A stretch of DNA of 64,000 nt from a virus: the IMG/VR virus record IMGVR_UViG_2846363972_000001, positions 4,643 to 68,642 of that record. One strand, 5' to 3'. The notes under the pieces are model-generated. The model had not been told where the DNA came from. It did no database searches and saw only the letters and a program-made list of their open reading frames with translations. The position numbers and the translations under genes were made by a program. Below are positions 1 through 64,000 of this stretch, piece by piece (positions within the stretch are counted from its first letter, which is position 1; each line of letters starts with the position of its first letter).

Positions 1-117
1 CTCCTCAATAACGGTAAAATCCTGCTTAGAGATTTCAATGGCTCGCTTAACGACCTTAACCAGATTGGCATCAACGTCGCGTAAATTGTTCAGAGAACGA
101 TTGCCTAATTTGTACAT
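1..117 (-). CDS. Endolysin N-terminus, M15 peptidase (T5 Lys-like), partial
   Basis: Hand translation MYKLGNRSLNNLRDVDANLVKVVKRAIEISKQDFTVIEE; lies downstream of holin pair. Confidence 0.8.
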   Translation of the reverse strand, partial: MYKLGNRSLNNLRDVDANLVKVVKRAIEISKQDFTVIEE

Positions 118-307
118 ATCAAACCTTTCATAAATAAAAAAAGCAGTCAGAACGGCTGCTATGTATAGACTATTTACATTTATTAATGTATTATTAAATT
201 TAATCCCCTTTAATTAATTTAAAGCCCTCAAAAACTCCTCCGTCTTGAGGGTATTTTTTTGCCATAAAAAAAGCTGCCTACTGGCAGCTTATTCAATTCC
301 CAAAAAC

Positions 308-520
308 TCACTTAGTCCATTTAATATCAAGCTTACGCTTATTTTCGGCGCAATCTTTTAAATACATATTCATTAAAACCTGATACGGTAATCCGGTTTC
401 ATCAGCCATATCTTTGAAATAAGTAATACTATCTTCATCAATCCGAATAGTGATTGTTTTCTTTAACTGTCCGGAATACGGATTGCGTTTTGCTTGACTA
501 AAATCGTACTCTTTTTTCAT
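308..520 (-). CDS. brnA: BrnA-type antitoxin (RHH)
   Basis: KEYDFS...KKTITIRID...YQVLMNMYL motif; overlaps the toxin gene by 4 nt. Confidence 0.88.
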   Translation of the reverse strand: MKKEYDFSQAKRNPYSGQLKKTITIRIDEDSITYFKDMADETGLPYQVLMNMYLKDCAENKRKLDIKWTK

Positions 521-798
521 AAATGTGCCTCGTATTGTTTGCGTTCTTGCTTGGTAGCAGTCCTTGCAGAAATCAAACGGATTGTATCGCCTCTTTCACA
601 ATGAATAACCACTAATATGCGTAAATTCTCACTCATCCCTAGCAATATGAAACGGTCTTCATCTTCGGAATGATCTGGATCATTAATTATCAAGGCATTT
701 TCGTCCCAAAATACTGTAACAGCTTCATCAAATGATACACCGTGCTTTTTGATATTGCTTGCTGCTTTTCCCTGATTCCATTCAAAGCCATTAATCAT
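517..798 (-). CDS. brnT: BrnT-type RNase toxin
   Basis: FEWNQGKAASNIKKHGVSF...EDRF...RLISARTAT..ERKQY motifs. Confidence 0.92.
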   Translation of the reverse strand: MINGFEWNQGKAASNIKKHGVSFDEAVTVFWDENALIINDPDHSEDEDRFILLGMSENLRILVVIHCERGDTIRLISARTATKQERKQYEAHL

Positions 799-989
799 TC
801 TATCCCCTTAGTTGTAAATATATTATATTTATATTTTAAATATATAACAAGTAGTTAATTTTCATATAGATGATTTTTTCATATCATCTATAGTTACAAC
901 TGTATCAATGGCACCAGCGCTCCAAATAAAAAAGCCGGCATTTAGCTGGCTTAAATCAGTTAAATAATCAAAAAACTACAATCAAATCA

Positions 990-1307
990 CTATTTCTGCT
1001 TATCATCTGTATCACCGATTATCTTTTCTGCCCTGTTACACACAGCATTAATCAGTTTTTTAGCCAGCTTTGGCGCAGTTGCTTTGTTAGAAGCCATTCC
1101 GGCAAACACACCGGCACCGGCAAACAGCCACGGGTGATCCTGTGTAAAGAAATACTCTGTTACTGCGGCTGAAAAAACCATGCCTATAATGATGAATGTC
1201 ACAGTGAGCATGACGCCATAGCGTCGGTAATCAGACACTACCAGCGAGCCCAGAAAGCCACCGGCAAGGGCAAAATAAGTCGCCAGTGTAAATGCTTCAT
1301 TCATCAT
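990..1307 (-). CDS. Putative holin / lysis membrane protein
   Basis: Three hydrophobic segments, position in lysis cassette, near-identical to 46203-46535 except an 18-nt in-frame deletion. Confidence 0.65.
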   Translation of the reverse strand: MMNEAFTLATYFALAGGFLGSLVVSDYRRYGVMLTVTFIIIGMVFSAAVTEYFFTQDHPWLFAGAGVFAGMASNKATAPKLAKKLINAVCNRAEKIIGDTDDKQK

Positions 1308-1780
1308 TCACCGCCTTTTTTATCTTCTGCCTGTTGCGTGTTTTTAATCAGATTCCTGCCGGCCAGTGCGCATATGATGGCAATCAGCGGATAAGTGGTC
1401 ATGCCTGTGGACAGTGGCGGATAGGCGGCGATAAACGTTCCGGATATCACAAACCAGATCAGTGCCGACCACAATAGGCAACAACCGGAAAGAATATTGC
1501 TGCGGCTGGAATGACAAAAGGCAGTAAATAGCTGCCCGATGGCAACCATAATTAAAATGGTCACAAACACCTTAGGGTATAAATGCGGGAATTTGCCGTA
1601 TAAATCCTCCTTAATTATCTCGTCACCATGCAGGCCGAACACAAGCGCAAAACCCAGCATAGCGAATCCGTTCAGTACTTCGATTATTCGCGTACCGGTA
1701 CCGAACAGCCAGTTTTGCAGTCTGTCCGGTAAAAACCGGAAGTCCAGTAACCAGTAAAACCATTTAATCACTTTTGTCAT
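1304..1780 (-). CDS. Putative holin/antiholin membrane protein
   Basis: Four TM segments; near-identical to 46535-47011. Confidence 0.6.
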   Translation of the reverse strand: MTKVIKWFYWLLDFRFLPDRLQNWLFGTGTRIIEVLNGFAMLGFALVFGLHGDEIIKEDLYGKFPHLYPKVFVTILIMVAIGQLFTAFCHSSRSNILSGCCLLWSALIWFVISGTFIAAYPPLSTGMTTYPLIAIICALAGRNLIKNTQQAEDKKGGE

Positions 1781-1825
1781 GACATATTTACTCCATAAAA
1801 AAAACCGCTTTTCAGCGGTTATCAG

Positions 1826-2467
1826 TTAATAGTTGCTTTTAGCTTCTTCCCATAGCCGGAACAGCCTGTCCTGATCAATATCCAAGGTATCAGTAAAAAA
1901 CTGCCAGATATCATCATTTTCCAGTGTGAATGTCTGTGCTTCCATGATGGCATTACGCACTTTAATCAGATGAATACCAGTTAATTCTCGCTCAGCGATT
2001 TCCACCAGTTTTTCCTTATTTTTCCCGTACTCCAGCTCAATCTGAGTTAATATCTGGCTGCGATTCAGCATACCGGCATTTTTTCTTTTATCGAGCTGAC
2101 GCAATTCATCGGCATTAGACACTTCTATCCATGTTTCTGCCTTTTCTAACCATTCGCTATAGGGTAATGGCGCCTGCGTTGTTACATCATCCGGTAGCAC
2201 TCCCAGTTCAGATATGCGAATGCGTTCGCCGGTTTGTTTGCTGTAAACGGTTTCGCCGCGATGATCTTCAATATATTTCCAGACGTTGCCCAACCATTGC
2301 GGAATATAGCCTGCTTTTAATTCAGGCTCATCAGCGATGATGCACAGCCAAGGTATCAGGTAATTACCATCCGTGTTAAGAGGGTCTAAATCCGCTATGG
2401 TCATACCGATAAAATAGTTATTTTCGTCCAGCTGGCAGACGGGAATAGTTGGTGAATATTCTTTCAT
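1826..2467 (-). CDS. Tail fibre assembly chaperone-like protein
   Basis: VCQLDENNYFIG..AD.DP...WKYIEDHRGETVYS motifs; directly after tail fibre. Confidence 0.75.
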   Translation of the reverse strand: MKEYSPTIPVCQLDENNYFIGMTIADLDPLNTDGNYLIPWLCIIADEPELKAGYIPQWLGNVWKYIEDHRGETVYSKQTGERIRISELGVLPDDVTTQAPLPYSEWLEKAETWIEVSNADELRQLDKRKNAGMLNRSQILTQIELEYGKNKEKLVEIAERELTGIHLIKVRNAIMEAQTFTLENDDIWQFFTDTLDIDQDRLFRLWEEAKSNY

Positions 2468-2477
2468 TCATTACTCC

Positions 2478-3547
2478 TTAAATTTTAATACAGGCAAGCA
2501 GTGCAACATTGCGTGGTCGTGTTTCTGCTGATGTTCTTGCTACTTCCGCATTGTCAAATTTAACTTTAAAGTTTAGTGTTAATGGTGTGACCGTTCCGAT
2601 TTTTGCTGTACTCACATTCTCTCTGCTAAAAACACCATTGGAATAATCCTTACCCACGAAAGTGATATCACCAATTTCACCAGTCATACGCTGTACTGTA
2701 TCTGACTGGGTGGTACCCAACTGCCTGCCATCATCAACGCCTCTACCCTCATCATATGCGCATAAAAACTCACCTCTTAAATCCGGCAGGTTAAAGGTAG
2801 TTTTCCCGTCCCCTGCACCGAAGCGTGTACCAATAGCCGCATACAGACTGGCATATGATATGCGTGATACTGCTGCGCCATTAGCCTTTAACCAGCCGAC
2901 AGGTGCGGTATCCATAGCGAAAAACTGCACAGCTCCGGCAGGCGTGGCATTAATATCTTTGCTACCGTCAAACGGTATGCCATTAATACAGACTGCATTC
3001 TGTAGCCTTGTGGCAGTTGCGGCATTGCCTGTTGTATCTTGGTTACCTCTGGTATTCACGCCGGGCAGATCTATGTCCTGCGTACCGTCAAAGAAAACCC
3101 CGCCAATATTGCGTCCTTCAAATAATTTTGAGGCTGAAACAGCGTTAAGCCCTATGCCGGCAATAACCTCCCAGTATTGGGGATTCTGATTAGGGTTGTT
3201 GGTGTTCTTATCTGCAACTGAGATAAATACTTTCGTACCATCATCAGCCAGCAATATCGCACCTTTCTGATACCCGCCAAAAGCATCGCAATAGGCTTAT
3301 CAAAATAGAACAGATTGCCTTTCTGCATATGTACAATAGTGGCGGATAAAGCGTTAAGGATACCGTTAAAGTCCATCCCCTTTGGAGGCAAGCCGCCCGA
3401 TTCTATCGGCTGCATGGTTACGTTCGGGAAACCGTCGCTCCATGTTGCATCCTCTGGATCTTGCCCAGTCTGCCTTGTGTTTTGAATATTGTTTTTACTG
3501 CCGTTAGCCGCAAACGCCTGCGGGATTAATACTGGATTTTTACTCAT
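2478..3547 (-). pseudogene. Tail fibre with collar domain, split by a 1-nt deletion near 3295
   Basis: ORF 3152-3547 (fibre N-terminus) continues in another frame as YCDAFGGYQKGAILLADD into 2478-3254 (P.GW.KANGAAVSR, FNLPDLRGEF collar motifs). Confidence 0.85.
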
Positions 3548-4176
3548 GCGAAACTTCCTTGGTTAAATGGTTGAAAACCTGTTCCGGAAAAACCAAAAAT
3601 CCCCGCGGGCGGGGATTCACGATAATCAATTAAAACGCCAGACGGGCGCGGTAATAATTGCAGGTTATAGATAATATGCCTTTCAAATTTATTGGGTATG
3701 AATTCAAAAAAATACCGCCCTTTCATGTGGCCGGTAATTAAAAAATACACGCGCTTTTCCGGAAATATCATACGCAGGTATTTATTAATATTCGGTGCCG
3801 TTGCATGAAGAATATTGGCTGCCGCCTTAATCATAATAAGCAGGCGGAAACGCTCATCCGATAATTTATAAGCAGCAAACCGCGCTCCGGAGGCACTGAA
3901 CGGCTGGTTATTAAACGGTGTAAAAGCCTGCGGAGTGGTTTTAAAGCCGAAAGTATCAATATCATCAGGCGGAATACTGATATTACGATTCACCCCTACA
4001 ATCCGCCCCCAGATATCCAGCCCGAAACTCTGTGCAGTTTTCACATTGAAAGCCAGCCGGTAAAAATCATCAATTGATCCGGCAGGGTCTATGCATTCGT
4101 TCATGCTTTCAATCAGATTGCAGATAACCGGACTGTTTGCATACTGTGACATTAAAGTGTCTTGAATATTTTTCAT
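3544..4176 (-). CDS. Baseplate protein, DUF2612-like
   Basis: SQYANSP, GLDIWGRIVG, LPRPSGV motifs. Confidence 0.8.
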   Translation of the reverse strand: MKNIQDTLMSQYANSPVICNLIESMNECIDPAGSIDDFYRLAFNVKTAQSFGLDIWGRIVGVNRNISIPPDDIDTFGFKTTPQAFTPFNNQPFSASGARFAAYKLSDERFRLLIMIKAAANILHATAPNINKYLRMIFPEKRVYFLITGHMKGRYFFEFIPNKFERHIIYNLQLLPRPSGVLIDYRESPPAGIFGFSGTGFQPFNQGSFA

Positions 4177-5369
4177 GATATTTTAATTTGATAAATTGAG
4201 GCTGTCGGGTATTCATCCACGCCGATTTCAAGCATGTCTGCCCATTTTTTACCGTCCTTACTCACCCGCAGGGACACTATACTTAAATGAGGAATGGCAG
4301 CAGCAACCGGACAGATAAATTTAGAAGCAATAACCGGCTGTCCGATTGCAGCCTTTGCGGGTCCGGTTGTAAAACCGGTAATAATGGCCGCTTTTACAGC
4401 CTCGCTATCCTGATATGACAGCAAATCAGGATCATCAACCATCACCTGAAAAAAAACCGGCACAAAAGCCGGTCGTAAAAATTTTACGGTGTATGTCGGC
4501 GGTCTGACGGGGAAATTTTCTGTATCCGCTATCACGCATTCTGTATTGCCATTAAAAGAACAGCCCGAACCGGCTTTATTCAAAATGGTACGGGCAATGG
4601 TTTCATCATCTCCGCCTACTACGGAAACCAGAATACTGTTACGGATAACCGGATAATTGGTGGCACCAACCTGTATAGTCTCATCTGTCGGGTTGTCGAT
4701 AACATACACATCTTTCACATCGGCTAAATCAGCCACTGCGCCATAAGTTGAGGCATTGGTATTTTTGCTGTTAATCGCTACCGATGCCCGCCGGCGTTTT
4801 TCAAAATCCAGACGACTTTCTTCTTCAATACCAGCAACGGCAGCATATGGGTTAGTTACCCGATCTAAGCCAATAATTGCTTTAGGAATGCCGGTAATCG
4901 TATCGGGCACGGCATTGATATTCCCGGCAGATACGCACTGCGCATGCGCGCTTACTTTACCGTCTTGAGTAATGGTTGCTTCGTTAGTTAACTGCCATTT
5001 ATTGCCGTTATCGTCGTTAAATACCGTACTGGCAGGAATAGTTACCCCGGCCAGCCCATTTAGCATCAGCATCACACTGGAATGCGTAGCCTGTTTGCGG
5101 GTCATAAAATAGATATAGCCTAACCCGTCCTGCCAGATACCCTGCGCATAACGCGGGTCGAACTGATTTAACAGGGTTATCATCTGATTGCGCTCATCGG
5201 TAATAATGGCTGCCAGAGAAGTTACTAACTGCCCTTGCGGTGTATTCATGGCTGTATTCAAGTCCTGTCCGAAAGCATTTCTGAACAGCTCCCATAAGCC
5301 ACTAATTATCTCATCTACAGACGGTGCAATAATCCCCTTATCAGTCACCTGTAATTGCGGAATGCTCAT
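4173..5369 (-). CDS. Baseplate J-like wedge protein
   Basis: TPQGQL, FDPRYAQGIWQD, EESRLDFEKRRR motifs. Confidence 0.88.
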   Translation of the reverse strand: MSIPQLQVTDKGIIAPSVDEIISGLWELFRNAFGQDLNTAMNTPQGQLVTSLAAIITDERNQMITLLNQFDPRYAQGIWQDGLGYIYFMTRKQATHSSVMLMLNGLAGVTIPASTVFNDDNGNKWQLTNEATITQDGKVSAHAQCVSAGNINAVPDTITGIPKAIIGLDRVTNPYAAVAGIEEESRLDFEKRRRASVAINSKNTNASTYGAVADLADVKDVYVIDNPTDETIQVGATNYPVIRNSILVSVVGGDDETIARTILNKAGSGCSFNGNTECVIADTENFPVRPPTYTVKFLRPAFVPVFFQVMVDDPDLLSYQDSEAVKAAIITGFTTGPAKAAIGQPVIASKFICPVAAAIPHLSIVSLRVSKDGKKWADMLEIGVDEYPTASIYQIKIS

Positions 5370-5618
5370 AAACCAATTACTCCCGTTTTATGATTGCTGT
5401 TAGTAAATTCAATTTGTCAGCGGATAACGTCCGTTGCCAAGAATGCGCGTTAAATACGGTATTCCCTCCTGCTGGTTAAAATACATATCTTCTTTCATGG
5501 TACGGCAGGCACTGGCAATGTCCTGCGCTTGCTGATAGGTGCTTTCAGCGACAGCAATGTTGCCCTCTGCATCAAGCGCCAAATCCCATGTATCAGGCAT
5601 TAAAAATAATGTTTTCAT
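5366..5618 (-). pseudogene. Baseplate wedge initiator with internal deletion
   Basis: TWDLALDAEGNIA N-terminus stops early at GRYPLTN; an out-of-frame tail ...QIEFTNSNHKTGVIGL* overlaps the baseplate J start. Confidence 0.6.
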
Positions 5619-6312
5619 GAATTGGGCTTCCCTGTATTGCCGTTGCCAGTAGTTACACCTTTGTGAGTGTGATCTTGCAGACTGACTGAACCGGCTTTAA
5701 TATCTCCATCGGCACTGATACCGCCGCCACCGGTAAACTGCGCTGTCTGTAAAGCATTAACTGCATAGCTGCCTGTCGTAGTAGTTACCGATGAAGCTTG
5801 CATGCTGATTGATGGTGCCTCCAGCGTGATACTGGTCGGTGAGTGAATCACTATGCCGCTGTCTGAAAAACTGATGTATTGCTGCGGTGTGCCGTTTAAA
5901 AATCCGCCGATATACAGCCCGTCATTCCAGTCATGCCGGGTGCGGATTCGGCTTTATTGCGCTTAACTGCGGATATGTCGCGTGAGGCAAAAGCACATAA
6001 ACCGATATCGCCTGCGACCGGATCACAGATAACAGCATTACTGCCGCCCTGTAAGCGGAAATAAGGAACGCTGAATATTCTGCCGGGTGAGTAGACATTG
6101 CCGGCACCGTCAAGCATCTGTACCAGTGGCTGTACGTTTACTTCACCCACCGGACTGACGCCGGTACCTGAAACCGCCAGCACTTTGACAAGGGTTACGG
6201 TCTGAACCCGCGATATCAGATTGGAAATAACTGCGTTAAATTCTGCTGCTCCGCCTAGTGAATGATTGATATTTAGGTTGTCCAGATTTTCATATTCTGC
6301 TGATTGCTGCAT
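5615..6312 (-). pseudogene. Baseplate spike (gp45/gpV-like) split near 5937
   Basis: After APG the alternate frame reads HDWNDGLYIGGFLNGTPQQYISF and joins the C-terminal ORF ending SLQDHTHKGV..GNGNTGKP. Confidence 0.8.
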
Positions 6313-7186
6313 CTTTGCTGTCTCTCCATATTGCGGCTATATCACAAAACCAGTTCCCGTCCGGCTGATTGGATTCAAGGCTTTTATGCATGCCGTATAT
6401 GCGCCATTCACCGTTACATACTTCAACCTGGCTGTCCTGTATCTTGCAGATACCGCCGAAACGCAATAACGGGTCGTACAGGCATTTAAAAGTTACGCCG
6501 CGTATATCGGGTACCGGATAGCTGATCAGTCCTGAGGTGGGCGTAATGACCGGAATTTTGATGTTGCGTGAACCGCCTTTCGGTGTAACCGCAATCAGGT
6601 TATTCTCAATGTACATATCAAACTCAAAATCATGTTCAAGCGTTTTAAGCTTATCCAGATTAGAGCCGTTTAAAGTCAGGTTTTTGGTGATTGCAGATAC
6701 GCCGTTATTTTCAAGCTGATAACCCATACTGTCACATATATCCTTGATTGCATCGGCAATATCCACCTCGCCTTCTTTTTCATACGGCGGCTGCGGTTTT
6801 TTGTACTCCAGCATGGCTGCCTGCGATTCAATAACCAGACAGACATCGGGAGCCACGGAAAAATCCATTGTCGCAAAAGTAATATTGCCCTCAAATTCAG
6901 TTATCAGCTGCTCACCCTCTTTTCCAACTTCAACTTTTACCCTGTTCATCAGTGCATCAAGCGTATTCCAGTGTACACGGAACAGTTTGGCCATTTTCTC
7001 CAGTGCCAGCCCGTAGATTCGTATTTGTGCTACCGGCATTACTGAGTCATAACCGAACATGATATTGCACATCACACGAAAGCCTGTTGCGCTGATCTGG
7101 TTATGATTGCCGGCAAAAACAATATGCTCACCCTGTTTGTCCTTGTCCCGCAGGGTAACGGTTACTTTTATCTGTTTACGTTTCAT
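6290..7186 (-). CDS. Baseplate hub protein
   Basis: Position and size; TFKCLYDPLLRFGG motif. Confidence 0.7.
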   Translation of the reverse strand: MKRKQIKVTVTLRDKDKQGEHIVFAGNHNQISATGFRVMCNIMFGYDSVMPVAQIRIYGLALEKMAKLFRVHWNTLDALMNRVKVEVGKEGEQLITEFEGNITFATMDFSVAPDVCLVIESQAAMLEYKKPQPPYEKEGEVDIADAIKDICDSMGYQLENNGVSAITKNLTLNGSNLDKLKTLEHDFEFDMYIENNLIAVTPKGGSRNIKIPVITPTSGLISYPVPDIRGVTFKCLYDPLLRFGGICKIQDSQVEVCNGEWRIYGMHKSLESNQPDGNWFCDIAAIWRDSKDAAISRI

Positions 7187-7454
7187 CGGTATATACCAAA
7201 AAAAACCGGCTATTTAAGCCGGTGTAAGTCGGGTTATCGCTGCCATGGGTATCTATAAATACAAGATTTTTGGTTATCGGCGTTCCGTTGAGACAGACGC
7301 GGTTTTGTACCTGTACGCCGTCTTTGTCGTTTTCTACGCTGGCAAAAAGCTGTCCCAGCCGTGTAAACAATCGGATATGCCAGCGACTGCCGTTAATCAC
7401 AAAAGAAATATTCTGATTAGGATTAGCATCCAGCGGTATGGTTACTGTTGTCAT
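7176..7454 (-). CDS. Small baseplate/tail protein
   Basis: Position; IPL..NPNQ, G...R..LVY pattern. Confidence 0.6.
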   Translation of the reverse strand: MTTVTIPLDANPNQNISFVINGSRWHIRLFTRLGQLFASVENDKDGVQVQNRVCLNGTPITKNLVFIDTHGSDNPTYTGLNSRFFLVYTDET

Positions 7455-8077
7455 TTAAACCACCCTTTAATAGCGTTTACTGCCTGAGATAACAAAGATT
7501 CCCCGGGTTTTTCGGGCTGTTTTTCTCCGCCGTCGCTTTCTTTTGCATCATCAGGATTTTTTACCTCTTCGGTATCGTATTTCACTACCACTTCGCGCAC
7601 TTCTTCTAGATGGAGATTTACTTTAATCAGTTGTGCACCGTCTGACGCTTCACGCGCAGTGTCGTAACCAACAATACAGGCGTTGGTATAAACATATTCA
7701 GGCGTAATGATGTAAAACAGCAATGTACTGGCTGCCAGTGTTTCAATCTGTCCGAGAAACACGCCGCGCATTAAGGTGCCTCCTGAGCCTTTGGTAAGCT
7801 GTACGGTGGCTTTATACGGATTAGCGACTTTGTTGTAACAGGCGAATGAGCCTTTTTCAACCGGTGCCTGTGCTATTTTGGCGGAATTACTGTATTTGAG
7901 AGAGGTGACGTTATCAGCCAGCAGAATAGGTATTCCGTACTCGTTAAACACGCCCCAGTAATTACCGAAAACGGCATTTATCAATGCCGCACCGCCCAGA
8001 CTGATCAGGGCATTAGTACCGGCAACATTCAAGCCTTTAAAGTTTGGTATGTTAGGAATACCTTCAATTGGCAGCAT
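7451..8077 (-). CDS. Tail/baseplate protein (tube initiator-like)
   Basis: APVEKGSFACYNKV motif; position downstream of TMP island. Confidence 0.6.
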   Translation of the reverse strand: MLPIEGIPNIPNFKGLNVAGTNALISLGGAALINAVFGNYWGVFNEYGIPILLADNVTSLKYSNSAKIAQAPVEKGSFACYNKVANPYKATVQLTKGSGGTLMRGVFLGQIETLAASTLLFYIITPEYVYTNACIVGYDTAREASDGAQLIKVNLHLEEVREVVVKYDTEEVKNPDDAKESDGGEKQPEKPGESLLSQAVNAIKGWFK

Positions 8078-8088
8078 AGTTTACTCCA

Positions 8089-8142
8089 ATAAAAAAAGCA
8101 GCCCGAAGGCTGCAATGGAAAAGCCAGCGCATGGCCGGCTTT
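8089..8142. terminator. Two adjacent hairpins (GCAGC-ccgaag-GCTGC and AGCCAGC..GCCGGCT)
   Basis: Inverted repeats with A/T tracts; about 50 bp nearly identical to 52935-52992. Confidence 0.7.
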
Positions 8143-8191
8143 GATTATTTATATTTACCTGAGGTAAATATAAAAATAAAAAAAATTTGCT

Positions 8192-9028
8192 TTAACTTAA
8201 GGCGAAACTTTCTATTTTAGCAATATCATCTTTATTAACTAATTCAATTCGTGCTTTTTTTGCATCTCTAGTTATTAGCTCAAAAGCTTTTTTTTGCCTT
8301 TCAGTTTGATCTTGAGCACTCTCAAAAGGAAACATTATTTTAGTATCCTCCTCAATAGAAGAAAAATCTCTCAATCTATTAATAACGGAAATCCATTTAT
8401 CTGATTTCTGTATAATCTCACTAGAATTATCCTGTCCAAGATATAATGGCTTGATAATTTTTCTGATTCTTTCCCCTTGTTTCTGAACCAATGGGAAATT
8501 TGCATAGTATTCATTATCATCACCTACTTTTACCTGAACAAAAGGAAATGGTGTCTGTATCTCCCGAATCATCTTTTGAATATTCTTTGTCAGAATCTCT
8601 TCACGCTGGTCTTTAGCAAAACTATGTTCCGCATAATAACTAAAAAGACGATCCAATTCTTTTTTTTCACTTTCCCCCGTTGTGACACCTATATCGCTTG
8701 TGCAAATAATTGCATCTCTGGGTCTGGCTAAATGATCTAACAATGCTCGAAAGAGTTCTGGGTCTCTGTTAGAACTTCTCTTTAAATTCTCTTTAATTCT
8801 CTCTAATTCATTAGAAAAAGAGTTCATTGCTTGTTTGAAGATTCTGGCATCGAAATATCTAAAAAATTTGCTTAAGCGCTGATATTTAAATTCTAAACTA
8901 TAATCAAAAAAACCCGTTTTCGGACAAATTAAAATAATTCCTACATTTGCAAATTCTCGGGTCTGAATATAAGGCATAAAGCGGACGACTGCAAAACGCA
9001 TTGCTAGCATATTCATGTCAGTCTCCAT
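8192..9028 (-). CDS. DUF3037-like protein
   Basis: RFAVVRFMPYIQTREFANVGIIL signature N-terminus. Confidence 0.85.
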   Translation of the reverse strand: METDMNMLAMRFAVVRFMPYIQTREFANVGIILICPKTGFFDYSLEFKYQRLSKFFRYFDARIFKQAMNSFSNELERIKENLKRSSNRDPELFRALLDHLARPRDAIICTSDIGVTTGESEKKELDRLFSYYAEHSFAKDQREEILTKNIQKMIREIQTPFPFVQVKVGDDNEYYANFPLVQKQGERIRKIIKPLYLGQDNSSEIIQKSDKWISVINRLRDFSSIEEDTKIMFPFESAQDQTERQKKAFELITRDAKKARIELVNKDDIAKIESFALS

Positions 9029-9737
9029 AATTGTCCATTATTTAATCTATTCAATGTATCAAAAGAAAATTGAAAATTATATTCTGCTTTCAAATCTCTT
9101 TCGTTATTCAACCATTCCCATTCAGGAGGTAAATTATTGCATGCATCATGATATGCAGGCAATGCAGGGTTTAGAAAATCAATTAGCTTAGATTGTAAAT
9201 CATAATCCGAAATTATATTTTGCATAGCATTTCTAAAGATATGATTTTCTAAAAATTCGCTACCAGTCAGCTTTGAATCAAAAGCTAAATTATGATCAAT
9301 AACCACTAATTCTTGACTTAATGGCTGAAAAAGTAGGTTTGAATTTCCTCGTGTTCGATCGCCATTTTTTATAAGCCAATCAAAAGCAACAATTTTTAGC
9401 TGAATACCAAAAGGGATTTTTTAATGTTTGCTTCTTCAAAAATAATTACATCATGCACAGTTTGCGAACCAAAACAACATCCTAATCCTATTTTTTTCTG
9501 TTTGTCTGATAATTCTTCAAAAAGATATGATGGCACATTTAACAAACTAAATTTTGCTATTGGTAGTTGAATAGCAGCGGCCATATTTGCACATAACCAC
9601 TCATTAATCTGACTAGCTCTAGTCGATCGTAAACCTTTTGCATAATATTCAGTGTCGTCTTCAGCTATACACCGGTACGGCTCAGACATCCCTTGATCAG
9701 AAATATCTGTAATAGTTTTTATTATCTTAGCAGACAA
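9013..9737 (-). pseudogene. HipA-like kinase, frameshifted in an A6 run at about 9416-9422
   Basis: QGMSEPYRC..YYAKG, INEW; one added A restores IPFGIQLKIVAFDWLIKNGDRTRGNSNLL...VVIDHNLAFD. Confidence 0.85.
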
Positions 9738-9861
9738 ATTCTAACCTCCGAGCCTTATTATTAAGCTTTACTGTAATTATATATTAAATTAACTAAGATT
9801 TCAGCTTATTGTAAAATCCATTTTTCAATATTGGAAACAAGCACATGGCTGGCTTGTTTTG

Positions 9862-10146
9862 TTAGATGGATAATGCTGTATTCAGTGGAACTACATCAGC
9901 ATGTGATTTCTGGCTAGCTTTCCATAAATCATAATTTACCTGCATATTGAGCCAGAATTGCGGGCTGGTATTCAATAAGATGGATAACCTTACTGCCATA
10001 TCCGCACTAATTCCGGTTTTCCCGTTAATGATTCTAGAAAGAGCCGCCCGCGTCACTCCTAAATGTTTAGCGGCTGTACTAATGCTGGTATCACCTAAAT
10101 ATTCTTTTAAAACTTCACCTGCATGGCAAGGGTTGTGCATACTCAT
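9862..10146 (-). CDS. higA: HigA antitoxin
   Basis: MHNPCHAGEVL, GISADMAVRL, FWLNMQ..YDL. Confidence 0.92.
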   Translation of the reverse strand: MSMHNPCHAGEVLKEYLGDTSISTAAKHLGVTRAALSRIINGKTGISADMAVRLSILLNTSPQFWLNMQVNYDLWKASQKSHADVVPLNTALSI

Positions 10147-10158
10147 ACGCTTAACCTC

Positions 10159-10437
10159 CTAATGATAATCTTGGTAATCTACTATTTCAGCGTCATTTCC
10201 ATTAAATTTAAAAGTTAAACGCCAATTACCGTTTACAGTAACCGCCCAATGTCCCTGCAAATTACCTTTTAACTGGTGCAATTTCCAACTAGGCGCATTC
10301 ATATCTTGAGGCTGTGCAGCAGCATCCAGAGCAGTTAATAAAACCCTTAACTTGGTGCTATGTGCAGCCTGAATGCCTGCTTTGCTTCCTGTACGATAAA
10401 ATTGCTCAAGTCCTTTGTGGTTAAAACTTTTTATCAT
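10159..10437 (-). CDS. higB: HigB toxin (start corrected to MIKSFNHKGL)
   Basis: MIKSF.HKGL, LHQLKGNLQGHWAVTVNGNWRLTF, DYQDYH. Confidence 0.92.
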   Translation of the reverse strand: MIKSFNHKGLEQFYRTGSKAGIQAAHSTKLRVLLTALDAAAQPQDMNAPSWKLHQLKGNLQGHWAVTVNGNWRLTFKFNGNDAEIVDYQDYH

Positions 10438-10533
10438 AGCTGCCTCTATAGTGTATAGCATAAATATACACAAAGCCCAGATATTTTGCTATAAATAAAA
10501 CCACTCCGTAGAGTGGTTTTATTGTGATTACAA

Positions 10534-11315
10534 TCAAATAATAATTTTAGCATGCAGCTCTTCAATCGGGCGATCTAACCTTGAGCTGTCGCATTCTCCA
10601 TATATTACCCTCATGCGTTTTGCCAGCTCCATCAGATACTCTGCCTGCTGCTTTGTCTGTATCAGCAGTTTTTTAAACACATCAGCCTTGATACAGTTAT
10701 AACCGTTGATATTCTCTGCATATGTAACTCTGTTATTTTTGACAATTACCAGCCAGCGTCCGTCTGTATTGATAGTGCGCAAAACATTGTTTTCTACAAC
10801 AGCAGATTTAAACATATCAGGCGCATTCGGTATGCTTTCCAAGTATTTCAGTGCAGCGGTGTAATGTTCAACCGGCATGGCTCTGTAACTGTCGATGTTC
10901 AGATAGGTATGCAAACCAGCATATATTTTCTGATACGGCTCGCCTGTTCGCTGGCTGCGCTCTTCTACTGCGCGTTGTATTGTGTCTGCCTGTTCTTTAT
11001 TGATTAGGTGGCTGATGGCTTTATGCTGTATTCCTATAAATCGCTCACGCTCACATTGAATAAAATATTTTCATACCTGACGACCTACCTCAGTTTTTTC
11101 TACCATCGCCAGTTCTTTAGCCATGTCTAAAATTAGATGGTATTCAATTTTGTTTTGTCCACCTCGTTTAGAATTCTTCCTATTAGATGAATTACTTAGA
11201 TCGCTCACCAAATTTGGCAAGCGAATAAAATCTACACCTTCAACGAATCCGTACTCTTCAATTCTTCCTTTAATCCAATTTGATAAGTTCCGAACAACAG
11301 TGTAATCACATGTAT
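10534..11315 (-). pseudogene. AntA/AntB-type antirepressor, 5' truncated, internal TGA at 11071-11073
   Basis: NWIKGRIEEYGF.EGVDF, ILDMAKELAMVE, GRQV*KYFIQCER; in frame with 10534-10914. Confidence 0.85.
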
Positions 11316-11836
11316 TACAACAGATCACATTTAAGTGCTAGATGTTGTGTAAAGAAATTTCCCCATTTGTATATATCAGCAATTTTACAATCACCATCTT
11401 TTTGACATCTTACCAAATAAGTAACAGTACCTTCTACATCCGTCTTTTTGGTTGCACCTACTGTTACTTGAACCATGTTTTCACTTGGCTCAGAAAACGT
11501 TAATTTAGCAGAAGGATCTAGATATAGACCCATCCATATAAATAGATAATAAAAATAATTACAATCTCTGCGTAGTCCGAGCGGTGTCTCATCTAAGCTC
11601 TTTTCTTTGGTATATATAGAATATAGTCTTTTTATATTATCATCCAGATATTTTGAAAAAAAGGAGTAATGATCTTTAATAGTTCTATAATCTGATTTGT
11701 TATCTTTTGTTTCGTCTGCTTTTAATTTAGATATATTTGAATCATACATCCCCTTTATAAATTGTAATTGTGGACTTTCCGCATATGCACATGCACTAAT
11801 AAACAAACCTAATAAGACAAAAAGAATTTTTTTCAT
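11315..11836 (-). CDS. Periplasmic DUF3828-like protein, paralogue 3 (most divergent)
   Basis: Signal peptide ending AYA-ESP; CQKDGDCKI motif shared with 11919 and 13949. Confidence 0.7.
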   Translation of the reverse strand: MKKILFVLLGLFISACAYAESPQLQFIKGMYDSNISKLKADETKDNKSDYRTIKDHYSFFSKYLDDNIKRLYSIYTKEKSLDETPLGLRRDCNYFYYLFIWMGLYLDPSAKLTFSEPSENMVQVTVGATKKTDVEGTVTYLVRCQKDGDCKIADIYKWGNFFTQHLALKCDLL

Positions 11837-11880
11837 TTTTTCTTTCTGATAAAAAATTTCAAAATATTTATTTAGCTAAG

Positions 11881-11919
11881 TTATGTTATTGAAACTCCAA
11901 ACTGGTTAAATAAATAGTT
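11881..11919 (-). repeat. Degenerate copy of TMP 3' end (NYLFNQFGVSIT*)
   Basis: Compare TMP terminus NYMFNQLGVSMT*; the following 44-bp spacer nearly matches 14477-14520. Confidence 0.85.
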
Positions 11920-12416
11920 TATTTATTTCGATGTTTTTTGATTTCGGTGCGATAAAAATCATCAAGACATTTAGACATTTTTTTGGTAAAAGGTTTTCCC
12001 CTTTCAAATATTTCGGTAATTTTGCAATCCCCGTCTTTTTGACATTTAACCTGATAAGTAACTGAACGCTGCTTCAAGTCTTTGGTTGCACCTATTGTTA
12101 CTTTAACCCTACCTGTGCTTGGTTCGGTAAATGTTAGCTTGGCCTTTGGATTTAACTCATTCACCTGCCATAAAACATCATAATCAATACAAGCTATACC
12201 CTCAGTTGCCTCTCCGTATTCATCATTTCTATCGTATAATTTTCTGATGTTGCTATCAAAATATTTTACATAGGAATCATAATCATAATTTGTTTCTCTG
12301 GTCTCAAGCTTTACGCTTTCTTTGTACATTCTTTTTATGTACTGCACTTGAGGGCTTTCAGCAAAAACGTCTGAACTGATACATAATCCCAAAACAGCAA
12401 GTAATAGTTTTTTCAT
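11919..12416 (-). CDS. Periplasmic DUF3828-like protein, paralogue 2
   Basis: Signal peptide ending VFA-ESP; ACIDYDVLWQ; last 17 aa identical to paralogue 1. Confidence 0.72.
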   Translation of the reverse strand: MKKLLLAVLGLCISSDVFAESPQVQYIKRMYKESVKLETRETNYDYDSYVKYFDSNIRKLYDRNDEYGEATEGIACIDYDVLWQVNELNPKAKLTFTEPSTGRVKVTIGATKDLKQRSVTYQVKCQKDGDCKITEIFERGKPFTKKMSKCLDDFYRTEIKKHRNK

Positions 12417-12518
12417 ATAACAGAACTTTCAAGTTAATTAAATATATAATTGTTTATTTTCTAAATCGCACGCTGTCGATTGTGTACAGCATGGCTGTTG
12501 AAACAATTAATTTCTTAA

Positions 12519-12640
12519 TCATGTCATCAATACTCTAAACTGATTAAAAATATAGTTTTGTGTTTCTTTCATCGCGACCATAGTATTCAAACTAACAGTA
12601 TTTGATAAATATTTAACATTTATGCTTTTATATTAACCAC
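12519..12640 (-). repeat. Degenerate copy of the last ~40 codons of the TMP
   Basis: VVNIKSINVKYLSNTVSLNTMVAMKETQNYIFNQFRVLMT* vs VNVNIPNMNVNTSSNTVSGNTVAAIKETQNYMFNQLGVSMT*. Confidence 0.9.
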
Positions 12641-12644
12641 AACA

Positions 12645-12683
12645 TTGCAACGTTCTTTTCCGAACACTTTGGCTACAAATTCA
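12645..12683 (-). pseudogene. Rha N-terminal remnant
   Basis: SEFVAKVFGKERCNVV matches SEFVAKAFGKKHCNVL in 53836-54576. Confidence 0.65.
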
Positions 12684-12803
12684 CTATTTGATAGCACTGA
12701 TAATCTCAGGCAATCTCCATGCAATTATAATCATCAGAATAATTAACGCAGCCGTCCACATGGTTTTACGTAATTCTTTGGGTGTGAAATTAATAGCTTC
12801 CAT
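12684..12803 (-). CDS. 39-aa single-TM peptide, copy 1
   Basis: MEAINFTPKELRKTMWTAALIILMIIIAWRLPEIISAIK; RBS AAGGAG; second copy at 55049-55168. Confidence 0.7.
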   Translation of the reverse strand: MEAINFTPKELRKTMWTAALIILMIIIAWRLPEIISAIK

Positions 12804-12867
12804 ATGCACTCCTTGAATTAAAAAAATCACTCCGAAAAGTGGTTTTGATTGCGTAACAGAATCAAGA

Positions 12868-13809
12868 TTAAAGTTTATATCCCTCAAGCTCTTTGGTTTT
12901 GGCTTTTATCAGCTTTATTCTACAGTTAAACCGGTTAATTTCTGTCTGCACCTCCGTATCAGCCGGCTTTTCTGAATTGCATTCATTATCCGCACTCTTA
13001 GTCCAACTTTTAAGGTTTGAGCTTAACTGATCTCTAATTGATTCTGGTATAGCATCCCATGTTGTTTCTAGTGTTTTTATTGAATCATCTGCTTCTTGCT
13101 TTAATTTCTGTAGCTTTGCTTCTTTTACGTTGGCATAAACTTGATCCTGCTGTGCTTGAAGTTCTGAAATACGGCTACGCGTCAATTCAGTCTCACAGTT
13201 TAAATATGCTATTTGGTTTTCTTCAGGTGAGGAGTACGCATTAGATTGACACTGTTTTTTCTTATCACGATTCCAAATGACTTGTTGAGATTTTAAATAA
13301 TTTCGTACATCTACATCCATATTCTTCCATAAAGTATTTATTTCGTTATTCACTGCCGTATTTTCAAGTTTTGCACTTTGTAATAAAGCTTGAATATCTT
13401 CCTGAGATGTATTTTGATTATCTGTATTAGCAACTGTCTGCGTGTTATTTGATACTGGAGTATTTTCAGTCGTTTTTTTGTTACTTGAGCATGTTTCTAA
13501 CAATACACCAACCACCACAAAAAAACCAATCGTTGCCAAGATGCTTTTTAAACAGCCGCCATTTTTGGCTACAGCAGTCGCGCTAGATGATGCAGCCGCA
13601 GATGCACTTTGATTAATGATAATCTGCGGCTTTGTCTCAGTTGGCTTTGTTTGAGCTGGATCACCATACCCATTATTATAGGTAGATGTATTACGGGCTT
13701 GGTTTAGTAATAAAGCTTTGTGTTCTTCATACTCTTCCTGAGTTATTGCCCCTTTTTCCAGTAATTCATACAAGCGTGTAAGTTCATTTGTTAATGATGG
13801 TTTAGACAT
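12868..13809 (-). CDS. SHOCT + TM + two LprI (DUF1311)-like repeats
   Basis: ELTRLYELLEKGAITQEEYEEHKALLL (SHOCT); QQVIW..DKKKQC...C...LTRSRISEL pattern occurs twice. Confidence 0.7.
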   Translation of the reverse strand: MSKPSLTNELTRLYELLEKGAITQEEYEEHKALLLNQARNTSTYNNGYGDPAQTKPTETKPQIIINQSASAAASSSATAVAKNGGCLKSILATIGFFVVVGVLLETCSSNKKTTENTPVSNNTQTVANTDNQNTSQEDIQALLQSAKLENTAVNNEINTLWKNMDVDVRNYLKSQQVIWNRDKKKQCQSNAYSSPEENQIAYLNCETELTRSRISELQAQQDQVYANVKEAKLQKLKQEADDSIKTLETTWDAIPESIRDQLSSNLKSWTKSADNECNSEKPADTEVQTEINRFNCRIKLIKAKTKELEGYKL

Positions 13810-13919
13810 AAAAAATCCTTATGCAGTATCAAAGTTTTTATCTAAGTTACTACAAACAAATCAAGATGAACAAAACCTCAAACATGCTATACCGGATAAA
13901 ACAGATTTCTTCATGTTCT

Positions 13920-13949
13920 TCAAATTCCAAGCTGGTTAATCATATAGTT
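13920..13949 (-). repeat. Degenerate copy of TMP 3' end (NYMINQLGI*)
   Basis: Abuts the stop of paralogue 1, as 11881-11919 abuts the stop of paralogue 2. Confidence 0.75.
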
Positions 13950-14476
13950 TATTTATTTCGATGCTTTTTGATTTCAGTGCGATAAAAATCATCAAGACAC
14001 TTAGACATTTCTTTAGTAAAAGGTTTTCCCCATTCAAATATTTCAGTAATTTTGCAATCCCCGTCTTTTTGACATTTAACCTGATAAGTAACAGAACGCT
14101 GCTCCATGCCTCTGGTTGCACCTATTGTTACTTTAACTCTACCTTCACTTGGCTCAGAAAACGTTAATTTAGCAAAAGGATTCATGTCTTGCCCTTGCCA
14201 TAAAACATTATGATCCAGACAGGCTATGTCTCCGCTTATTTCCTGATATTCATTATTTCTTGCATATAGTTTTTTTATATTCTCATCGAGATATTCTAAA
14301 AAAAAAGATTCATCAACATCTTGATAAATATTTAAAGCACTATCTTTTGTTATACCTCCTTTTAATAGAGATGCATTTAAATCATACATCCCCTTTATGT
14401 ACTGTACTTGAGGGCTTTCCGCATTTGCACATGCGCCAATAAATAAACCTAATAAGACAAAAAGTATTTTTTTCAT
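13949..14476 (-). CDS. Periplasmic DUF3828-like protein, paralogue 1 (44 bp after TMP stop)
   Basis: Signal peptide ending ANA-ESP; ACLDHNVLWQGQD; VTYQVKCQKDGDCKITEI. Confidence 0.75.
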   Translation of the reverse strand: MKKILFVLLGLFIGACANAESPQVQYIKGMYDLNASLLKGGITKDSALNIYQDVDESFFLEYLDENIKKLYARNNEYQEISGDIACLDHNVLWQGQDMNPFAKLTFSEPSEGRVKVTIGATRGMEQRSVTYQVKCQKDGDCKITEIFEWGKPFTKEMSKCLDDFYRTEIKKHRNK

Positions 14477-14520
14477 TTTTTTCTTTCTGATAAAAATTTC
14501 AAAATATTTATTTAACTAAG

Positions 14521-17196
14521 TTATGTCATCGATACCCCAAGTTGATTAAACATATAGTTTTGTGTTTCTTTTATCGCCGCAACAGTATTTCCACTAACAG
14601 TATTTGATGAAGTGTTAACATTCATATTTGGTATATTAACATTAACATATTTTCTATTGTCTGTATGTGTTGCTGTATTACTTCCAGCTAACTGATTGCT
14701 TTGGCTAACTCTTTTTGATATTCGATTTGCGTTATACGCCATTTCCATATTAGCGGTCTGTTTAAAAAAAGCATCCCGTCTGTCATGCCCGCTCTTGTAT
14801 TTTGGGTCATCCTGTCGCCAGATAATATAATTACCTCCTAATATTTTGTGTCCTTTATCGTATGCGACATTCGGATTATCCAAAAATTCTTTTTTGGTTT
14901 TGGAGTACGCAGGGTTATTGGATATTTCAGACAGCATATACTTAACCATTTCATCAAGCGAAGCTTTTGATCTGGTTATTTTTCCGTTTTTATATAAACC
15001 CTTTGCTGTTAATTCCGCAATCAGCTTTTTAGCCCGAATTCCCTGCCAAGAAATAAGTCCAACATTTGTTGCACCATTTTTCGGGTCTGTATGCGAACCA
15101 AAAAGAAAATCCGGATTAAATGAATTTTCCCGACCAATCTCAGCAGTCATTATTCTTGCTTGCTGTGCGGATAAACCGTGTTCACGAAGAGATGCATAGA
15201 TTTGCTGAGCATAATTCATATTTCCTTTTACAGGTACACTGGTTGCCGTTTTCTTCTGGTTTGGTGTTTCTGATGATTTCATACGCGCGATGGTGGGAAC
15301 TGATACACCATTTACGATATTTTTATATGAAACATCATTGGTTGCAGCAGTATTGCCTCTGGTATTTTTTTGAACAAAGTCTGATACCCAATATCGACCA
15401 TTCCAGATGGCTACATGCCCAGCTTTGGCGTTCTGTCCAAATCCAGCTGGGATAGACATAACATCTCCAATTTGTGGAACATAATCCTTACTATAGGGAA
15501 TACTCTGGAACTTGCCAGTAGCAATCAAATTCTTCGCCACATCTTTACCATGTCCCCACGCTTTAATTCCTTGCTTCCTGAAGGATTCGTTTACATAGTA
15601 CGCACATTCGCTGTTACTTTTAGGCAATGCATGTTTTGTTGCGTAATCCGCTGCTTTCACTGCTGTATCCGCAGGCGTACTGTTAGAAGCGCCGTTAGAA
15701 GCACCTTTCTTTCCAATCACAATGGGCTTGGTTGGTGGTGTATAAGAGCCGTTTACTTCTTCATACGTTTTGCCTCCGTGAAATAAACGGTACGCGCTTT
15801 CACCGATGAAGCCCGCTACATCTTCTTTCTTTTCACCCATTGCATCAGCAATTATGCCTGTTGCAATATCAGAATAATTGTCAATCATCTGTTTGGCTTG
15901 CTTAGCCGCACCGGTAAAATCGCCGCGCACCAGTTTACCTAGAATTTCAGCATAACCTTTCAGGGTAGGAATGGTGTTATTTTTTACGGCATCAACCAGA
16001 TTACCAAATGCAGCGCACAAAGTATCAACGGACATTTTGCTGTCTTTAATACCGGCACTGAATGAACTCCAGTCAAACAGAGATTTACCGCCCTTAGCCC
16101 AAGTGTCGTAATCGTCGTACAGGAGTACAAAAGCACCTGCCAGAGCAGTTACCGCAGCAATAACCGGATTAATCGCGATTCCAAGGGCCCCCATAAGGCG
16201 GATTAACGGCGTAAACGGAGCAATAAACGCCAGCAGTGCACGTCCGGCACTAAGTAAGGTAGGAATCAGCAGCATACCGATTACAATAGCTGCGGTCTGG
16301 AATACCGCCTTAACAACCTTTTCATGCCGTTGCAGAAACTCAAAGAAGCTGTTTACTACCTTAATCAGAGTAAGCAGTATCGGCGTTAATGCATCACCCA
16401 CCAACTGCTTCATGCTTTGCCAGTGTGCGCTCAATATCGCCTGCTGTTTGGTCAATTCGCGACTGCGGACAATGGCTTCCCCGTCTGAGTGATACATTCT
16501 TTTCTGAATATCCAGAATTTCCTGTAACTCTTTGCGACCAGAAATTAAGGCGTTGATTGTGCCGTCATCAAAGCCCATTTTTTTACCGATTGTATAAGCC
16601 TGTTCCTTTGGCATTTTCTGGAATGAATCAGCCAGATCAAGCATTACATCATCCAGCTTGCGAACCTTACCGGCATCATCAACAACACTGACGCCCAAGG
16701 CATTGAAATAAGGCAGCATGCTGGTGTCACCAAACATTACCAGCCCGTTCATAGCCTGTTCAATGCCGGTTAAAGAGGCTGTCATACCCTGCGCACTGCC
16801 ACCGAAAGCACCTGCCGCATTCTGCCAGTCTGTAATACTCGCGGTGGCCATACCTAGCTGACCGGAAAGCTTTGACACTTCCATATTGGCATGCGCAGCA
16901 TCATTAGCCAGTTTAAACAGCCCTGTTGAGCCGATGATTAAAGCAAAAAATCCGGTTAGCTCCTTAGTTACTTTTGCAATGGCCTGACCGAATTTTGCTG
17001 TCTGTTCGATAGAGGAATGATATTTCTTGGCTAGTTCCTCGTTAGCCTTTCCGGCCTGCTTTGAGGCTTTTTCGGTTTTATCCAGAGACTTTTCGAGTGC
17101 CTGATTTTTCTTTTCTGCCTTAACTGCCTGCGCAGCAAATTTAGACGTATCAAGCATCAGCTCGACAAGTATTTGTTCAACTATATTCGTTGTCAT
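14521..17196 (-). CDS. Tape measure protein with C-terminal CHAP/NlpC-like amidase and tail-lysozyme domains
   Basis: Helical N-terminus; ECAYYV..GDV..GHVAIWNG..WVSDFVQ (~15330-15680); GLSAQQARIMTAEIGRENSFNP..GLISWQG (~14770-15220). Confidence 0.88.
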   Translation of the reverse strand: MTTNIVEQILVELMLDTSKFAAQAVKAEKKNQALEKSLDKTEKASKQAGKANEELAKKYHSSIEQTAKFGQAIAKVTKELTGFFALIIGSTGLFKLANDAAHANMEVSKLSGQLGMATASITDWQNAAGAFGGSAQGMTASLTGIEQAMNGLVMFGDTSMLPYFNALGVSVVDDAGKVRKLDDVMLDLADSFQKMPKEQAYTIGKKMGFDDGTINALISGRKELQEILDIQKRMYHSDGEAIVRSRELTKQQAILSAHWQSMKQLVGDALTPILLTLIKVVNSFFEFLQRHEKVVKAVFQTAAIVIGMLLIPTLLSAGRALLAFIAPFTPLIRLMGALGIAINPVIAAVTALAGAFVLLYDDYDTWAKGGKSLFDWSSFSAGIKDSKMSVDTLCAAFGNLVDAVKNNTIPTLKGYAEILGKLVRGDFTGAAKQAKQMIDNYSDIATGIIADAMGEKKEDVAGFIGESAYRLFHGGKTYEEVNGSYTPPTKPIVIGKKGASNGASNSTPADTAVKAADYATKHALPKSNSECAYYVNESFRKQGIKAWGHGKDVAKNLIATGKFQSIPYSKDYVPQIGDVMSIPAGFGQNAKAGHVAIWNGRYWVSDFVQKNTRGNTAATNDVSYKNIVNGVSVPTIARMKSSETPNQKKTATSVPVKGNMNYAQQIYASLREHGLSAQQARIMTAEIGRENSFNPDFLFGSHTDPKNGATNVGLISWQGIRAKKLIAELTAKGLYKNGKITRSKASLDEMVKYMLSEISNNPAYSKTKKEFLDNPNVAYDKGHKILGGNYIIWRQDDPKYKSGHDRRDAFFKQTANMEMAYNANRISKRVSQSNQLAGSNTATHTDNRKYVNVNIPNMNVNTSSNTVSGNTVAAIKETQNYMFNQLGVSMT

Positions 17197-17377
17197 ACTT
17201 ATTCACCAACATTTTGTTATGTTCAGAAACCTGATAAACCTCAAGAATATTCAGCACATCCTCAAGCCCCAGCACACTATCAAGCTCAACGTAAGAAGCC
17301 AGTCCGGCTGTAATAACCTGACTGGCTAAAGAAGAGACATTCACTGTTTGTGCAAGTACACCTTCACGGAAAGGCAA
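17177..17377 (-). CDS. Tail assembly chaperone extension (gpT-like)
   Basis: In the -1 frame of the upstream TAC at T TTT TTA (17416-17422). Confidence 0.7.
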   Translation of the reverse strand: MPFREGVLAQTVNVSSLASQVITAGLASYVELDSVLGLEDVLNILEVYQVSEHNKMLVNKYDNEYS

Positions 17378-17385
17378 TCCCGCCG

Positions 17386-17793
17386 TTAGTTCATATCTGG
17401 GGGATTGCCGTTCGTTAAAAAATCGATATGCACCAGTAAAGCCTCTTTGCGTAATTCAAACAGTGTTTTTAAATCCTCAATATCACTTTCTACATTCAGA
17501 CTGCGCGCCAGTCCGCCAGAGGGCACTATCTGCACGCAGGTAAGCAGTTCATCCAGCAATTCACCGCCTATCTGCGGGTCTATCTTGCTGATAACACTAA
17601 TGGCGAGTTTTGCCATTTCCAGCATGCCGCCGTTAGGATTGATACCCGCTGTATCAATGCCGCTTCCGGCAAGGGCAAACAGAGCGCGTTGTGCCCATTT
17701 ATCCGCCTGTATAATCGGCATTTCGGTGATCAGAAAGGTTTTACCTTTATCGCGACCGGTATCTATGTTGATTGTTTTTGTTTTACGTGCCAT
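17386..17793 (-). CDS. Tail assembly chaperone (gpG-like)
   Basis: Between tube and TMP; GRDKGKTFLITEM motif. Confidence 0.8.
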   Translation of the reverse strand: MARKTKTINIDTGRDKGKTFLITEMPIIQADKWAQRALFALAGSGIDTAGINPNGGMLEMAKLAISVISKIDPQIGGELLDELLTCVQIVPSGGLARSLNVESDIEDLKTLFELRKEALLVHIDFLTNGNPPDMN

Positions 17794-18242
17794 CAGTTAG
17801 TCTCCTCTGCGCCATTCAGAACCAATCTGAATGTGTACTGGCTGCCTGCCAGTAATTTCTGACCGGAAGCTCCGCCGGTTAATTTAACCAGAGCACCAGT
17901 AGCACTGTAGCGTTTTTTTACAGACGGAATTTCAACCACAATATCAATCGGGCGTGTTTCCATGTTGGCATTAAAATCCTTGCGGATATTCTCCATGTGC
18001 TCGATTGACGGGCTGTTTGCTTCTAGATGCAGCGTCCATTCCACTTCGTGCGGCGTATAGCCTATTGACTGTTTACCATCTACACCCATGCGAGTTTCTG
18101 CGATATTGGCATCACCAAAGCCCCAGGTGTTATCCGCCTGAAAGCCTTGCATCGTAATATAGTTGTCGTATACACCTGCGCAGCGCAACATAAGTACGGA
18201 ATTGGCTGATGTAATCGTTAGCGGGTTATGTCCCATTGGCAT
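17793..18242 (-). CDS. Tail tube protein
   Basis: After sheath; ITSANSVL, MGVDGK, LEANSPS motifs. Confidence 0.8.
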   Translation of the reverse strand: MPMGHNPLTITSANSVLMLRCAGVYDNYITMQGFQADNTWGFGDANIAETRMGVDGKQSIGYTPHEVEWTLHLEANSPSIEHMENIRKDFNANMETRPIDIVVEIPSVKKRYSATGALVKLTGGASGQKLLAGSQYTFRLVLNGAEETN

Positions 18243-18245
18243 GAT

Positions 18246-18773
18246 TTAATCTCCTAAAACTTCAAAATTGTTTAATAAGGGCTGTAACTGCTGTATATAA
18301 GACGTTATTTTTGCCTGGTTAATTGGCTTTTCAGTTTGTCGTTTGCGTAGAATTTTGCCGGCTAGGCTCGCTGTGGCAAATGACTGTTTTTCTGCTTCTA
18401 GCGCAGCCAGCAATTTAGTCATTATTGATGTATTTAGATTATTGAGCATGGACTGCATGCGATTAAATTCTTTGATATATGCCACTTTAATCTGCATAGC
18501 CTGATCAGTGTTGTAGCCCATCACCAGCAACATAAAGCCGTCTTTGGTCATGCGATAGCTGCGCACATTTCTCCAACAAGCCCCAATTTTCTTTTTTTCC
18601 TCGTAAGCCCAAAAATGGGCGCACGCAAATTCAGGGACTTTATCCATGATTGCATCAATATCACGCAATACGTGCTTATGCTGTTTGCTAAAAACTTTAG
18701 CCACTGCCTGACTATCAGTTAGAAGAACATCATTTTGAGCAAATATTAAATTTTTAGGTAATTGAATCTGCAT
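18246..18773 (-). CDS. Rha-family regulator
   Basis: TDSQAVAKVFSKQHKHVLRDI, MTKDGFMLLVMGY, KVAYIKEFNRM. Confidence 0.88.
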   Translation of the reverse strand: MQIQLPKNLIFAQNDVLLTDSQAVAKVFSKQHKHVLRDIDAIMDKVPEFACAHFWAYEEKKKIGACWRNVRSYRMTKDGFMLLVMGYNTDQAMQIKVAYIKEFNRMQSMLNNLNTSIMTKLLAALEAEKQSFATASLAGKILRKRQTEKPINQAKITSYIQQLQPLLNNFEVLGD

Positions 18774-18866
18774 TGTTATCTTCCTAAAATGAATAAACAA
18801 AAACCCGTACATTTTGTACGGGTTTTTAGGGTGGTTTTAGGGTTGTTCCCTTATTTGATTTCAGTG

Positions 18867-20333
18867 TTATTGCACCGCGATAGAAGCCAGATTCACAGTA
18901 TGAACACTGCCGCCGTCTGCATACCAGAGCTTTAACGGCAATGATTCGCGCTGACCGCGTACTTGTGCTGAAGCTTGATTTATCAGCAGGCAGTAACCGG
19001 TTGTTTCAATCTGCCGGGCCGCGTCAAAACCGGCCTCATAATTAATCTGCGATTTCTGTGCTTCGGAAAGGTTTACTCCGCGCTGGATACCGCCAAAATT
19101 CAGCATTTCATTAATCGGGTCTTGTGCGGCTGCGCGGTGAATGGCAATACCCTCAGCGTTATACGGGATAGCTTTATAGCTGATAAGCATATTCATAAAC
19201 GCCAGTTGCAGCTGAGCGTTGAAATACACCTGATTCAGGTAAGTATCTACCCAGGCAAAATCGCCGCTTACTCTGGTATTTCTGAAAAAGATAAACCGCT
19301 CATTAGCTGTTGCCCACGCGCCATAATAGGCGTAGCCGTTGCTTTCCAGTGCCGTGGCATCTTTAAGGGCGGTGACAGAGGCGGCGATACCACTTTGCCG
19401 CTTGAATTCCATAGTCGAGCGACCGTTTCTTTCACTAAAGTTGATGGAGGCGGCATAACCGCAAGCCAGCCCTGCCTGTTCGAGTGTGCCGTAAATCGCT
19501 GTTGTTCCGGATATGGCATTTTCTTTCAGCCATGAAGCAAAGCAGTTGGTGTTATTGGCAATCAGGGCGGTTGGCTCCTGCGCATAATAAACAAACCAGT
19601 AACGGCTGTTCTGTTTGCTGTTCCACTTAGCCAGTGCTTTCAGAACATCCTGAGTAAATGCATCGCCGATGGTAGTAATAACAGCATAATTCAGGGTATA
19701 GCCTGATACACGCTCCATTACAGAATCCGGACTGTCTGCCTTAGTGGCATTATCAGCAATCGCCCCGGTATTTTCAGTTAAGCAGAGGGCTTCTGCTGCT
19801 GTTCCGCTGGCAAAGGAAATAGCCGAACCTGCACCGGCAGACGGCGAGCTGATAATAAATGCCTGTAACTGCGTATCAAAGACAACATCGTTAGTTAAAG
19901 CCTCTTTGATTTTTACCGCAGCATCACTAAAGCTTTTGGCTTTGCTCAAATCGATTGTTGCAGTGATTACCGTGCCGTCTATGGTTAGGGTTAGATCCCC
20001 TTTGATGGCTTGCAGTTCATTCAACTGCAATGATTTGACACTGGCACCAATCAGCCGTGCACTAATATCTGTCTGATTGTAACGGACGATAAACAGGGTT
20101 GCGGGCTTGATGGTTGAACCGACATAACCATCAAAATAACACTGGGCAAACTGATACTGTTCACTGTTATAACCGTATACAGTGCCTACATCGGCGGCAC
20201 TGGCATACTGATTTATCGGATACACACTGTTGTCTGACAGTACAACGGTATTTAAGTCTAGTGCATCACCGCCTGTACCGATTACCGCCGGATTGACGGT
20301 AACAATATTACTTGCAGGAATTGAAGGTAACAT
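18867..20333 (-). CDS. Tail sheath protein (DUF3383-like)
   Basis: SIPASNIVTVNPAV, FKRQSGI, WVDTYLNQ, KLWYADGGSV motifs. Confidence 0.88.
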   Translation of the reverse strand: MLPSIPASNIVTVNPAVIGTGGDALDLNTVVLSDNSVYPINQYASAADVGTVYGYNSEQYQFAQCYFDGYVGSTIKPATLFIVRYNQTDISARLIGASVKSLQLNELQAIKGDLTLTIDGTVITATIDLSKAKSFSDAAVKIKEALTNDVVFDTQLQAFIISSPSAGAGSAISFASGTAAEALCLTENTGAIADNATKADSPDSVMERVSGYTLNYAVITTIGDAFTQDVLKALAKWNSKQNSRYWFVYYAQEPTALIANNTNCFASWLKENAISGTTAIYGTLEQAGLACGYAASINFSERNGRSTMEFKRQSGIAASVTALKDATALESNGYAYYGAWATANERFIFFRNTRVSGDFAWVDTYLNQVYFNAQLQLAFMNMLISYKAIPYNAEGIAIHRAAAQDPINEMLNFGGIQRGVNLSEAQKSQINYEAGFDAARQIETTGYCLLINQASAQVRGQRESLPLKLWYADGGSVHTVNLASIAVQ

Positions 20334-20341
20334 AATATTTC

Positions 20342-20848
20342 CTATGGGTTTTTCAAAGTTATAACCGGCATGTCCAGATAAGTCTGTTCATGCGTAAATT
20401 CAGGGTTGTATTGCAAAAGCAGCTCGACCATCCAGCGTTGCTCATAGCGTGACTGTTCATTGATAAACGTCATCTGTACAGGGTCTTTGCAGTAAAGCGG
20501 CTGGCAGGAGATAAGCCGCGCCGTGGTATAGTGGCTTTTCCAGAGATTGCACAGCTTGCGCGCTTTATCGCCTGAATCAGCCCCGTAAAAATCAATCTGC
20601 ATGGTTATCTCAACTGACTGCTGCACAAAGGTCTGATTGTCTGCCGGCTCGTAATAATGCGCGGAAACATCCAGTGCCTGCTCAAACAGAATTGACATAA
20701 CAATTGCCTGATCAGGTAAAGGTGCATCATTCTGGTAACCCTGTATGACTGATTCAGGCGGACATAAAAAAAGCCCGAGCAGATATGCGCGGACTTCTGT
20801 GTAAATCTGTTTATGCGTTACTGTCGCCATAGCAGCACCTTGCACCAT
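20342..20848 (-). CDS. Tail terminator/neck protein
   Basis: Position; QIDFYG, NEQSRYEQRW motifs. Confidence 0.7.
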   Translation of the reverse strand: MVQGAAMATVTHKQIYTEVRAYLLGLFLCPPESVIQGYQNDAPLPDQAIVMSILFEQALDVSAHYYEPADNQTFVQQSVEITMQIDFYGADSGDKARKLCNLWKSHYTTARLISCQPLYCKDPVQMTFINEQSRYEQRWMVELLLQYNPEFTHEQTYLDMPVITLKNP

Positions 20849-21198
20849 GCCGGAAAGGATTCCAGCACCTGTTTAACCATCCATTCTGATGTTTCGTTTT
20901 CGCCGTATGCGGTAAAAATTACCCGTTCCGCACCTTTACCCTGTGAGCGGCGGATTGCAGCTATCTGACCGGTTAGATAGGCATAGATAAACTGCCCTTG
21001 CTGGTTAATCAGATTAAGGTGCTCAAGGTCGGCAGAGGAAATACTTTGCAACTGAATAGTTATAGGCTTTTCCTCAAAGCATGGCGCAATGGCACCGGAT
21101 TCATCTACTGCTGAGCCTGAATTGATTTTTAAGACTGCCTCCTGATTAGGATTAACCCCGGCAATAATGCTGTTAGCCATTCCTCTAAGATTCATCAT
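20818..21198 (-). CDS. Head-tail joining protein
   Basis: MNLRGMAN..I..VNPN, W.VKQVLE.FPAWCKV. Confidence 0.7.
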   Translation of the reverse strand: MMNLRGMANSIIAGVNPNQEAVLKINSGSAVDESGAIAPCFEEKPITIQLQSISSADLEHLNLINQQGQFIYAYLTGQIAAIRRSQGKGAERVIFTAYGENETSEWMVKQVLESFPAWCKVLLWRQ

Positions 21199-21805
21199 TA
21201 TCTGATACCTCTACACCAATCGATCTGGACATCTGCATAGTGTCACGCAATGGAGCATCTCTGCCTTTTCTGGCGATGGTCGCTTTTGAGTTAGGCGGGT
21301 CTGTCCATGTCATGATTGATTCAACCAGATCGCCTTTCATAGCCTCACCGACCAGTTCCAGTCCTTTAGCCGCGCCATGCTGGCTAACCAGCCCCGGTAA
21401 AGCCTTAATCCATTCGCCCTTATGTGTCCGTACTGTTTTACGAAAGAATGAGCGCGCCGGAATGTTGATTGTGTGCGCCGGTACGGTATGAGTAGTGGCT
21501 AAATTGGCTTTAGACTGTTTAACAAAGCGGCCGTTAAGCCGGAAATCCCCGGTTTTTTCACTAACCAGCCGGTAAACGGTTATCTGGTGTTCCGGAATCT
21601 GAATCTGTGCGCCGTATTCATTCCAGAACGCCACCTGCGCAACGGGCAAGGGCTCGCCATCGGCTTGTGCATAGGTTGCACTCTCAAAAATACCTGCCCG
21701 CACCTTTTTGTTTTTGCCGGCTGCATATTTTTTCAGTGCATCCGATAAATCACCGGTTTTTTTCATACTAACGCCTAACCGGCATGGGAAACTTGCCGAG
21801 CACAT
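21185..21805 (-). CDS. Neck/tail completion protein
   Basis: VAQVAFWNEYG, IPARSFFR, PPNSKATIARKG..PLRDT. Confidence 0.75.
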   Translation of the reverse strand: MCSASFPCRLGVSMKKTGDLSDALKKYAAGKNKKVRAGIFESATYAQADGEPLPVAQVAFWNEYGAQIQIPEHQITVYRLVSEKTGDFRLNGRFVKQSKANLATTHTVPAHTINIPARSFFRKTVRTHKGEWIKALPGLVSQHGAAKGLELVGEAMKGDLVESIMTWTDPPNSKATIARKGRDAPLRDTMQMSRSIGVEVSDNDES

Positions 21806-22175
21806 AAAAGAATGAGCGGTATTGTTTGATCAATGCCCAGTAGCGCGCCCCGTATGGTGTCTGCTGGTACCACTTTTCCGACTGGGTAGTCTGGCCGTTA
21901 TCCAGTGATACAGACACACTGCCCTCAGAAGCACTGGCAACACGACCGACTGCCTCGTTACCGCTGTCGATACGCTGCTGTAAGGTAGCAATATGCGCTA
22001 CCAGCAGAAACAGCAGCAATTCACGCTCATCAAGATTTTTAATAATGCTTTTATCGGTGTTATTGCACTGCATGCAGGCTTCAACAAAAAACATACTAAG
22101 CTGATCATCAGTTGCGCTAATTTTCGGGTACAGTTTCCGGAACTTTAAGAGGTTAAACTGAACAATACCGCTCAT
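21768..22175 (-). CDS. Head-tail adaptor (DUF4054-like)
   Basis: LLVAHIA, GRVASASEGSVSVS, WYQQTPYG.RYW. Confidence 0.85.
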   Translation of the reverse strand: MSGIVQFNLLKFRKLYPKISATDDQLSMFFVEACMQCNNTDKSIIKNLDERELLLFLLVAHIATLQQRIDSGNEAVGRVASASEGSVSVSLDNGQTTQSEKWYQQTPYGARYWALIKQYRSFFYVLGKFPMPVRR

Positions 22176-22184
22176 ATTTGCACC

Positions 22185-22520
22185 TTATTCCAGCTCGTTG
22201 TTTTTGGGTGGCGAAATAGGCTCTGTGCTGGATTTAGTTTTGCGTTTCTCTTTAGCTTCTGCCGTAGTGTCTTTGGTGTTGCTGTGCGCAAAAATCAGTC
22301 CGTTCTTAGTAATATCGCGATCCTTATTTTTGGCCAGCCATGCCTGCCAGAAATCCGCCGGCACATTTTCGGTAATACCATGCCCGCCAATAACATTAGA
22401 TGTATTAAACCCGTTAATCTTTACGGTTTTATCATCAACCTGTAAAAGCAAGCCATTAGTTATCTTGCACCCGATAATAACTGTGTCATTCGACATATGA
22501 ACTCCTAAAATAAAAACCAC
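22185..22520 (-). CDS. Phage structural/packaging protein
   Basis: VIIGCKITNGL, GITENVPADFW motifs; follows capsid. Confidence 0.6.
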   Translation of the reverse strand: MVFILGVHMSNDTVIIGCKITNGLLLQVDDKTVKINGFNTSNVIGGHGITENVPADFWQAWLAKNKDRDITKNGLIFAHSNTKDTTAEAKEKRKTKSSTEPISPPKNNELE

Positions 22521-22549
22521 CCCTGAGGGTGGTCGTCTTTATATAAAAA

Positions 22550-23551
22550 TTAAGAAGCCAGCATGCTTGCAATAAACAGCGGCCGGTAAATAATAGCCCC
22601 CAGTGTTCCCTGTGACCGCTTCTGCTCATAGCCAGATGACATCTGAATCAGCGGGTGTACGCGCATTTTTTCGGTAAATCCCAGTTCTACTGTTGGCTGC
22701 CCTTCGTACTCGTCTACAATTAACTGAACTAATTCGCCAGCTTCGGTTTTATATTCCGGTATTGTGACTATTTTCAGATTCGGGAAATTTTTATTAACCT
22801 GATCAGTCACGTTTACATTATAGGTATTGGTTTTCGTTAGTTGTACAGATGCATTTGGAGACAACAGCATAGTCATTGGTGTTTCAAGATCAACCAAGCC
22901 GTCCGTTTGTTTTATGAGCTGAGCGAAAAGCCGCTGGATTGAATCATAAACCTCTTGTCCGTCCATGTTCTCCCATGATGAATCAACTATTGACGGCAAT
23001 AGTCGAGGATCATTTATCAAGCCGTAATTCTGCAAGCCTTCAATTCCGCGGAGATAGCTCTTGTTCTGGAATTTATTTAAAGTCAAGGCAGCCGCAATCT
23101 GCTTACGGCTTGCCCAATCCAGTCCGGCGGCACCAGCTATTGCTAATTCCCGTTCACCAATACGAATAAATGTCTGGTAGTGATAGGGCTGACGAGACGG
23201 ATAGTTAACATTCGCATCACTTAGCCCGTTGTTATTGAAATCACCATAGGACGAAGTCTCACCAGTGCTTTCCAGTACCTGAAATGTCACTGTTGTCGAG
23301 GTAAAGTCACCCTTTTTACATTCAGAGAATGCAGTTGCCGTTTTCATTGGCGTTACCAATACCTCAATAACCTTTGGATCAACATAAGTTGTAAACAAAG
23401 CAGGAATGCCGGCATTTGGCGAAGTTTGCAGGGTGCTGGCACTATCCATAGCCAGTGCCATTCGACTTTTCTCCGTTAGCTCTACGGGAGCTTTGCCTGT
23501 TGCAAATACAACCCCTGCGCGTTGATTTAAAGTATTAAAATTTAATTCCAT
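22550..23551 (-). CDS. Major capsid protein (DUF2184-like)
   Basis: LAMDS, PNAGIPALFTTYVDP, NGLSDANVNYPSRQ, QKRSQGT.GAII. Confidence 0.88.
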   Translation of the reverse strand: MELNFNTLNQRAGVVFATGKAPVELTEKSRMALAMDSASTLQTSPNAGIPALFTTYVDPKVIEVLVTPMKTATAFSECKKGDFTSTTVTFQVLESTGETSSYGDFNNNGLSDANVNYPSRQPYHYQTFIRIGERELAIAGAAGLDWASRKQIAAALTLNKFQNKSYLRGIEGLQNYGLINDPRLLPSIVDSSWENMDGQEVYDSIQRLFAQLIKQTDGLVDLETPMTMLLSPNASVQLTKTNTYNVNVTDQVNKNFPNLKIVTIPEYKTEAGELVQLIVDEYEGQPTVELGFTEKMRVHPLIQMSSGYEQKRSQGTLGAIIYRPLFIASMLAS

Positions 23552-23562
23552 TTTAAATCCTT

Positions 23563-24038
23563 TTAATGTTTTGAAATCTTGGCTAATGCACCGGCTTCTG
23601 CTTTGCTGGCCACAATAAAGCCTGTTTCCTCGTAACCGGCAGGGGCTGTATCGGCAGCAGCAACACTGCCATTAGCCGTACTGGCAAAAACTTTCTGTCC
23701 GATATTTGCGCCACCAGCGAAACGCGCCCAAAAATCGCCGCCATCATATAGCGTTACGATAAAACCTTTTGGAATGGTTAAACTGGATTCAGCCAGATAC
23801 TCATTAAGGAGTGCGGTATTGTCTCGGCGCACAAACCCGATTAATCCATTGGCAACTTTAGTATTAGTAGCCAATCCTGTTTCAGGATCGAACCAGGCAA
23901 AGCTGCCAACAATTACGCCTTGATCACCAGCTTTGATTTGCCCTTCACCTGCAAGTACAGAGTAATAGGGATTGGTAGAGGCAAAATCACCCTCAACACC
24001 AACCGGCAGATCATTATTTAAATGTGTTGAAATCCCAT
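23563..24038 (-). pseudogene. Capsid decoration/cement protein, 1-nt deletion near the start
   Basis: ATG GGA TTT CAA CAC ATT TAA; one added A gives MGFQTHLNNDLPVGVEGDFASTNP in frame with 23563-23874 (span 476 nt). Confidence 0.8.
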
Positions 24039-24048
24039 TTTTAATCCT

Positions 24049-25167
24049 TTATTTAAAACGTTCTGTAAGCTTATCCGCAGGTGCCAACATGCTATCCATC
24101 GCTACAGTGGGTTTGGGTGTCTCCGTAATCAGCATTCCAACCATTGCCTTATATGCGCTAGGGTGCACGCCATTAATATTTATGCCTTTTTGCTGTAAGG
24201 CATATTTGTAAACCGCCTCAGCACTGTCCATAGCCACCACACCAACCAGCGGCTTGACCTGTTCGCGTGCTTCAAACAACGCAGTAACATCCTTTACCGC
24301 TGCGGCACGGATTGAATCGGCATCCATAGCCGGCTTGGATTTTTCTGTATCGTCCGGCTCTTCGTCTTCTGCCTTTTCTTCCTTGCTATCAGATTCCTCA
24401 TCTTCGGCGGTTTTTTCTGTTTCATCTTCGTCTTCCGCTTCTTTTGCCGGCTCTTCTGTGTCACTGGCAGCGGGTATCAGCATATTGTCTGCAACCGTTT
24501 TAATCACTCCCTCGACAACATCCGGCGTAATATCGCCATCCATGCCCATAATAGGCTTTAGCACTTCTGCTACAGCCTCAACTGCACCTTGTTTCAGCTT
24601 CATTGAATTCTCCATAAGTCCGATTGGTAAACCATCTGCAATAACTGCATCTCTTCCTATCCGTCCGCGTTCAACCATAGCCACATGATTGCCGTGGATA
24701 TTCCTCATAATTCCGTCATATTTCTGTCCCTCAAATTCGCCCGAAGTCATATCTGCGGTGTAGGCATATCCGGCAGACAGTTCGTTCAGCTTTTCGTTTT
24801 CAATCAGTGCAATGGCTTCTTTGTCAAAAATACGCAAGCTGGCATAAACATCGTTACCCTCTAGCTGCGGGTTAATTACTGTTCCTACCGTAATATCGTT
24901 ATGCGGCTCTTCTGCGCTGACCGGCGTATGCCTGAGCAGCAATTGCACCCCGTTAAAAGAAAGGAGAGCTTTTTCAAGCTCTCCCTTGTCACGTAGCAGG
25001 TAATAGATTTTGTCCGGTTGCAGTTGCAGCCTTTCGTAATCCGGTATTTCCCGCCCGAAATACGGATTAACGGCAGCCTTACTGATAATTGTTCGCTCAA
25101 CCAGTAAATGTCCGTTACCGTCATAAGAACGCATGGATTTATCCATGGCCAGAGTTTTTTCGGTCAT
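24049..25167 (-). CDS. Prohead protease/scaffold (DUF2213-like)
   Basis: LAMDKSMRSYD.NGHL, ELSAGY, GNHVAMVERGRIG; acidic C-terminal scaffold. Confidence 0.88.
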   Translation of the reverse strand: MTEKTLAMDKSMRSYDGNGHLLVERTIISKAAVNPYFGREIPDYERLQLQPDKIYYLLRDKGELEKALLSFNGVQLLLRHTPVSAEEPHNDITVGTVINPQLEGNDVYASLRIFDKEAIALIENEKLNELSAGYAYTADMTSGEFEGQKYDGIMRNIHGNHVAMVERGRIGRDAVIADGLPIGLMENSMKLKQGAVEAVAEVLKPIMGMDGDITPDVVEGVIKTVADNMLIPAASDTEEPAKEAEDEDETEKTAEDEESDSKEEKAEDEEPDDTEKSKPAMDADSIRAAAVKDVTALFEAREQVKPLVGVVAMDSAEAVYKYALQQKGININGVHPSAYKAMVGMLITETPKPTVAMDSMLAPADKLTERFK

Positions 25168-25967
25168 TGTTCTATCCCGTCTATAATGCTTTTACTGCCG
25201 CAGCGGCAATTAATCAGCATGCCTGGTTGTACCCATTCACCGTCCAGATACATTCCTTTGCTTACCTCAAATACTTTACCGTTTGCCTGTAAATGTGATT
25301 GCCGTGGCTTTTTGCTGCGATGTGAGTGTAACCAGATTGCCTTGGTAATACCCAGCTCCTGCCGCTTGGCGCATTCAATTACCGCATGCGCCTTTGCTCC
25401 CTGATCTCTTGCAATCAGTTCAGCACGGCGTTTACTGATGTCATAATTTTTTTCAAGTTCTGTTGCTAGCCCTGAAAGGTCGTAACCACTGGTAACACAC
25501 TGCCATACCTGCTTCTGTACCCGCTCCAGATACTGTGAAGCAATGGATTTAATCTCCCCGACATTAGTTTCAATTGTCGCTTGTAACGCTTCACGCTGAT
25601 ATGGTGTTATTTGAAACCGGACAGTAAAGCCAGCTTTGCGCATGTGTGTTTTTAACAGGCTTTCATAGTTGGTTACGGTTTTGCTGACAAATGCCTCAGC
25701 AATTTCCGGCGCCAGCCTGTCCAGCCTGTCTGACCATTTAGACGCCAGATAATCAACCACGTGGGCAACCCAGTCGACTATTCCGTCCATAGCCATCTGA
25801 GCCTTTTCCTGAGCGGCACGTTTGCGAAATTCTGTCACCAGCACCTGATTCACTTCATCGGAAATCTGATTAAGCAGTTTAATAAGTGCTTTGCGGTAGC
25901 TGTTTTCTATGCCGGCATTAGGCCATAGTACCGGCAGTGTTGTCGGCTTCTTCCTGATTATTGCCAT
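25164..25967 (-). CDS. Head morphogenesis protein (Mu gpF/SPP1 gp7-like)
   Basis: RAELIARDQ..KA, W.HSH, R.SH, PGMLINCRC. Confidence 0.88.
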   Translation of the reverse strand: MAIIRKKPTTLPVLWPNAGIENSYRKALIKLLNQISDEVNQVLVTEFRKRAAQEKAQMAMDGIVDWVAHVVDYLASKWSDRLDRLAPEIAEAFVSKTVTNYESLLKTHMRKAGFTVRFQITPYQREALQATIETNVGEIKSIASQYLERVQKQVWQCVTSGYDLSGLATELEKNYDISKRRAELIARDQGAKAHAVIECAKRQELGITKAIWLHSHRSKKPRQSHLQANGKVFEVSKGMYLDGEWVQPGMLINCRCGSKSIIDGIEQ

Positions 25968-27471
25968 GATTAAAATCCCACTGCGGCTGTTCCGGTACGT
26001 CTTCCACATCAATACCTGAGTAATCGTCGCTTTCATCTTTAGCCAGACGCGCGCGTACTTCTTCCTGAGAAAGCACACCGGCGCTAATCAGTACATTGTC
26101 TCTTTCCGCCTTAACTTTATCGGTGTTGGCTTCCTGTTCTTTATTTAACTGCTCCAGCGGTTTAAATACAAAGACAATCTGCGGGTCTATTTCCCCGAAC
26201 AGGTCAAGCTGAATCAGTTTGATAATGGCAGTAAGCTGTGGCAGTAAATGCGCCTCCTGCATACCGGAGATGTACTCGTGATAAACCTGAATCTCACCAT
26301 CACTACTGGCGTTTAATCCGCTTGGTGTAATCCCCAGCAATTTAACCAGTGGCGTACGGCTTGGTGCGGCCATTTGTTCCTGTGATTTCTGCAGCAGGTT
26401 ATCCAGCGTGGATAGCGGTGTGTTGAATTGGAAAAACTCTTCATTATCGTTATCCAGCAGCATCAGATTCTGATTGCCGCGTAATTGCGAAAACAGTTTA
26501 GAGCGCAGCAATAACTGAGTAACCCCATCATCACCGCCGGCCAGAATATTGCTCATATCGGTTTTAATGCCGGTGAGTGAAAACGAATGAATCAGCTCAG
26601 ACACACTGTCAACTGTGCGTTGCCACCTTTCCACATACGGCTGCATAAGCTGCAACATGGATATACCACTAAAGTTATATGCAGGCTTAAGCATATCCGT
26701 CACCGGACGCATAACCAGTGTTAGCAAACGGTCTGCATGTACCTCTTCGCCCATAACAAACCATTTTGACGGTTTAAAGAAATCCGCAGCAGTTGCATCA
26801 CTGGCGTTGTAAAAGCTTGGTGTAGTCCAGATCGGCTCAATCAGTTTAAGCCCTTTAAGGCAGCCTTTACCCAGTACCGCCTTATCAATCAGCAGCGGTA
26901 TGTCTTTTTGGTTTTCATGCCCTTTGATATTAATGAATATTTGCGAACGCCCGAAAATCATTTCATTTTCAATATGGTGGCGCATCAACTCACGAATATT
27001 CAGCGCATCCATACGCGCTTCAATGCTTTTGATTTTGTCGCGGTAGTCTTTATCATTGCTGTCATTGGCAACTTTGACTTCGCCCCATGTGCGGGTCATT
27101 TCCTGCGCTGTGGCTTCATAAACGCAGCGGTAATCCGTAGACTGGGACATGCTGGCCAGTGCCTGATACCCGATAAAGCATGGGTAAAAGTGAGGCGCAT
27201 TAATATCAAAAGCATATGAAGATGTAAGACTGTCCTGAGCAATAGCCGGCTTTCTGCCCTTCGGTACCACACCGGCAGGAATATCAGGCATTTGGTAGCC
27301 TTGTGGCGCAGTATTCGCTGATTGCATTTCTTGCATAAAGGCAATTACCCGCTCATTGGCCATACTTTGCCTATGCTTGGCTTCCAGCTCAAGCTTTTTA
27401 AGCCGGTTAGCCTCTTCCTGCGCAGCCAGCTCACGCTCTTTCAGTTTGTTGCGTTTCCAGAATTTCATCAT
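25918..27471 (-). CDS. Portal protein (DUF1073-like)
   Basis: F.GYQALA.MSQ, YNFSGISMLQ, TPLVKLLGITPSGLNASSDGE. Confidence 0.9.
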   Translation of the reverse strand: MMKFWKRNKLKERELAAQEEANRLKKLELEAKHRQSMANERVIAFMQEMQSANTAPQGYQMPDIPAGVVPKGRKPAIAQDSLTSSYAFDINAPHFYPCFIGYQALASMSQSTDYRCVYEATAQEMTRTWGEVKVANDSNDKDYRDKIKSIEARMDALNIRELMRHHIENEMIFGRSQIFINIKGHENQKDIPLLIDKAVLGKGCLKGLKLIEPIWTTPSFYNASDATAADFFKPSKWFVMGEEVHADRLLTLVMRPVTDMLKPAYNFSGISMLQLMQPYVERWQRTVDSVSELIHSFSLTGIKTDMSNILAGGDDGVTQLLLRSKLFSQLRGNQNLMLLDNDNEEFFQFNTPLSTLDNLLQKSQEQMAAPSRTPLVKLLGITPSGLNASSDGEIQVYHEYISGMQEAHLLPQLTAIIKLIQLDLFGEIDPQIVFVFKPLEQLNKEQEANTDKVKAERDNVLISAGVLSQEEVRARLAKDESDDYSGIDVEDVPEQPQWDFNHGNNQEEADNTAGTMA

Positions 27472-28832
27472 AAATTATTCAGACTGTTAGGATTGATATT
27501 TAAACCAACGGATACCGGAGCAAAAGCCATGATTAAGGCATCAGCACGGTTAGGTGACGGAATGCCGCGCTTTTTCATATCCTTTTTACTTTCTACCCGC
27601 ACCCGCCCGTTATCGTCATACGCTACCTGCGGCCGGCTTAATTCAGCCTTGAGATATTCAATATCCCTGATACTTCCATCCAGACTGATCAGCTCATCCG
27701 CAGGGTAGTTATCGCCTTTCTCAACTGCACGCCACGTCTTGTAAAACCGGTCGCGCACATGCCACCACGCCTGCGCTTTGATATTGGCAAACATATCTTT
27801 GTTCTTTTTAGCCGGCATATACAGCGATTCAGGTTTATAAACTTTGCCGCCGGCATTAAATCCTACGGTCTGAATGCAGCCTTTTTTACGCGCAAACTGA
27901 GCCTTGACGCCGGCACCCACACCAATACTGTCGAATATAACCTTATCAATATTGGCCTCCATTGCGTCCTGATAGACTTTATCAGCGGAATAGATGACAT
28001 CCTGCCCGCGCCATTCATCCATACAGAACACAATCGAGCCATGCCGCCCGACTGTTGCGTTAGCGTCCTCACCCTCGTCTGCCACATCAAACCCTAAAAT
28101 GCGTTTGCCTGCTGCGGTTAAATCCAGACGGGTATGCGCATTTGTTGCTGCCTCAATCCATGCCGGTTTAATAATAGCCAGCTCACTGTCTGCCACCGGC
28201 TCACCCAGCCAGATATGCCGGTACAGCTCATAATCCCGCTCCTTACATGCTTCCATTTCTATTCGCAGCACTTCGGGAAAGTTCGGGTTATCGTAATAGT
28301 TGGCTTTAATAACAATTGCATTATCCGGAGGACGGATTACAAAACGCTGGTGCGTATCGTCCAGCATGTTTTTCGGATTGTATGAAACCCATATTTCACT
28401 GCCCGGTGTGCGGATTGTAGGAATCAGGGTATCCCACATCTCCTGAGTGATACTTTCTGCCTCTTCTATCCAGCATACGCCGGCACCCTCAAGTGATTTA
28501 ATCTTCCCCGGGTCATTCTTAATCCCAAAGAAGATAAAGTTTGTGCCTGTCCCTCTATGAATAATGGTTGATTTCTGTACTTCAAATTCATCATCATAGC
28601 CAAGGCGGGAAATAGTGTTTGAGAGTAGTTTGTGTACTGAATCAGCAATTGATAGCTGCAATTCACGTACACATGGGATAGTTGTCTTTGTACGTCTGGC
28701 TATTTCAATTGCCAGCTCTGCAAACATCCACGACTTACCCGACCCACGACCACCATATGCAACCTTGTAACGTGCTGGTCTGGCAAATTTGGCAAAGTGT
28801 TTACTAATCATCTGCCTGCTCAAATATCGCAC
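27468..28832 (-). CDS. Terminase large subunit (PBSX-like)
   Basis: YKVAYGGRGSGKS Walker A, WIEEAE Walker B, GFDVAD, SPNRADAL nuclease motifs. Confidence 0.95.
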   Translation of the reverse strand: MRYLSRQMISKHFAKFARPARYKVAYGGRGSGKSWMFAELAIEIARRTKTTIPCVRELQLSIADSVHKLLSNTISRLGYDDEFEVQKSTIIHRGTGTNFIFFGIKNDPGKIKSLEGAGVCWIEEAESITQEMWDTLIPTIRTPGSEIWVSYNPKNMLDDTHQRFVIRPPDNAIVIKANYYDNPNFPEVLRIEMEACKERDYELYRHIWLGEPVADSELAIIKPAWIEAATNAHTRLDLTAAGKRILGFDVADEGEDANATVGRHGSIVFCMDEWRGQDVIYSADKVYQDAMEANIDKVIFDSIGVGAGVKAQFARKKGCIQTVGFNAGGKVYKPESLYMPAKKNKDMFANIKAQAWWHVRDRFYKTWRAVEKGDNYPADELISLDGSIRDIEYLKAELSRPQVAYDDNGRVRVESKKDMKKRGIPSPNRADALIMAFAPVSVGLNINPNSLNNL

Positions 28833-29352
28833 TAATCGGGCGTGTCTCTATTTTTAACTCACCTGATACAGAAGTCTTTTCATTAAACGCCTGTACAGTT
28901 ACATGCTTGCCCAGTAATTCAAGATTCTTCACCTTGTCCGGCCATTTAATCTTTTTGAGAATACTCTGGCCATCTTCTTTATCCATCATGGTAAGCACAT
29001 CAAAGCCGCTTAATGTCTTTTTCCATACTTCCGGCCATTCTTTCACCGGTAATACCGAGCCATCAGCATTAAGAATGTCCGCCACATCCATCTGGTCAAT
29101 CTCAACCAGACGCTGCAGAACATAATCAGCATTAATCTGTGTACGCATGCAGCGTTTTTGCTTTGCTTCGTTCAGTGCCTTTACAATCTCAGGTTTTCTG
29201 AGGTTTTCATGCCCTACTGCACTAGCCGTTCTGGCACTGTATCCTGCCCTGATTGCAGCCTGTGTTGCATTGAAATCTATTAGATACTCTTCAATAAAAC
29301 GCTGCTGTTTTTCTGTTAATCCGCTCATGGCGGAGTTGTTGGTATCCACCAT
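28804..29352 (-). CDS. Terminase small subunit
   Basis: LTEKQQRFIEEYLIDFNATQAAIRAGYS. Confidence 0.93.
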   Translation of the reverse strand: MVDTNNSAMSGLTEKQQRFIEEYLIDFNATQAAIRAGYSARTASAVGHENLRKPEIVKALNEAKQKRCMRTQINADYVLQRLVEIDQMDVADILNADGSVLPVKEWPEVWKKTLSGFDVLTMMDKEDGQSILKKIKWPDKVKNLELLGKHVTVQAFNEKTSVSGELKIETRPISAIFEQADD

Positions 29353-29592
29353 GGCAATCTCCAATAAAAAAAGCCCACGCGCGCGCGTAAGGCTTGTCTC
29401 TTTTTGCCGGTTAATATACATACACCAACAAAAAAAGCGGATTAGCTATTAGCCAACCCGCTATAAATATCATATGTAATATAAGTAATTTGCTACTAAA
29501 TCCTACAAAAAAACCAGCCTTTCGGGCTGGTTTGTCATATAGATTAAATCTCGCAAACTTACTAATTATTATCGTAAGTGTCTTTTAAAAAT

Positions 29593-29698
29593 ATAAACAT
29601 TTTTGCTCACATAAAGCTTGTAAATGTAAACAAAAATGTTTATACTTCTGATTAGTTACTCCTTGATGTAAAGGTGTAACTAATCAGAAGTATAAACA
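29593..29698. promoter_or_regulatory. Overlapping inverted repeats upstream of hicA
   Basis: 14-bp arms at about 29593-29606/29631-29644; perfect 23-bp arms at 29637-29659/29676-29698. Confidence 0.6.
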
Positions 29699-29795
29699 AT
29701 AGAACTGAAACGTTTAATTTATGAAAACGGCAATTAATTAACATAAGGATATACGAAAATGTCAAACTCAATCTTAAATTCCAGAAGGATATTTT

Positions 29796-29969
29796 ATGAA
29801 AATAAACCATTTTTTAAACTTATTAACTTCTCAAGGAGTAAAAACCAAAGATGGCACTAAACACATAAAACTCTACTATAATGGCAAGCAATCGACTTTA
29901 CCCAGACACCCAAGTAAAGAGATTCCAAAGTGGTTGGTTGAAAAAATCAAAAAGCAGTTGGGATTATGA
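29796..29969 (+). CDS. hicA: HicA toxin (57 aa, below the ORF-track cutoff)
   Basis: MKINHFLNLLTSQGVKTKDGTKHIKLYYNGKQSTLPRHPSKEIPKWLVEKIKKQLGL; G.KH and PRHP motifs. Confidence 0.92.
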   Translation: MKINHFLNLLTSQGVKTKDGTKHIKLYYNGKQSTLPRHPSKEIPKWLVEKIKKQLGL

Positions 29970-30079
29970 CATTAGCAGCCCTCATTTTAAGTGAGAGCTG
30001 CTTAAATCTAAATTTATCAATATATTAAAATTAATTAAAATATAAATAATATAAAATTAGCTTTAATCTAGTTAAGGAA

Positions 30080-30562
30080 ATGGTTCAAATATCAGAAATG
30101 TATTCTCAAAATACAAGCTGTAAAACAGATATGTCTTACAGCGCATTAATACAAAAAGAAGCAAATTCATATGTAGTCACTTTTCGCGACTTACCAGAAG
30201 CATTAACCTGTGGAGATACGCTTGAAGAAGCACGTATTATGGCCGCAGATGCGTTACTTACTGCTTTAGAATTTTATTTTGAAGACCGTCGGCCAGTGCC
30301 TATGCCTTCGAAAATGCAGAAAGGTGAAGAATTGATTTCTTTACCTCCTAGTGTCACTGCAAAAGTACTTTTACTTAATGAAATGATTAAGCAAAATGTC
30401 TCCAATGCAGAGTTAGCCAGACGTTTACTTACACGTCCTCAGGATGTTCAAAGGCTTACTAATCTTCGTCATGCAACTAAAATTGATGCTATTAACGCTG
30501 CATTAAATCAACTAGGTAAACAACTACATATTAGTTTAAAACCCATTCATCATTCAGCATAA
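30080..30562 (+). CDS. hicB: HicB antitoxin (start may be 30131)
   Basis: YVVTFRDLPEALTCGDT.EEA, KVLLLNEM, SNAELARRL. Confidence 0.92.
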   Translation: MVQISEMYSQNTSCKTDMSYSALIQKEANSYVVTFRDLPEALTCGDTLEEARIMAADALLTALEFYFEDRRPVPMPSKMQKGEELISLPPSVTAKVLLLNEMIKQNVSNAELARRLLTRPQDVQRLTNLRHATKIDAINAALNQLGKQLHISLKPIHHSA

Positions 30563-30761
30563 TATTAATCAGGTAATATCATGCATAAAAACAAAAAAAG
30601 ACTGGTTTTAGCCAGTCTTTTATCTTGATATTACCACTCATCAGTACTTGATATTATTAAGAATTAAAATACTCTTAAGTCTTATCCGAATCATAGCAAA
30701 ACTGTAAATTATTTCCCCGCTTTTTTCAAGCAAAATCAGGCTTAAATTAATATATTTACAT

Positions 30762-31277
30762 TTATTTACTTAAAAGCTCTTCCATGTCGATTTCAAGCTT
30801 TGTTATACAGTCGTTGTATAACCTATTAACCTGTTTTCTAACTTTAGCCATCTTTCTAAATAATTGACCTTTACTCCAATTAAATCTATCTTGGATATCT
30901 ATTTGTCGCATCTTTCTTTGTTTATGCAAATTTTTAGGCAAAAAAAGGTGCTCCAATAATGCATCGCACTCAAGCATAGTTAATCCACTTGTATTACTAG
31001 TTATAAAATTAGTTAAATCTACAATGCCAGATAAATCATTTCCATAATGAGCATTTAATAAGCTCCATTCGACATCATTTAGAATTAATTTTGCCCGACT
31101 TAAAATTATAACGCTATTAGCATGATAATCATGCTGGCTTAATCCTGATTCACATCTATCTACCACACCTCTGGTTTTAATCCATTCCTCAATACGTGCT
31201 ATATTACTTTCACCTATTATTAGCGTGTTTATTATATGAAACACTTGACGCAGCATGTGATCTATTGATTCATACAT
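30762..31277 (-). CDS. Late antiterminator Q-like protein
   Basis: Last gene of the nin-like region; C-terminal HTH-like segment. Confidence 0.55.
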   Translation of the reverse strand: MYESIDHMLRQVFHIINTLIIGESNIARIEEWIKTRGVVDRCESGLSQHDYHANSVIILSRAKLILNDVEWSLLNAHYGNDLSGIVDLTNFITSNTSGLTMLECDALLEHLFLPKNLHKQRKMRQIDIQDRFNWSKGQLFRKMAKVRKQVNRLYNDCITKLEIDMEELLSK

Positions 31278-31287
31278 TATTCAGCTC

Positions 31288-31581
31288 CTAAGCTATTTGT
31301 ATCAAATGCTGGCTGTTTAGTAGCAGTTGCGTCCTCAGTACGCCCTCTGCGTGGTACAGGTGCGCGGTTTCTACATCCAGTATCGTTGTTCTTCTATCCG
31401 CCTCATCATGGCAGGCACTGCATGCGTATGCGCCTAATAGATCACTGGGTTTAATTCCGGTACCGCAACTACCTGCAAGCCTGTAATGAGCGAAAACCAC
31501 TGTTTCAGGATTGCCGTTACAAATACCGGGCATGCGTACCTGACATTGCTGCCCTCGTGCTGATCGGGTTATTTTGCTCAT
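31288..31581 (-). CDS. DUF1364 (YbcO-like) nuclease-domain protein
   Basis: SARGQQCQVRMPGICNGNPETVVFAH, AYACSACHD. Confidence 0.88.
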   Translation of the reverse strand: MSKITRSARGQQCQVRMPGICNGNPETVVFAHYRLAGSCGTGIKPSDLLGAYACSACHDEADRRTTILDVETAHLYHAEGVLRTQLLLNSQHLIQIA

Positions 31582-31583
31582 GA

Positions 31584-32183
31584 TTAATTCCCTAAAGATA
31601 AAAGCTGATCAATAGCCTGCTGTGCTTCATCTTTACTAGAGAAGCGGTTGCATAAAATCATGTTCCAGCAAACAGTGAAGCAGGCTTGATAGAAGGCGTT
31701 AAACTCGTCCTGATCCATCCTGGCAAAACTGATTGATTCAGGCTCTTTCACCACGCCAGCCGGTGTTACGCAAATATTAAAATATCCGGCTTCGATAGTT
31801 AGCCAGCGACGAAATGAATCAATGTCTTTGTCTATAACCGGTAGTTTTTCGGCACGCTTTTTAGCCAGTAAGTTAAGTGCTTCATCTGCGGCGGTAACAA
31901 TAATGCCTTTATTACCGGCGAACTTGTCCAGCCTCTTAGCTATCCACAGCACAACATCCCGTTCTTTAGGGCTGATAACTCCGCCTGCCGGTTGCCAGTA
32001 ATCAAAAGCAAAAGGCAGTAAGCCGCCAAAGAATAAACGGTGATGAGGCAGGCTCCGGTCTTTTTGTCTTGTTACTTGTATCTTTACCGCCTGGCCAACC
32101 TTAACTTTTTTGAGACTATCGGCATCAATTGCTGTAACTGGCCGCAAGCTGTTATCAACTGCCTTAACTGCTACTAATTCCAT
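31584..32183 (-). CDS. DUF1367-like protein
   Basis: HHRLFFGGLL, FRRWLTIEAGY, SISFARMDQDEF. Confidence 0.82.
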   Translation of the reverse strand: MELVAVKAVDNSLRPVTAIDADSLKKVKVGQAVKIQVTRQKDRSLPHHRLFFGGLLPFAFDYWQPAGGVISPKERDVVLWIAKRLDKFAGNKGIIVTAADEALNLLAKKRAEKLPVIDKDIDSFRRWLTIEAGYFNICVTPAGVVKEPESISFARMDQDEFNAFYQACFTVCWNMILCNRFSSKDEAQQAIDQLLSLGN

Positions 32184-32185
32184 GA

Positions 32186-32533
32186 TTAAAATTCCTCAAT
32201 GCTCCAGCCTCCGCCGTTCTTCTTGGCCTGGCGTTTCACCGCAATAAATTTAAGCGGGTACATATCAGCAGCTACTTTGATTTTTACCCTTGCATCATCC
32301 TGCCAGAAGCCTTTTACTTCGTGCATTTCCATAGTGCCGTCACTGCGCATAACGCAATAATCCGGCGTGTAAAAGGTGTTATCTGCCAGCCTGAGTTTTA
32401 CGCCTTCAAACCGGTACCAGCTTATTGATCCGTCCTGCATGGCTGGTTTTAATACTTCCAACTCATATGCCTGCTCTGTTTTGTTTTTTTGTCCGGTTTT
32501 TAATCTTCCCAGTGCGTAAAAATTTTTTGACAT
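32186..32533 (-). CDS. DUF1064-like PD-(D/E)XK endonuclease
   Basis: NKTEQAY, FYTPDY, HEVKGFW.DDARVKIK. Confidence 0.8.
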   Translation of the reverse strand: MSKNFYALGRLKTGQKNKTEQAYELEVLKPAMQDGSISWYRFEGVKLRLADNTFYTPDYCVMRSDGTMEMHEVKGFWQDDARVKIKVAADMYPLKFIAVKRQAKKNGGGWSIEEF

Positions 32534-32828
32534 CTTTTCTCCAGTATTTGTTTTTCCAGTTTCGTAAGCTACGCAGCTTTGCTTTAATTAATTTCGGGCT
32601 TATATCGATTTCCGCGAGGGCACAGACATTTTGAAAACTCTTACTTCTGAAATAGCCCATTTCCCGCTTAACCGCCCTATCCATATTTCTGGATCTGCCT
32701 ACAGCTTCAGTAGCGTCCTGCAATGCCTGAATAATGACCATTCCCCATAAGGCTCTGCATGCGTGATATTGTTCATAAGGGGATTCAACATAATCATCCG
32801 GCTGCTTATCCATGCTGACTCCTGACAT
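32463..32828 (-). CDS. Hypothetical phage protein
   Basis: ORF with plausible overlap in the nin-like operon. Confidence 0.5.
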   Translation of the reverse strand: MSGVSMDKQPDDYVESPYEQYHACRALWGMVIIQALQDATEAVGRSRNMDRAVKREMGYFRSKSFQNVCALAEIDISPKLIKAKLRSLRNWKNKYWRKDVKKFLRTGKIKNRTKKQNRAGI

Positions 32829-33096
32829 ACTTACTCGGCTTATTATTTCGGGCTTCCCACTCTTCGCGCTTTATTCTCAGATCTTCGGCTATAGGCTCAA
32901 ATTTGTTGTTTGCACATTCTATGCGACCGGGGAAATAACGCCATTTTTCATCATGGGCACAATAGCCATATCCGCGCGCTGCCATTTCGTGGGGGACATA
33001 TTCGCCTTTATTATTTTTTTCTCTCAGTATCCAGTGACGGCAAGCTATACAGGTATTTTCAGACACGATGTAATCTCCTGTTAATTCAGCGCGCAT
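32806..33096 (-). CDS. Hypothetical Cys-containing phage protein
   Basis: CIACRHW...GYCA...C pattern; operon position. Confidence 0.55.
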   Translation of the reverse strand: MRAELTGDYIVSENTCIACRHWILREKNNKGEYVPHEMAARGYGYCAHDEKWRYFPGRIECANNKFEPIAEDLRIKREEWEARNNKPSKYVRSQHG

Positions 33097-33599
33097 TTTT
33101 GCGTTATTAAATTAAGCAGATTTCCTAACCGGGCTTTGCCCTCTTCTTTTTGTTTATCGGTTAGAAGATTTCCGGCTTCAATATTCATGCGCTCTTCGCC
33201 TGCCGGCAGTAAAGCCAAGGCATAATCGTTTGTAATTTTTCCAGTTGCCACTGCTTCTGTGACCAGTTGCGCTAACTGTTCTTTATCAAGCCCTGCGCTA
33301 ACGTACCAGTCTGGCTGTATACCTTTTGCCTTCTTCTCGCTAACGATGCGCTCATATGCAGTTTTAAACGCAAGCCCTGCACGGTATTTGTCTCCTGCGT
33401 TGAATAATGCTGATGCACTTTCTGCTGCATGCATAGCTGTGTGAATTGTAAGGAATGAATTAATGACATATCCTTTCTATCGTAAATCGTAGATACGCAC
33501 ACCCAGTCTCAGGCAATTAAATTTGCGCAAGGCTTCTAAGGGCGTTAAAGCGTTACCTGCCTGTAGGTATTTCAGAATTTGTTCTGATTGGGAATTTAT
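33081..33599 (-). pseudogene. Fusion remnant: winged-HTH gene start joined to the C-terminus of a replication-region gene
   Basis: ATA in place of start; SQSEQILKYLQAGNALTPLEALRKFNCLRLGVRIYDLR*KGY with TAG at 33477-33479, in frame with 33081-33434. Confidence 0.7.
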
Positions 33600-33718
33600 T
33601 ACTAACCCTCTTAAATTACCTAAACTCGTGCTTGGTTTTAATTACAGTCATAACTAACCACATTCTTTTAGTGCCGAAAAAATAAACACTATTAATTAAA
33701 AAGTTATTAATAAAACTT

Positions 33719-33904
33719 TTAATTTTTACTTATAAAAGTATTTAAATATTCTTCTTTTCGCAGTGTCTTTAAATAATTTAGTTGAGCTTTTGGAATACCT
33801 CATTTTTCCCATTGCGAAACAGCACCGCGTGTTATACCGCATAATTTTGCTACAGCCGTATCGCTACCTAATATCTCTATGAATCTATTATCCTTTTCAT
33901 ACAT
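33719..33904 (-). pseudogene. Cro-like repressor with in-frame TGA at codon 35 (33800-33802)
   Basis: MYEKDNRFIEILGSDTAVAKLCGITRGAVSQWEK*GIPKAQLNYLKTLRKEEYLNTFISKN; divergent from cI. Confidence 0.88.
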
Positions 33905-33917
33905 TTTGTTAGCTTTC

Positions 33918-33990
33918 TATTCTTAAACTATAAAAAGTATAGTTTACTAAACAGTGTAAAGTAAACTATACTTTTTATAGTTTAAGAATA
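33918..33990. promoter_or_regulatory. cro/cI operator region: perfect 31-bp inverted repeat
   Basis: Arms 33918-33948 and 33960-33990; each arm holds AAACTATA-N5-TATAGTTT. Confidence 0.85.
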
Positions 33991-34017
33991 CTAAACAAAT
34001 GAAAGGACATTTATACT

Positions 34018-34740
34018 ATGACAAATAAGCTAAAAGAACGTCTTCATGAATTAATGCGGGAGTATGGATTAAAAACCCAAACACAGCTTGCAGATTTTGC
34101 TAAGGTTAGTAAAGGATTAGTTCATCAGTGGTTTAATGGTGATACAGGTCTTGGGAAAAAGCCGTTACTAGAATTAGAGAAGAAAACACGATTTTCAGCA
34201 CAATGGCTAGCAAATGGAACAGGAAATAAATATAAAGATTATGCTACTAATTTATCTGATTCATATAAAATGTATAGCCCATTGGAAGCAGCCGATAGTA
34301 ATTCCACAACCCTGAAATTATATGATATGAGTGCTTCTTGCGGTCAAGGAATCATAATTCCTGAATTTCCAGAACTCCTTAGAACTATTGAAATTCCTAA
34401 TGATGCTCTTTTAGAGTTACTAGGAACGACTAATTTACAAGGAGTACAACTAATGCCTCCTGATGGCGATTCAATGGAGCCAACAATACCAAGGCGATCT
34501 ATTACATTAATTAAAACAGATATAGATAAATTTCAAGATAGTGGTGTTTATTTAATTACATTTGATGGATATACATACATCAAAAGATTAGCAAGAGGGA
34601 AATCAGGTGTAATTAAAGTAATATCTGATAATAAATTATATTCAGATACAGATTTTGACATTAAACCTAATGAAATAGACCAGTTAGTTATCCATGGTAA
34701 GTTTTGGAAAGCTTTGCCCTTGGATTTTCTAGATATATAA
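34018..34740 (+). CDS. CI-like repressor (HTH + S24 peptidase)
   Basis: HTH VSKGLVHQW; DGDSMEP; YIKRL. Confidence 0.93.
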   Translation: MTNKLKERLHELMREYGLKTQTQLADFAKVSKGLVHQWFNGDTGLGKKPLLELEKKTRFSAQWLANGTGNKYKDYATNLSDSYKMYSPLEAADSNSTTLKLYDMSASCGQGIIIPEFPELLRTIEIPNDALLELLGTTNLQGVQLMPPDGDSMEPTIPRRSITLIKTDIDKFQDSGVYLITFDGYTYIKRLARGKSGVIKVISDNKLYSDTDFDIKPNEIDQLVIHGKFWKALPLDFLDI

Positions 34741-34802
34741 ATTTTAAAATGAATAATGAATATTGCATAAAAGCCGCTTTTAGCGGCTTTATATATTTAA
34801 TT

Positions 34803-35549
34803 TTAAATACTTTGAACTACAGACCACCAAAAGGCTACACCGATGATCTCTATTTTATCAATTTTTACTAGCTCATCAGCATATGCTTTATCTTCTTGAT
34901 TGTAACAACTAATTTTTAAGACATCGCTTGCGATTCTATATAATTTTCTGATTCTAACAAGGCTGCCCTGTTTAATCGCATAAATCCTTCCATCCTTAAT
35001 AATTTTACTTGATGTATCTATAGCTACAATAGAGCCATCTTTTAAAACAGGCTCCATACTGCTGCCGGCAACTGTTATGCAAACTACGTTCTCTTTTTGG
35101 ACGCCAAATTTTTTTAATAATTCTTTGGAACATGGCAATTTGAAATCAGATTGATTAAATTGATAACGGTAAATACCTGTTTTTGCGTCAAGTGCATAAG
35201 TGTCATGATACAAAGGTATCAGTACATAATGCCCAGAAAAGAGGGAATTTTCATCATACAAAAAGAAATCACCATATAATTCGATATTTGATTGATTATT
35301 AATTCCGTCGTTTGGATTATCGATAATTAATTCATTCCCAACTCCTGATACTAACCAATCTGGATTGATTTTTAATTTTTTCTGAATCAGCAGCAATCCT
35401 TGTTTTGAGATTCCTCTTTTTTCCCAGTTTACAATTGATTGCTGAACGACACCAAGAACATGAGCTAATTCACTTTGCTTGTGTATATTGTTATTTTTCG
35501 CCACGACTTTATACAATCTTGCTGCTGTTTCATGCATTTTCTTATTCAT
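34803..35549 (-). CDS. Second CI-like HTH + S24 protein, convergent with cI
   Basis: QSELAHVLGVVQQSIVNWEKRGISK; VAGSSMEP; GVAFWWS. Confidence 0.88.
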   Translation of the reverse strand: MNKKMHETAARLYKVVAKNNNIHKQSELAHVLGVVQQSIVNWEKRGISKQGLLLIQKKLKINPDWLVSGVGNELIIDNPNDGINNQSNIELYGDFFLYDENSLFSGHYVLIPLYHDTYALDAKTGIYRYQFNQSDFKLPCSKELLKKFGVQKENVVCITVAGSSMEPVLKDGSIVAIDTSSKIIKDGRIYAIKQGSLVRIRKLYRIASDVLKISCYNQEDKAYADELVKIDKIEIIGVAFWWSVVQSI

Positions 35550-36360
35550 GTAGCTCTGTCAATAAATTAATTTAATATCTAATTGTTACATATTTTTTAC
35601 ATATTACTACCATTTTTATTTTTAAATTTAGTTTTCTAAACTTTTTATTGTTTAAAATCAGAATATAACGTCAATAATAGATAATTTGTTTATTTTTCTA
35701 TACTCCAACCATTAAAACGATTTAATCAACTCAGTTGATTATTTTTATTCATAGCATTATCCGCATCGGCTCAAGGCAGCGGAATATAAAAGCCTGAGGC
35801 AAGTAGGAGCTTGCTGGCAAGCCGTTAAGCCTTCGCGGGCGGCCGAAACAAAATTGGTAAGTTCATGTAGGACTTACAAACAGAAAAGTCTAAAAATCCA
35901 AAGAACTTTATGAAAGGAGAACGACTTTAAATATTAATTTTTGATAGATTCATGAAACAACAAAAGTTAAATTAATATTAAATTTTCAAAGAAAGGAAAC
36001 GTAATGAAAACTTACTATTTTTATAAATTATAAATTTAAATTCTTTTTCATACTTTAAGTTGATATACGGGCGAGCTAGTGAGTATGCCTGTTGGGAACA
36101 TCGCCCGACCAGATTGCTAGTGCTGCAAGTTTCTAATTGACATTATGTTTTAATTTTTCCTAAAGAGGTGAACAAGATAACGCCTGATATAGAGGGATAT
36201 TACAACGTCAGTAATTTAAGAAATGCGCGAACTATTATCAGAAAAGACTGGGAAGAGTTTGGCAGCTTAAATCAATCAGCATAACCAAAGATAAACAGAA
36301 ATAATTTCTATATCTTTTTATCATTTTATTAATTCAGTTAATAAGTCCGGGGTATTAATC

Positions 36361-36732
36361 ATGAGTAAATTTTCTAGTTATTATGATGATTTGGCTAATT
36401 TGATATCTAATGCTGATATTGTGGGAGTTGTAAATAGTTACGCAACGCCAATTGATGAGCAGTTTAAGCATATTAGCGAAGAGGACTTAGCGGATATTAT
36501 ATCGTGCTGCATTAACGTATCGGATAATTCCAACACGATACTAGAAGCATTAAGTATGCTACATATGGGATATGCTAATAAAGATGTGATTGCTTATTTA
36601 AAGCTTGAGGATTTTTTGGAGTTTGCAAGTAATATCACATCATTAATAGGCGGTGTTAATAATTGCTTAACACATATTATGTCTTCGGCGTGCCGTCTGC
36701 AGAATGAAAGACAAGCCTCTGTATCTAATTAA
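36361..36732 (+). CDS. Hypothetical early protein
   Basis: 123-aa ORF followed by a terminator hairpin. Confidence 0.55.
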   Translation: MSKFSSYYDDLANLISNADIVGVVNSYATPIDEQFKHISEEDLADIISCCINVSDNSNTILEALSMLHMGYANKDVIAYLKLEDFLEFASNITSLIGGVNNCLTHIMSSACRLQNERQASVSN

Positions 36733-36920
36733 TAGATCTATGAATCAATCGAAATTTTAACAATTCAACTATGAGGTGAATAAAGCCAGCTAACCGCTGG
36801 CTTTTTAATTCTAACGAAAAGGAAGAAAACATGTAAATTAGATACCTAGGTTTAAAGTCTATTATTTAACCTTCATCGGGTGCTGTGTTAACATTTCATT
36901 ACCCAGCAAAGGAATAAATA

Positions 36921-37757
36921 ATGGACTTTAAAAATTTATATGCACTTTTAAATATAAAGCCGACAGCATCACAATCAGACATTGCCAAGGCAATGAGGCA
37001 CGCTGCGCAGCAACAGACAATCACTTTAGATGATTTAAAGCTGTGTAAACAATATCTTTTAAATGAAGAGGAACGAAATAAATACGACGAACGTTTATTT
37101 GCCGCATACCCGGAACTTTTAGCCCCTCCGCCTGAACCGAAACCCGAAAAAGCAGAAGAAGTTAAGCCATTAGAACCAGCAAAGACAAAGCAGGGCAATA
37201 AAAAGCTGTATCTGATTTTGGTTGTTGTAGCCGCTGCAATTGTGCTGATTGGTACTGTGGCTTATTTCAAACATTTTAAACCCATCGCAGAAGCAAAAGA
37301 GGCGGTTAGAGATTTATTGAAAGATCCTGATTCAGCCAAGTTTTATGATGTTAAAAAGGTTGTAAATACCCACAACAAAGAGATATATGTTTGCGGTGAA
37401 ATGAATGCGAGAGCTCTTGCTGGAGGTTATGCTGGTAAAGAAAAATTTGTATATGAATTAAAATCTAAAAAAGCCACTGTAATCCCAGATAAAAGACCAG
37501 ATAGTATAATTGTTGAATATTATTATAGTACTTTATATAGAGTAGGCTGTTTAAATACTGATCCTGCAGAATTACTTAAGGCGATGGAAACTACAGGCGA
37601 TTATGCAGGAAAGGTTTTATCTCTTATTGACAAAAGAAAAGTTTCTGAAAATAGTTTTGAAAGAGAAGAGCTAGCTAAATCTATAGCTAACTTATCCGCG
37701 AAGACAAAGGCAGAAGAGCAAAAGCTAACAATTTATACAAATAGTGATGACGATTGA
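36921..37757 (+). CDS. J-domain-like (no HPD) + Pro linker + TM + exported domain, paralogue A
   Basis: NLYALLNIKPTAS..DIAKAMR...LLNEEERNKYD; DPDSAKF..VCGEMNA..GGYAG. Confidence 0.75.
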   Translation: MDFKNLYALLNIKPTASQSDIAKAMRHAAQQQTITLDDLKLCKQYLLNEEERNKYDERLFAAYPELLAPPPEPKPEKAEEVKPLEPAKTKQGNKKLYLILVVVAAAIVLIGTVAYFKHFKPIAEAKEAVRDLLKDPDSAKFYDVKKVVNTHNKEIYVCGEMNARALAGGYAGKEKFVYELKSKKATVIPDKRPDSIIVEYYYSTLYRVGCLNTDPAELLKAMETTGDYAGKVLSLIDKRKVSENSFEREELAKSIANLSAKTKAEEQKLTIYTNSDDD

Positions 37758-37840
37758 TTCAGTTATCACAGCATATGAATAAGTAACAAAGTAAGCAACA
37801 CAAGCCAGCTAATAGCTGGCTTTTTTAATAGGTTAAAAAA

Positions 37841-38179
37841 ATGAATAGGGTTATTAATAGTTGGAATGAAAATACAACAAACCCAGAACCTGTCGGATAC
37901 CATGATTTGATAGCGTATGAGGAAGCCTCGCAAAGAGTAAGTGACGCAGCCAAAGAAAAGAAACAAGAAATACTGGAAAAGCTTGGAGACGATGAACTGG
38001 TATATATCGCTGGAGAAGCTACAAAATATTCTGATGAAGCGGACAGACTTATAAATGGAATAGTTAAGGCACTTGTATTGGGCTGCCATAAAGATATGAC
38101 AGTAAGACAACTATTAAGCCATCTATCATTAGAAGCAAGAAAAATCCTAACTGATTATATTTTAAAGCATGCTAATTAA
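37841..38179 (+). CDS. Hypothetical phage protein
   Basis: 112-aa ORF flanked by hairpins. Confidence 0.55.
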   Translation: MNRVINSWNENTTNPEPVGYHDLIAYEEASQRVSDAAKEKKQEILEKLGDDELVYIAGEATKYSDEADRLINGIVKALVLGCHKDMTVRQLLSHLSLEARKILTDYILKHAN

Positions 38180-38222
38180 ATCAAAAGCCAGCCAAAATGC
38201 TGGCTTTAATTTCAAGCCTAAG

Positions 38223-38268
38223 CTAATCAATCCAAGCACATTTAAACAAGTGTGCTTGGATTGATTAG
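38223..38268. repeat. Perfect 18-bp stem; degenerate copy at 44066-44111
   Basis: ctaatcaatccaagcaca / tgtgcttggattgattag. Confidence 0.75.
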
Positions 38269-38341
38269 TAGACATATTTAACATTATTTAACATTTTCTG
38301 TGTGCTGTGTTAACATTTTGAAATGTATCAAGGGGAACATA

Positions 38342-39166
38342 ATGGACATTAAAAATTTATATGCACTTTTAAATATAAAGCCGACAGCATCACGCTCAGA
38401 CATTGCCAAGGCAATGAAGCAAGCAGCGCAGCAACAGACAATTACTTTAGAGGATTTAAAACTATGCAAACTAAATCTTTTAGATGTAGAGGCGCGCAAA
38501 CAATACAATGCTCGTTTATTTGCAGAATATCCAGAACTTTTAACCCCTCCGCCTGAGCCTGAATCAGTAGAAAAAGCAAAACCACAGCCACCAGCAAAGA
38601 CAAAACAGGGTAATAAAAAACTGTATCTGATTTTGGTTGTTGTAATTGCACTGATTACCGGTACAGCAGTTTACTTCATGCACTCTAAACTCATCGCGGA
38701 AGCAAAAGAGGCGGTTAGAAATACATTGAAAAATCTTGATTCAGCTGAGTTTTATCATGTTGAAATGTCTGTAAATACCCACTACAAAGAACATCTATAT
38801 GTTTGCGGTGAAGTGGAAGGGAAAACTCTTGATGGTGGTTATACCGGTATAAAAAAATTTGTATATAGATTAAAATCTAAAAAAGCCATTGTAATTTCAA
38901 ATAAAAGATCAAATGATATAATGCTTGAATATGCTGATAGTTTTACATATAGAGTAGGCTGTTTAAATGCTGATCCTGCCGAGTTGATTAAGGTAGTGAA
39001 AACTACAGACACTTATTTAGAAGAGCTTAGATCACTTACTTGGGGACCTGCTCCTAAAAATAATTTTGAAAGAGAAGAGCTAACTAGATCTATAAATAAC
39101 GTAATCGCGAAAATAAAGGCAGATCGGAAAAAGATAACAATTTATGCAGATAGTGATGACGATTGA
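38342..39166 (+). CDS. J-domain-like + TM + exported domain, paralogue B
   Basis: Near-identical N-terminus and 3' flank to paralogue A; both end (N/D)SDDD. Confidence 0.75.
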   Translation: MDIKNLYALLNIKPTASRSDIAKAMKQAAQQQTITLEDLKLCKLNLLDVEARKQYNARLFAEYPELLTPPPEPESVEKAKPQPPAKTKQGNKKLYLILVVVIALITGTAVYFMHSKLIAEAKEAVRNTLKNLDSAEFYHVEMSVNTHYKEHLYVCGEVEGKTLDGGYTGIKKFVYRLKSKKAIVISNKRSNDIMLEYADSFTYRVGCLNADPAELIKVVKTTDTYLEELRSLTWGPAPKNNFEREELTRSINNVIAKIKADRKKITIYADSDDD

Positions 39167-39306
39167 TTTAGTTATCACAACATATGAATAAGTAATAAAG
39201 TAAGCAACATAAGCCAGCTAAATAGCTGGCTTTTTTATTAGCTATAGAGGTGATATTCCAACACGATAAATTAACCCATGTAACAGCAACAACGAGGGAA
39301 TTGTAC

Positions 39307-39536
39307 ATGATTAAAAATTCTATAACTGCATTTATTGCAGTTTTTTAATGTCTGCTGCTCTTTCAGTGTCCCCTGCTTTGTCTGATAAGGAGCAATTAGA
39401 GATGCAGCGCAGTTATACGGCTAGGCAAATGCAGCAGAAAGAATACCAGGCAGATCTGGAAGTAAAACGGTTAGCGGATACATATGCGCGCATGAGTGAT
39501 AGCGAACGCATGAAAGGTGATGCAGAGCTTAAATGA
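39307..39536 (+). pseudogene. Small secreted protein, frameshift in T6 run at 39341-39346
   Basis: One added T gives MIKNSITAFIAVFLMSAALSVSPALS signal peptide. Confidence 0.55.
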
Positions 39537-39587
39537 TTTTAGGTGATGATTGTTGACATTCCCGCCCAGCTAAATAGCTGGTTTTTT

Positions 39588-40003
39588 ATGAGACGCGCTT
39601 AGAAAATGACTGGATCACAGGTGAGTGTGATATTTATGACCCTAAAGAACGTTTTATTATTGATACAAAATGTTCTTGGGATATAGGCACTCACCCGTTT
39701 TTTATTGAAGAGGCGCAAAAAAAGGCAGAAAAAGCAGGATATATCTATCAGATGCAGGGTTATATGTGGCTATTTGATTGTGATAAAGCTGATATAGATT
39801 TTTGGCTATTCCCCTGCCCTGAAAATCTGCTGGGTACTTACGATAATCCGGCCATGTTGATTGATGCGGTTGAAGATATTCCTATCGCTAAGAGGTTAAC
39901 AACGGTTACGGTAACAAGAGATGAAAAAATAATCGAAAAGATTAAAGAAAAAGTAGAAATTTGCCAGGAATATTATGACTTGCTGCTAAAACAGGTCGCA
40001 TAA
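39588..40003 (+). pseudogene. 5'-deleted phage exonuclease (PD-(D/E)XK, YqaJ-like)
   Basis: ENDWITGECDIYD...IIDTKCSWD...YQMQGYMWL; begins right after a terminator with no start codon. Confidence 0.75.
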
Positions 40004-40015
40004 AAGGATTTCATT

Positions 40016-40483
40016 ATGTCTGTTAATAAAGTAATTCTAATTGGTCGCCTTGGGCGCGACCCTGAAACACGATATATGCCCAATGGCGACGCCATAACGA
40101 ATTTCTCGCTAGCAACTGATGAACAGTGGCGTGACCGTAATGGAGAACGCCAGACTCGTACAGAGTGGCATAACGTATCCCTGTATGGGAAACTGGGAGA
40201 AATAGCTAACCAGTACTTGAGAAAAGGTAGCCAAGTGTTTGTTGAGGGCAAAATTCAGAGCCGTAAATATACCGATAAAGATGGTATCGAACGCATGGCA
40301 TACAATATTATCGGCAATGAAATGAAAATGCTGGGTAATCGTAATGATGGTTCTGATTCTGGCAATAATAACGCTGCACCACTTACATCATCGAACCCAC
40401 CACCAGCACCACATCGGCAACCGCCTCAACATGAATCTACAACCGCGCCAATAGATGATATTGATGACGATATTCCGTTTTGA
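40016..40483 (+). CDS. ssb: Single-stranded DNA-binding protein
   Basis: [27 protein letters not shown] terminus. Confidence 0.97.
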
Positions 40484-40626
40484 TTGAAAAAAATTAAATT
40501 GATCAAAATCAAAAATATTAAACCTTTTAAATATTGAAATATTTAAAGGTTTTTTTATATACTCAAAGAAATGTAAATGTAATATTATAAATATATAAAT
40601 TTTCTTATTGTGGAAAGAAAATAACT

Positions 40627-41196
40627 ATGAAAAAAATCCTTTTTTTATTATTGCTTCCAATTACCTGTTTCGCACAAAGTGAAATAAGTAATTTTTGGGA
40701 ATATGGCAATGGCACTCGGGCAATTAGTATTAGTTCCGTTATAAATGATAAAGTTGATTCATATATGATATATAAAGATGTAAAACAGGATTCAGATAGT
40801 TTTAGATTTCGTTATAGTCCAATTTTATATCTTAAGGCTGATGGTACTTACTTTTCAACGACCACTTCTGAATGTGGTAACGATTGTTTTTATTATTCGG
40901 ACGGTATCTTTAAAAAAATTGATGAAACACATATACAATTACAAATTGAAGAATCCGGGCAATCGGATTTGTGTCCGGGTGGGAAAAAAGTCAATAGAAA
41001 ACGACGAGATTTGGGTATTTTTGAAATTAAAACTGATGAAGATGATAGTATAGTAATGAAAAGACAACCCTCATTAATAATGAGGATCGAGCTGGGCGAG
41101 GTGCTCAGAGCTATAACATCATCAATGAAAGCGGCTTTTACTGACTTACATTACATAGTCACAAAACTGAGGCTAAACAGTTTAAGAAATGGGTAA
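40627..41196 (+). CDS. Secreted hypothetical protein; C-terminus probably read-through into a BRO remnant
   Basis: Signal peptide MKKILFLLLLPITCFA; the last ~40 codons overlap out-of-frame BRO-N sequence. Confidence 0.55.
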   Translation: MKKILFLLLLPITCFAQSEISNFWEYGNGTRAISISSVINDKVDSYMIYKDVKQDSDSFRFRYSPILYLKADGTYFSTTTSECGNDCFYYSDGIFKKIDETHIQLQIEESGQSDLCPGGKKVNRKRRDLGIFEIKTDEDDSIVMKRQPSLIMRIELGEVLRAITSSMKAAFTDLHYIVTKLRLNSLRNG

Positions 41197-41556
41197 CTAG
41201 TGAAGTCCTGCCCTCTATCCGTAAAACAGGCGGCTACTCTCTAACATTAAATAAGCAGCAGCAATATTTGATTAAAGAGGCTGTACTTAATAATGAATGC
41301 TGCCCAAACAGGCAAAACATATCAGTCTGTGTATAGAAGTCTCTATACCAAGTTTAAAGTACCCAGATACCAAGACATTCTTGCTAAGAATTTTGATGAG
41401 GCACTTTCATTTTTAGGTGGCTCAGTTAAGCCAATCAATAATCAGTCTGCATTATCTAATATGAATCAGGACGGACGCTGGCTGGTAATTGTCGAAAATT
41501 ACAAAGTTACATATGCAGAGAATATCAACGGTTATAACTGTATCAAGGCCGACTAA
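41085..41556 (+). pseudogene. BRO-N antirepressor remnant
   Basis: GRGAQSYNIINESGFY*LTLHSHKTEAKQFKKWVTSEVLPSIRKTGGY, then C-terminal domain shared with 10534 and 53836. Confidence 0.85.
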
Positions 41557-41643
41557 AATTATTATTTGATTCTGTAACAAAAACAAGCCAGCTAATTGCT
41601 GGCTTTTATTTTGGAGAAATTTATTTGTTGTTCTATAAAACAA

Positions 41644-41709
41644 TATAGTTGAATTATCGAACCGATATAGCTGAATTATCGAACAGGTATAGCTGGATTA
41701 TTGAACAAA
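41644..41709. repeat. Three 22-bp direct repeats TATAGyTGrATTATyGAACmrr
   Basis: Units start at 41644, 41666 and 41688. Confidence 0.8.
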
Positions 41710-41981
41710 TGTCAAACTTGATAAGGAGGCACAAAAGGGACACATTTTACTGCATTTTGAAAATATCCCTATGACAGTTTTTGGCCTCACTTTAAAATAG
41801 CTACGTTGTAACCAAAATACAAAATAAGTAATCAATATTAAATTTTTTAATATGATAAGCCGCTTTTAAGCGACTTTTTAATGGAGATTACCATGATTGG
41901 CAATTATTTAAAGGAACCAGATAAATATTTATATGGAATTTTTGTAAGTGGAGATCCTAGAAATAATAAAAATTACGTGCA

Positions 41982-43064
41982 TTGCTCTATAGAAGAAGCC
42001 ATCTTTTTTGTTTTTTTGTTCGAGATATTTTAATTTATCATACACATGAAAATATAACAGTTTATATTTATCGGAGAGAGCAAATTGTACCGAGTGAATG
42101 TAACGGGCAGCGAATACGGCAGGCTGCTGGGACTGACGACAAAAAACAAGCGAATGAATTAGCAGCTAAACATTATTATGAAATGTTTGAGGTGCAAAAG
42201 CTTGGTTATAGCCGTGAATACACATGGCGCGAATGTGTTGTTGAATGATTAAAAGAAAACCCGCATAAACAGAAGGATAAAACCACATTATCATATTTAC
42301 GCTGGCTGGATCATTTTCTTGGTATGCTCACGGTTAATCAGATTGAGCGTGTAAATATTCGCGAAATACGCGACGCTAAGCTGAATCAAGGACGTAAACC
42401 AAGGACAGTAAATGCGTATTTAAATCAAGTTAAAACTGTTTTATTAGCTGCTAATAAATGGGGATGGCTGCCTAAAGTACCAGATATTGAGATGCTCAAG
42501 GAGCCAGAACCAAGGGAGCGATGGCTTACCGCTATGGAAAAAGAAAGATTGTTCAAGGAGCTGCCAGAGCATTTAAAACCAATTGTAACTTTTGCACTGG
42601 CGACAGGTTTAAAAAGGGCGAATGTCGCAGGCTTAAAATGGTCGCAAATTGATTTATCGCGAAGGATCGCATGGATTTTTGCTACTCAGGCAAAATCATC
42701 GAAACCCATAGGAATTCCGCTAAATGATGAAGCCATGAGCGCAATTTTAAGCCAGCGAGGTAAGCATAAAACGAATGTCTTTACTTACAACGGTAAGCCA
42801 ATTAAAAACCCTGCTGGCACCGCATGGAAAAAAGCTTTAAAGCGGGCTAAGATTGAAAATTATACATTTCATGATAACCGGCATACGTGGGCGACTAATC
42901 ACGCAGTACAAGGGACACCCACCCGGCAACTAACTGAGTTAGGCGGCTGGTCCAGTGAAAAGATGGTAAAAAGATATGCGCACATGAATGTTGATCACTT
43001 AAAACAGTACGTGGCAAACTCGGCGCAATTTGACACCAAATTGACACCAGCCAAGCTTCAATAA
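41982..43064 (+). pseudogene. Tyrosine integrase with in-frame TGA at 42246-42248
   Basis: TWRECVVE*LKENP; FHDNRHTWA...GGW...KRYAH; first catalytic Arg motif reads TGLKRAN. Confidence 0.9.
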
Positions 43065-43115
43065 AAAAAGCCACAGTGCGAATGTGGCCTAAATCATTGA
43101 ATCTTTAATGTAAAT

Positions 43116-43165
43116 TGGTGGAGGTAAGCGGGATCGAACCGCTGACCTCTTGCATGCCATGCAAG
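43116..43165 (-). other. att core: 3' half of tRNA-Ala(GGC) including CCA; not a complete tRNA
   Basis: CTTGCATGGCATGCAAGAGGTCAGCGGTTCGATCCCGCTTACCTCCACCA; D-arm and 5' acceptor strand absent. Confidence 0.92.
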
Positions 43166-43295
43166 TAACCGTTAATTTAATTATTTATAATCAAATATTT
43201 ATGCTTTGTCGCTTGCCACACAAACAACAATAGCAATCAATACTTGATAATACACACCCGCGCAAAACCCGCGCAGTGATTTTGCGCCTTTTATC

Positions 43296-43459
43296 AACCG
43301 TTACGGACATCGAAACGGTTGGGTGAAATTTCTAAAATCCAGTTGTTGTGGATATCACAACGACTGAATGCAATTCACGAATTCAAGTTATGGTGGATAG
43401 CACCACAACTGATTAACCAATGCCAGAATTCAACTGTTGTGATCTCCGCAACGGTTGAA
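43296..43459. repeat. Four 25-bp palindromes (10-bp arms, 5-nt core), period 45/45/46
   Basis: Units at 43296, 43341, 43386 and 43432 with compensatory arm changes. Confidence 0.85.
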
Positions 43460-43530
43460 GATGTACGTAGTCTGCCAAATACTAAAGCAGACAATGCCAA
43501 TTTGATTAACTAAACCTGATTAACTAACCC

Positions 43531-43556
43531 AAGCCAGCTAACCGCTGGCTTTTTAA
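43531..43556 (+). terminator. Intrinsic terminator AAGCCAGC-taacc-GCTGGCTTTTT
   Basis: Hairpin plus U tract; 28 bp identical to 36783-36810. Confidence 0.75.
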
Positions 43557-43591
43557 TTGAGATTTATAGCCTGCAATAAAAAGGAATTGAA

Positions 43592-44038
43592 ATGAGTGGA
43601 CAAGTTAATTATTTAGTAGAGGCTCCTGAGTTAGGACAAGAATACTTTTATTTGTATATTGCGCGAAAACCGTTTTGTGTATTAAACAAGTGGGGAGGTA
43701 AAGATTTAGAAAAAAGATGGCTTGCCCTGCATAGAGTTTATCCAACCAAAGAGGATGTTGTTGAAAGGGCTATTGAATTCGTAAAGAACTTCTACATATC
43801 GCATAAAGAACAATTAAACTATTTGACATCTGAACCCGAAGCCGGAACCGAAGTATGGTGTAGCATGAATATGGATGGAAGTCCGCTTGACATCGCATCT
43901 GCAAATTTTGACCCTAGAACTATTCTTCACCCATACTTCTTAAATGACTTCCGGCTTTATGGAACTCGTGAGGACTTAATAAAAGACATAGATCTAATAA
44001 CCGAAGCCTTAGAAGAGGAATACAAAAAAGCTCACTAA
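43592..44038 (+). CDS. Hypothetical protein with two internal ~70-aa repeats
   Basis: NYLVEAPELGQEY...RVYPTKEDVV vs NYLTSEPEAGTEV...RLYGTREDLI; RBS AAGGA. Confidence 0.7.
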   Translation: MSGQVNYLVEAPELGQEYFYLYIARKPFCVLNKWGGKDLEKRWLALHRVYPTKEDVVERAIEFVKNFYISHKEQLNYLTSEPEAGTEVWCSMNMDGSPLDIASANFDPRTILHPYFLNDFRLYGTREDLIKDIDLITEALEEEYKKAH

Positions 44039-44167
44039 ACAGTGGGCTTTAATTTTGAACTTAGGCTAATCAATCCAAGCGCATTTAAACAAGCGTGCTT
44101 GTGTGGATTAGTAGACATGCCAGCATTAGCTGGCTTTTTTATTAGCTATAGATAAGAGGTAATCATA

Positions 44168-45247
44168 ATGTTCAATCCAGATCAACTTAAATTTGCTTTA
44201 GATCTACGCGGATTATCAAAAGCAGATCTGGCAAAAATGATGGAGGTAACACCTAGAACAATAACTAATTATCTTAAAGGAAGAAGTGAACCTGATCTAA
44301 AAACATTGGGGAGAATCTTAAAATTCTCTCCTGATTTTTTTAAAAGGGATGATTTACCTGTTATTAATGAGCATGCTGTCAGTTTCAGATCTTATGCCAG
44401 AATGCCTGCAAAATACAAAAAAATGGCTTTAAGCTATGGTGTAACTGCTTTTATTTTGGATGATTGGATTAATAAAAAGTTTGAACTAAAAACAGCAAAT
44501 CTTCCTGATTTATCCTCTCTTCCGCCTGAAACAGCCGCACAGATATTAAGGTTAGAATGGAGCTTAGGTAATAAACCTATTCCTAATCTTATTGCACTAC
44601 TGGAATCAAAAGGTATAAGAATTTTTTCTATATCTGCAAATGCGAAAGAGATAGATGCTTTTTGTGTATGGAATAATAGCACTCCTTTTATATTTCTCAA
44701 TAATCAAAAATCGGCTGAACGAAGCAGATTTGATGCGGCTCATGAATTAGGACATTTAATTCGCGATACTTCAAGTATGAAACATGATGGTTCCTTTAAT
44801 GCTAATAACAATGATGGCGAAGATACCAGGCAAATAGAAAAAGACGCTAATACTTTTGCGGCGGCATTTTTGATGCCAGAACAGGCTTTACGCCAATATC
44901 AAATTACTCAAATTAGTATTGAGCAACTTTTAAAACTAAAGGCAATATTTGGTGTATCTATTACGGCATTAGCGTCTCGGATGTATAGTTTAAATATGAT
45001 TACAGAATGGGTATATAACAGAGTATTATGCCCACAGTTCGCTCAACTGAAATACCGAACAAATGAACCAAGACCAATGAAGAAAGAAACATCAAAGGTT
45101 TGGGAAAAATTACTTCTCCTATTAGAAGAAGACAACATCTCAATAAATGATATCGCAAACCAATTAAATATACATGAAAATGACATTTCAGATTTAATAT
45201 TCAAGTTAACAAAAAACTCAAGAAATCAGCTTAGAATTGTTAAATAG
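44168..45247 (+). CDS. XRE-HTH fused to ImmA/IrrE-like metallopeptidase
   Basis: N-terminal HTH; RSRFDAAHELGH (HExxH); EKDANTFAAAFLMP. Confidence 0.92.
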   Translation: MFNPDQLKFALDLRGLSKADLAKMMEVTPRTITNYLKGRSEPDLKTLGRILKFSPDFFKRDDLPVINEHAVSFRSYARMPAKYKKMALSYGVTAFILDDWINKKFELKTANLPDLSSLPPETAAQILRLEWSLGNKPIPNLIALLESKGIRIFSISANAKEIDAFCVWNNSTPFIFLNNQKSAERSRFDAAHELGHLIRDTSSMKHDGSFNANNNDGEDTRQIEKDANTFAAAFLMPEQALRQYQITQISIEQLLKLKAIFGVSITALASRMYSLNMITEWVYNRVLCPQFAQLKYRTNEPRPMKKETSKVWEKLLLLLEEDNISINDIANQLNIHENDISDLIFKLTKNSRNQLRIVK

Positions 45248-45288
45248 ATTGTAGTCCCCCTCTCACCCAAGTATGTTTAAGCCAGCAT

Positions 45289-45852
45289 CTAGCTGGCTTT
45301 ACTTTTTAATAACTGAGCCTCATTAGTACTGAGTTTCCCAGAAGAAGTTAGAACAGGGAGCACATATCGACCAGGTAAAGGAGATGATTTAACTGCTTTA
45401 CCAGACCATATGCTAGGCCAGTAATAACCTGTTACCCTACTTCGTGAAAAAGCGGCAATTTTGACCTCGTCCCCCTGATTACCGCCCAGTACCATCAAAT
45501 TGTTTTTTGCATCTACGCCCACAACAAAACCAACATGACCGCCACCCTGCCTGGTAAAGGTAACAATACAGCCATATGCGGGTTTATCCAGCTTGGTCAT
45601 TAATTGAGCATTATCCCATTCTCTGGCTCTGAACCAGTTTTTGACCACATACCGACTAGTTTCACCCAAACAATGCCCGACAAATAAGCCGCACCATGGT
45701 GTCTCATCATCACGCCACCATGCTTTGCTTTCCGTACCGTACTTCCCCATATCATCAAGCCATTTTATGATTGTCGGGTTATGTTTAGCGCCTTTAATCT
45801 CACGTAACCCGATGTATTTACGTGCTTCACTAATCCATGATAATTCATTCAT
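45289..45852 (-). CDS. Endolysin, TIGR02594/NlpC-like
   Basis: WISEARKYIG.REI.G, DETPWCGLFV, GGGHVGFVVG, VLGGNQ. Confidence 0.9.
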   Translation of the reverse strand: MNELSWISEARKYIGLREIKGAKHNPTIIKWLDDMGKYGTESKAWWRDDETPWCGLFVGHCLGETSRYVVKNWFRAREWDNAQLMTKLDKPAYGCIVTFTRQGGGHVGFVVGVDAKNNLMVLGGNQGDEVKIAAFSRSRVTGYYWPSIWSGKAVKSSPLPGRYVLPVLTSSGKLSTNEAQLLKSKAS

Positions 45853-46202
45853 TGCTAAACCTTTCATGCATAAAAAAAGCAGCCAGAACGGCTGCTGTGT
45901 ATAGACTATTTACATTTATTAATGTATTATTAAATTTAATCCCCTTTATTTCATTTAAAGCCCTCAAATACTCCTCCGCATTGAGGGTATTTTTTTGACA
46001 TAAAAAAGCCAGCATTTAGCCGGCTTGAATCTGTTACACAATCAAATCACTATAAACATTAGATACTAAAACAGGGTGGTACCCAAATCGTCCATATTTA
46101 CTCCTAACTATTTGATAATTATAAATTTAGGGTGGTACCCAAACCTATGCATCATAGCAGTTGATTGCGTAACAGAATCAAGTTAGCCTACCAGCCGGCA
46201 CC

Positions 46203-46535
46203 TTATTTCTGCTTATCATCTGTATCGCCGATTATCTTCTCTGCCCTGTTACACACAGCATTAATCAGTTTTTTAGCCATCTTAGGCGCAGTTGCTTTGA
46301 ATGCGTCTAACAGAGATTTAGAAGCCATTCCGGCAAATACACCGGCACCAGCAAACAGCCACGGGTGATCCTGTGTAAAGAAATACTCTGTTACTGCGGC
46401 TGAAAAAACCATCCCTATAATGATGAATGTCACGGTGAGCATTACCCCATAGCGTCGATAATCAGATACTACCAGCGAGCCGAGAAAGCCGCCGGCAAGG
46501 GCGAAACAGTTGGACAGTGTAAAAACTTCATTCAT
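46203..46535 (-). CDS. Putative holin
   Basis: Three TM segments; lysis cassette. Confidence 0.65.
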   Translation of the reverse strand: MNEVFTLSNCFALAGGFLGSLVVSDYRRYGVMLTVTFIIIGMVFSAAVTEYFFTQDHPWLFAGAGVFAGMASKSLLDAFKATAPKMAKKLINAVCNRAEKIIGDTDDKQK

Positions 46536-47011
46536 TATTTCCCGCCTTTTTTATCTTCTGCCTGTTGCGTGTTTTTAATCAGATTCCTGCCGGCCAGTGC
46601 GCAAATGATGGCAATCAGCGGGTATGTGGTCATGCCTGTGGACAGTGGCGGATAGGCGGCGATAAACGTTCCGGATATCACAAACCAGATCAGCGCCGAC
46701 CACAGCAGGCAGCAACCGGACAGAATATTGCTGCGGCTGGAATGACAAAAGGCAGTAAATAACTGCCCGATAGCAACCATAATTAAAATGGTCACAAACA
46801 CCTTAGGATATAAATGCGGGAATTTGCCGTACAGATCCTCCTTGATTATCTCGTCACCATGCAGGCCGAACACCAGCGCAAAACCCAGCATAGCGAATCC
46901 GTTCAGTACTTCGATTATTCTCGTGCCGGTACCGAATAACCAGTTTTGCAGTTTGTCCGGTAAAAACCGGAAGTCCAGTAACCAGTAAAACCATTTAATC
47001 GCTTTTGTCAT
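46535..47011 (-). CDS. Putative holin/antiholin membrane protein
   Basis: Four TM segments; copy of 1304-1780. Confidence 0.6.
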   Translation of the reverse strand: MTKAIKWFYWLLDFRFLPDKLQNWLFGTGTRIIEVLNGFAMLGFALVFGLHGDEIIKEDLYGKFPHLYPKVFVTILIMVAIGQLFTAFCHSSRSNILSGCCLLWSALIWFVISGTFIAAYPPLSTGMTTYPLIAIICALAGRNLIKNTQQAEDKKGGK

Positions 47012-47077
47012 AACATATTTACTCCATAAAAAAAGCTGCCCGCAGGCAGCCTGTATTGTTTAAATCACTGATTAAAA

Positions 47078-48166
47078 TTATCCGTTCGGCAATGGTCTCT
47101 CTTTACCGCTGTCACCGCTGTCCGGGTCTGGCGGCGGCGGGTAAATCACATTATTACCATCGCCATTGTTGCCGCCATTACCGATGCCGCCGTTGCCGAT
47201 ACCGCCGTTACCGATACCGTTGTTATCGTTGCCATTGCCATTGTTGCCATTGTTGCCATTGTTATCGTTGCTGTTGTTATCTCCGTTACCGATGCCACTG
47301 CCCGGGTTTGGCGGCACTTCGGGCGCAATCACATTAATAAACATCTTCATCAGTTCGCCGCCGGTTTCAAATTCGGTGAAGGGCGTGCCAATATCTTCGC
47401 TATCATCGTATTTGTCCAGAATGGCGCCGAACTCCTCGCCGCTTAGCGGGCTTTTAAATACCTGCACATCACAGACAGCCCCGTTAAACGGGTAAATTTT
47501 CGCGTCTTCATAATAGGCCATCTCCCAGTTTGTGAGACTGAATATCCGGAATTGATCAAATTGCTGCAGCGGCAAGATGTTCACTTCTTCATACTCGCCA
47601 TTGACATATACACCAGCCAACCCTGCATCGGCATTGCTGCAAAAATTAAACCCGATACTCGCCCACTGGTCGCTGTCATTGATGTAAATGCCGGTTTCAG
47701 TTTTCCTGATATTGTCCTCATCATTCAGCGCCATGTAATAGGTGATGAGCTGGTAATTTTTAACCGCAATCATTAGCTTTTCACTGTTGCGGCCTTTCTG
47801 GCTGTACAGCACACACAGCAGCATTGAGCTATCCGGAAATTGTCCCGGCTTAATACGCATGGTTAGCGCGTTGCCAAACAGTCCGGAGGCATTGACTGAG
47901 TCATCAGATGGGTAATTATCATCATTGCGGTAGCTGTTAAGCAGCAATGCGTTTTGATTATCAATGATTTTATATATTCCCTCTGTCTGCTCGATATCGT
48001 CGTATGCCAGCAGATTTCGCCCGGTTAGCTGATCTATCCAGACGCAGTTATTATCATATTCGGCAGCGGTAAACGGCAGGACGGTTACCGGCTCAGGCTT
48101 AACTACACCTAGTGGCAGGTAATACCGCCAGCCATGATGGGCATAGATTTTCACAAATACGCTCAT
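47078..48166 (-). CDS. Tail/receptor-binding protein with LamG-like domain and Gly/Asn-rich tail
   Basis: GVYVNG...FNGAVCDVQVFKSPLS motif; (GNN/GIGNG)n between Pro-rich brackets. Confidence 0.55.
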   Translation of the reverse strand: MSVFVKIYAHHGWRYYLPLGVVKPEPVTVLPFTAAEYDNNCVWIDQLTGRNLLAYDDIEQTEGIYKIIDNQNALLLNSYRNDDNYPSDDSVNASGLFGNALTMRIKPGQFPDSSMLLCVLYSQKGRNSEKLMIAVKNYQLITYYMALNDEDNIRKTETGIYINDSDQWASIGFNFCSNADAGLAGVYVNGEYEEVNILPLQQFDQFRIFSLTNWEMAYYEDAKIYPFNGAVCDVQVFKSPLSGEEFGAILDKYDDSEDIGTPFTEFETGGELMKMFINVIAPEVPPNPGSGIGNGDNNSNDNNGNNGNNGNGNDNNGIGNGGIGNGGIGNGGNNGDGNNVIYPPPPDPDSGDSGKERPLPNG

Positions 48167-48747
48167 ATTTCCCTCGCTAAGCGGCTGGCATTCAGGAATG
48201 CCGGTAATTCGTCGATAGTGTCAATGCCTTTAAACTCCAGCAGCATTTCGTCGCCGTCTTTCATGTTGACAATCACAACCGGCAAGTCTTCGGATTCATC
48301 TGTAACGGGCAACAATACCTGATTGCGTCCGTTCGATGCGTCAATTTCCAGGGCGTTTAACTGGTCGTTAATTGCGTCTTCACGCTCAATAACAACCGTT
48401 CCGCCGTCGTTACGAAAGCTGGCAGCAGTCGCCGCACACAGCACCTGTGTGCCTGCCGGCCATGCGCTGCATGCAGTACCTTCCATGCCGGCACGCCAGA
48501 TGGATAATTTCCCGCCGTCGTTACAGATGTCTATCAGTTCATAGCTTGCCCCGTCCATACTCTGTAAGGTCAGGCGCATGTAATGCTCAGGGCTGGACTG
48601 GTTGTAACAGCGTGGCAATACGGTGGTTATTTTTTTGGTTGCGCTTTCATCTAAGACTAACCGGGTAAGTTGTTTATCCTCGGCCAGTGCTTCTAGCAGC
48701 GATGCATTAAAGTTATTGATATAGTGTTTCATGTTTGTACCAAACAA
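48163..48747 (-). CDS. Tail-associated protein
   Basis: INNF...L, RAGMEGT.CSAWPAGT pattern typical of fibre N-termini. Confidence 0.5.
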   Translation of the reverse strand: MFGTNMKHYINNFNASLLEALAEDKQLTRLVLDESATKKITTVLPRCYNQSSPEHYMRLTLQSMDGASYELIDICNDGGKLSIWRAGMEGTACSAWPAGTQVLCAATAASFRNDGGTVVIEREDAINDQLNALEIDASNGRNQVLLPVTDESEDLPVVIVNMKDGDEMLLEFKGIDTIDELPAFLNASRLAREI

Positions 48748-48797
48748 TATTATCTGCCTCTTTTGAAAGATTCAGATTACCTGTGGATATTGAGTAT

Positions 48798-49391
48798 TTA
48801 TAACGTTCCCGTATGTACAACTGTTTCAATGATTGTGGCATTCAAACTAAGGCTAACGCTTGGATCTGAGCGATCACTGCGCGCAGCGCTGCTTGGATTG
48901 TTTATCCTGAAATAAACAGGAATGGATTTGCCCCCTTTAAGCTGTTCTCCTAGTTGCAAAGCAGTTCCCGGTGCAGCCTTGTCTAATCCGTCATGTGTTA
49001 ATGACATTTTGATGTCGTCTGGCTGAAATTTCTCACCCAGATTGGCAAAGGTTACTCTGCCTGAACTGCACTGGGTGTTTGGGACAGTACTCCATTCCGG
49101 CTCAATGCTGCTGGTACGGTCATTATCTAATACCTGATACATGCAGCCATTAGCTATAGTCGGCTCAACGATATTCCCGATGCTGTAACTGTAGTTAGGT
49201 TGCCATTTTTTTAAGCGGCTATTGAGTATCAGCATTATCTGCTGGTCCGATACCGGCCTCAGCGTTTCGTGACTGTACGGGCTGCCGAAATACAGCCGGA
49301 ACTCGGTTTTACCTGCTCCGTTAAAATCGAGCTGACAAGGATCGATTGCTGTGACTGTCATCTGCTCGTCCCTGTAAAAGGTGAAAGACAT
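48798..49391 (-). CDS. Tail protein with CBM5/12-like motif, paralogue of 59783-60373
   Basis: WQPNYSYSIGNIVEPTIANGCMY. Confidence 0.6.
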   Translation of the reverse strand: MSFTFYRDEQMTVTAIDPCQLDFNGAGKTEFRLYFGSPYSHETLRPVSDQQIMLILNSRLKKWQPNYSYSIGNIVEPTIANGCMYQVLDNDRTSSIEPEWSTVPNTQCSSGRVTFANLGEKFQPDDIKMSLTHDGLDKAAPGTALQLGEQLKGGKSIPVYFRINNPSSAARSDRSDPSVSLSLNATIIETVVHTGTL

Positions 49392-49458
49392 TTTTAATCC
49401 TCATAAAAAAACCAGCCTGCCGACCGGTGTGCTTATACTTGTTTGAAAAGGCATTGAA

Positions 49459-52400
49459 TCAAGCCAGATTTTTTGCCAGATCTGCTATCATATTTTCGAA
49501 AAAGTGACGCAATGCTTTTGTAAAATTTGGATTAGCCAGCACTTCTCCCATAATTTTTTTGCCGTTATAAGAAAAATCTATTTTCAGCGTTTCTACTGAT
49601 CCGGATTTCTGTTTGGTTTCTGGTGTTCTGCTACTGGTTTCAGAAGCCATCTTGTTACTAACAAACAGATTCTGCGCTTCAATTTTTGACGCCTGCATAA
49701 GCTCAAACATTTTTCCTTTGGCATCCCCTTTTCCGTCAATTTTTAGCCCGGCAAGTCCCAGATCTTTATTGAAATCGGGCAAATTCAGCTTGCCCACAGT
49801 CAGGTTATCAACTTGCTCCTTACCGGTAAAAAAGCCGATTGCGCTACTGTCTTTTTCTTCCTGTCGTTTTTTATCCCATTCTGCCTCCTCTCTGGCGCGG
49901 GCTTCTTTGCTGAACATACTGATATTCCCGACTGATTTTGCTGTTTCAGTTAAAGAAACAGCCGCCGTATCTAATTTTTCAGCGGCTTTACGGGTCTTGT
50001 CCTGCAACTGTTTATCGCGCTCTATCTGGTCAAGATAATACTTAGCCATATTCAATTGCTCAGATGTTGCGCCCTGCTTTTTCAGGTCATAAAGCTGTTT
50101 CTGAGTATCATTCATTCCAAGCTTAGCTACCTGATCACTCAAACTTGTTAGTGTCTGTGTAATCTGTAACTGCGCCTGTAGCTGTTCTACTACCTTGTTA
50201 GTAGCCTGAGCCTGGCGAATTGTTTCTGCTGATGCATTTTTAACAGCGAGCTGAAAAGCAATTAATCCATCCTTGCCACCTGATACTTCCGCTGCCAGTT
50301 CCGCAGCCTTAGTCTTCATGTCTTGTATGTATTTAGTGTTTTCTTCGCGGTTTTTCTGCTCAGCCTCTAACGCCTTTTGATGATCATATAGCTTTTTGGT
50401 ATCTTCAACCTTTGCTTTCGCCGCTTCAACTTCAACCGCCGTAGCACCTTTCCGCGCCATTGTTTCCAAGGCTATTTGCTGTTTGGAAATTTCAATTTCC
50501 TCAGATGTCTTACCAAAGTTTTTAACTGTTTCAGCAATTCTGGTATGTGCTTCGGTTATTGATTGGCTAAGCTCGCCTATTTCAAGCTTGGTGGCTGCCG
50601 CTTTAGCTCTGGCTGTATACTCTTCAGCAGCTTTAATTGCTTCTGCATTTTGGGTTTTGGATTTAAACTGCTCCAACAACCTATCAGCATTTTCTCTAGC
50701 TAATTGCTCTTTAGATTTTCCAAGCTCATTTGCGGCTTTTTCTGTGTTTTTAGCCAGTTTTTGCAAGTTATCCTTTATATCAACAGCCTCTTTACTCAGA
50801 TCTGCTGTTTTTGGGTCTTTCTGTTTGGCTTCATATTCCTTTCGTTGCTGCTCCTTTTCTTTGGCTGCATTTTCTTCTTCATCTGTTTTCAATCTAAATA
50901 AGCCGCTAAGATGAAATTTACCAGCCGCATTATGTAACAAATCATATAAACGGGTACCTAACGTATCAACATCATTTGTAAGCCATCCAACTTTTCTTAA
51001 AAGGCTATCAAATGTATTGCTAAGCGTATTATGCGGGTCTTGATCATTAAGTAATGCATTTATAGACTTGCCGGCTTCATATACTGAAAAAGTTGCAGCA
51101 GCCGCAACGCTTGCAACCGTTGCAAACCCACCAATAGCAGTTGCACGCAATGCCGTAATAGCTATTCCTAACTGTTTTACACTATCTTTTATAGATAAAA
51201 TATTCTGAACAGCAGCACTACTTTTTATTGCACCAAGTGAAGCAGCATATACACCATTAGCCTGCGCAGCTTTTGTTGCTACACTGGCCTGTAACACCAG
51301 TGATGCAGTAAAGGCAGCCACTTCGGCAGTAGTAGCCAGCAGATATGCCGCAAGTTTTAGTCCCAGAAAGCCAACTACCGCCGTAGCAATTAAATCAATG
51401 TTATTGGCAACAGCCTGCAAAGCAGTCGTTAATATCTTAGCGGCACCGGTTGCTTCACCACTTCCTCCTATAAACATGGTTAACTGCGTTTTGATGTTTT
51501 GCAATGCCTGATCAATTGTACGGCTGGTTTTTGAAAAATCAGACTGAATCTGTGTAGATTGCTTCAGGATAGCATCAGCAAGCTGCTGTGATGTAATCTT
51601 GCCACTGCTGCCTAATGTTTTTAAGGCGCCAACAGATACGCCCATACCTTTAGCAATTGCCATCGCTAAGCCGGGCGCCTGTTCAAGAACAGAGTTAAGC
51701 TCTTCGCCGCTTAATCTGCCAGACGCCATAGCCTGCCCTAACTGGATAAGGGCATTTTCCTGAGACTGGGCACTGCCGCCACCGATTACCATAGCCTTAC
51801 TAACAAGATCAGTAATAGTGAGCAGCTTTTCACCTGATAAGCCGGTCTGATCAGTAGCCTGTGCCAGTCTCTGGTAAATAGCTGCGGTTGCGTCCAGATT
51901 CTGTCCTGTACTGCTTGAAATACGCGCTAATTCAGCCCTAACTTCTTTTAACTCTTTTTCTGAGTTAGTAACCAGCTTGATACGGTTAGTCAAAGTGGTA
52001 TAGGCATCCATCATGCCTTTAACTTCATTTATACTAAAGGCACCGATGGCATATTTAGCAATACTGGAAAAGGCATTCTTCAATTCAGGAGCTGTTGCCT
52101 TTACCTTATCTAATTCGCCTTTCAGCTTTTCTACTTCTCCGCGTACGTGCTTTACTTCCTTAGCGTTTCCGGGGACAAGCCCTATGCTAGCCATCTCTTT
52201 AGATGATACTTTTAATTGTGTAACTTCTTTCTGTAACGCTTGCAGATTCTGCGTCCATTTACTGGTAACGGCAGCATTTTGCTCAGCAGCGGCAGTCATT
52301 TTTTCAATATTTGTGCCGGCCTTTTCCTGCGATTGCAACCAGTTTTTAGTGATGGTGTTTAAAGCTTTGAATTTTTGGTTATATTCCGAGAATGCTTTAG

Positions 52401-52938
52401 TTGCTAAATTAACTTTGGTAGTTGCCTGATCAAGCAGGTTAAGTACCTTTGTATGCTCAGTTACAAAACCGGCAGAATCGCCCATTTTGATATTTACAGC
52501 CAAATCAGTTTTGATTTTAAGGTCGTCTTTAAGTTTATTAATCTCGCTACGAAACTGTTCGACCGTACCTAGTGAGGCTGTAGCGACACTAACACCAGCA
52601 AAAGCCTCAAAGGCTGATTTTGCCTGCAAAACGCTTTTACTCAGGCGTTTATATTTTTCAGATACCTTGCTTAGGCTGGTGTTACTTTTATTTAGAGCGG
52701 CAGCAGTCACATCAGTAAAAGATGCCAAACTGCTTTGATTCTTGGTTAGTCGTTTTATCTCTACTGAAGCAGTATTGATTTTTTTTGCGTAGCCGCTCAC
52801 AGTCTGCTTTATCTGATCAAACTTTATATTTAGCTGATCTGATAACTTAATTAAACGCGACTGTTCACTAGCAAACTGCACATCATCTATACGTATTACT
52901 GCGGTTAATTCTGCAATATCAGACATGATAAGCTCCAA
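49459..52938 (-). CDS. Tape measure protein, prophage 2
   Basis: 1159-aa helical protein; QLGQAMASGRLSGEELNSVLEQAPGLA tape-measure motif. Confidence 0.93.
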   Translation of the reverse strand: MELIMSDIAELTAVIRIDDVQFASEQSRLIKLSDQLNIKFDQIKQTVSGYAKKINTASVEIKRLTKNQSSLASFTDVTAAALNKSNTSLSKVSEKYKRLSKSVLQAKSAFEAFAGVSVATASLGTVEQFRSEINKLKDDLKIKTDLAVNIKMGDSAGFVTEHTKVLNLLDQATTKVNLATKAFSEYNQKFKALNTITKNWLQSQEKAGTNIEKMTAAAEQNAAVTSKWTQNLQALQKEVTQLKVSSKEMASIGLVPGNAKEVKHVRGEVEKLKGELDKVKATAPELKNAFSSIAKYAIGAFSINEVKGMMDAYTTLTNRIKLVTNSEKELKEVRAELARISSSTGQNLDATAAIYQRLAQATDQTGLSGEKLLTITDLVSKAMVIGGGSAQSQENALIQLGQAMASGRLSGEELNSVLEQAPGLAMAIAKGMGVSVGALKTLGSSGKITSQQLADAILKQSTQIQSDFSKTSRTIDQALQNIKTQLTMFIGGSGEATGAAKILTTALQAVANNIDLIATAVVGFLGLKLAAYLLATTAEVAAFTASLVLQASVATKAAQANGVYAASLGAIKSSAAVQNILSIKDSVKQLGIAITALRATAIGGFATVASVAAAATFSVYEAGKSINALLNDQDPHNTLSNTFDSLLRKVGWLTNDVDTLGTRLYDLLHNAAGKFHLSGLFRLKTDEEENAAKEKEQQRKEYEAKQKDPKTADLSKEAVDIKDNLQKLAKNTEKAANELGKSKEQLARENADRLLEQFKSKTQNAEAIKAAEEYTARAKAAATKLEIGELSQSITEAHTRIAETVKNFGKTSEEIEISKQQIALETMARKGATAVEVEAAKAKVEDTKKLYDHQKALEAEQKNREENTKYIQDMKTKAAELAAEVSGGKDGLIAFQLAVKNASAETIRQAQATNKVVEQLQAQLQITQTLTSLSDQVAKLGMNDTQKQLYDLKKQGATSEQLNMAKYYLDQIERDKQLQDKTRKAAEKLDTAAVSLTETAKSVGNISMFSKEARAREEAEWDKKRQEEKDSSAIGFFTGKEQVDNLTVGKLNLPDFNKDLGLAGLKIDGKGDAKGKMFELMQASKIEAQNLFVSNKMASETSSRTPETKQKSGSVETLKIDFSYNGKKIMGEVLANPNFTKALRHFFENMIADLAKNLA

Positions 52939-53008
52939 TAAAAAAAGCAGCCCGAAGGCTGCAATAGAAAAGCCAGCGTTTTGGCTGGCTTAATTTAATT
53001 GATTCGAA

Positions 53009-53509
53009 TTACCTTTTTTTCTCTTTTAATGGTTTCTCTTTCCATCTTTTAGCTAGATATTCAAATTCCTGAAATATGGTTTGAATTCCTTTTTTCTTTC
53101 GTAATTCATTAACGAACCCACTAAGATTATCCCAATCTCTTATAAACATAGTATATTGAAAACTTTTATAAATCTTTTCATCAAGAGCTCCTTCCAATAT
53201 AGCCCCAGACATAAATTCTCGATGGTTTAAAACTTCCAATATTGCTGCTCTATCATCTGCAAATTTCTCTTCTTCAGAACTATATACGGCAAATATGCAA
53301 TCTTTATCATCTTTAGCTAATTGATTAACACGAGAAATAGCTTTTTGAAGTTCGGAATTATTATTTTCCGCAACTATCATATCAATTGTTCCTCGTTTTT
53401 TCGCATTTTGTGTATTCTTATATATATTATATGCAGCAATAATAACGCCGACTGCAGTAGCTATCGGCGATATTAATTGCACCCATTGAGGGAAATCAGT
53501 CATTACCAT
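53009..53509 (-). CDS. DUF4760-like protein
   Basis: N-terminal TM; ILEVLNHREF...I..GALDE.IYK...EFEYLAKRW. Confidence 0.75.
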   Translation of the reverse strand: MVMTDFPQWVQLISPIATAVGVIIAAYNIYKNTQNAKKRGTIDMIVAENNNSELQKAISRVNQLAKDDKDCIFAVYSSEEEKFADDRAAILEVLNHREFMSGAILEGALDEKIYKSFQYTMFIRDWDNLSGFVNELRKKKGIQTIFQEFEYLAKRWKEKPLKEKKR

Positions 53510-53835
53510 CCCAACCGTCTCGGTAAATTCTTTTCATAATAAACTCCTTTAAATTTGTTACACTACAATAAACTTTTAATTTCAGGTGAGTCTAAGTGAA
53601 TCTAAATGTGTTCTAGTTATATTTAAGTAAGTCTGGGCTATGCTGGGAGCCTAGTATCTGTTTACCTCTGGTATACATATTATGAACAACTAGCACCAAT
53701 AAATCAAGTAATAAATGTAATAGTTACATTATTTAAATTTATTAAATTCATATACTTAAATAAATTTTATTAGCGCGATAGAAAAAGAACAACAAAAACC
53801 AGCACATATGTGCCGGCTTTGAATCTGTTACACAA

Positions 53836-54576
53836 TCAAATAATAAGCTTATTAATCGCACCTGTATTCAAACATATATAGCCTTTTAAACTCTTAACCT
53901 CGGCTATCTGATTATTCCTGACAACTAATAACCAGCGTCCGTTTTGATTAATGTTAGGCAATACAGGCAGGTTATCGATTGGATTAACGACGCCGCCTAA
54001 AAGTTCAATTGCCTCATCAAAATCTTTGGCTAAAATATCCTGATATCTATATACATTAAATCTAGTATAGAGTTTTTTATACACGGAATGAAATGTATTG
54101 GCGGTTTCGGCAACGTTATCAAGTACAGCTTGTCTAATCAAATATTGCTGCCGTTTATTCAATGTTGGATAGCGACCGTCCAGTTTACTGTTCTGGTTGC
54201 TGGTGTCTATATATTGTTTAGCCTGAATCTGTCTGAGCTTTTCCGCAATAGCATTAAATGCATTGATGTAAGCTATTTTGATTGACATAGCATTCTTACC
54301 GGTAAAACCCATTACCAATAATATAAAACCATCTTTTGTTAGTTCATAAATTTTGTTTTTTACAAAAAATCCCAGATTATTTTTGCGTTCTTTTTCGAGC
54401 AACGCAAAATTGCGTTCTCCGAAAGAATCAGGCACTTGCGTACAAATCTCTTCAATTTTAGCCAAAACATTGCAATGCTTTTTACCAAACGCTTTGGCTA
54501 CAAATTCACTGGTTGTTACTGGTTCGGAATGGTTAATTTGAACGAATTGCTCAAAGTCGATAGCTACTGCATTCAT
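53836..54576 (-). CDS. Rha-family antirepressor with extended C-terminus
   Basis: TTSEFVAKAFGK.H.NVL, YELTKDGFILLVMGFTG, KIAYINAFN. Confidence 0.9.
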   Translation of the reverse strand: MNAVAIDFEQFVQINHSEPVTTSEFVAKAFGKKHCNVLAKIEEICTQVPDSFGERNFALLEKERKNNLGFFVKNKIYELTKDGFILLVMGFTGKNAMSIKIAYINAFNAIAEKLRQIQAKQYIDTSNQNSKLDGRYPTLNKRQQYLIRQAVLDNVAETANTFHSVYKKLYTRFNVYRYQDILAKDFDEAIELLGGVVNPIDNLPVLPNINQNGRWLLVVRNNQIAEVKSLKGYICLNTGAINKLII

Positions 54577-54611
54577 GATAGATTCCTTACAATTTTACGA
54601 AATGCCATATA

Positions 54612-54695
54612 GGCGGCCGAGAGGTTCGTAGGCCTTGTAAGTTGGCTGGAATTATTCCCCTTGCGGGTATTGTATTCTTCACCCTCTCGGCCATA
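54612..54695 (-). ncRNA. C4-like antisense RNA upstream of rha
   Basis: Perfect 10-bp closing stem GGCCGAGAGG/CCTCTCGGCC; internal CCC-GCAA-GGG hairpin; imperfect complement at about 54768-54788. Confidence 0.6.
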
Positions 54696-55048
54696 AAAGG
54701 AATCATCTAATTTGGATTAGTAGACAATAAATTTTAGGCACAAAAAAATCACACTAACGGGGTGATACCGCTTACTATAAGGCTACGACACCTCTTAATT
54801 CAATATTGCCAAGTCTCAACCAGTTTGTCAATTAGTAGATTCAATATTAAAGACAAGAATACGCTTTCCGAGCAACTTAAAATTAAGTTTTTCGAAATAA
54901 TCAATAACTTACACTAACTTCCCTAGTGGCTCAAAATTGAGCTTCTAGCGAAAATCAATTACTTACGTGTAAATACAATTGCTTCCTATCTTCACTCCGA
55001 CCAGTTTTGATTCGCCCATCTTGGCGAATCAAAATAACTTTTAATCGA

Positions 55049-55168
55049 TTATCTAATTGCGCTGATAATTTCAGGTAATCTCCATGCAATTATAATCATC
55101 AGAATAATTAACGTAGCCGTCCACATGGTTTTGCGCAATTCTTTGGGCGTGAAATTGATAGCTTCCAT
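55049..55168 (-). CDS. 39-aa single-TM peptide, copy 2 (not in ORF track)
   Basis: MEAINFTPKELRKTMWTATLIILMIIIAWRLPEIISAIR; 37/39 identical to copy 1. Confidence 0.7.
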   Translation of the reverse strand: MEAINFTPKELRKTMWTATLIILMIIIAWRLPEIISAIR

Positions 55169-55250
55169 ATGCACTCCTTGAATAAAAAAACCACTCCGAA
55201 GAGTGGTTTGCAATTAATAAATTTAAATAACTGGTTTTAAGATTAAATTA

Positions 55251-56048
55251 TCAACTCAACATTGCTATTTGTGTAATTACCATCAAAACAATAAAGAACC
55301 ATATAATCACTGCAAATATTATATCTATAACAGATTTTTTTTCGTAAACAATTTTAGGGCTATTGGGAATAGTATTGTTAGGAGTTAATTTTATTTTCAA
55401 ACATTTTGCTGCCAGTTTTTTCTGCTCAGTTGTACCACATAGCTTAAAACCGCTTTTAATCTTTCTTAAAGTGTAAAAATTACAATATTGCAGGCACAAT
55501 ACTACGTTGAATATAAATGCCATCATAAATATTCCAAACACACCGAGCATTATGCCTGTTAATATAGCAAGTACAGTATACAACCCTAAGCACATTAGGA
55601 ATCCAATAAAATCTCCAATCAATAAAGGTGTAAAACCACCTATTATAAGAGGGAAAAAACTTTGACCAACAAATGTTAATCTTACCTCCCCGGTATTTTC
55701 ATTATAGATAGGTATTGCTTTTGAATTCAGAGCTAATAACGGTTTTTTTAAACTAAGCTCATTTAATGCATTTTCTTCAATAGCACTATCTTCCTCTACC
55801 GCTTGAGTAAATGGCTTATCCTTTGTTTTCGGTTTAGTTAATTTTTCCAACACCTCAGGGCATTCTGCAAATAGCTGCGCATTGTATTTTTTACGCGCCT
55901 CAGGATCTAATAGTGTATTTTTACATAGTTTCAAATCATCCAGAGAAATAAGCTGGTGCTGAGCCATCTGCCGCATTGCCTTTACTATCTCTGTCTCTGT
56001 TGCTGTTGGCTCAACTCCCAAAAGCGCATATAAATTAACAAACGCCAT
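55251..56048 (-). CDS. J-domain-like + multi-TM membrane protein, paralogue C
   Basis: NLYALLGVEPTAT..EIVKAMR...LKLCKNTLLDPEARKKYN; different hydrophobic C-terminus. Confidence 0.72.
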   Translation of the reverse strand: MAFVNLYALLGVEPTATETEIVKAMRQMAQHQLISLDDLKLCKNTLLDPEARKKYNAQLFAECPEVLEKLTKPKTKDKPFTQAVEEDSAIEENALNELSLKKPLLALNSKAIPIYNENTGEVRLTFVGQSFFPLIIGGFTPLLIGDFIGFLMCLGLYTVLAILTGIMLGVFGIFMMAFIFNVVLCLQYCNFYTLRKIKSGFKLCGTTEQKKLAAKCLKIKLTPNNTIPNSPKIVYEKKSVIDIIFAVIIWFFIVLMVITQIAMLS

Positions 56049-56134
56049 TGCCGTTATCCTTCAATTTTAATGTGCAAAGAATAACATAAACCCGTTTCAA
56101 AATTAATGATAATTTACACAGGCATGCATCATAT

Positions 56135-57643
56135 TCAGGCAGGATTATTAGAGGCAGAATCAATCAAAATATACTCATTGTGCCGGATATCCCAAATCTT
56201 ACCCGTTAAAGCGCAATGGAGCCGGAAGCCGTCTGCATTCAATGTTAGCGCATATAAATTCCCGTTTTTATCCTGCATATTTAATCCGCTTAAATCATTC
56301 AAGCCAGTTGGTAACAGATCTGGCGTCACCGGGTGCATAGGAATAAATTTTGCATTAACCGGATCAAATTTCATGTCAATAATGCCTTTGTCCGGGTAAA
56401 TATCCAGACTCCACAGATGGGTTATTCCGTCGCCTTTGACGGTAGTAAACAGCTGGTAATCCTTGTCAGTGGTCGGATTCCCTTTCTCGTCGTACTTGTC
56501 ACGCCAGTACAGACTGATATCCTTACCACCGATGAACTGCTGCACACCATCGGATTTTTCAAAACAATGGATAAAGTGATCAGCAAATTTCACCTGTGGT
56601 GCATTGCTGGCATTCACATCGTCCATTGAGTTAAGGCCGGCACTTTTCAGGGCATAATCGCTGATTAAATCCACGCCTATGGCTAAGTCGTCCGCACATT
56701 TCCAGCGCGAATCGTATAACCCTGCCGGCTCCGGTGCGATACCCCAGTATGCTTCGTCTGCAGAAAGTGACTGGTCAATAACGGCACAGTATGTCAGCGG
56801 CGCACTGGCGCACGTCCATTTGTAATACTGTTCAACCTCATCTCTGCGCGGAATTTTTTTCCCCTCGCGTTCCTCAGTAGAATTAATTATCTGTTTTGCT
56901 TTACTGTCCCAGCTGCTTATTTCGAATTCTGTCCGGTCGCCATAACGGAAATACAGTTCAGCCCACGACGAATCGTTGTATTGATTGGCTGCGGTCAGGT
57001 AACTGCAAAAGTAGTTATTGATTTCCTCAACGGCTCGCTTGTACTGCTCTGGGCTTTTTTTCAATAGCCCTGAAGACAAAGGGACGGTACTAAAAAATGC
57101 CGGCGCATTTAATTCGTTCTGCGTCAGCATTTTATAAACTGTATCCTCAAGTGTAGGCAGGTCGTAGTAAGCCCGTAATATGAGTATTTTATGTTTCGGG
57201 TGCAACGGACAAGTTAATAAATCAAACGGCGGCCACCATGTCCTTACAGATATCGGCGCATCATATTCATTAACCAGCCGCTTAAGCATTGCCCGGTACT
57301 GATTTTTTAACTGCAATTTGTACCATGTATTATGGCTAAAATGACTAATCTTACTGTCCGGACATATCTCCGCGGCAGGATCAAGAAAAACCCGAAACTG
57401 GCGTCCGGTATTGATGTCAAATAAACCCTCTATAATCTGTGCGTTTTCTGTAGATGGCTTGCCGGCATCATCAAAACTCAGTAAATCCGTACTTTTCAGA
57501 CAGGCTTTACCCTCCTTTTGCTTAGCCGGCATTTTAGACAACCCTACGCCGCCCAGTACGCGCGGGCGCTGATTCATCTTTTCGTATTTGGGTGTAAGTC
57601 CTAATACTTTTTTTAAATTATCCAGAAGTTGCTTATTGCTCAT
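56135..57643 (-). CDS. Putative tail-tip protein
   Basis: 502-aa ORF coupled to 57645-59780; no recognisable motif. Confidence 0.45.
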   Translation of the reverse strand: MSNKQLLDNLKKVLGLTPKYEKMNQRPRVLGGVGLSKMPAKQKEGKACLKSTDLLSFDDAGKPSTENAQIIEGLFDINTGRQFRVFLDPAAEICPDSKISHFSHNTWYKLQLKNQYRAMLKRLVNEYDAPISVRTWWPPFDLLTCPLHPKHKILILRAYYDLPTLEDTVYKMLTQNELNAPAFFSTVPLSSGLLKKSPEQYKRAVEEINNYFCSYLTAANQYNDSSWAELYFRYGDRTEFEISSWDSKAKQIINSTEEREGKKIPRRDEVEQYYKWTCASAPLTYCAVIDQSLSADEAYWGIAPEPAGLYDSRWKCADDLAIGVDLISDYALKSAGLNSMDDVNASNAPQVKFADHFIHCFEKSDGVQQFIGGKDISLYWRDKYDEKGNPTTDKDYQLFTTVKGDGITHLWSLDIYPDKGIIDMKFDPVNAKFIPMHPVTPDLLPTGLNDLSGLNMQDKNGNLYALTLNADGFRLHCALTGKIWDIRHNEYILIDSASNNPA

Positions 57644-57644
57644 A

Positions 57645-59780
57645 CTAATAACACCTTATAGATACATGAATATCATTATTGGGCACAGTTACTTCGTAAT
57701 CCGTTACGCCAGCGTCAATTTCTGCTGTATCAGTACTTGCCTGCTCAATATCCTCAGTTTGAACACGAAATGCATAGCCGCGCTTTACCGGCTGATCGTA
57801 ATAATAAAAACCGGTTTCATAACGCACATAACCCTGGCATTGATAAAGCTTAAATGATGATTTCCCTGAGCCAATTGAATCGCCGCCTGCAGGTTTGTCC
57901 GGCTGGTTTGTTTCAGTCTCATCAGGATTTTTATCACTGTCCGGATCATTCTCAATAATCTTCACACCAAAAGGCACCACATAATCATTAAGGACGATAT
58001 AAGGGTTATAAGTGGACAAAGGTAATTCAGGACGTGGCGGAGGATTAGGCGTTAAGGTTAAATTGCTGGTATTACTAAGCGGATTAATAAAACATGCGCC
58101 TGTGATTTCTGTTTCGCTAGTTAAGAATAAAAAATCCATCTTATGTGTATAACTTTTAACCTTAACATTACCCTTAAACCTGTCTGTATTAACAAAAATG
58201 GTATTATCAAGGCTAATTGCCGGTGCAAACTTAGTAATTAAATTAAGCTCATTGTGCCGGTGTGATTCCAGTATCTTTGTATATGCAACATGATAAATAA
58301 CCTGCATTGCACGTGCATATTCATCAGGAATAATATTATCGACATTAATGGTGTAATCACCGTTTGCCTGACTGGTCCCCATTGGCCTGAAATATTTCTT
58401 TTCATTCCCCCAGTTTTTGGCAATCTTGTCTTTATCGGCATCCTGCTTAATCGTGAAGCTTAATTTTTCCTTTTTTACGCCATGCAACTGAATTGAAGGT
58501 GTATTAGTGATCACAAACTGATACTTTTCATCAATCCCCTGTTTCCAGCGGCGCATAGCCGTCCAGCTCGCACGCATAGCATATAAATCGCCTTTTGCCG
58601 TGGTTTTTGCAACCTGCACAACGTTAACAATAGGGTTGCCGTTTGCGTCTTTATCACCGGTTGGCTGGTACTGATATTCATAATCAGCCGCGCTGAAATA
58701 GGTTGTGCCATACCATCCGCTGGGCGGCGTACCCTTTGCACGGAAATTACCTACCAGCCATCCGCCACCGGTTGCTGCGCTGTAAACATCATCATATTTA
58801 GGCGGCGGCCCCTCATGGCGGACATTTTTGATGTAATCAATATCATTTTGAAAGCCGCAATAAATATACTCAAAATAATTCTCACGATGAAACAGGCGGT
58901 CAAACTGATGGTGTACTTCTATCTCTACGCGATTGACTAACGATGTTGCGCCACCCAGCTTAAAGCTAACCTGCCGCTCATAACAATCGCAATTAGTTAA
59001 CGTCCAGTCTGCTTTAGCTTTAGGCAGCCATCCGGTTAAAACTGCCTGCCCGCGCGCATCAAAGTCAAAAGACGCAGGAACAGTACTTAGTCTGTCTGTG
59101 AGTTCAGCATTAAGTGTTTCATAGTTTGATAACTCCCCGAAAACACTTTCACACCAGTAACCGATTTTACGGATAGTATCTGTGCCCAGTTTTTCAATTG
59201 AACTGCTGCGGTCGTTGCTTGCCGTTAATGTCCTTGTGTATTTCAGAAAATCAATATCAGGCGTATCCACAATACCCGTAAACAAGGGATAAAAATATTT
59301 ATTGTTCTGAATATAAATCGTTATCGGCTGGTTATAGTAAAGATACATATCCACTTCGCCGCATTCTTCTTTAAGATATAAAGTAGCTTTGGCAGATTCA
59401 CCCTCGGTATAGTTGATTTCACAACTGCGCATTAGTTTGCACGGATCTATCTCATCACCGTTGATATACACCTTTACCGCATAATTCTGATAATCCAGCC
59501 CGATCGACTGCAAGCCATTCATAGGTGCAAATGAGACGTCTCCGGCAACCGTTTGCGCCAACCCCAGCAACATTCCATCAACTTCATAATTAACAACTTG
59601 TGCCAGCGGTAACCTGCTTTCCGTTTCATGCTCATCAATAACAGACTGAGACAACGCCAGCAGCATGCCTGTTTCCTCGCGCGATTCCACAGACTGCCCT
59701 AGTGCCAGCAGCAGCACTGATTCGCCGTCTGCCGTATCTGTTGCCAGTACTGCATGGCTCAAAGCTGAATTATTTAACAT
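57645..59780 (-). CDS. Putative tail-tip hub/host-specificity protein
   Basis: 711-aa beta-rich ORF in tail operon. Confidence 0.5.
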   Translation of the reverse strand: MLNNSALSHAVLATDTADGESVLLLALGQSVESREETGMLLALSQSVIDEHETESRLPLAQVVNYEVDGMLLGLAQTVAGDVSFAPMNGLQSIGLDYQNYAVKVYINGDEIDPCKLMRSCEINYTEGESAKATLYLKEECGEVDMYLYYNQPITIYIQNNKYFYPLFTGIVDTPDIDFLKYTRTLTASNDRSSSIEKLGTDTIRKIGYWCESVFGELSNYETLNAELTDRLSTVPASFDFDARGQAVLTGWLPKAKADWTLTNCDCYERQVSFKLGGATSLVNRVEIEVHHQFDRLFHRENYFEYIYCGFQNDIDYIKNVRHEGPPPKYDDVYSAATGGGWLVGNFRAKGTPPSGWYGTTYFSAADYEYQYQPTGDKDANGNPIVNVVQVAKTTAKGDLYAMRASWTAMRRWKQGIDEKYQFVITNTPSIQLHGVKKEKLSFTIKQDADKDKIAKNWGNEKKYFRPMGTSQANGDYTINVDNIIPDEYARAMQVIYHVAYTKILESHRHNELNLITKFAPAISLDNTIFVNTDRFKGNVKVKSYTHKMDFLFLTSETEITGACFINPLSNTSNLTLTPNPPPRPELPLSTYNPYIVLNDYVVPFGVKIIENDPDSDKNPDETETNQPDKPAGGDSIGSGKSSFKLYQCQGYVRYETGFYYYDQPVKRGYAFRVQTEDIEQASTDTAEIDAGVTDYEVTVPNNDIHVSIRCY

Positions 59781-59782
59781 GA

Positions 59783-60373
59783 TTAAATTGCCTGTTTGCT
59801 AAATCGAAGCTTATTTGTACCAATATAAATACACGGATCTGTACTGTCGTTGCGTACGTCCGTAAAACGGTTAGTTAGGCGCATATAAATTGCAACCGGT
59901 GAGCCGCCCTGTAAACTTTTGCCAAGACTAACACCGGAGCCGGCATCCGCTTTATCCAGTCCGGCTCTGTTTAATGCCAGCCGCACATCACAGGGTACAA
60001 ACTTTGCCCCGTAATGAGTAAACTGCGCCGTTCCGGAATTAATCGTGGTCCCGGCGTGCCCTGCACCCCATTCAGGCTCACCGTCACCGCTGGTGCCCGG
60101 TGTTGTGCATTTGTACATAAAACCGTTTGAAACAGTTGGCTCAATAATCTCTCCAGCTTTGTAGTATTTTCTTGGCTTCCACTTCTCAAGCATACTTACC
60201 GGTGTAAGGGTAATAGGCGCATCTGTAACTGATACCACCGTTTCCTGAGCATCATTACTGCCATAATACAAAACTATATCCACTGATCCTGTGCCATTGT
60301 AAGTAACAGGATACGGACTGGTTGCCTCTGATGTCATTTCAGGATCTAGCCAGAATGTAAACATATTCACCAC
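59783..60373 (-). CDS. Tail protein with CBM5/12-like motif
   Basis: WKPRKYYKAGEIIEPTVSNGFMYKC. Confidence 0.6.
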   Translation of the reverse strand: MVNMFTFWLDPEMTSEATSPYPVTYNGTGSVDIVLYYGSNDAQETVVSVTDAPITLTPVSMLEKWKPRKYYKAGEIIEPTVSNGFMYKCTTPGTSGDGEPEWGAGHAGTTINSGTAQFTHYGAKFVPCDVRLALNRAGLDKADAGSGVSLGKSLQGGSPVAIYMRLTNRFTDVRNDSTDPCIYIGTNKLRFSKQAI

Positions 60374-60615
60374 TTCCCATTAGGACATTTCTGATTAGTT
60401 AAAGCCGCTTTAGCAATAACATAACAATTACATTTGCCGCACCTGTCGCCTTTTGTAGCAGGAGTTCCAAGCGGCACAATAGAATGAAACCGCTTTAAAT
60501 CAGTACAATTGCCGCAAATTTCCAGGCGTTCACGATAATTCGCAACAAATGTACTGATTTTATTTCTTGCTGTTATAAAAGCACTTGGTGCTGGCTTTTT
60601 TCCGCAGCAACTCAT
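60367..60615 (-). CDS. Small Cys-rich (probable metal-binding) protein
   Basis: CC, CxxC, CxxCxC, CP.GKW. Confidence 0.6.
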   Translation of the reverse strand: MSCCGKKPAPSAFITARNKISTFVANYRERLEICGNCTDLKRFHSIVPLGTPATKGDRCGKCNCYVIAKAALTNQKCPNGKW

Positions 60616-60619
60616 TTTT

Positions 60620-60847
60620 TTAACCGCTTTCTTGACCCATCATTTCTTTAGCCAGTTCGGCACGTTCTTTTGCACTCAGTTTTATAACCTGTTTGCGCTC
60701 ATACTCTTTGCGCCAATCTTCATTCTGGGTTAGGTTATAAGCAATCTGGCTTAATATCTCGCTTTTCGGCCATGTTGCTACTACGAATAACGGCGTATGC
60801 AGCTCACGCGATAACGCTAACAGCATTCTTCGCATGGGCTGTTCCAT
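60620..60847 (-). CDS. TAC extension (gpT-like)
   Basis: In the -1 frame of upstream TAC at A AAA AAA (60850-60856). Confidence 0.7.
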   Translation of the reverse strand: MEQPMRRMLLALSRELHTPLFVVATWPKSEILSQIAYNLTQNEDWRKEYERKQVIKLSAKERAELAKEMMGQESG

Positions 60848-61197
60848 TATTTTTTTGCTTCTGAATCAATACTCCCGTCGGATAAAGATTTTTCGCCCTG
60901 AATGTTTCTTGCTATCGCCATAATGAGTTCTGATGGCAACTTCAGGACATCTTCAACACTCTGGAAAACCGGTTCGCCATCTTCATTTACTACCATCAGA
61001 CGGACTAAATGCGCAGACAATACAGCGTTGTTAACAGAATCGTTTTTATGGTGCGATAAAATAACATCGTAATATTCAACCAGATCCTGACCGGACATTT
61101 CGGCTTTTAAATCAATACTTCCATAGTTATCTATTTGAACTGTTTTAATGCTGGGTTTTGCAAATTTACTCCAGTCAATTTTCAGGGCATTCTTCAT
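60847..61197 (-). CDS. Tail assembly chaperone
   Basis: Follows tube; VNEDGEPVF...VLKLP motif. Confidence 0.7.
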   Translation of the reverse strand: MKNALKIDWSKFAKPSIKTVQIDNYGSIDLKAEMSGQDLVEYYDVILSHHKNDSVNNAVLSAHLVRLMVVNEDGEPVFQSVEDVLKLPSELIMAIARNIQGEKSLSDGSIDSEAKK

Positions 61198-61238
61198 TTT
61201 TAATCTCCATTAAAAAAGCCGCTTAAAGCGGCTGCGGT

Positions 61239-61787
61239 TTATTTGGTTTTTTGCGATTTACTAGGGTTTTCAGGTGTTTCCGGCGTTTCAGGGACATTGG
61301 GAGTTTCCGGCGTATAGGTTTCCTTTGTCCATGCAGCATCGGCAACAGTTGATAATTCCATTGAGCCCCCTAAAACCTCCCCAACTTTGCTATTCCAGCT
61401 CGGATTGACTTCCTTTTGACAGAAAAAAGTGCAGACATCCGCATCTATCGCTTCTTCATTAGGGTCGCAGTAAATTACCCTCACCTTTAACAGGCTATTG
61501 ACTAGCGCATTCATGTAAGCAGCTAAAGCCGGCTGTCTGGGGTCAAAACGCTTTAAGTTAATGGATAACGTGCCATTGTCTTTAGCCCCCGCCATAAATG
61601 ATTTTGTGCCTTTAGCTGCCTGGCAAAAATCTGTTGTGTCGTGCTTATCAGTTTTGCCATCTTTAAAATCATAGCTGTCATGACCGCAAAGCTGAATATT
61701 CTCACCATATTCCTGTTTCTTCGAATCATAAAAAGAGAATTGCATCACTAATCCGTCGGACGGAATTGCGCGTGCTAATGTCGCCAT
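61239..61787 (-). CDS. Major tail (tube) protein
   Basis: DTTDFC...G..DNGT motif; position. Confidence 0.78.
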   Translation of the reverse strand: MATLARAIPSDGLVMQFSFYDSKKQEYGENIQLCGHDSYDFKDGKTDKHDTTDFCQAAKGTKSFMAGAKDNGTLSINLKRFDPRQPALAAYMNALVNSLLKVRVIYCDPNEEAIDADVCTFFCQKEVNPSWNSKVGEVLGGSMELSTVADAAWTKETYTPETPNVPETPETPENPSKSQKTK

Positions 61788-61789
61788 AT

Positions 61790-62173
61790 TTACTCCGTAA
61801 TTGTTTGATAGCGGATACTTACATTGACCATGTAATGCGTTGCAGTAGCCATTCCCTGTGAGCGGCTCACTGTTGATGTAAGCAATCCGTCAAATCGTTT
61901 ATTAAAGAAAAAACCATGCAATGCATCTGCATAGTTTTCCGCCATCGCTCTACCTGTTCCCGCCGGTGTATAAACGTTGATACTAAAAATGCCACTGTAA
62001 ATTTCAGTGGCATCAAACGTATCTATAATGGTCGGCTTAGGCAGATTTTTGGCTATAAAAAAAGCCCCTTTAGGGGGAACCTCAGGGACTTGGTTGTCAT
62101 AGTAGACTGGTGGCGCGTTGGGTAAGGCGGCAAGCCGCTGCTCCAATGCGTTACTGATATGATTAAATAGCAT
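61790..62173 (-). CDS. Tail terminator (DUF4128-like)
   Basis: YSGIFSINVYTPAGTG motif. Confidence 0.8.
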   Translation of the reverse strand: MLFNHISNALEQRLAALPNAPPVYYDNQVPEVPPKGAFFIAKNLPKPTIIDTFDATEIYSGIFSINVYTPAGTGRAMAENYADALHGFFFNKRFDGLLTSTVSRSQGMATATHYMVNVSIRYQTITE

Positions 62174-62175
62174 TA

Positions 62176-62631
62176 TTATTCGTCTTTCTTCGCCTCAGCA
62201 ATTCGTTGTACCGTCTGCTGCCATCCGGCAACTGTAAGACGGAAAAAGCCCTGCGGTGCCTGAGTAGAGTAACCGTTAACCGTTTTGCCTGTCGGAACTT
62301 TAGGCGGGTTAGGATATAGCCCGTACTCCAGTACGCGGATATAGGGCAAATTGCTGAACAAATAATAATAGGCAGGACGGGATTTACCGCTTTTCAGGCG
62401 CGACAGCAATTGTCTGGCTTCCGCTAAATTGCCCTGGCTGGTGTCTTTGGTTGTTTTACCGCTGCACTGATCCGCTTCAACAAACCAGTTAGATTTAGCC
62501 TGCCCTGTATCCTCAGGTGTGGCATCAACCATTTGCTGCTGCAAATCCAGTACAGCTTCTGAAACAATATTATCAGCCTTATTGCGCGCCTTATTCAGCA
62601 TTGCCTCTATTTGAGAAGCAAACGAATTCAT
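62176..62631 (-). CDS. HK97 gp10-like neck protein
   Basis: TPEDTGQAKSNW, SNLPY..VLEYG, STQAPQG. Confidence 0.85.
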   Translation of the reverse strand: MNSFASQIEAMLNKARNKADNIVSEAVLDLQQQMVDATPEDTGQAKSNWFVEADQCSGKTTKDTSQGNLAEARQLLSRLKSGKSRPAYYYLFSNLPYIRVLEYGLYPNPPKVPTGKTVNGYSTQAPQGFFRLTVAGWQQTVQRIAEAKKDE

Positions 62632-63047
62632 TGACGTACCTGCAATTTATAAATTACATCAATATTAGCAGGGCTTACACGCTCAATACTGATTAAACGC
62701 ATTTCCATATCGTTAACCAGTACACCATCTCCGATAACTGGTGTGGTGGCTATGTTTTCCAACAATACCACCATATCACCAGTCAAAATGCGCATGCCGT
62801 CAATTTCATTGTTACTGTAATGAAAAGCGCAGCCATAGCCGGTATAAGTCTCTATTGCCTGCTGATTACTGCCTGTAGCAGGATCATACTGCTCACCAGT
62901 CTTTCGCTTGATAGTAATAAGCTGCCCGAACTCTTTTAACAGATCAGCGGCAATAATCCCAAGTTCTTTATAATCGAAAGCCATATCACCCCCGATAAAC
63001 CGGTATCTGGTTAAAGCTGCTTTTAATATAAGGCGCAAGTAATGCAT
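62628..63047 (-). CDS. Head closure/joining protein
   Basis: YDPATG, IDG..IL.GD, YKLQVR; true start probably MAFDY. Confidence 0.7.
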   Translation of the reverse strand: MHYLRLILKAALTRYRFIGGDMAFDYKELGIIAADLLKEFGQLITIKRKTGEQYDPATGSNQQAIETYTGYGCAFHYSNNEIDGMRILTGDMVVLLENIATTPVIGDGVLVNDMEMRLISIERVSPANIDVIYKLQVRQ

Positions 63048-63417
63048 CTACATATTCAAAGCGTACACCAGTACTGTCACTGTAAGTAACTGAGATATCC
63101 GCCACTGTTACTGCCCGCCGTTTTTGCTCACCGTTATCAAACAGCCCGTTTTTTAACGCCAGCTCACAAACGGCTTTATATACCGGCTCAATAACAGCCT
63201 CGTCTCCTGCCCGCATCTTCCGATTCAGGTCATTACGCAGCTGATAACAGGCATCTACGTAATCCGAAGCAGCAACAAGCCGCAATTCCTTTTGGCTTGT
63301 CTCCAATGCCGCCCATTCCGCCTGCGACGGGCGAATAGAATGATAAGCGTCCGCCCGCTCTATGCTGACATAGCTATCACTCGGTACCCTGATCATTCTG
63401 CTCACCATCGCCCGCAT
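62986..63417 (-). CDS. Head-tail adaptor (DnaT-like fold family)
   Basis: DSYVSIE.ADAYH, ISVTY motifs. Confidence 0.7.
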   Translation of the reverse strand: MRAMVSRMIRVPSDSYVSIERADAYHSIRPSQAEWAALETSQKELRLVAASDYVDACYQLRNDLNRKMRAGDEAVIEPVYKAVCELALKNGLFDNGEQKRRAVTVADISVTYSDSTGVRFEYVDALLAPYIKSSFNQIPVYRG

Positions 63418-63754
63418 TTTGCGATTGCGTATGCTGCTGATACAAAGCTAATAGTTCGGCTTTCTTAGCTGCCTGCGGTATTTCTACACCCAGTTTCAGC
63501 AAGGCTTCGTTCAGCTCTTTAACCGTATTGGGCGTACTGCTTCCCTCTGCATTCTTGCCGGTATCACTTACAGCTTCGTCCTGCTTTACAAATTGTTTGT
63601 AAGGCTCCGGCACCTCTCCGGCTGCTTCATCGCATAGCTCTATACTATCCCCGTCACGATACATACTGACATCACGTACAAGATAGCCTTTGCCCTCAAC
63701 TTCCTGTACTTTTGCCGGGTCTAAGCCATACATAAAATATAGTTTTTTAGCCAC
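63377..63754 (-). CDS. Post-capsid protein with HeH/LEM-like motif
   Basis: TVKELNEAL...GVEIPQAAKKAELLAL. Confidence 0.65.
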   Translation of the reverse strand: MAKKLYFMYGLDPAKVQEVEGKGYLVRDVSMYRDGDSIELCDEAAGEVPEPYKQFVKQDEAVSDTGKNAEGSSTPNTVKELNEALLKLGVEIPQAAKKAELLALYQQHTQSQNAGDGEQNDQGTE

Positions 63755-63764
63755 AATTTGCCCC

Positions 63765-64000
63765 TTAAATATATGTGCGGCTTAGTTTAGCCAGCACACC
63801 GGCAGTATTTTTAACACTAGCGGGTACCTGTATCCAGTTGGTGCCAGTTGCAAGCGCAAGATTCGTCGGGGAGGCACCGCCTTTAGTAATATCCCATTTA
63901 TAACCTTTAACAGCTACGTTATACGACCATTCGGATTGATGCATAACGCCTAGATTTTCCCTGCCAAGAAGATCTTGTATTGCTGATTTATAGTCTGCGT
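63765..64000 (-). CDS. Major capsid protein C-terminus (partial)
   Basis: Hand translation ...GRENL...KGYKWDITKGGASPTNLALATGTNW...KNTAGVL. Confidence 0.75.
   Translation of the reverse strand, partial: ADYKSAIQDLLGRENLGVMHQSEWSYNVAVKGYKWDITKGGASPTNLALATGTNWIQVPASVKNTAGVLAKLSRTYI

Follow-up and report, generated by a model that had tools for sequence, protein, structure and literature searches.

Tai3-like genes adjoin a tape measure protein with a predicted Tae3-family amidase in a Snodgrassella prophage

Results

Organization of the tape measure protein locus

The stretch of DNA analyzed here (the window, 64,000 nucleotides) comes from a Snodgrassella prophage of the bee gut, a temperate E217/Pam3-like myovirus. 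All genes of the locus formed by the tape measure protein (TMP) gene and the array adjoining it lie on the minus strand. The coordinates and features that a first-pass annotation had given for the TMP and the array were all confirmed. They are listed below, with the evidence for each in brackets.

14521..17196, minus strand: TMP gene P0001, 891 aa (ORF; PHROG tape-measure match; neighbours)
15277..15684, minus strand: predicted Tae3-family Cys/His amidase domain of the TMP, aa ~505-640, C531/H594 (phmmer, Foldseek)
14737..15276, minus strand: predicted tail lysozyme-like domain of the TMP, aa ~641-820 (Pfam PF18013, Foldseek)
13949..14476, minus strand: P0002, predicted secreted protein with a DUF3828/Tai3 fold, type alpha, 175 aa (translation, AF2, PDB search)
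13913..13948, minus strand: short TMP 3'-end remnant, right after the P0002 stop (direct repeat D1)
12868..13809, minus strand: P0003, SHOCT, TM helix and two LprI-like domains (Pfam)
12684..12803, minus strand: ORF of 39 codons, single-TM peptide (read from the sequence)
12514..12623, minus strand: orphan TMP 3'-end copy of 110 nt, upstream of P0004 (tblastn, repeat D5)
11919..12416, minus strand: P0004, DUF3828-like paralogue, type beta (translation, alignments)
11883..11918, minus strand: remnant of the final ~12 TMP codons with the stop, upstream of P0005 (alignment, repeat D2)
11315..11836, minus strand: P0005, most divergent DUF3828-like protein, type gamma (translation, L011 match)

The product of P0001 matched tape-measure families of PHROG (best annotated family phrog_2276, E 8e-62). 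Its gene is flanked on one side by sheath, tube and chaperone genes and on the other by Dit-like, Pam3-gp18 and E217-gp41 baseplate genes, the neighbour families being DUF3383 sheath, E217_Gp32, Dit_like, Pam3_gp18 and E217_GP41. The prophage had been described as decaying elsewhere. When the rest of it was spot-checked, this description held for a HipA_2 gene, which is split into two ORFs, and for a truncated AntA gene, but not for the tail and baseplate genes inspected, whose reading frames are open.

Predicted hydrolase domains at the end of the TMP

The motifs ECAYYV and GHVAIW, on which the first reading of the TMP was based, are both present, as E530-C531-A-Y-Y-V and G593-H594-V-A-I-W. 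When the amidase domain was searched against the PDB with phmmer, the sole match was 4hz9_A (E 1.4e-7), and the alignment placed C531 and H594 of the TMP on Cys23 and His81 of that chain. The 4hz9 entry contains a Tae3-Tai3 pair, whose chain identities were taken from PMC11796386. Foldseek, run with a model of the domain, also returned 4hz9_A on top (E 8.5e-6, TM 0.83, rmsd 2.5). The cysteine and the histidine are invariant across 9 homologues, and Pfam CHAP matched aa 530-597 with E 3.9e-5, just below the gathering cut-off in the window copy. Sequence and model together place this domain, with its predicted papain-like (CHAP/NlpC-P60) fold and Cys-His dyad, in the Tae3 family. The suggested resemblance to Tae-type amidases of the T6SS was in this way narrowed to Tae3, the only significant solved relative in either search. 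Sequence and fold both show homology to Tae3 of Ralstonia pickettii (PDB 4HZ9), with the same dyad, but the domain sits inside an 891-aa TMP encoded in a tail operon, whereas Tae3 is a small T6SS cargo delivered by Hcp/VgrG.

After the amidase, Phage_lysozyme2 (PF18013) matched TMP aa 663-775 (E 3.4e-6) just below its gathering cut-off, which is cleared in the related locus L010 (37.4 bits). In Foldseek, phi29 gp13 was matched (3csq, 3csr; prob 1.00, E 0.03-0.05). Both results agree with the lysozyme-like domain noted at first and point to a tail lysozyme of the phi29-gp13 type. A glycan-cleaving domain and a Tae3-like amidase domain also share one polypeptide in Tae17 of Acinetobacter baumannii (PMC11796386). 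Unlike the TMP, in which the amidase precedes the lysozyme-like domain, Tae17 is a T6SS cargo and carries a lytic transglycosylase N-terminal to its amidase.

Paralogues with a Tai3-like fold

P0002 is the signal-peptide gene announced downstream of the TMP, and it starts exactly 44 nt past the TMP stop. Its signal peptide ends in A-N-A/E-S; a hydrophobic N-terminal leader with an A-x-A/E end was found in every family member. Four conserved cysteines are present in P0002. The two more divergent paralogues proposed earlier proved to be P0004 (~63-67% identity) and P0005 (~51-54%). The paralogues are under purifying selection, with dN/dS values of 0.1-0.3 (0.26 for P0004 against P0002).

None of the three proteins matched PF12883 at E <= 1, and searching Pfam and the PDB with the P0002 sequence gave no direct match. 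Among the relatives linked by HMMER, 9 of 37 matched PF12883 (best E 2.5e-9), and the family profile matched the DUF3828 structure 3kzt (E 0.003). The AF2 model of P0002 (pLDDT 89.6) was compared with 48,161 PDB chains. The top chain was 4hz9_B, which is Tai3 (Z 9.8, rmsd 3.0, 111/123 residues), followed by 3kzt_B (Z 9.6) and YbjP (Z 8.9); MlaC-type lipid binders came less than 1 Z unit from the Tai3 score. In a fold search of Swiss-Prot, YqhG was on top. Tai3 is itself a DUF3828 protein (bioRxiv 10.1101/2025.03.19.644130). The DUF3828 and Tai3 relationship proposed at first was upheld by the relatives, the structure search and the literature alike, and P0002, P0004 and P0005 probably belong to DUF3828 as a divergent branch of Tai3-like fold.

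No feature is better conserved in the family than a Q-D motif, present in most members and reported to be necessary for the inhibition of Tae3 (bioRxiv 10.1101/2025.03.19.644130). In P0002 it is intact (W-Q-G-Q-D) and lies in a long loop (aa 82-103); the corresponding residues of P0004 are W-Q-V-N-E, and the motif is absent in P0005. The locus resembles Tae3-Tai3 in that a secreted DUF3828/Tai3-fold partner, with Q-D kept in P0002, adjoins the amidase. It differs in that the partner is beyond direct detection with the Tai3 sequence, that three paralogues are stacked and that their binding to the amidase is putative.

P0003 and the TMP-end remnants

P0003 corresponds to the LprI-like gene placed further on. 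It matched SHOCT (E 1e-6) and, over two stretches, LprI PF07007 (26.3 bits against a gathering cut-off of 22; best stretch aa 132-217). The protein is predicted to be membrane-anchored, with its LprI domains towards the periplasm. In these predicted periplasmic PF07007 domains, it resembles the LprI lysozyme inhibitors of Mycobacterium tuberculosis, but its anchor consists of an N-terminal SHOCT and a TM helix instead of a lipid. Homologues with 70-99.7% identity were found in L006, L007, L009, L010, L017 and L036, and their presence is not strictly tied to the lysozyme domain of the TMP. The 39-codon ORF has a good ribosome-binding site and is kept in L006.

The units of the array are set apart by remnants of the TMP 3' end. 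Direct repeat D1, at the remnant after P0002, runs beyond both stops. The 110-nt orphan corresponds to the final ~35 TMP codons with the stop (tblastn on its own record, E 4.5e-7), and its repeat, D5, is 80% identical to 14516-14625. The remnant upstream of P0005 (repeat D2, 82% identical) is followed by the conserved 44-nt spacer and then by P0005.

Promoter-like sites showed no enrichment, and a search for terminator-like sites found none. With the genes adjacent and only the 44-nt spacer between the TMP and P0002, co-transcription with the late tail operon would be possible, and the proteins might serve the producing cell itself by neutralizing TMP hydrolase in its periplasm before programmed lysis. 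We consider such self-protection highly improbable. The TMP has no signal peptide, and TMPs are packed within the tail tube in the cytoplasm; moreover, most phages sharing the amidase have no such gene. In addition, in one RNA-seq run of a related strain, a contig with the TMP end and a P0003 homologue had a depth of 104, against 5-7 for the TMP-body contigs of the same run, a hint that expression of the homologue is uncoupled from the TMP body.

Linkage and co-variation in related loci

In every locus with context (the window, L006-L017, L018-L020 and L055), the DUF3828-like gene is preceded by a TMP end or by what remains of one. The gene stands alone between the TMP and Dit in L018-L020 (37% identity). 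A DUF3828-like gene away from the TMP end was never found in the sampled loci.

Apart from the amidase cassette and an extra segment of the window, which carries P0002, P0003 and P0004, the window and L011 show 95-99% nucleotide identity; L011 has a single downstream gene, to which P0005 is 98-99% identical. The amidase is a hypervariable cassette, its nucleotide identity to L011 being 45-67% as compared with 95-99% elsewhere in the TMP gene. From the sequences, these differences in cassette and array genes may be read as an arms-race signature.

The first-pass annotation had expected the downstream gene to track tip type. The part of this that stood is the position at the TMP 3' end, absolute in the sample, together with a pattern of loop and immunity types: where a locus has just one DUF3828-like copy, type alpha accompanies short-loop amidases (L007, L008, L009, L014), beta the L010 amidase and gamma the L011 amidase. 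The remainder did not stand as proposed. The co-variation of amidase and partner (Mantel r 0.62, p ~0.02) was no stronger than that with the lysozyme domain (r 0.57); the L006/L007 amidases are 78% identical to that of L011, yet the adjoining partners are very different; the window amidase (type A) is nearest to L010, but its first downstream partner is alpha, not beta; and several amidase TMPs have no DUF3828-like gene (L036/L042/L046, L037/L038). Among 13 more distant viral loci (L047-L059), 12 were likewise without the gene. The co-variation is suggestive, not decisive.

This last result would suit unrelated cargo. The TMP/baseplate junction may be a moron hot spot, where recombination at the conserved 3' end of the TMP gene has gathered assorted small secreted proteins; those encoded by the DUF3828-like genes may leave the TMP enzymes untouched while having another envelope role, such as outer-membrane protein binding in the manner of YbjP-TolC or receptor masking. 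Unrelated proteins with signal peptides (DUF4431, Adhesin_E-like, two 127-aa families and a 162-aa protein) do occupy the same slot, basal relatives are without any insert, and non-immunity roles are known among DUF3828 members (bioRxiv 10.1101/2025.03.19.644130). Against this, Tae3 and Tai3 homologues are adjacent in three diverged phage lineages, which is unlikely by chance, the inhibition-linked Q-D motif has been kept, and near-identical phages differ exactly in the amidase cassette and the array genes. Cargo of this kind is, in our opinion, unlikely.

Two Snodgrassella genomes contain a DUF3828-like gene and the amidase nowhere. This would fit a reading of the DUF3828-like genes in general as orphan T6SS immunity morons, shielding the lysogen from Tae3-type amidase effectors of competing bee-gut bacteria; their adjacency to the TMP would then reflect a common origin or a site well suited to insertion, and superinfection exclusion would be compatible with this role. 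Stacked immunity-gene arrays are a known pattern, and the Tai3-family fold of the DUF3828-like proteins is as expected. Snodgrassella has T6SSs, and its strains compete (PMC5727410, PMC11536156). We nevertheless find this origin quite unlikely. In 13 Snodgrassella genomes, all amidase-profile matches lay inside TMP-sized ORFs, none in a free-standing Tae3-like effector. The other matches, from 176 genomes of the same family, were TMP-sized or 1,500-aa ORFs, or fragments. In the sampled loci, the DUF3828-like gene was never found apart from a TMP end.

Discussion

On the observed homologies, folds, gene order, remnants and cassette structure, we base a tentative model of superinfection exclusion by periplasmic inhibitors of tail-tip hydrolases, analogous to Spackle-gp5, which we hold to be plausible if not quite probable. 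Several observations speak against it: many amidase-bearing TMPs are without a DUF3828-like gene, two Snodgrassella genomes have that gene and no amidase, P0004 and P0005 no longer carry the Q-D motif, MlaC-type chains score close to Tai3 in the comparison with P0002, and promoter-like sites are not enriched. The TMP would end in two peptidoglycan hydrolases, a Tae3-family amidase or endopeptidase and a phi29-gp13-type lysozyme, which presumably open the wall locally at the stage of DNA injection. The lysogen would express the accessory genes lying between the TMP and baseplate genes and export their products, three secreted Tai3-fold proteins and one membrane-anchored double-LprI protein. In the periplasm, these proteins would attach to the hydrolase domains of TMPs arriving with the same or related phages and so block them, the long Q-D loop of the DUF3828 proteins possibly entering the amidase cleft as the omega-loop of Tai3 does in Tae3. 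With the incoming TMP hydrolases blocked, genome entry would then fail, which would exclude superinfection or shield kin lysogens against virions that have been released. Growth of the array may have come from recombination at the conserved 3' end of the TMP gene, with inhibitors acquired from phages with differing amidase cassettes.

Tentatively, the model can be taken further. The Tai3-like and LprI-like inhibitors and the TMP tips might constitute a polymorphic system of effectors and immunity proteins, which was taken over from the T6SS or is common to both and in which cassettes are swapped for escape. Inhibitors would be stacked by recombination at the TMP 3' end, and the lysogen would therefore exclude several tip variants simultaneously, perhaps T6SS amidases as well. 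On balance, we judge this extension somewhat unlikely.

The term candidate new system, first applied to the locus, is too strong, since the logic of superinfection exclusion is already known from T4, where the tail lysozyme gp5 is inhibited by periplasmic Spackle (gp61.3) (PMC7677548). The array is proposed to work along the same lines: a phage protein in the periplasm acts on the tail-tip peptidoglycan hydrolase of an incoming phage, and genome entry is blocked. There is no homology, and Spackle is an early gene product of a lytic phage directed at a spike lysozyme, whereas the array belongs to a temperate phage and consists of Tai3-like and LprI-like proteins with TMP-borne domains as proposed targets. 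HK97 gp15 is a prophage-encoded envelope protein that blocks DNA injection, either acting on the TMP of a superinfecting phage or working through it. The TMP is also targeted by the Ltp lipoprotein of Streptococcus thermophilus phage TP-J34 (PMC3952083). As proposed for the array, these prophage envelope proteins stop DNA injection via the TMP, but their folds are unrelated, they inhibit no enzymatic domain and they are not encoded beside a TMP hydrolase.

Should the pairing prove functional, phage entry too would be governed by the effector-immunity logic known from interbacterial weapons, and the hypervariable cassette nature of TMP hydrolase domains would be explained. The poorly understood DUF3828 family would gain a second biological role. 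In addition, a Tai3-like gene after the TMP would serve as a simple sequence marker from which to predict, in a model gut community, which temperate phages exclude one another.

Genomic context of the tape measure gene

The window forms part of a 79.8-kb IMG/VR virus record, and close homologues of the genes are found in Snodgrassella, a bee-gut betaproteobacterium. Every gene discussed is carried by the minus strand, and the region is part of a myovirus tail operon of the E217/Pam3-like type. Downstream of the sheath and Rha regulator genes, the operon continues with an E217_Gp32-like tube gene, a chaperone-sized ORF, the gene of the tape measure protein (TMP, P0001) and a low-GC island of ~6.4 kb (GC 0.33-0.38 versus ~0.45), beyond which lie the Dit-like, Pam3-gp18 plug, E217-gp41 hub and Baseplate_J genes. 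The inside of a tail operon is an odd site for a regulator such as Rha. Besides the genes of the array, the island contains an AntA fragment, a HigB/HigA pair, a split HipA_2 kinase and a DUF3037 gene. A TMP-sized ORF of 1,159 aa, unrelated to P0001, was noted at 49459-52938 (minus strand) in a second prophage of the same record.

Features of the tail operon and low-GC island
18867-20333, minus strand: DUF3383 sheath gene, first in operon order
18246-18812, minus strand: regulator gene of the Rha family (Phage_pRha, E 7e-26), an insert that separates the sheath gene from the tube gene
14521-17196, minus strand: TMP gene
8192-10473, minus strand: HigB/HigA-like toxin-antitoxin pair, split HipA_2 and DUF3037 gene, low-GC island
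9396-9737 and 9013-9306, minus strand: HipA_2 kinase in two ORFs, low-GC island

Predicted enzymes of the TMP tip

Residues 1 to ~500 of P0001 match tape-measure PHROGs. Only for residues ~513-610 of the protein is there a significant solved relative, namely 4hz9 chain A (E 1.4e-7). This chain is Tae3, a T6SS effector from Ralstonia pickettii with Cys23 and His81 as its catalytic residues (PMC11796386). C531 and H594 of P0001 align with these two residues and are invariant in nine homologous TMPs. When an AlphaFold model of residues 495-891 (of moderate confidence, pLDDT 64 overall, ~50-90 per ten-residue block in both domains) was compared with known structures by Foldseek, the three best matches were Tae3 chains (E 8.5e-6, TM by target 0.83, rmsd 2.5). 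The first-pass annotation had proposed a Tae-type amidase at this place; both searches bear this out and specify Tae3. With the same model, the second tip domain matched the phi29 gp13 tail lysozyme (probability 1.00, E 0.03-0.05), in agreement with Pfam Phage_lysozyme2, so the tip is predicted from sequence and model to have two wall hydrolases.

Upon comparison with four related loci (L006, L007, L011 and L036), the amidase domain appeared as a discrete hypervariable cassette (window 15290-15780) in TMP genes whose nucleotide identity is 95-99% elsewhere. Its most variable stretch is the loop just N-terminal of the catalytic His.

Secreted DUF3828/Tai3-like paralogues

Three paralogues, P0002 (alpha), P0004 (beta) and P0005 (gamma), are located downstream of the TMP gene. 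Their leaders end in A-x-A/E, and they share four conserved cysteines. A direct match to Pfam or to PDB sequences was obtained neither with P0002 and its close-family profile nor with P0004 and P0005. A word-indexed search returned Snodgrassella relatives only (identity at least 49%), only 43 proteins came out of an exhaustive HMMER profile search that covered 1.84 billion representatives, and a metagenome scan yielded no relatives that were confirmed. Pfam DUF3828 was matched by 9 of the 37 aligned family members (best E 2.5e-9), and the wider family profile matched 3kzt, a crystal structure of a DUF3828 protein, over 110 positions (E 0.003). The distant DUF3828 relatives P0121, P0125, P0126, P0130 and P0140 lie on short contigs or in housekeeping contexts, and their neighbourhoods were uninformative.

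The top conserved feature of the family is C-x-D-Y-D-x-x-W-x-x-Q-D. According to a preprint on YbjP, no DUF3828 protein is better characterised than Tai3, the immunity protein of Tae3, and a conserved Q-D-x motif has a part in the inhibition of Tae3 (bioRxiv 10.1101/2025.03.19.644130). The Q-D motif is intact in P0002, reads N-E in P0004 and is lost in P0005. In the AF2 model of P0002, which is confident (pLDDT 89.6), it is situated in a long loop (aa 82-103). When this model was aligned exhaustively with 48,161 PDB representatives, Tai3 (4hz9_B) ranked first (Z 9.8, rmsd 3.0, 111/123 residues), followed by 3kzt_B (Z 9.6), MlaC-type proteins (9.0-9.4) and YbjP (8.9), all tied within 1 unit. 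Foldseek of the same model against the PDB missed Tai3 and gave weak MlaC matches only. Therefore, the fold evidence leans on its agreement with the sequence links. Those links point to DUF3828 and not to MlaC, for which reason an identity as MlaC-like lipid carriers was rejected. The best fold match of P0002 in Swiss-Prot is YqhG, a DUF3828 protein. Purifying selection acts on the paralogues (dN/dS 0.1-0.3, and 0.59 on the P0005 lineage), which are therefore functional genes.

A Tai3-like protein could also defend its host against the T6SS amidases of competitors. T6SS is in use by Snodgrassella (PMC5727410, PMC11536156), which speaks for this explanation; against it, no free-standing Tae3-like effector was found in 13 Snodgrassella genomes.

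Association of the paralogues with amidase-bearing TMPs

A DUF3828-like gene follows the TMP end, or a remnant of it, in all the L006-L017 loci with usable context. It is also found downstream of the amidase-bearing TMP of a diverged phage (L055), and on three metagenomic contigs a relative with 37% identity (P0120) is the sole gene between a CHAP + Phage_lysozyme2 TMP and a Dit-like gene. The window and L011 share 95-99% nucleotide identity throughout the TMP gene and past it, except in two places: a ~500-bp amidase-domain block (45-67% identity), and a window-only segment with P0002, P0003 and P0004, identity returning to 99-100% from P0005. Thus, what sets these near-identical phages apart is exactly the enzyme cassette and the putative inhibitors.

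Three loop types were defined by the segment immediately preceding the catalytic His.

Loop types of the amidase
Type A: window, L010, L018
Type B (short loop): L006, L007, L008, L009, L014
Type C: L011, L036

In single-copy loci, type B is paired with alpha (L007, L008, L009, L014), L010 with beta and L011 with gamma. Several observations count against a strict link. The first gene downstream of the type A amidase of the window is alpha, not beta, and in L006 the same array of three genes is preceded by a type B amidase. With 78% identity between them, the amidases of L006/L007 and of L011 have very different partners, and near-identical alpha genes occur with amidases only 70% identical. Amidase and partner identities were correlated (Mantel r 0.62, p ~0.02) no better than lysozyme-domain and partner identities (r 0.57), both values being inflated by shared ancestry and the former driven partly by the outgroup. 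Although significant, the correlation was not taken as proof of pairing.

The DUF3828-like gene is absent from 12 of 13 more distant viral amidase loci, several of which are without any insert, and three Snodgrassella prophage types with the amidase hold other secreted genes in the slot (L036/L042/L046, L037/L038). Conversely, two Snodgrassella genomes have the gene after a TMP-end remnant and no amidase homologue anywhere. By this distribution, the gene is an accessory moron rather than a part of the tail machine, which fits a role of benefit to the lysogen. The same site could be a moron hot spot holding unrelated cargo, and self-protection during virion production is a further rival explanation.

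Small signal-peptide families also occupy the TMP/baseplate junction of related phages, namely DUF4431, Adhesin_E-like, two 127-aa families and a 162-aa protein (L008:5550-5963, L016:3170-4045, L036:4238-4624, L038:4393-5345, L055:6359-6778); these may be additional classes of inhibitor, or else unrelated morons. In another Snodgrassella prophage (L016:1629-6004), a short TMP with a lysozyme domain is followed by two secreted genes, a 478-aa ORF with a Glyco_hydro_19 domain and a TMP 3' end, and a DUF3828-like gene; a Tae3-like amidase was not found anywhere in this genome. In two genomes from the same bacterial family, a Tae3-like domain lies inside proteins of ~1,550 aa (L069:5591-10231, L070:5692-10419), in a context that resembles a mobile element more than a phage tail. 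The small secreted protein encoded next is not DUF3828-like, and neither locus has a DUF3828-like neighbour.

Construction and expression of the array

Upon searching the record with the TMP C-terminus, an orphan copy of its last 35 codons was detected upstream of P0004 (12522-12626); repeat analysis and alignment delimited a remnant of 110 nt with 80% identity to the genuine TMP end. Remnants of ~36 nt from the last TMP codons immediately follow the P0002 and P0004 stops, and the conserved 44-nt spacer separating P0002 from the TMP stop recurs upstream of P0005. Therefore, each unit was once a junction between a TMP end and its downstream gene in some phage, and the array grew by recombination at the conserved TMP 3' end. 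In L006, the closest relative with the three-gene array, the tail gene is probably dead because of an in-frame TMP stop 62 codons early (L006:5765-5767); the array is intact.

P0003, also in the array, consists of a SHOCT domain on the cytoplasmic side, a single TM helix and two domains of LprI type that score above the Pfam cut-off. A small ORF lies beside it:
12684-12803, minus strand: ORF of 39 codons with a strong ribosome-binding site, encoding a single-TM peptide; located between the TMP-end remnant and P0003, and conserved in L006

A simple promoter and terminator scan showed no enrichment and was uninformative. In one RNA-seq run of a related strain without a DUF3828-like gene, a 1,525-nt contig in which a TMP end is joined to a P0003 homologue and a different small gene had a depth of 104, and TMP-body contigs had depths of 5-7; contig depth is a poor measure, and the difference no more than hints at expression of the post-TMP genes apart from the late operon.

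A putative exclusion system

The class of mechanism is already known: T4 Spackle, acting on the gp5 lysozyme, established the principle of exclusion by a hydrolase inhibitor (PMC7677548), and Ltp is a known TMP-directed exclusion protein (PMC3952083). Tae3 itself is inhibited when the omega-loop of Tai3 enters its active-site cleft (PMC6099711). In a full-text literature search, no paper tied Tae3 or DUF3828 to prophages or to tape measure proteins. The use of an effector-immunity pair of the T6SS type on a phage TMP, along with partners stacked between TMP-end remnants, appears to be unreported.

The effector-immunity hypothesis for the TMP tip is sharp and cheap to test. In its most economical form, to which we give slightly less than an even chance, the secreted Tai3-like proteins would block TMP-borne Tae3-like amidases in the periplasm, the LprI-like protein would possibly inhibit the TMP lysozyme domain, and lysogens would then exclude superinfecting relatives.

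What the first reader, a model, noticed from the sequence alone, without database searches (positions are those of the whole stretch)
11881..14560. Three orphan copies of the TMP 3' end punctuate the array
Degenerate TMP termini occur at 13920-13949, 12519-12640 (about 40 codons) and 11881-11919. Each DUF3828-like gene and the LprI-like gene is therefore preceded by a full or remnant TMP end. The 44-bp TMP-to-paralogue spacer is repeated at 11837-11880. This matches the orphan C-terminus/immunity arrays of Rhs and CDI loci and suggests repeated tip replacement by recombination at a conserved TMP tail with retention of old immunity genes. I know of no such description for tape measure genes.
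Basis: seen in the sequence. Interest (0 to 1): 0.85.

Follow-up and report, generated by a model that had tools for sequence, protein, structure and literature searches.

The report
Orphan tape-measure ends mark stacked cassettes
In a family of bee-gut (Snodgrassella) prophages, the last 20-150 bases of the tail tape-measure gene recur in front of each block of small secreted-protein genes, which shows that blocks from different phages were stacked one behind another by recombination at that conserved gene end; the blocks look like inhibitors of the cell-wall-cutting enzymes that the tape-measure proteins carry.

Summary
Observation confirmed. The three degenerate copies of the TMP 3' end are real: 13911-13950, 12498-12650 and 11881-11920, plus the repeated 44-bp spacer. 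Shuffle z-scores are 5.7, 38 and 27.6.

The window's array is a stack of four modules. Each module directly abuts an intact TMP in some related Snodgrassella E217-like prophage. Remnants 1 and 2 run into truncated starts of genes (F18, F03) that are intact in relatives.

I examined 33 loci with an intact TMP and about 30 shorter or TMP-less contigs. The TMP-to-baseplate interval is hypervariable in them. Every cassette gene keeps at least 18-20 nt of TMP end (SD-like GG run plus ATGACATGA start). There are at least six different junction classes.

The TMP itself is mosaic. It has a conserved N-terminal body, a swappable C-domain with different peptidoglycan hydrolases, and a conserved last ~45 aa. 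In the window the C-domain is a Tae3-like amidase (C531/H594) plus Phage_lysozyme2.

The F00 genes (A, C, D) are divergent DUF3828/Tai3-family lipoproteins, and LprI/DUF1311 is also present. C-domain class tracks the first cassette.

Interpretation partly supported. Stacking at the TMP tail is shown. The orphans contain no TMP 'tip', only the conserved end. The immunity function is inferred, not shown. I found no prior description. I rate it a new variant of known kinds (phage cargo hotspot; polymorphic effector/immunity arrays; T4 Spackle-like exclusion).

The parts
14521..17196 (-). Tail tape measure protein (891 aa). It has a conserved N-terminal body (residues 1-487), a swappable C-domain (about 490-840) and a conserved last ~45 aa.
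   Evidence: PHROG TMP families; mosaic identity profile against 11 relatives.
15367..15660 (-). Tae3-like CHAP amidase domain of the TMP (residues ~513-610). Cys531 and His594 align with the Tae3 catalytic dyad C23/H81.
   Evidence: PDB 4hz9_A, E=1.4e-7. Chain A is Tae3 and the dyad is given in PMC11796386. Residue numbers checked. Weak Pfam CHAP hit.
14872..15210 (-). Phage_lysozyme2-like domain of the TMP (residues 663-775).
   Evidence: Pfam PF18013, E=3.4e-6, just under the cut-off. The same family scores above the cut-off in relative L004.
14521..14670 (-). Conserved TMP 3' end (the 'tail'), the sequence that recurs as orphans. It is 91-97% identical in relatives of the close lineage, even those with a different TMP C-domain.
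14477..14520 (-). 44-bp spacer between the TMP stop and paralogue A.
   Evidence: Sequence. Also present in L003, L005 and L006.
13949..14476 (-). Module 1: F00 paralogue A (175 aa), with a lipoprotein-type signal peptide. It is a divergent DUF3828/Tai3-family protein with loop WQGQDM.
13911..13950 (-). Orphan TMP end 1 (40 nt, equivalent to the last 40 nt of the TMP). It starts at the stop codon of A.
   Evidence: z=5.7; 80-nt match to the L001 TMP end plus F18 start. The same F00-stop/tail junction occurs in many loci.
13861..13914 (-). Relic of cassette gene F18. It has the ATGA-overlap start and 17 codons (MKKSVLSGIAC...). About 335 nt are deleted relative to L001.
12868..13809 (-). Module 2 cargo: a SHOCT + TM + LprI/DUF1311-domain protein (313 aa).
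   Evidence: Pfam SHOCT and LprI, both above the cut-off. It follows TMP-F18 in L001 and L164-L173.
12684..12803 (-). Small single-TM protein (39 aa from the ATG that has an AGGAG SD), part of module 2.
   Evidence: The family occurs in L003, L010, L013 and L143-L163.
12498..12650 (-). Orphan TMP end 2. About 130 nt are TMP-derived (12519-12650); the similarity then continues past the stop position.
   Evidence: z=38; 77-85% to the TMP ends of 12 loci. It is orthologous to the orphans in L011, L013 and L143-L151.
12454..12522 (-). Relic of cassette gene F03 (DUF4431 family). The first ~12 and last ~10 codons are joined in frame and the middle is deleted.
   Evidence: F03 is intact in L004, L010, L011 and L159.
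11919..12416 (-). Module 3 cargo: F00 paralogue C (165 aa), loop WQVNEL.
11881..11920 (-). Orphan TMP end 3 (40 nt). It starts at the stop codon of C.
   Evidence: z=27.6 together with the spacer.
11837..11880 (-). Second copy of the 44-bp spacer.
   Evidence: 96% over 51 nt.
11315..11836 (-). Module 4 cargo: F00 paralogue D (173 aa), loop WMGLYL.
   Evidence: It directly follows an intact TMP in L006.
9858..11328 (-). Rest of module 4: AntA-type antirepressor in two pieces (11071-11328 and 10534-10914), HigB (10159-10473) and HigA (9862-10146).
   Evidence: Pfam. Window 11920-9858 is 95.8% identical to L006 10610-12673.
7451..8077 (-). Dit-like baseplate gene. This is the conserved right-hand boundary of the variable interval.
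   Evidence: 98-99% identity in the close-lineage relatives, 83-84% in the more distant ones. Pfam Dit_like on the orthologues.

Best explanation
The interval between the tape-measure gene and the Dit-like baseplate gene of a family of E217-like temperate myoviruses of Snodgrassella is a cargo hotspot.

Cargo comes as cassettes, and the 5' edge of each cassette is the end of the TMP gene. The first cassette gene normally starts at an ATGA overlap with the TMP stop and uses a GG-rich SD-like run about 10 nt upstream. Both elements lie inside the TMP's last 20-40 nt.

The last ~150 nt of the TMP are conserved, while the TMP C-domain upstream and the cargo downstream are variable. This stretch is therefore the homology at which related phages recombine. 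A crossover between the TMP end of one genome and a tail copy behind a cassette of another, or an illegitimate join inside the tail, places a new cassette next to the TMP. The older module, still headed by its piece of TMP end, is pushed downstream.

The window carries four such modules:
1. TMP-spacer-A.
2. tail40 - F18 relic - LprI - small TM protein.
3. tail~130 - F03 relic - C.
4. tail40 - spacer - D - AntA - HigBA.

These steps are shown by comparison with relatives.

Inferred, at about 0.45: the small exported cassette proteins (F00 = DUF3828/Tai3 family, LprI/DUF1311, F03, F05, F11, F18) are periplasmic inhibitors of the peptidoglycan hydrolase domains carried by the TMPs of incoming related phages. 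That would be superinfection exclusion of the T4 Spackle type. Stacking would then widen the range of TMP enzyme types a lysogen excludes.
For: 1. The remnants are significant.

2. Each module abuts an intact TMP in a relative:
- Module 1 in L003/L005.
- Module 2 in L001/L164-L173 (window 13959-13880 matches the L001 TMP end plus F18 start; 13877-12845 matches L001 at 88%).
- Module 3 in L004/L014/L153-L158.
- Module 4 in L006 (95.8% over 2064 nt).

3. The same orphan module lies behind different neighbours with different extents of tail: the F18-relic/LprI module lies behind F03 in L010 and behind F00 in the window, L005 and L153. There are at least six junction classes.

4. The F00-stop/tail junction is followed by four different continuations: F11, F03, the F18 relic, and spacer-D. 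The distal half of the tail co-varies with the downstream gene, as expected for crossovers inside the tail.

5. Every cassette gene keeps at least 18-20 nt of TMP end with the ATGACATGA start.

6. L159, from a complete S. alvi genome, has TMP-F05-tail54-F11-F00-tail40-F03 with all genes intact.

7. The interval has low GC, 33-37% against about 46%. Cargo includes HigBA, BrnTA, Fic and BstA_C.

8. For the function:
- The TMP C-domain is Tae3-like with the dyad conserved, plus a lysozyme domain. Other TMP classes carry glucosaminidase, GH19 or SLT-like domains.
- F00 is linked to PF12883 (Tai3 family) through proteins P0127 and P0137 and through embedding similarity.
- DUF3828/Tai3 and DUF1311/LprI are named as T6SS immunity domains in PMC12135965.
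- All first cassette genes have signal peptides.
- C-domain class tracks the first cassette: C1 to F11 in 3 TMP backgrounds, C2 to F05 in 3, C0 to F00 / F03-F00 / F18-LprI.
- An RNA-library contig at depth ~104 runs from about 116 nt inside the TMP end through LprI, while TMP-body contigs have depth 5-7.
Against:
- The F00 model is poor (pLDDT 57). Foldseek gave only weak NTF2-like matches, and Pfam does not hit F00 directly.
- TMPs with near-identical C0 C-domains carry three different first cassettes, and F03 follows both C0 and C3 TMPs. Pairing is therefore not strict, and the association could be plain linkage among non-independent genomes.
- Arrays also persist without any TMP, next to chromosomal genes (L133-L152). 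This fits host-beneficial cargo of any kind.
- The crossover mechanism is inferred from end products. No recombination intermediate was seen.
- The RNA evidence is from assembled contigs of one small run, and contigs cannot prove a transcript start or level.
Confidence: 0.75

Rival explanations
1. Strict Rhs/CDI-like tip displacement. In this view each orphan marks an event in which a new TMP enzymatic tip arrived together with its cognate immunity gene. The old immunity gene was kept so that the lysogen stays immune to the old tip.
For: - TMP C-domains are polymorphic, with at least five classes carrying different hydrolases.
- Class tracks the first cassette.
- The order is reciprocal: TMP(C2)-F05-F11 in L009 against TMP(C1)-F11-F05 in L011, with a ~20-nt tail relic in front of the displaced gene.
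- There is a Tae3-like/Tai3-like pairing in the window.
Against: - No orphan carries any part of a variable tip. The conserved homology lies 3' of the tip, so tail crossovers move cargo without moving the tip.
- C0 TMPs that are 97-100% identical over residues 636-850 are followed by A, D-type or F18.
- The window's own modules 1-4 are each seen next to a TMP of the same C0 class, in the window itself/L003/L005, L001, L004/L158 and L006. The window's stack therefore does not need any tip change.
Confidence: 0.3
2. The cassettes are lysogenic-conversion cargo unrelated to the TMP, for example orphan immunity to type VI secretion peptidoglycan effectors of rival Snodgrassella, or receptor-masking lipoproteins. 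In this view the TMP-end pieces are only the 5' leader (SD, start, perhaps promoter) that travels with each gene.
For: - DUF3828/Tai3 and DUF1311 are T6SS immunity families.
- Another DUF3828 lipoprotein, YbjP, binds the outer-membrane protein TolC.
- Arrays survive in decayed prophage remnants without a TMP.
- The hotspot also holds unrelated defence and TA genes.
- The tail relic in front of the truncated F18 has lost the GGGG/GGAG run, while relics in front of intact genes keep it.
Against: C-domain class tracks the first cassette across several TMP backgrounds. The window's TMP carries exactly the enzyme family (Tae3-like) whose known immunity family is DUF3828.
Confidence: 0.3
3. In-situ tandem duplication of [TMP end + paralogue] followed by divergence within this one lineage, without exchange between phages.
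For: A, C and D are paralogues at 43-63% aa identity. The F00-stop/tail junction is the same behind A and behind C.
Against: - Remnants 1 and 2 head relics of non-paralogous genes, F18 and F03.
- Each module is closer (88-96% nt) to a TMP-adjacent module of a different relative than to its neighbours in the window, which are 74-81%.
Confidence: 0.05
4. Chance similarity in AT-rich DNA.
For: The region has 33-37% GC. Remnant 1 is short.
Against: 0 of 1000 shuffles reach the observed score for any remnant. Orthologous remnants lie at the same junctions in dozens of contigs.
Confidence: 0.01

Closest known systems
Orphan toxin/immunity modules of Rhs and CDI (cdiA-CT/cdiI, rhs-CT/rhsI) loci
   Same: - A large gene has a conserved body and a polymorphic C-terminal enzymatic domain.
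- Small genes lie directly downstream.
- Downstream arrays of displaced modules each begin with a fragment of the main gene.
- That fragment offers homology for further recombination.
   Different: - Here the repeated fragment is the conserved extreme 3' end that lies after the variable domain. The orphans therefore contain no toxin or enzyme tip, only cargo.
- The main gene is a virion structural protein, not a secreted toxin.
- Cognate immunity is not shown.
Phage morons and prophage cargo/defence hotspots between conserved structural genes (e.g. HK97 gp15 moron, PMC3594210; P2-type hotspots, from my own knowledge)
   Same: - Gene content varies between conserved flanks.
- GC is lower than in the neighbouring structural genes.
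- TA and abortive-infection genes are present (HigBA, BrnTA, BstA_C, Fic).
- Transcription is apparently separate from the late operon.
   Different: Cassettes are punctuated by relics of the upstream core gene. Each cassette keeps that relic as its translation start. The same relic-flanked units (F00-tail, F05-tail) recur in many combinations. I found no description of this.
T6SS amidase effector Tae3 and its periplasmic immunity protein Tai3 (PDB 4HZ9), and DUF1311/LprI lysozyme-inhibitor immunity proteins
   Same: - The TMP domain aligns with Tae3, including the Cys/His dyad.
- F00 belongs, remotely, to the Tai3 family DUF3828. It is exported, and copy A has a QDM at the loop that corresponds to WQxQD in the wider family.
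- An LprI-domain protein is in the array.
   Different: - The enzyme is fused into a phage tape measure rather than delivered by a T6SS.
- F00 does not reach the Pfam model directly.
- Inhibition is untested.
T4 Spackle inhibition of the gp5 tail lysozyme (superinfection exclusion; PMC7677548)
   Same: The proposed mechanism is the same: a periplasmic protein made by the resident phage blocks the cell-wall-degrading enzyme on the tail of an incoming phage.
   Different: - There is no sequence relationship.
- Spackle is a single early gene of a lytic phage.
- Here there would be many enzyme classes, many inhibitor families and stacked arrays in prophages.
Integron gene-cassette arrays
   Same: Promoter-less small cassettes lie in one orientation, separated by a recurring short element.
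   Different: - No integron integrase is present.
- The recurring element is a gene fragment with no attC-like fold (z=0.5).
- Exchange is best explained by homologous or illegitimate recombination.

Membership tests
Rhs/CDI-type orphan toxin-immunity array | Main gene with a conserved body and a polymorphic C-terminal toxin/enzymatic domain. | tested here: met
   TMP residues 1-487 are conserved. Residues ~490-840 fall into at least 5 unrelated or distant classes with different hydrolase domains.
Rhs/CDI-type orphan toxin-immunity array | Orphan modules consist of a fragment of the conserved region upstream of the tip, plus a complete alternative tip, plus its immunity gene. | tested here: not met
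   Orphans hold only the last 20-150 nt of the TMP, which lie downstream of the variable domain. No alternative tip is present.
Rhs/CDI-type orphan toxin-immunity array | The gene immediately downstream encodes the cognate immunity protein that binds and neutralises the tip. | tested here: inconclusive
   There is a class-to-cassette association and a Tae3-like/Tai3-like family match. However, identical tips carry different first cassettes, and no binding test was possible.
Prophage moron / cargo hotspot | Accessory genes of variable content lie between conserved core genes in related phages. | tested here: met
   The TMP and the Dit-like gene are conserved. The interval holds 2 to about 12 genes drawn from more than 20 families across 33 loci.
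Prophage moron / cargo hotspot | Composition differs from the surrounding structural genes. | tested here: met
   GC is 0.33-0.38 over 8-16 kb, against 0.44-0.48 in the flanking tail and head genes.
Prophage moron / cargo hotspot | Transcribed independently of the late operon. | tested here: inconclusive
   - One RNA-library contig at depth ~104 covers the TMP end to LprI, against 5-7 for the TMP body. This is contig evidence only.
- The promoter scan shows no enrichment over shuffles.
- No terminator-like site was found.
Tae3 amidase (CHAP/NlpC-P60) effector family | Sequence similarity with a conserved catalytic Cys-His dyad. | tested here: met
   phmmer E=1.4e-7 to 4hz9_A. TMP C531 and H594 align with Tae3 C23 and H81.
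DUF3828 / Tai3 immunity family (PF12883) | Match to the family model. | tested here: inconclusive
   - There is no direct Pfam hit, even at E<=5.
- The F00 profile finds P0127 (E=1.9e-9) and P0137 (E=7.6e-7), which pass the PF12883 gathering score.
- 6 of 33 distant relatives match PF12883.
- The embedding search returns DUF3828 clusters at 0.92.
DUF3828 / Tai3 immunity family (PF12883) | Periplasmic location (signal peptide) and the QDX loop motif said to be involved in Tae3 inhibition (bioRxiv 10.1101/2025.03.19.644130). | tested here: inconclusive
   - All F00 copies have an N-terminal signal/lipoprotein-like leader.
- A has WQGQDM, C has WQVNEL and D has WMGLYL.
- Equivalence of this loop to the Tai3 QDX loop was not verified structurally.
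LprI / DUF1311 lysozyme inhibitor family (PF07007) | Match to the family model above its cut-off. | tested here: met
   12868-13809: LprI 26.3 bits (cut-off 22), residues 132-217. SHOCT 28.8 bits (cut-off 27).
Integron cassette array | IntI integrase and structured attC recombination sites between cassettes. | tested here: not met
   The TMP end plus spacer folds no better than shuffles (z=0.50). Only short AT-rich inverted repeats are present. No integrase lies adjacent to the array in the window.

The most novel reading that the evidence does not exclude
Temperate phages of Snodgrassella run a polymorphic effector/immunity arms race at the entry step.

- The tape measure carries interchangeable peptidoglycan hydrolase domains needed to cross the wall.
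- Resident prophages express periplasmic inhibitors specific for each enzyme class: Tai3-like F00, LprI-like, F05, F11, F03 and F18.
- The conserved TMP end serves three roles at once. It is the recombination anchor, the cassette leader, and possibly the lysogenic promoter region.
- Lysogens would therefore accumulate stacked 'immunity-only' orphan arrays, which survive even after the prophage decays.

A bolder variant is that some of these prophages are domesticated as tailocin-like weapons, in which the TMP enzyme acts as the toxin.
Probability: 0.35. Interest if true: 0.85.

Novelty: new variant of a known kind. Interest (0 to 1): 0.68.

Why it matters
If the functional reading holds, this is a natural, sequence-readable record of superinfection exclusion aimed at tail-borne cell-wall enzymes. 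Until now that mechanism is known essentially from T4 Spackle/gp5. Here it would take the form of a polymorphic system with many enzyme/inhibitor pairs.

It would explain why tape-measure C-terminal lysin domains are so variable. It would also give candidate inhibitors for several hydrolase classes (amidase, lysozyme, glucosaminidase, GH19).

Independently of function, the orphan ends show how a conserved gene end that overlaps the start of the next gene can act as a portable recombination and expression adaptor that builds cassette arrays without a dedicated recombinase. That is a concrete, testable mechanism for moron accretion. It also matters for strain-level competition in the honey-bee gut symbiont Snodgrassella.

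Tried and rejected
- megablast of 11200-17300 against the phage collection gave no match.
- The genome search 'relatives' is not available for this record.
- A degenerate 18-mer of the TMP end scanned in viral contigs returned only chance hits in unrelated contigs (L015 onward). I discarded these.
- The genome-contig scan gave a single locus, L014 (Snodgrassella communis). It names the host genus but adds no new array type.
- The sigma-70 promoter scan found 20 sites against 21.2 expected, and no terminator-like sites, so there is no evidence for promoters or terminators from consensus alone.
- phmmer of A, F18 and F03 against PDB sequences gave nothing meaningful, and so did the F00 profile.
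- AlphaFold2 of A with 34 sequences gave a low-confidence model (pLDDT 57). Foldseek against PDB gave only weak MlaC/Ttg2D (NTF2-like) rows, so I do not use it as evidence for the fold.
- The attC-like/structured-site idea is rejected.
- I considered that the TMP end is unusually conserved at the nucleotide level. It is about as conserved as the TMP N-terminal body in the same pairs, so I make no such claim.
- Literature searches found no paper describing orphan tape-measure ends or TMP-linked immunity arrays. DUF4431 appears in no paper of the library.

Full report
**1. What is there**

All relevant genes lie on the minus strand. The region belongs to a myovirus-type prophage:
- Sheath: 18867-20333.
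- Tail assembly chaperone (PHROG) 17386-17793; the adjacent 17793-18242 matches a virion structural protein family (Pfam E217_Gp32 on orthologues).
- Tape measure protein (TMP): 14521-17196, 891 aa.
- Tail and baseplate genes resume at 7451-8077.

Orthologous genes on related contigs carry Pfam families named after Pseudomonas phage E217: E217_gp31_N sheath, E217_Gp32, E217_GP41 and Dit_like. The host is Snodgrassella. The only genome-contig hit is S. communis LMG 28360, and all homologues of the array proteins with a source name are from Snodgrassella.

The stretch from about 8 kb to 16 kb has 33-38% GC, against about 46% in the neighbouring structural genes.

**2.

The direct-repeat search finds three pairs:
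- 12514-12623 vs 14516-14625 (80%).
- 11701-11920 vs 14341-14560 (82%).
- 11883-12182 vs 13913-14212 (86%).

Local alignment of the TMP end plus spacer against each remnant, with 1000 shuffles each, gives z=5.7 (remnant 1), 38 (remnant 2) and 27.6 (remnant 3 plus spacer). No shuffle reaches the observed score.

Exact extents:
- Remnant 1: 13911-13950.
- Remnant 2: about 12498-12650.
- Remnant 3: 11881-11920.
- Second copy of the 44-bp spacer: 11837-11880.

There are no other copies in the window.

**3. What the remnants are**

Remnants 1 and 2 continue past the position of the TMP stop into short open frames.
- The frame at 13861-13914 reads MKKSVLSGIAC... This is the start of a 128-aa exported protein (family F18) that is intact directly behind the TMP in L001.
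- The frame at 12454-12522 is the first ~12 and last ~10 codons of a DUF4431 protein (family F03) that is intact directly behind the TMP in L004, L010 and others.

Nucleotide comparison shows that the window's array is four modules in a row:
- Module 1: TMP-spacer-A. The same arrangement is in L003 and L005.
- Module 2: tail40 - F18 relic - LprI-like - small TM protein. It equals L001/L164-L173 TMP-F18-LprI with about 335 nt of F18 deleted (88% identity).
- Module 3: tail~130 - F03 relic - C. It equals L004/L014/L153-L158 TMP-F03-F00. In L011 the same orphan still has an intact F03.
- Module 4: tail40 - spacer - D - AntA - HigB - HigA. It equals L006 TMP-spacer-D-AntA-HigBA at 95.8% over 2064 nt.

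Each module is closer to a TMP-adjacent module in another genome than to its neighbours in the window. This excludes simple local duplication.

**4. How general it is**

I collected three sets of loci:
- 13 viral contigs with a related TMP.
- One Snodgrassella genome locus.
- About 50 contigs that encode array proteins.

Among 33 loci with a TMP of at least 500 aa, the TMP-to-Dit interval holds 2 to about 12 genes from more than 20 families.

Orphan TMP ends are common:
- L159, from a complete S. alvi genome, reads TMP-F05-tail54-F11-F00-tail40-F03-F05'-..., with all genes intact.
- L011 reads TMP-F11-F05-tail35-...-AntA-tail128-F03-F00-tail.
- Where BLAST saw no tail, inspection shows an 18-20-nt relic ending in ATGACATGA in front of the next cassette gene. 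This holds for L011 F11 to F05 and for L009 F05 to F11.

The recurrent junctions are:
- F00 stop to tail position ~110.
- F05 stop to tail position ~97.
- F03 to tail position ~75-100 (L010).
- Small TM gene or AntA to tail position ~22.
- An integrase-side ORF to tail position ~4.
- F11 or F05 stop to the last ~20 nt.

That makes at least six classes.

Behind F00 the proximal half of the relic is constant. The distal half co-varies with whichever gene follows: F11, F03, the F18 relic, or spacer-D. That is the pattern expected from crossovers inside the tail.

Arrays with orphan ends also survive without any TMP:
- Next to an integrase fragment and yceG (L133-L142).
- Next to argS and a bactofilin gene (L143-L152).

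The second set has the same order as window modules 2-4.

**5. Why the TMP end**

The TMP is mosaic:
- Residues 1-487 are conserved.
- Residues ~490-840 fall into at least five classes.
- The last ~45 aa (about 150 nt) are conserved again, at 91-97% nt identity within the close lineage.

The conserved end is therefore the only homology between a variable enzyme domain and variable cargo.

In most relatives the TMP stop overlaps the start of the next gene (ATGA), with a GGGG/GGAG run about 10 nt upstream. A cassette gene that moves therefore needs at least 20-40 nt of TMP end to be translated.

The relic in front of the dead F18 has lost that GG run, while relics in front of intact genes keep it.

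The element has no stable fold (z=0.5), and no integrase flanks the array in the window. I read the exchange as homologous (tail-to-tail, unequal) or illegitimate recombination, not site-specific. This step is inferred from end products.

**6. What the cargo may do**

The window's TMP C-domain matches Tae3, the T6SS amidase effector of Ralstonia pickettii (PDB 4hz9 chain A, E=1.4e-7). TMP Cys531 and His594 sit on the Tae3 dyad C23/H81. A Phage_lysozyme2-like domain follows. Other TMP classes carry glucosaminidase (L007, L010, L159), GH19 (L013) or a weak SLT match (L008).

A, C and D (family F00) have no Pfam hit, but the following link them to DUF3828:
- A profile of the family finds 45 proteins in a 1.8-billion-protein library.
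- Among them, P0127 and P0137 pass the PF12883 (DUF3828) gathering score.
- 6 of 33 distant relatives match that family.
- An embedding search returns DUF3828 clusters.

The best-studied DUF3828 protein is Tai3, the periplasmic immunity protein of Tae3. DUF1311/LprI is also listed among T6SS immunity domains. The array holds an LprI-domain protein.

All first cassette genes encode small proteins with signal peptides.

Copy A has WQGQDM at a loop that is WQxQD in the wider family. C has NEL and D has LYL at that position. The loop is polymorphic across about 110 family clusters. Its equivalence to the Tai3 'QDX' loop is not verified.

TMP class tracks the first cassette:
- C1 to F11, in TMPs of 733, 745 and 891 aa.
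- C2 to F05, in three loci.
- C0 to F00, F03-F00 or F18-LprI.

The pairing is not strict, and the genomes are not independent.

In one RNA library, a 1525-nt contig at depth ~104 spans from about 116 nt inside the TMP end to about 30 nt past the LprI stop, in the L001-type arrangement. Contigs on the TMP body have depth 5-7. This suggests cargo transcription separate from the late operon, with a 5' end inside the TMP end. It is contig evidence from one small run.

**7. Comparison with known systems**

- The layout resembles Rhs/CDI orphan arrays: a polymorphic C-terminal domain, small downstream genes, and displaced modules headed by a fragment of the main gene. It fails one defining feature, because the orphans contain no alternative tip.
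- It meets the features of a prophage cargo hotspot.
- The proposed mechanism is that of T4 Spackle, which inhibits the gp5 tail lysozyme of superinfecting phage (PMC7677548). There is no sequence relationship.
- I found no paper describing orphan tape-measure ends or TMP-linked inhibitor arrays.

**8. Verdict**

The evolutionary reading is well supported and general in this phage family: repeated recombination at the conserved TMP end, with retention of older cassettes. The analogy to Rhs/CDI is partial. The immunity function is plausible but untested.

I rate it a new variant of known kinds, interest 0.68.

Noticed in passing
window 12845-14632 (RNA run X11): An RNA-library contig of 1525 nt at depth ~104 covers the last ~116 nt of the TMP, a 368-nt stretch absent from the window (the F18 slot), and the LprI-like gene to about 30 nt past its stop. 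TMP-body contigs have depth 5-7, and the o126/AntA region (10557-11029) has depth ~41. This suggests a discrete cargo transcript that starts inside the TMP 3' end.
   Followed up: partly
window 14613-14647: There is an imperfect 15-nt inverted repeat (80% complementary, 5-nt loop) inside the conserved TMP 3' end, right where the RNA contig ends. It may be a regulator binding site. It is only partly kept in orphan 2.
   Followed up: no
protein P0115: A 271-aa protein from the representative library fuses an F00-like domain (1-162) to an Adhesin_E-like domain (170-268) of the kind seen in cassette protein F18. This fusion links two cassette families.
   Followed up: no
L133-L142 and L143-L152: Cassette arrays with orphan TMP ends persist outside any intact prophage. 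One set lies next to an integrase fragment, yceG and tmk. The other lies next to argS and a bactofilin gene, headed by a Terminase_2-LprI fusion ORF. They look like retained remnants of decayed prophages.
   Followed up: partly
L003 8001-10547; L013 8001-10171; L163 632-970: Several relatives have a broken TMP but intact arrays. L003 has a premature stop about 190 nt before the TMP end. L013 is split into two frames. L163 retains only a 112-aa TMP-like ORF between the chaperone gene and F00, so most of the TMP appears to be deleted.
   Followed up: no
window 55052-55189: A 93%-identical copy of the small TM protein of module 2 (residues 22-67 of the 67-aa ORF) lies in the second prophage of the window.
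   Followed up: no
window 18246-18812 and the same slot in L153, L159, L158: There is a second variable slot between the sheath and tube genes. It holds a Rha/antirepressor-like gene in the window, Phage_pRha in L153 and P22_AR_N in L159, and is empty in L158.
   Followed up: no
L005 12751-13653, L011 11833-12663, L174 11161-11991; L158 11733-13679: The hotspot also carries a BstA_C-domain protein (abortive-infection family) in some relatives, and a 648-aa HATPase_c_3 protein in one relative. Other cargo includes BrnT/BrnA, Fic, RDD and DUF4236-SHOCT proteins.
   Followed up: no
F00 family, residues ~93-98 of A (window 14185-14202): The loop after the invariant Trp is hypervariable among about 110 family clusters: WQGQDL 41, WQGNDL 28, WQINEL 14, WQSNDL 6, WQTNGL 6, and others. 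The C-terminal 60 residues are nearly invariant. This fits a specificity loop.
   Followed up: partly
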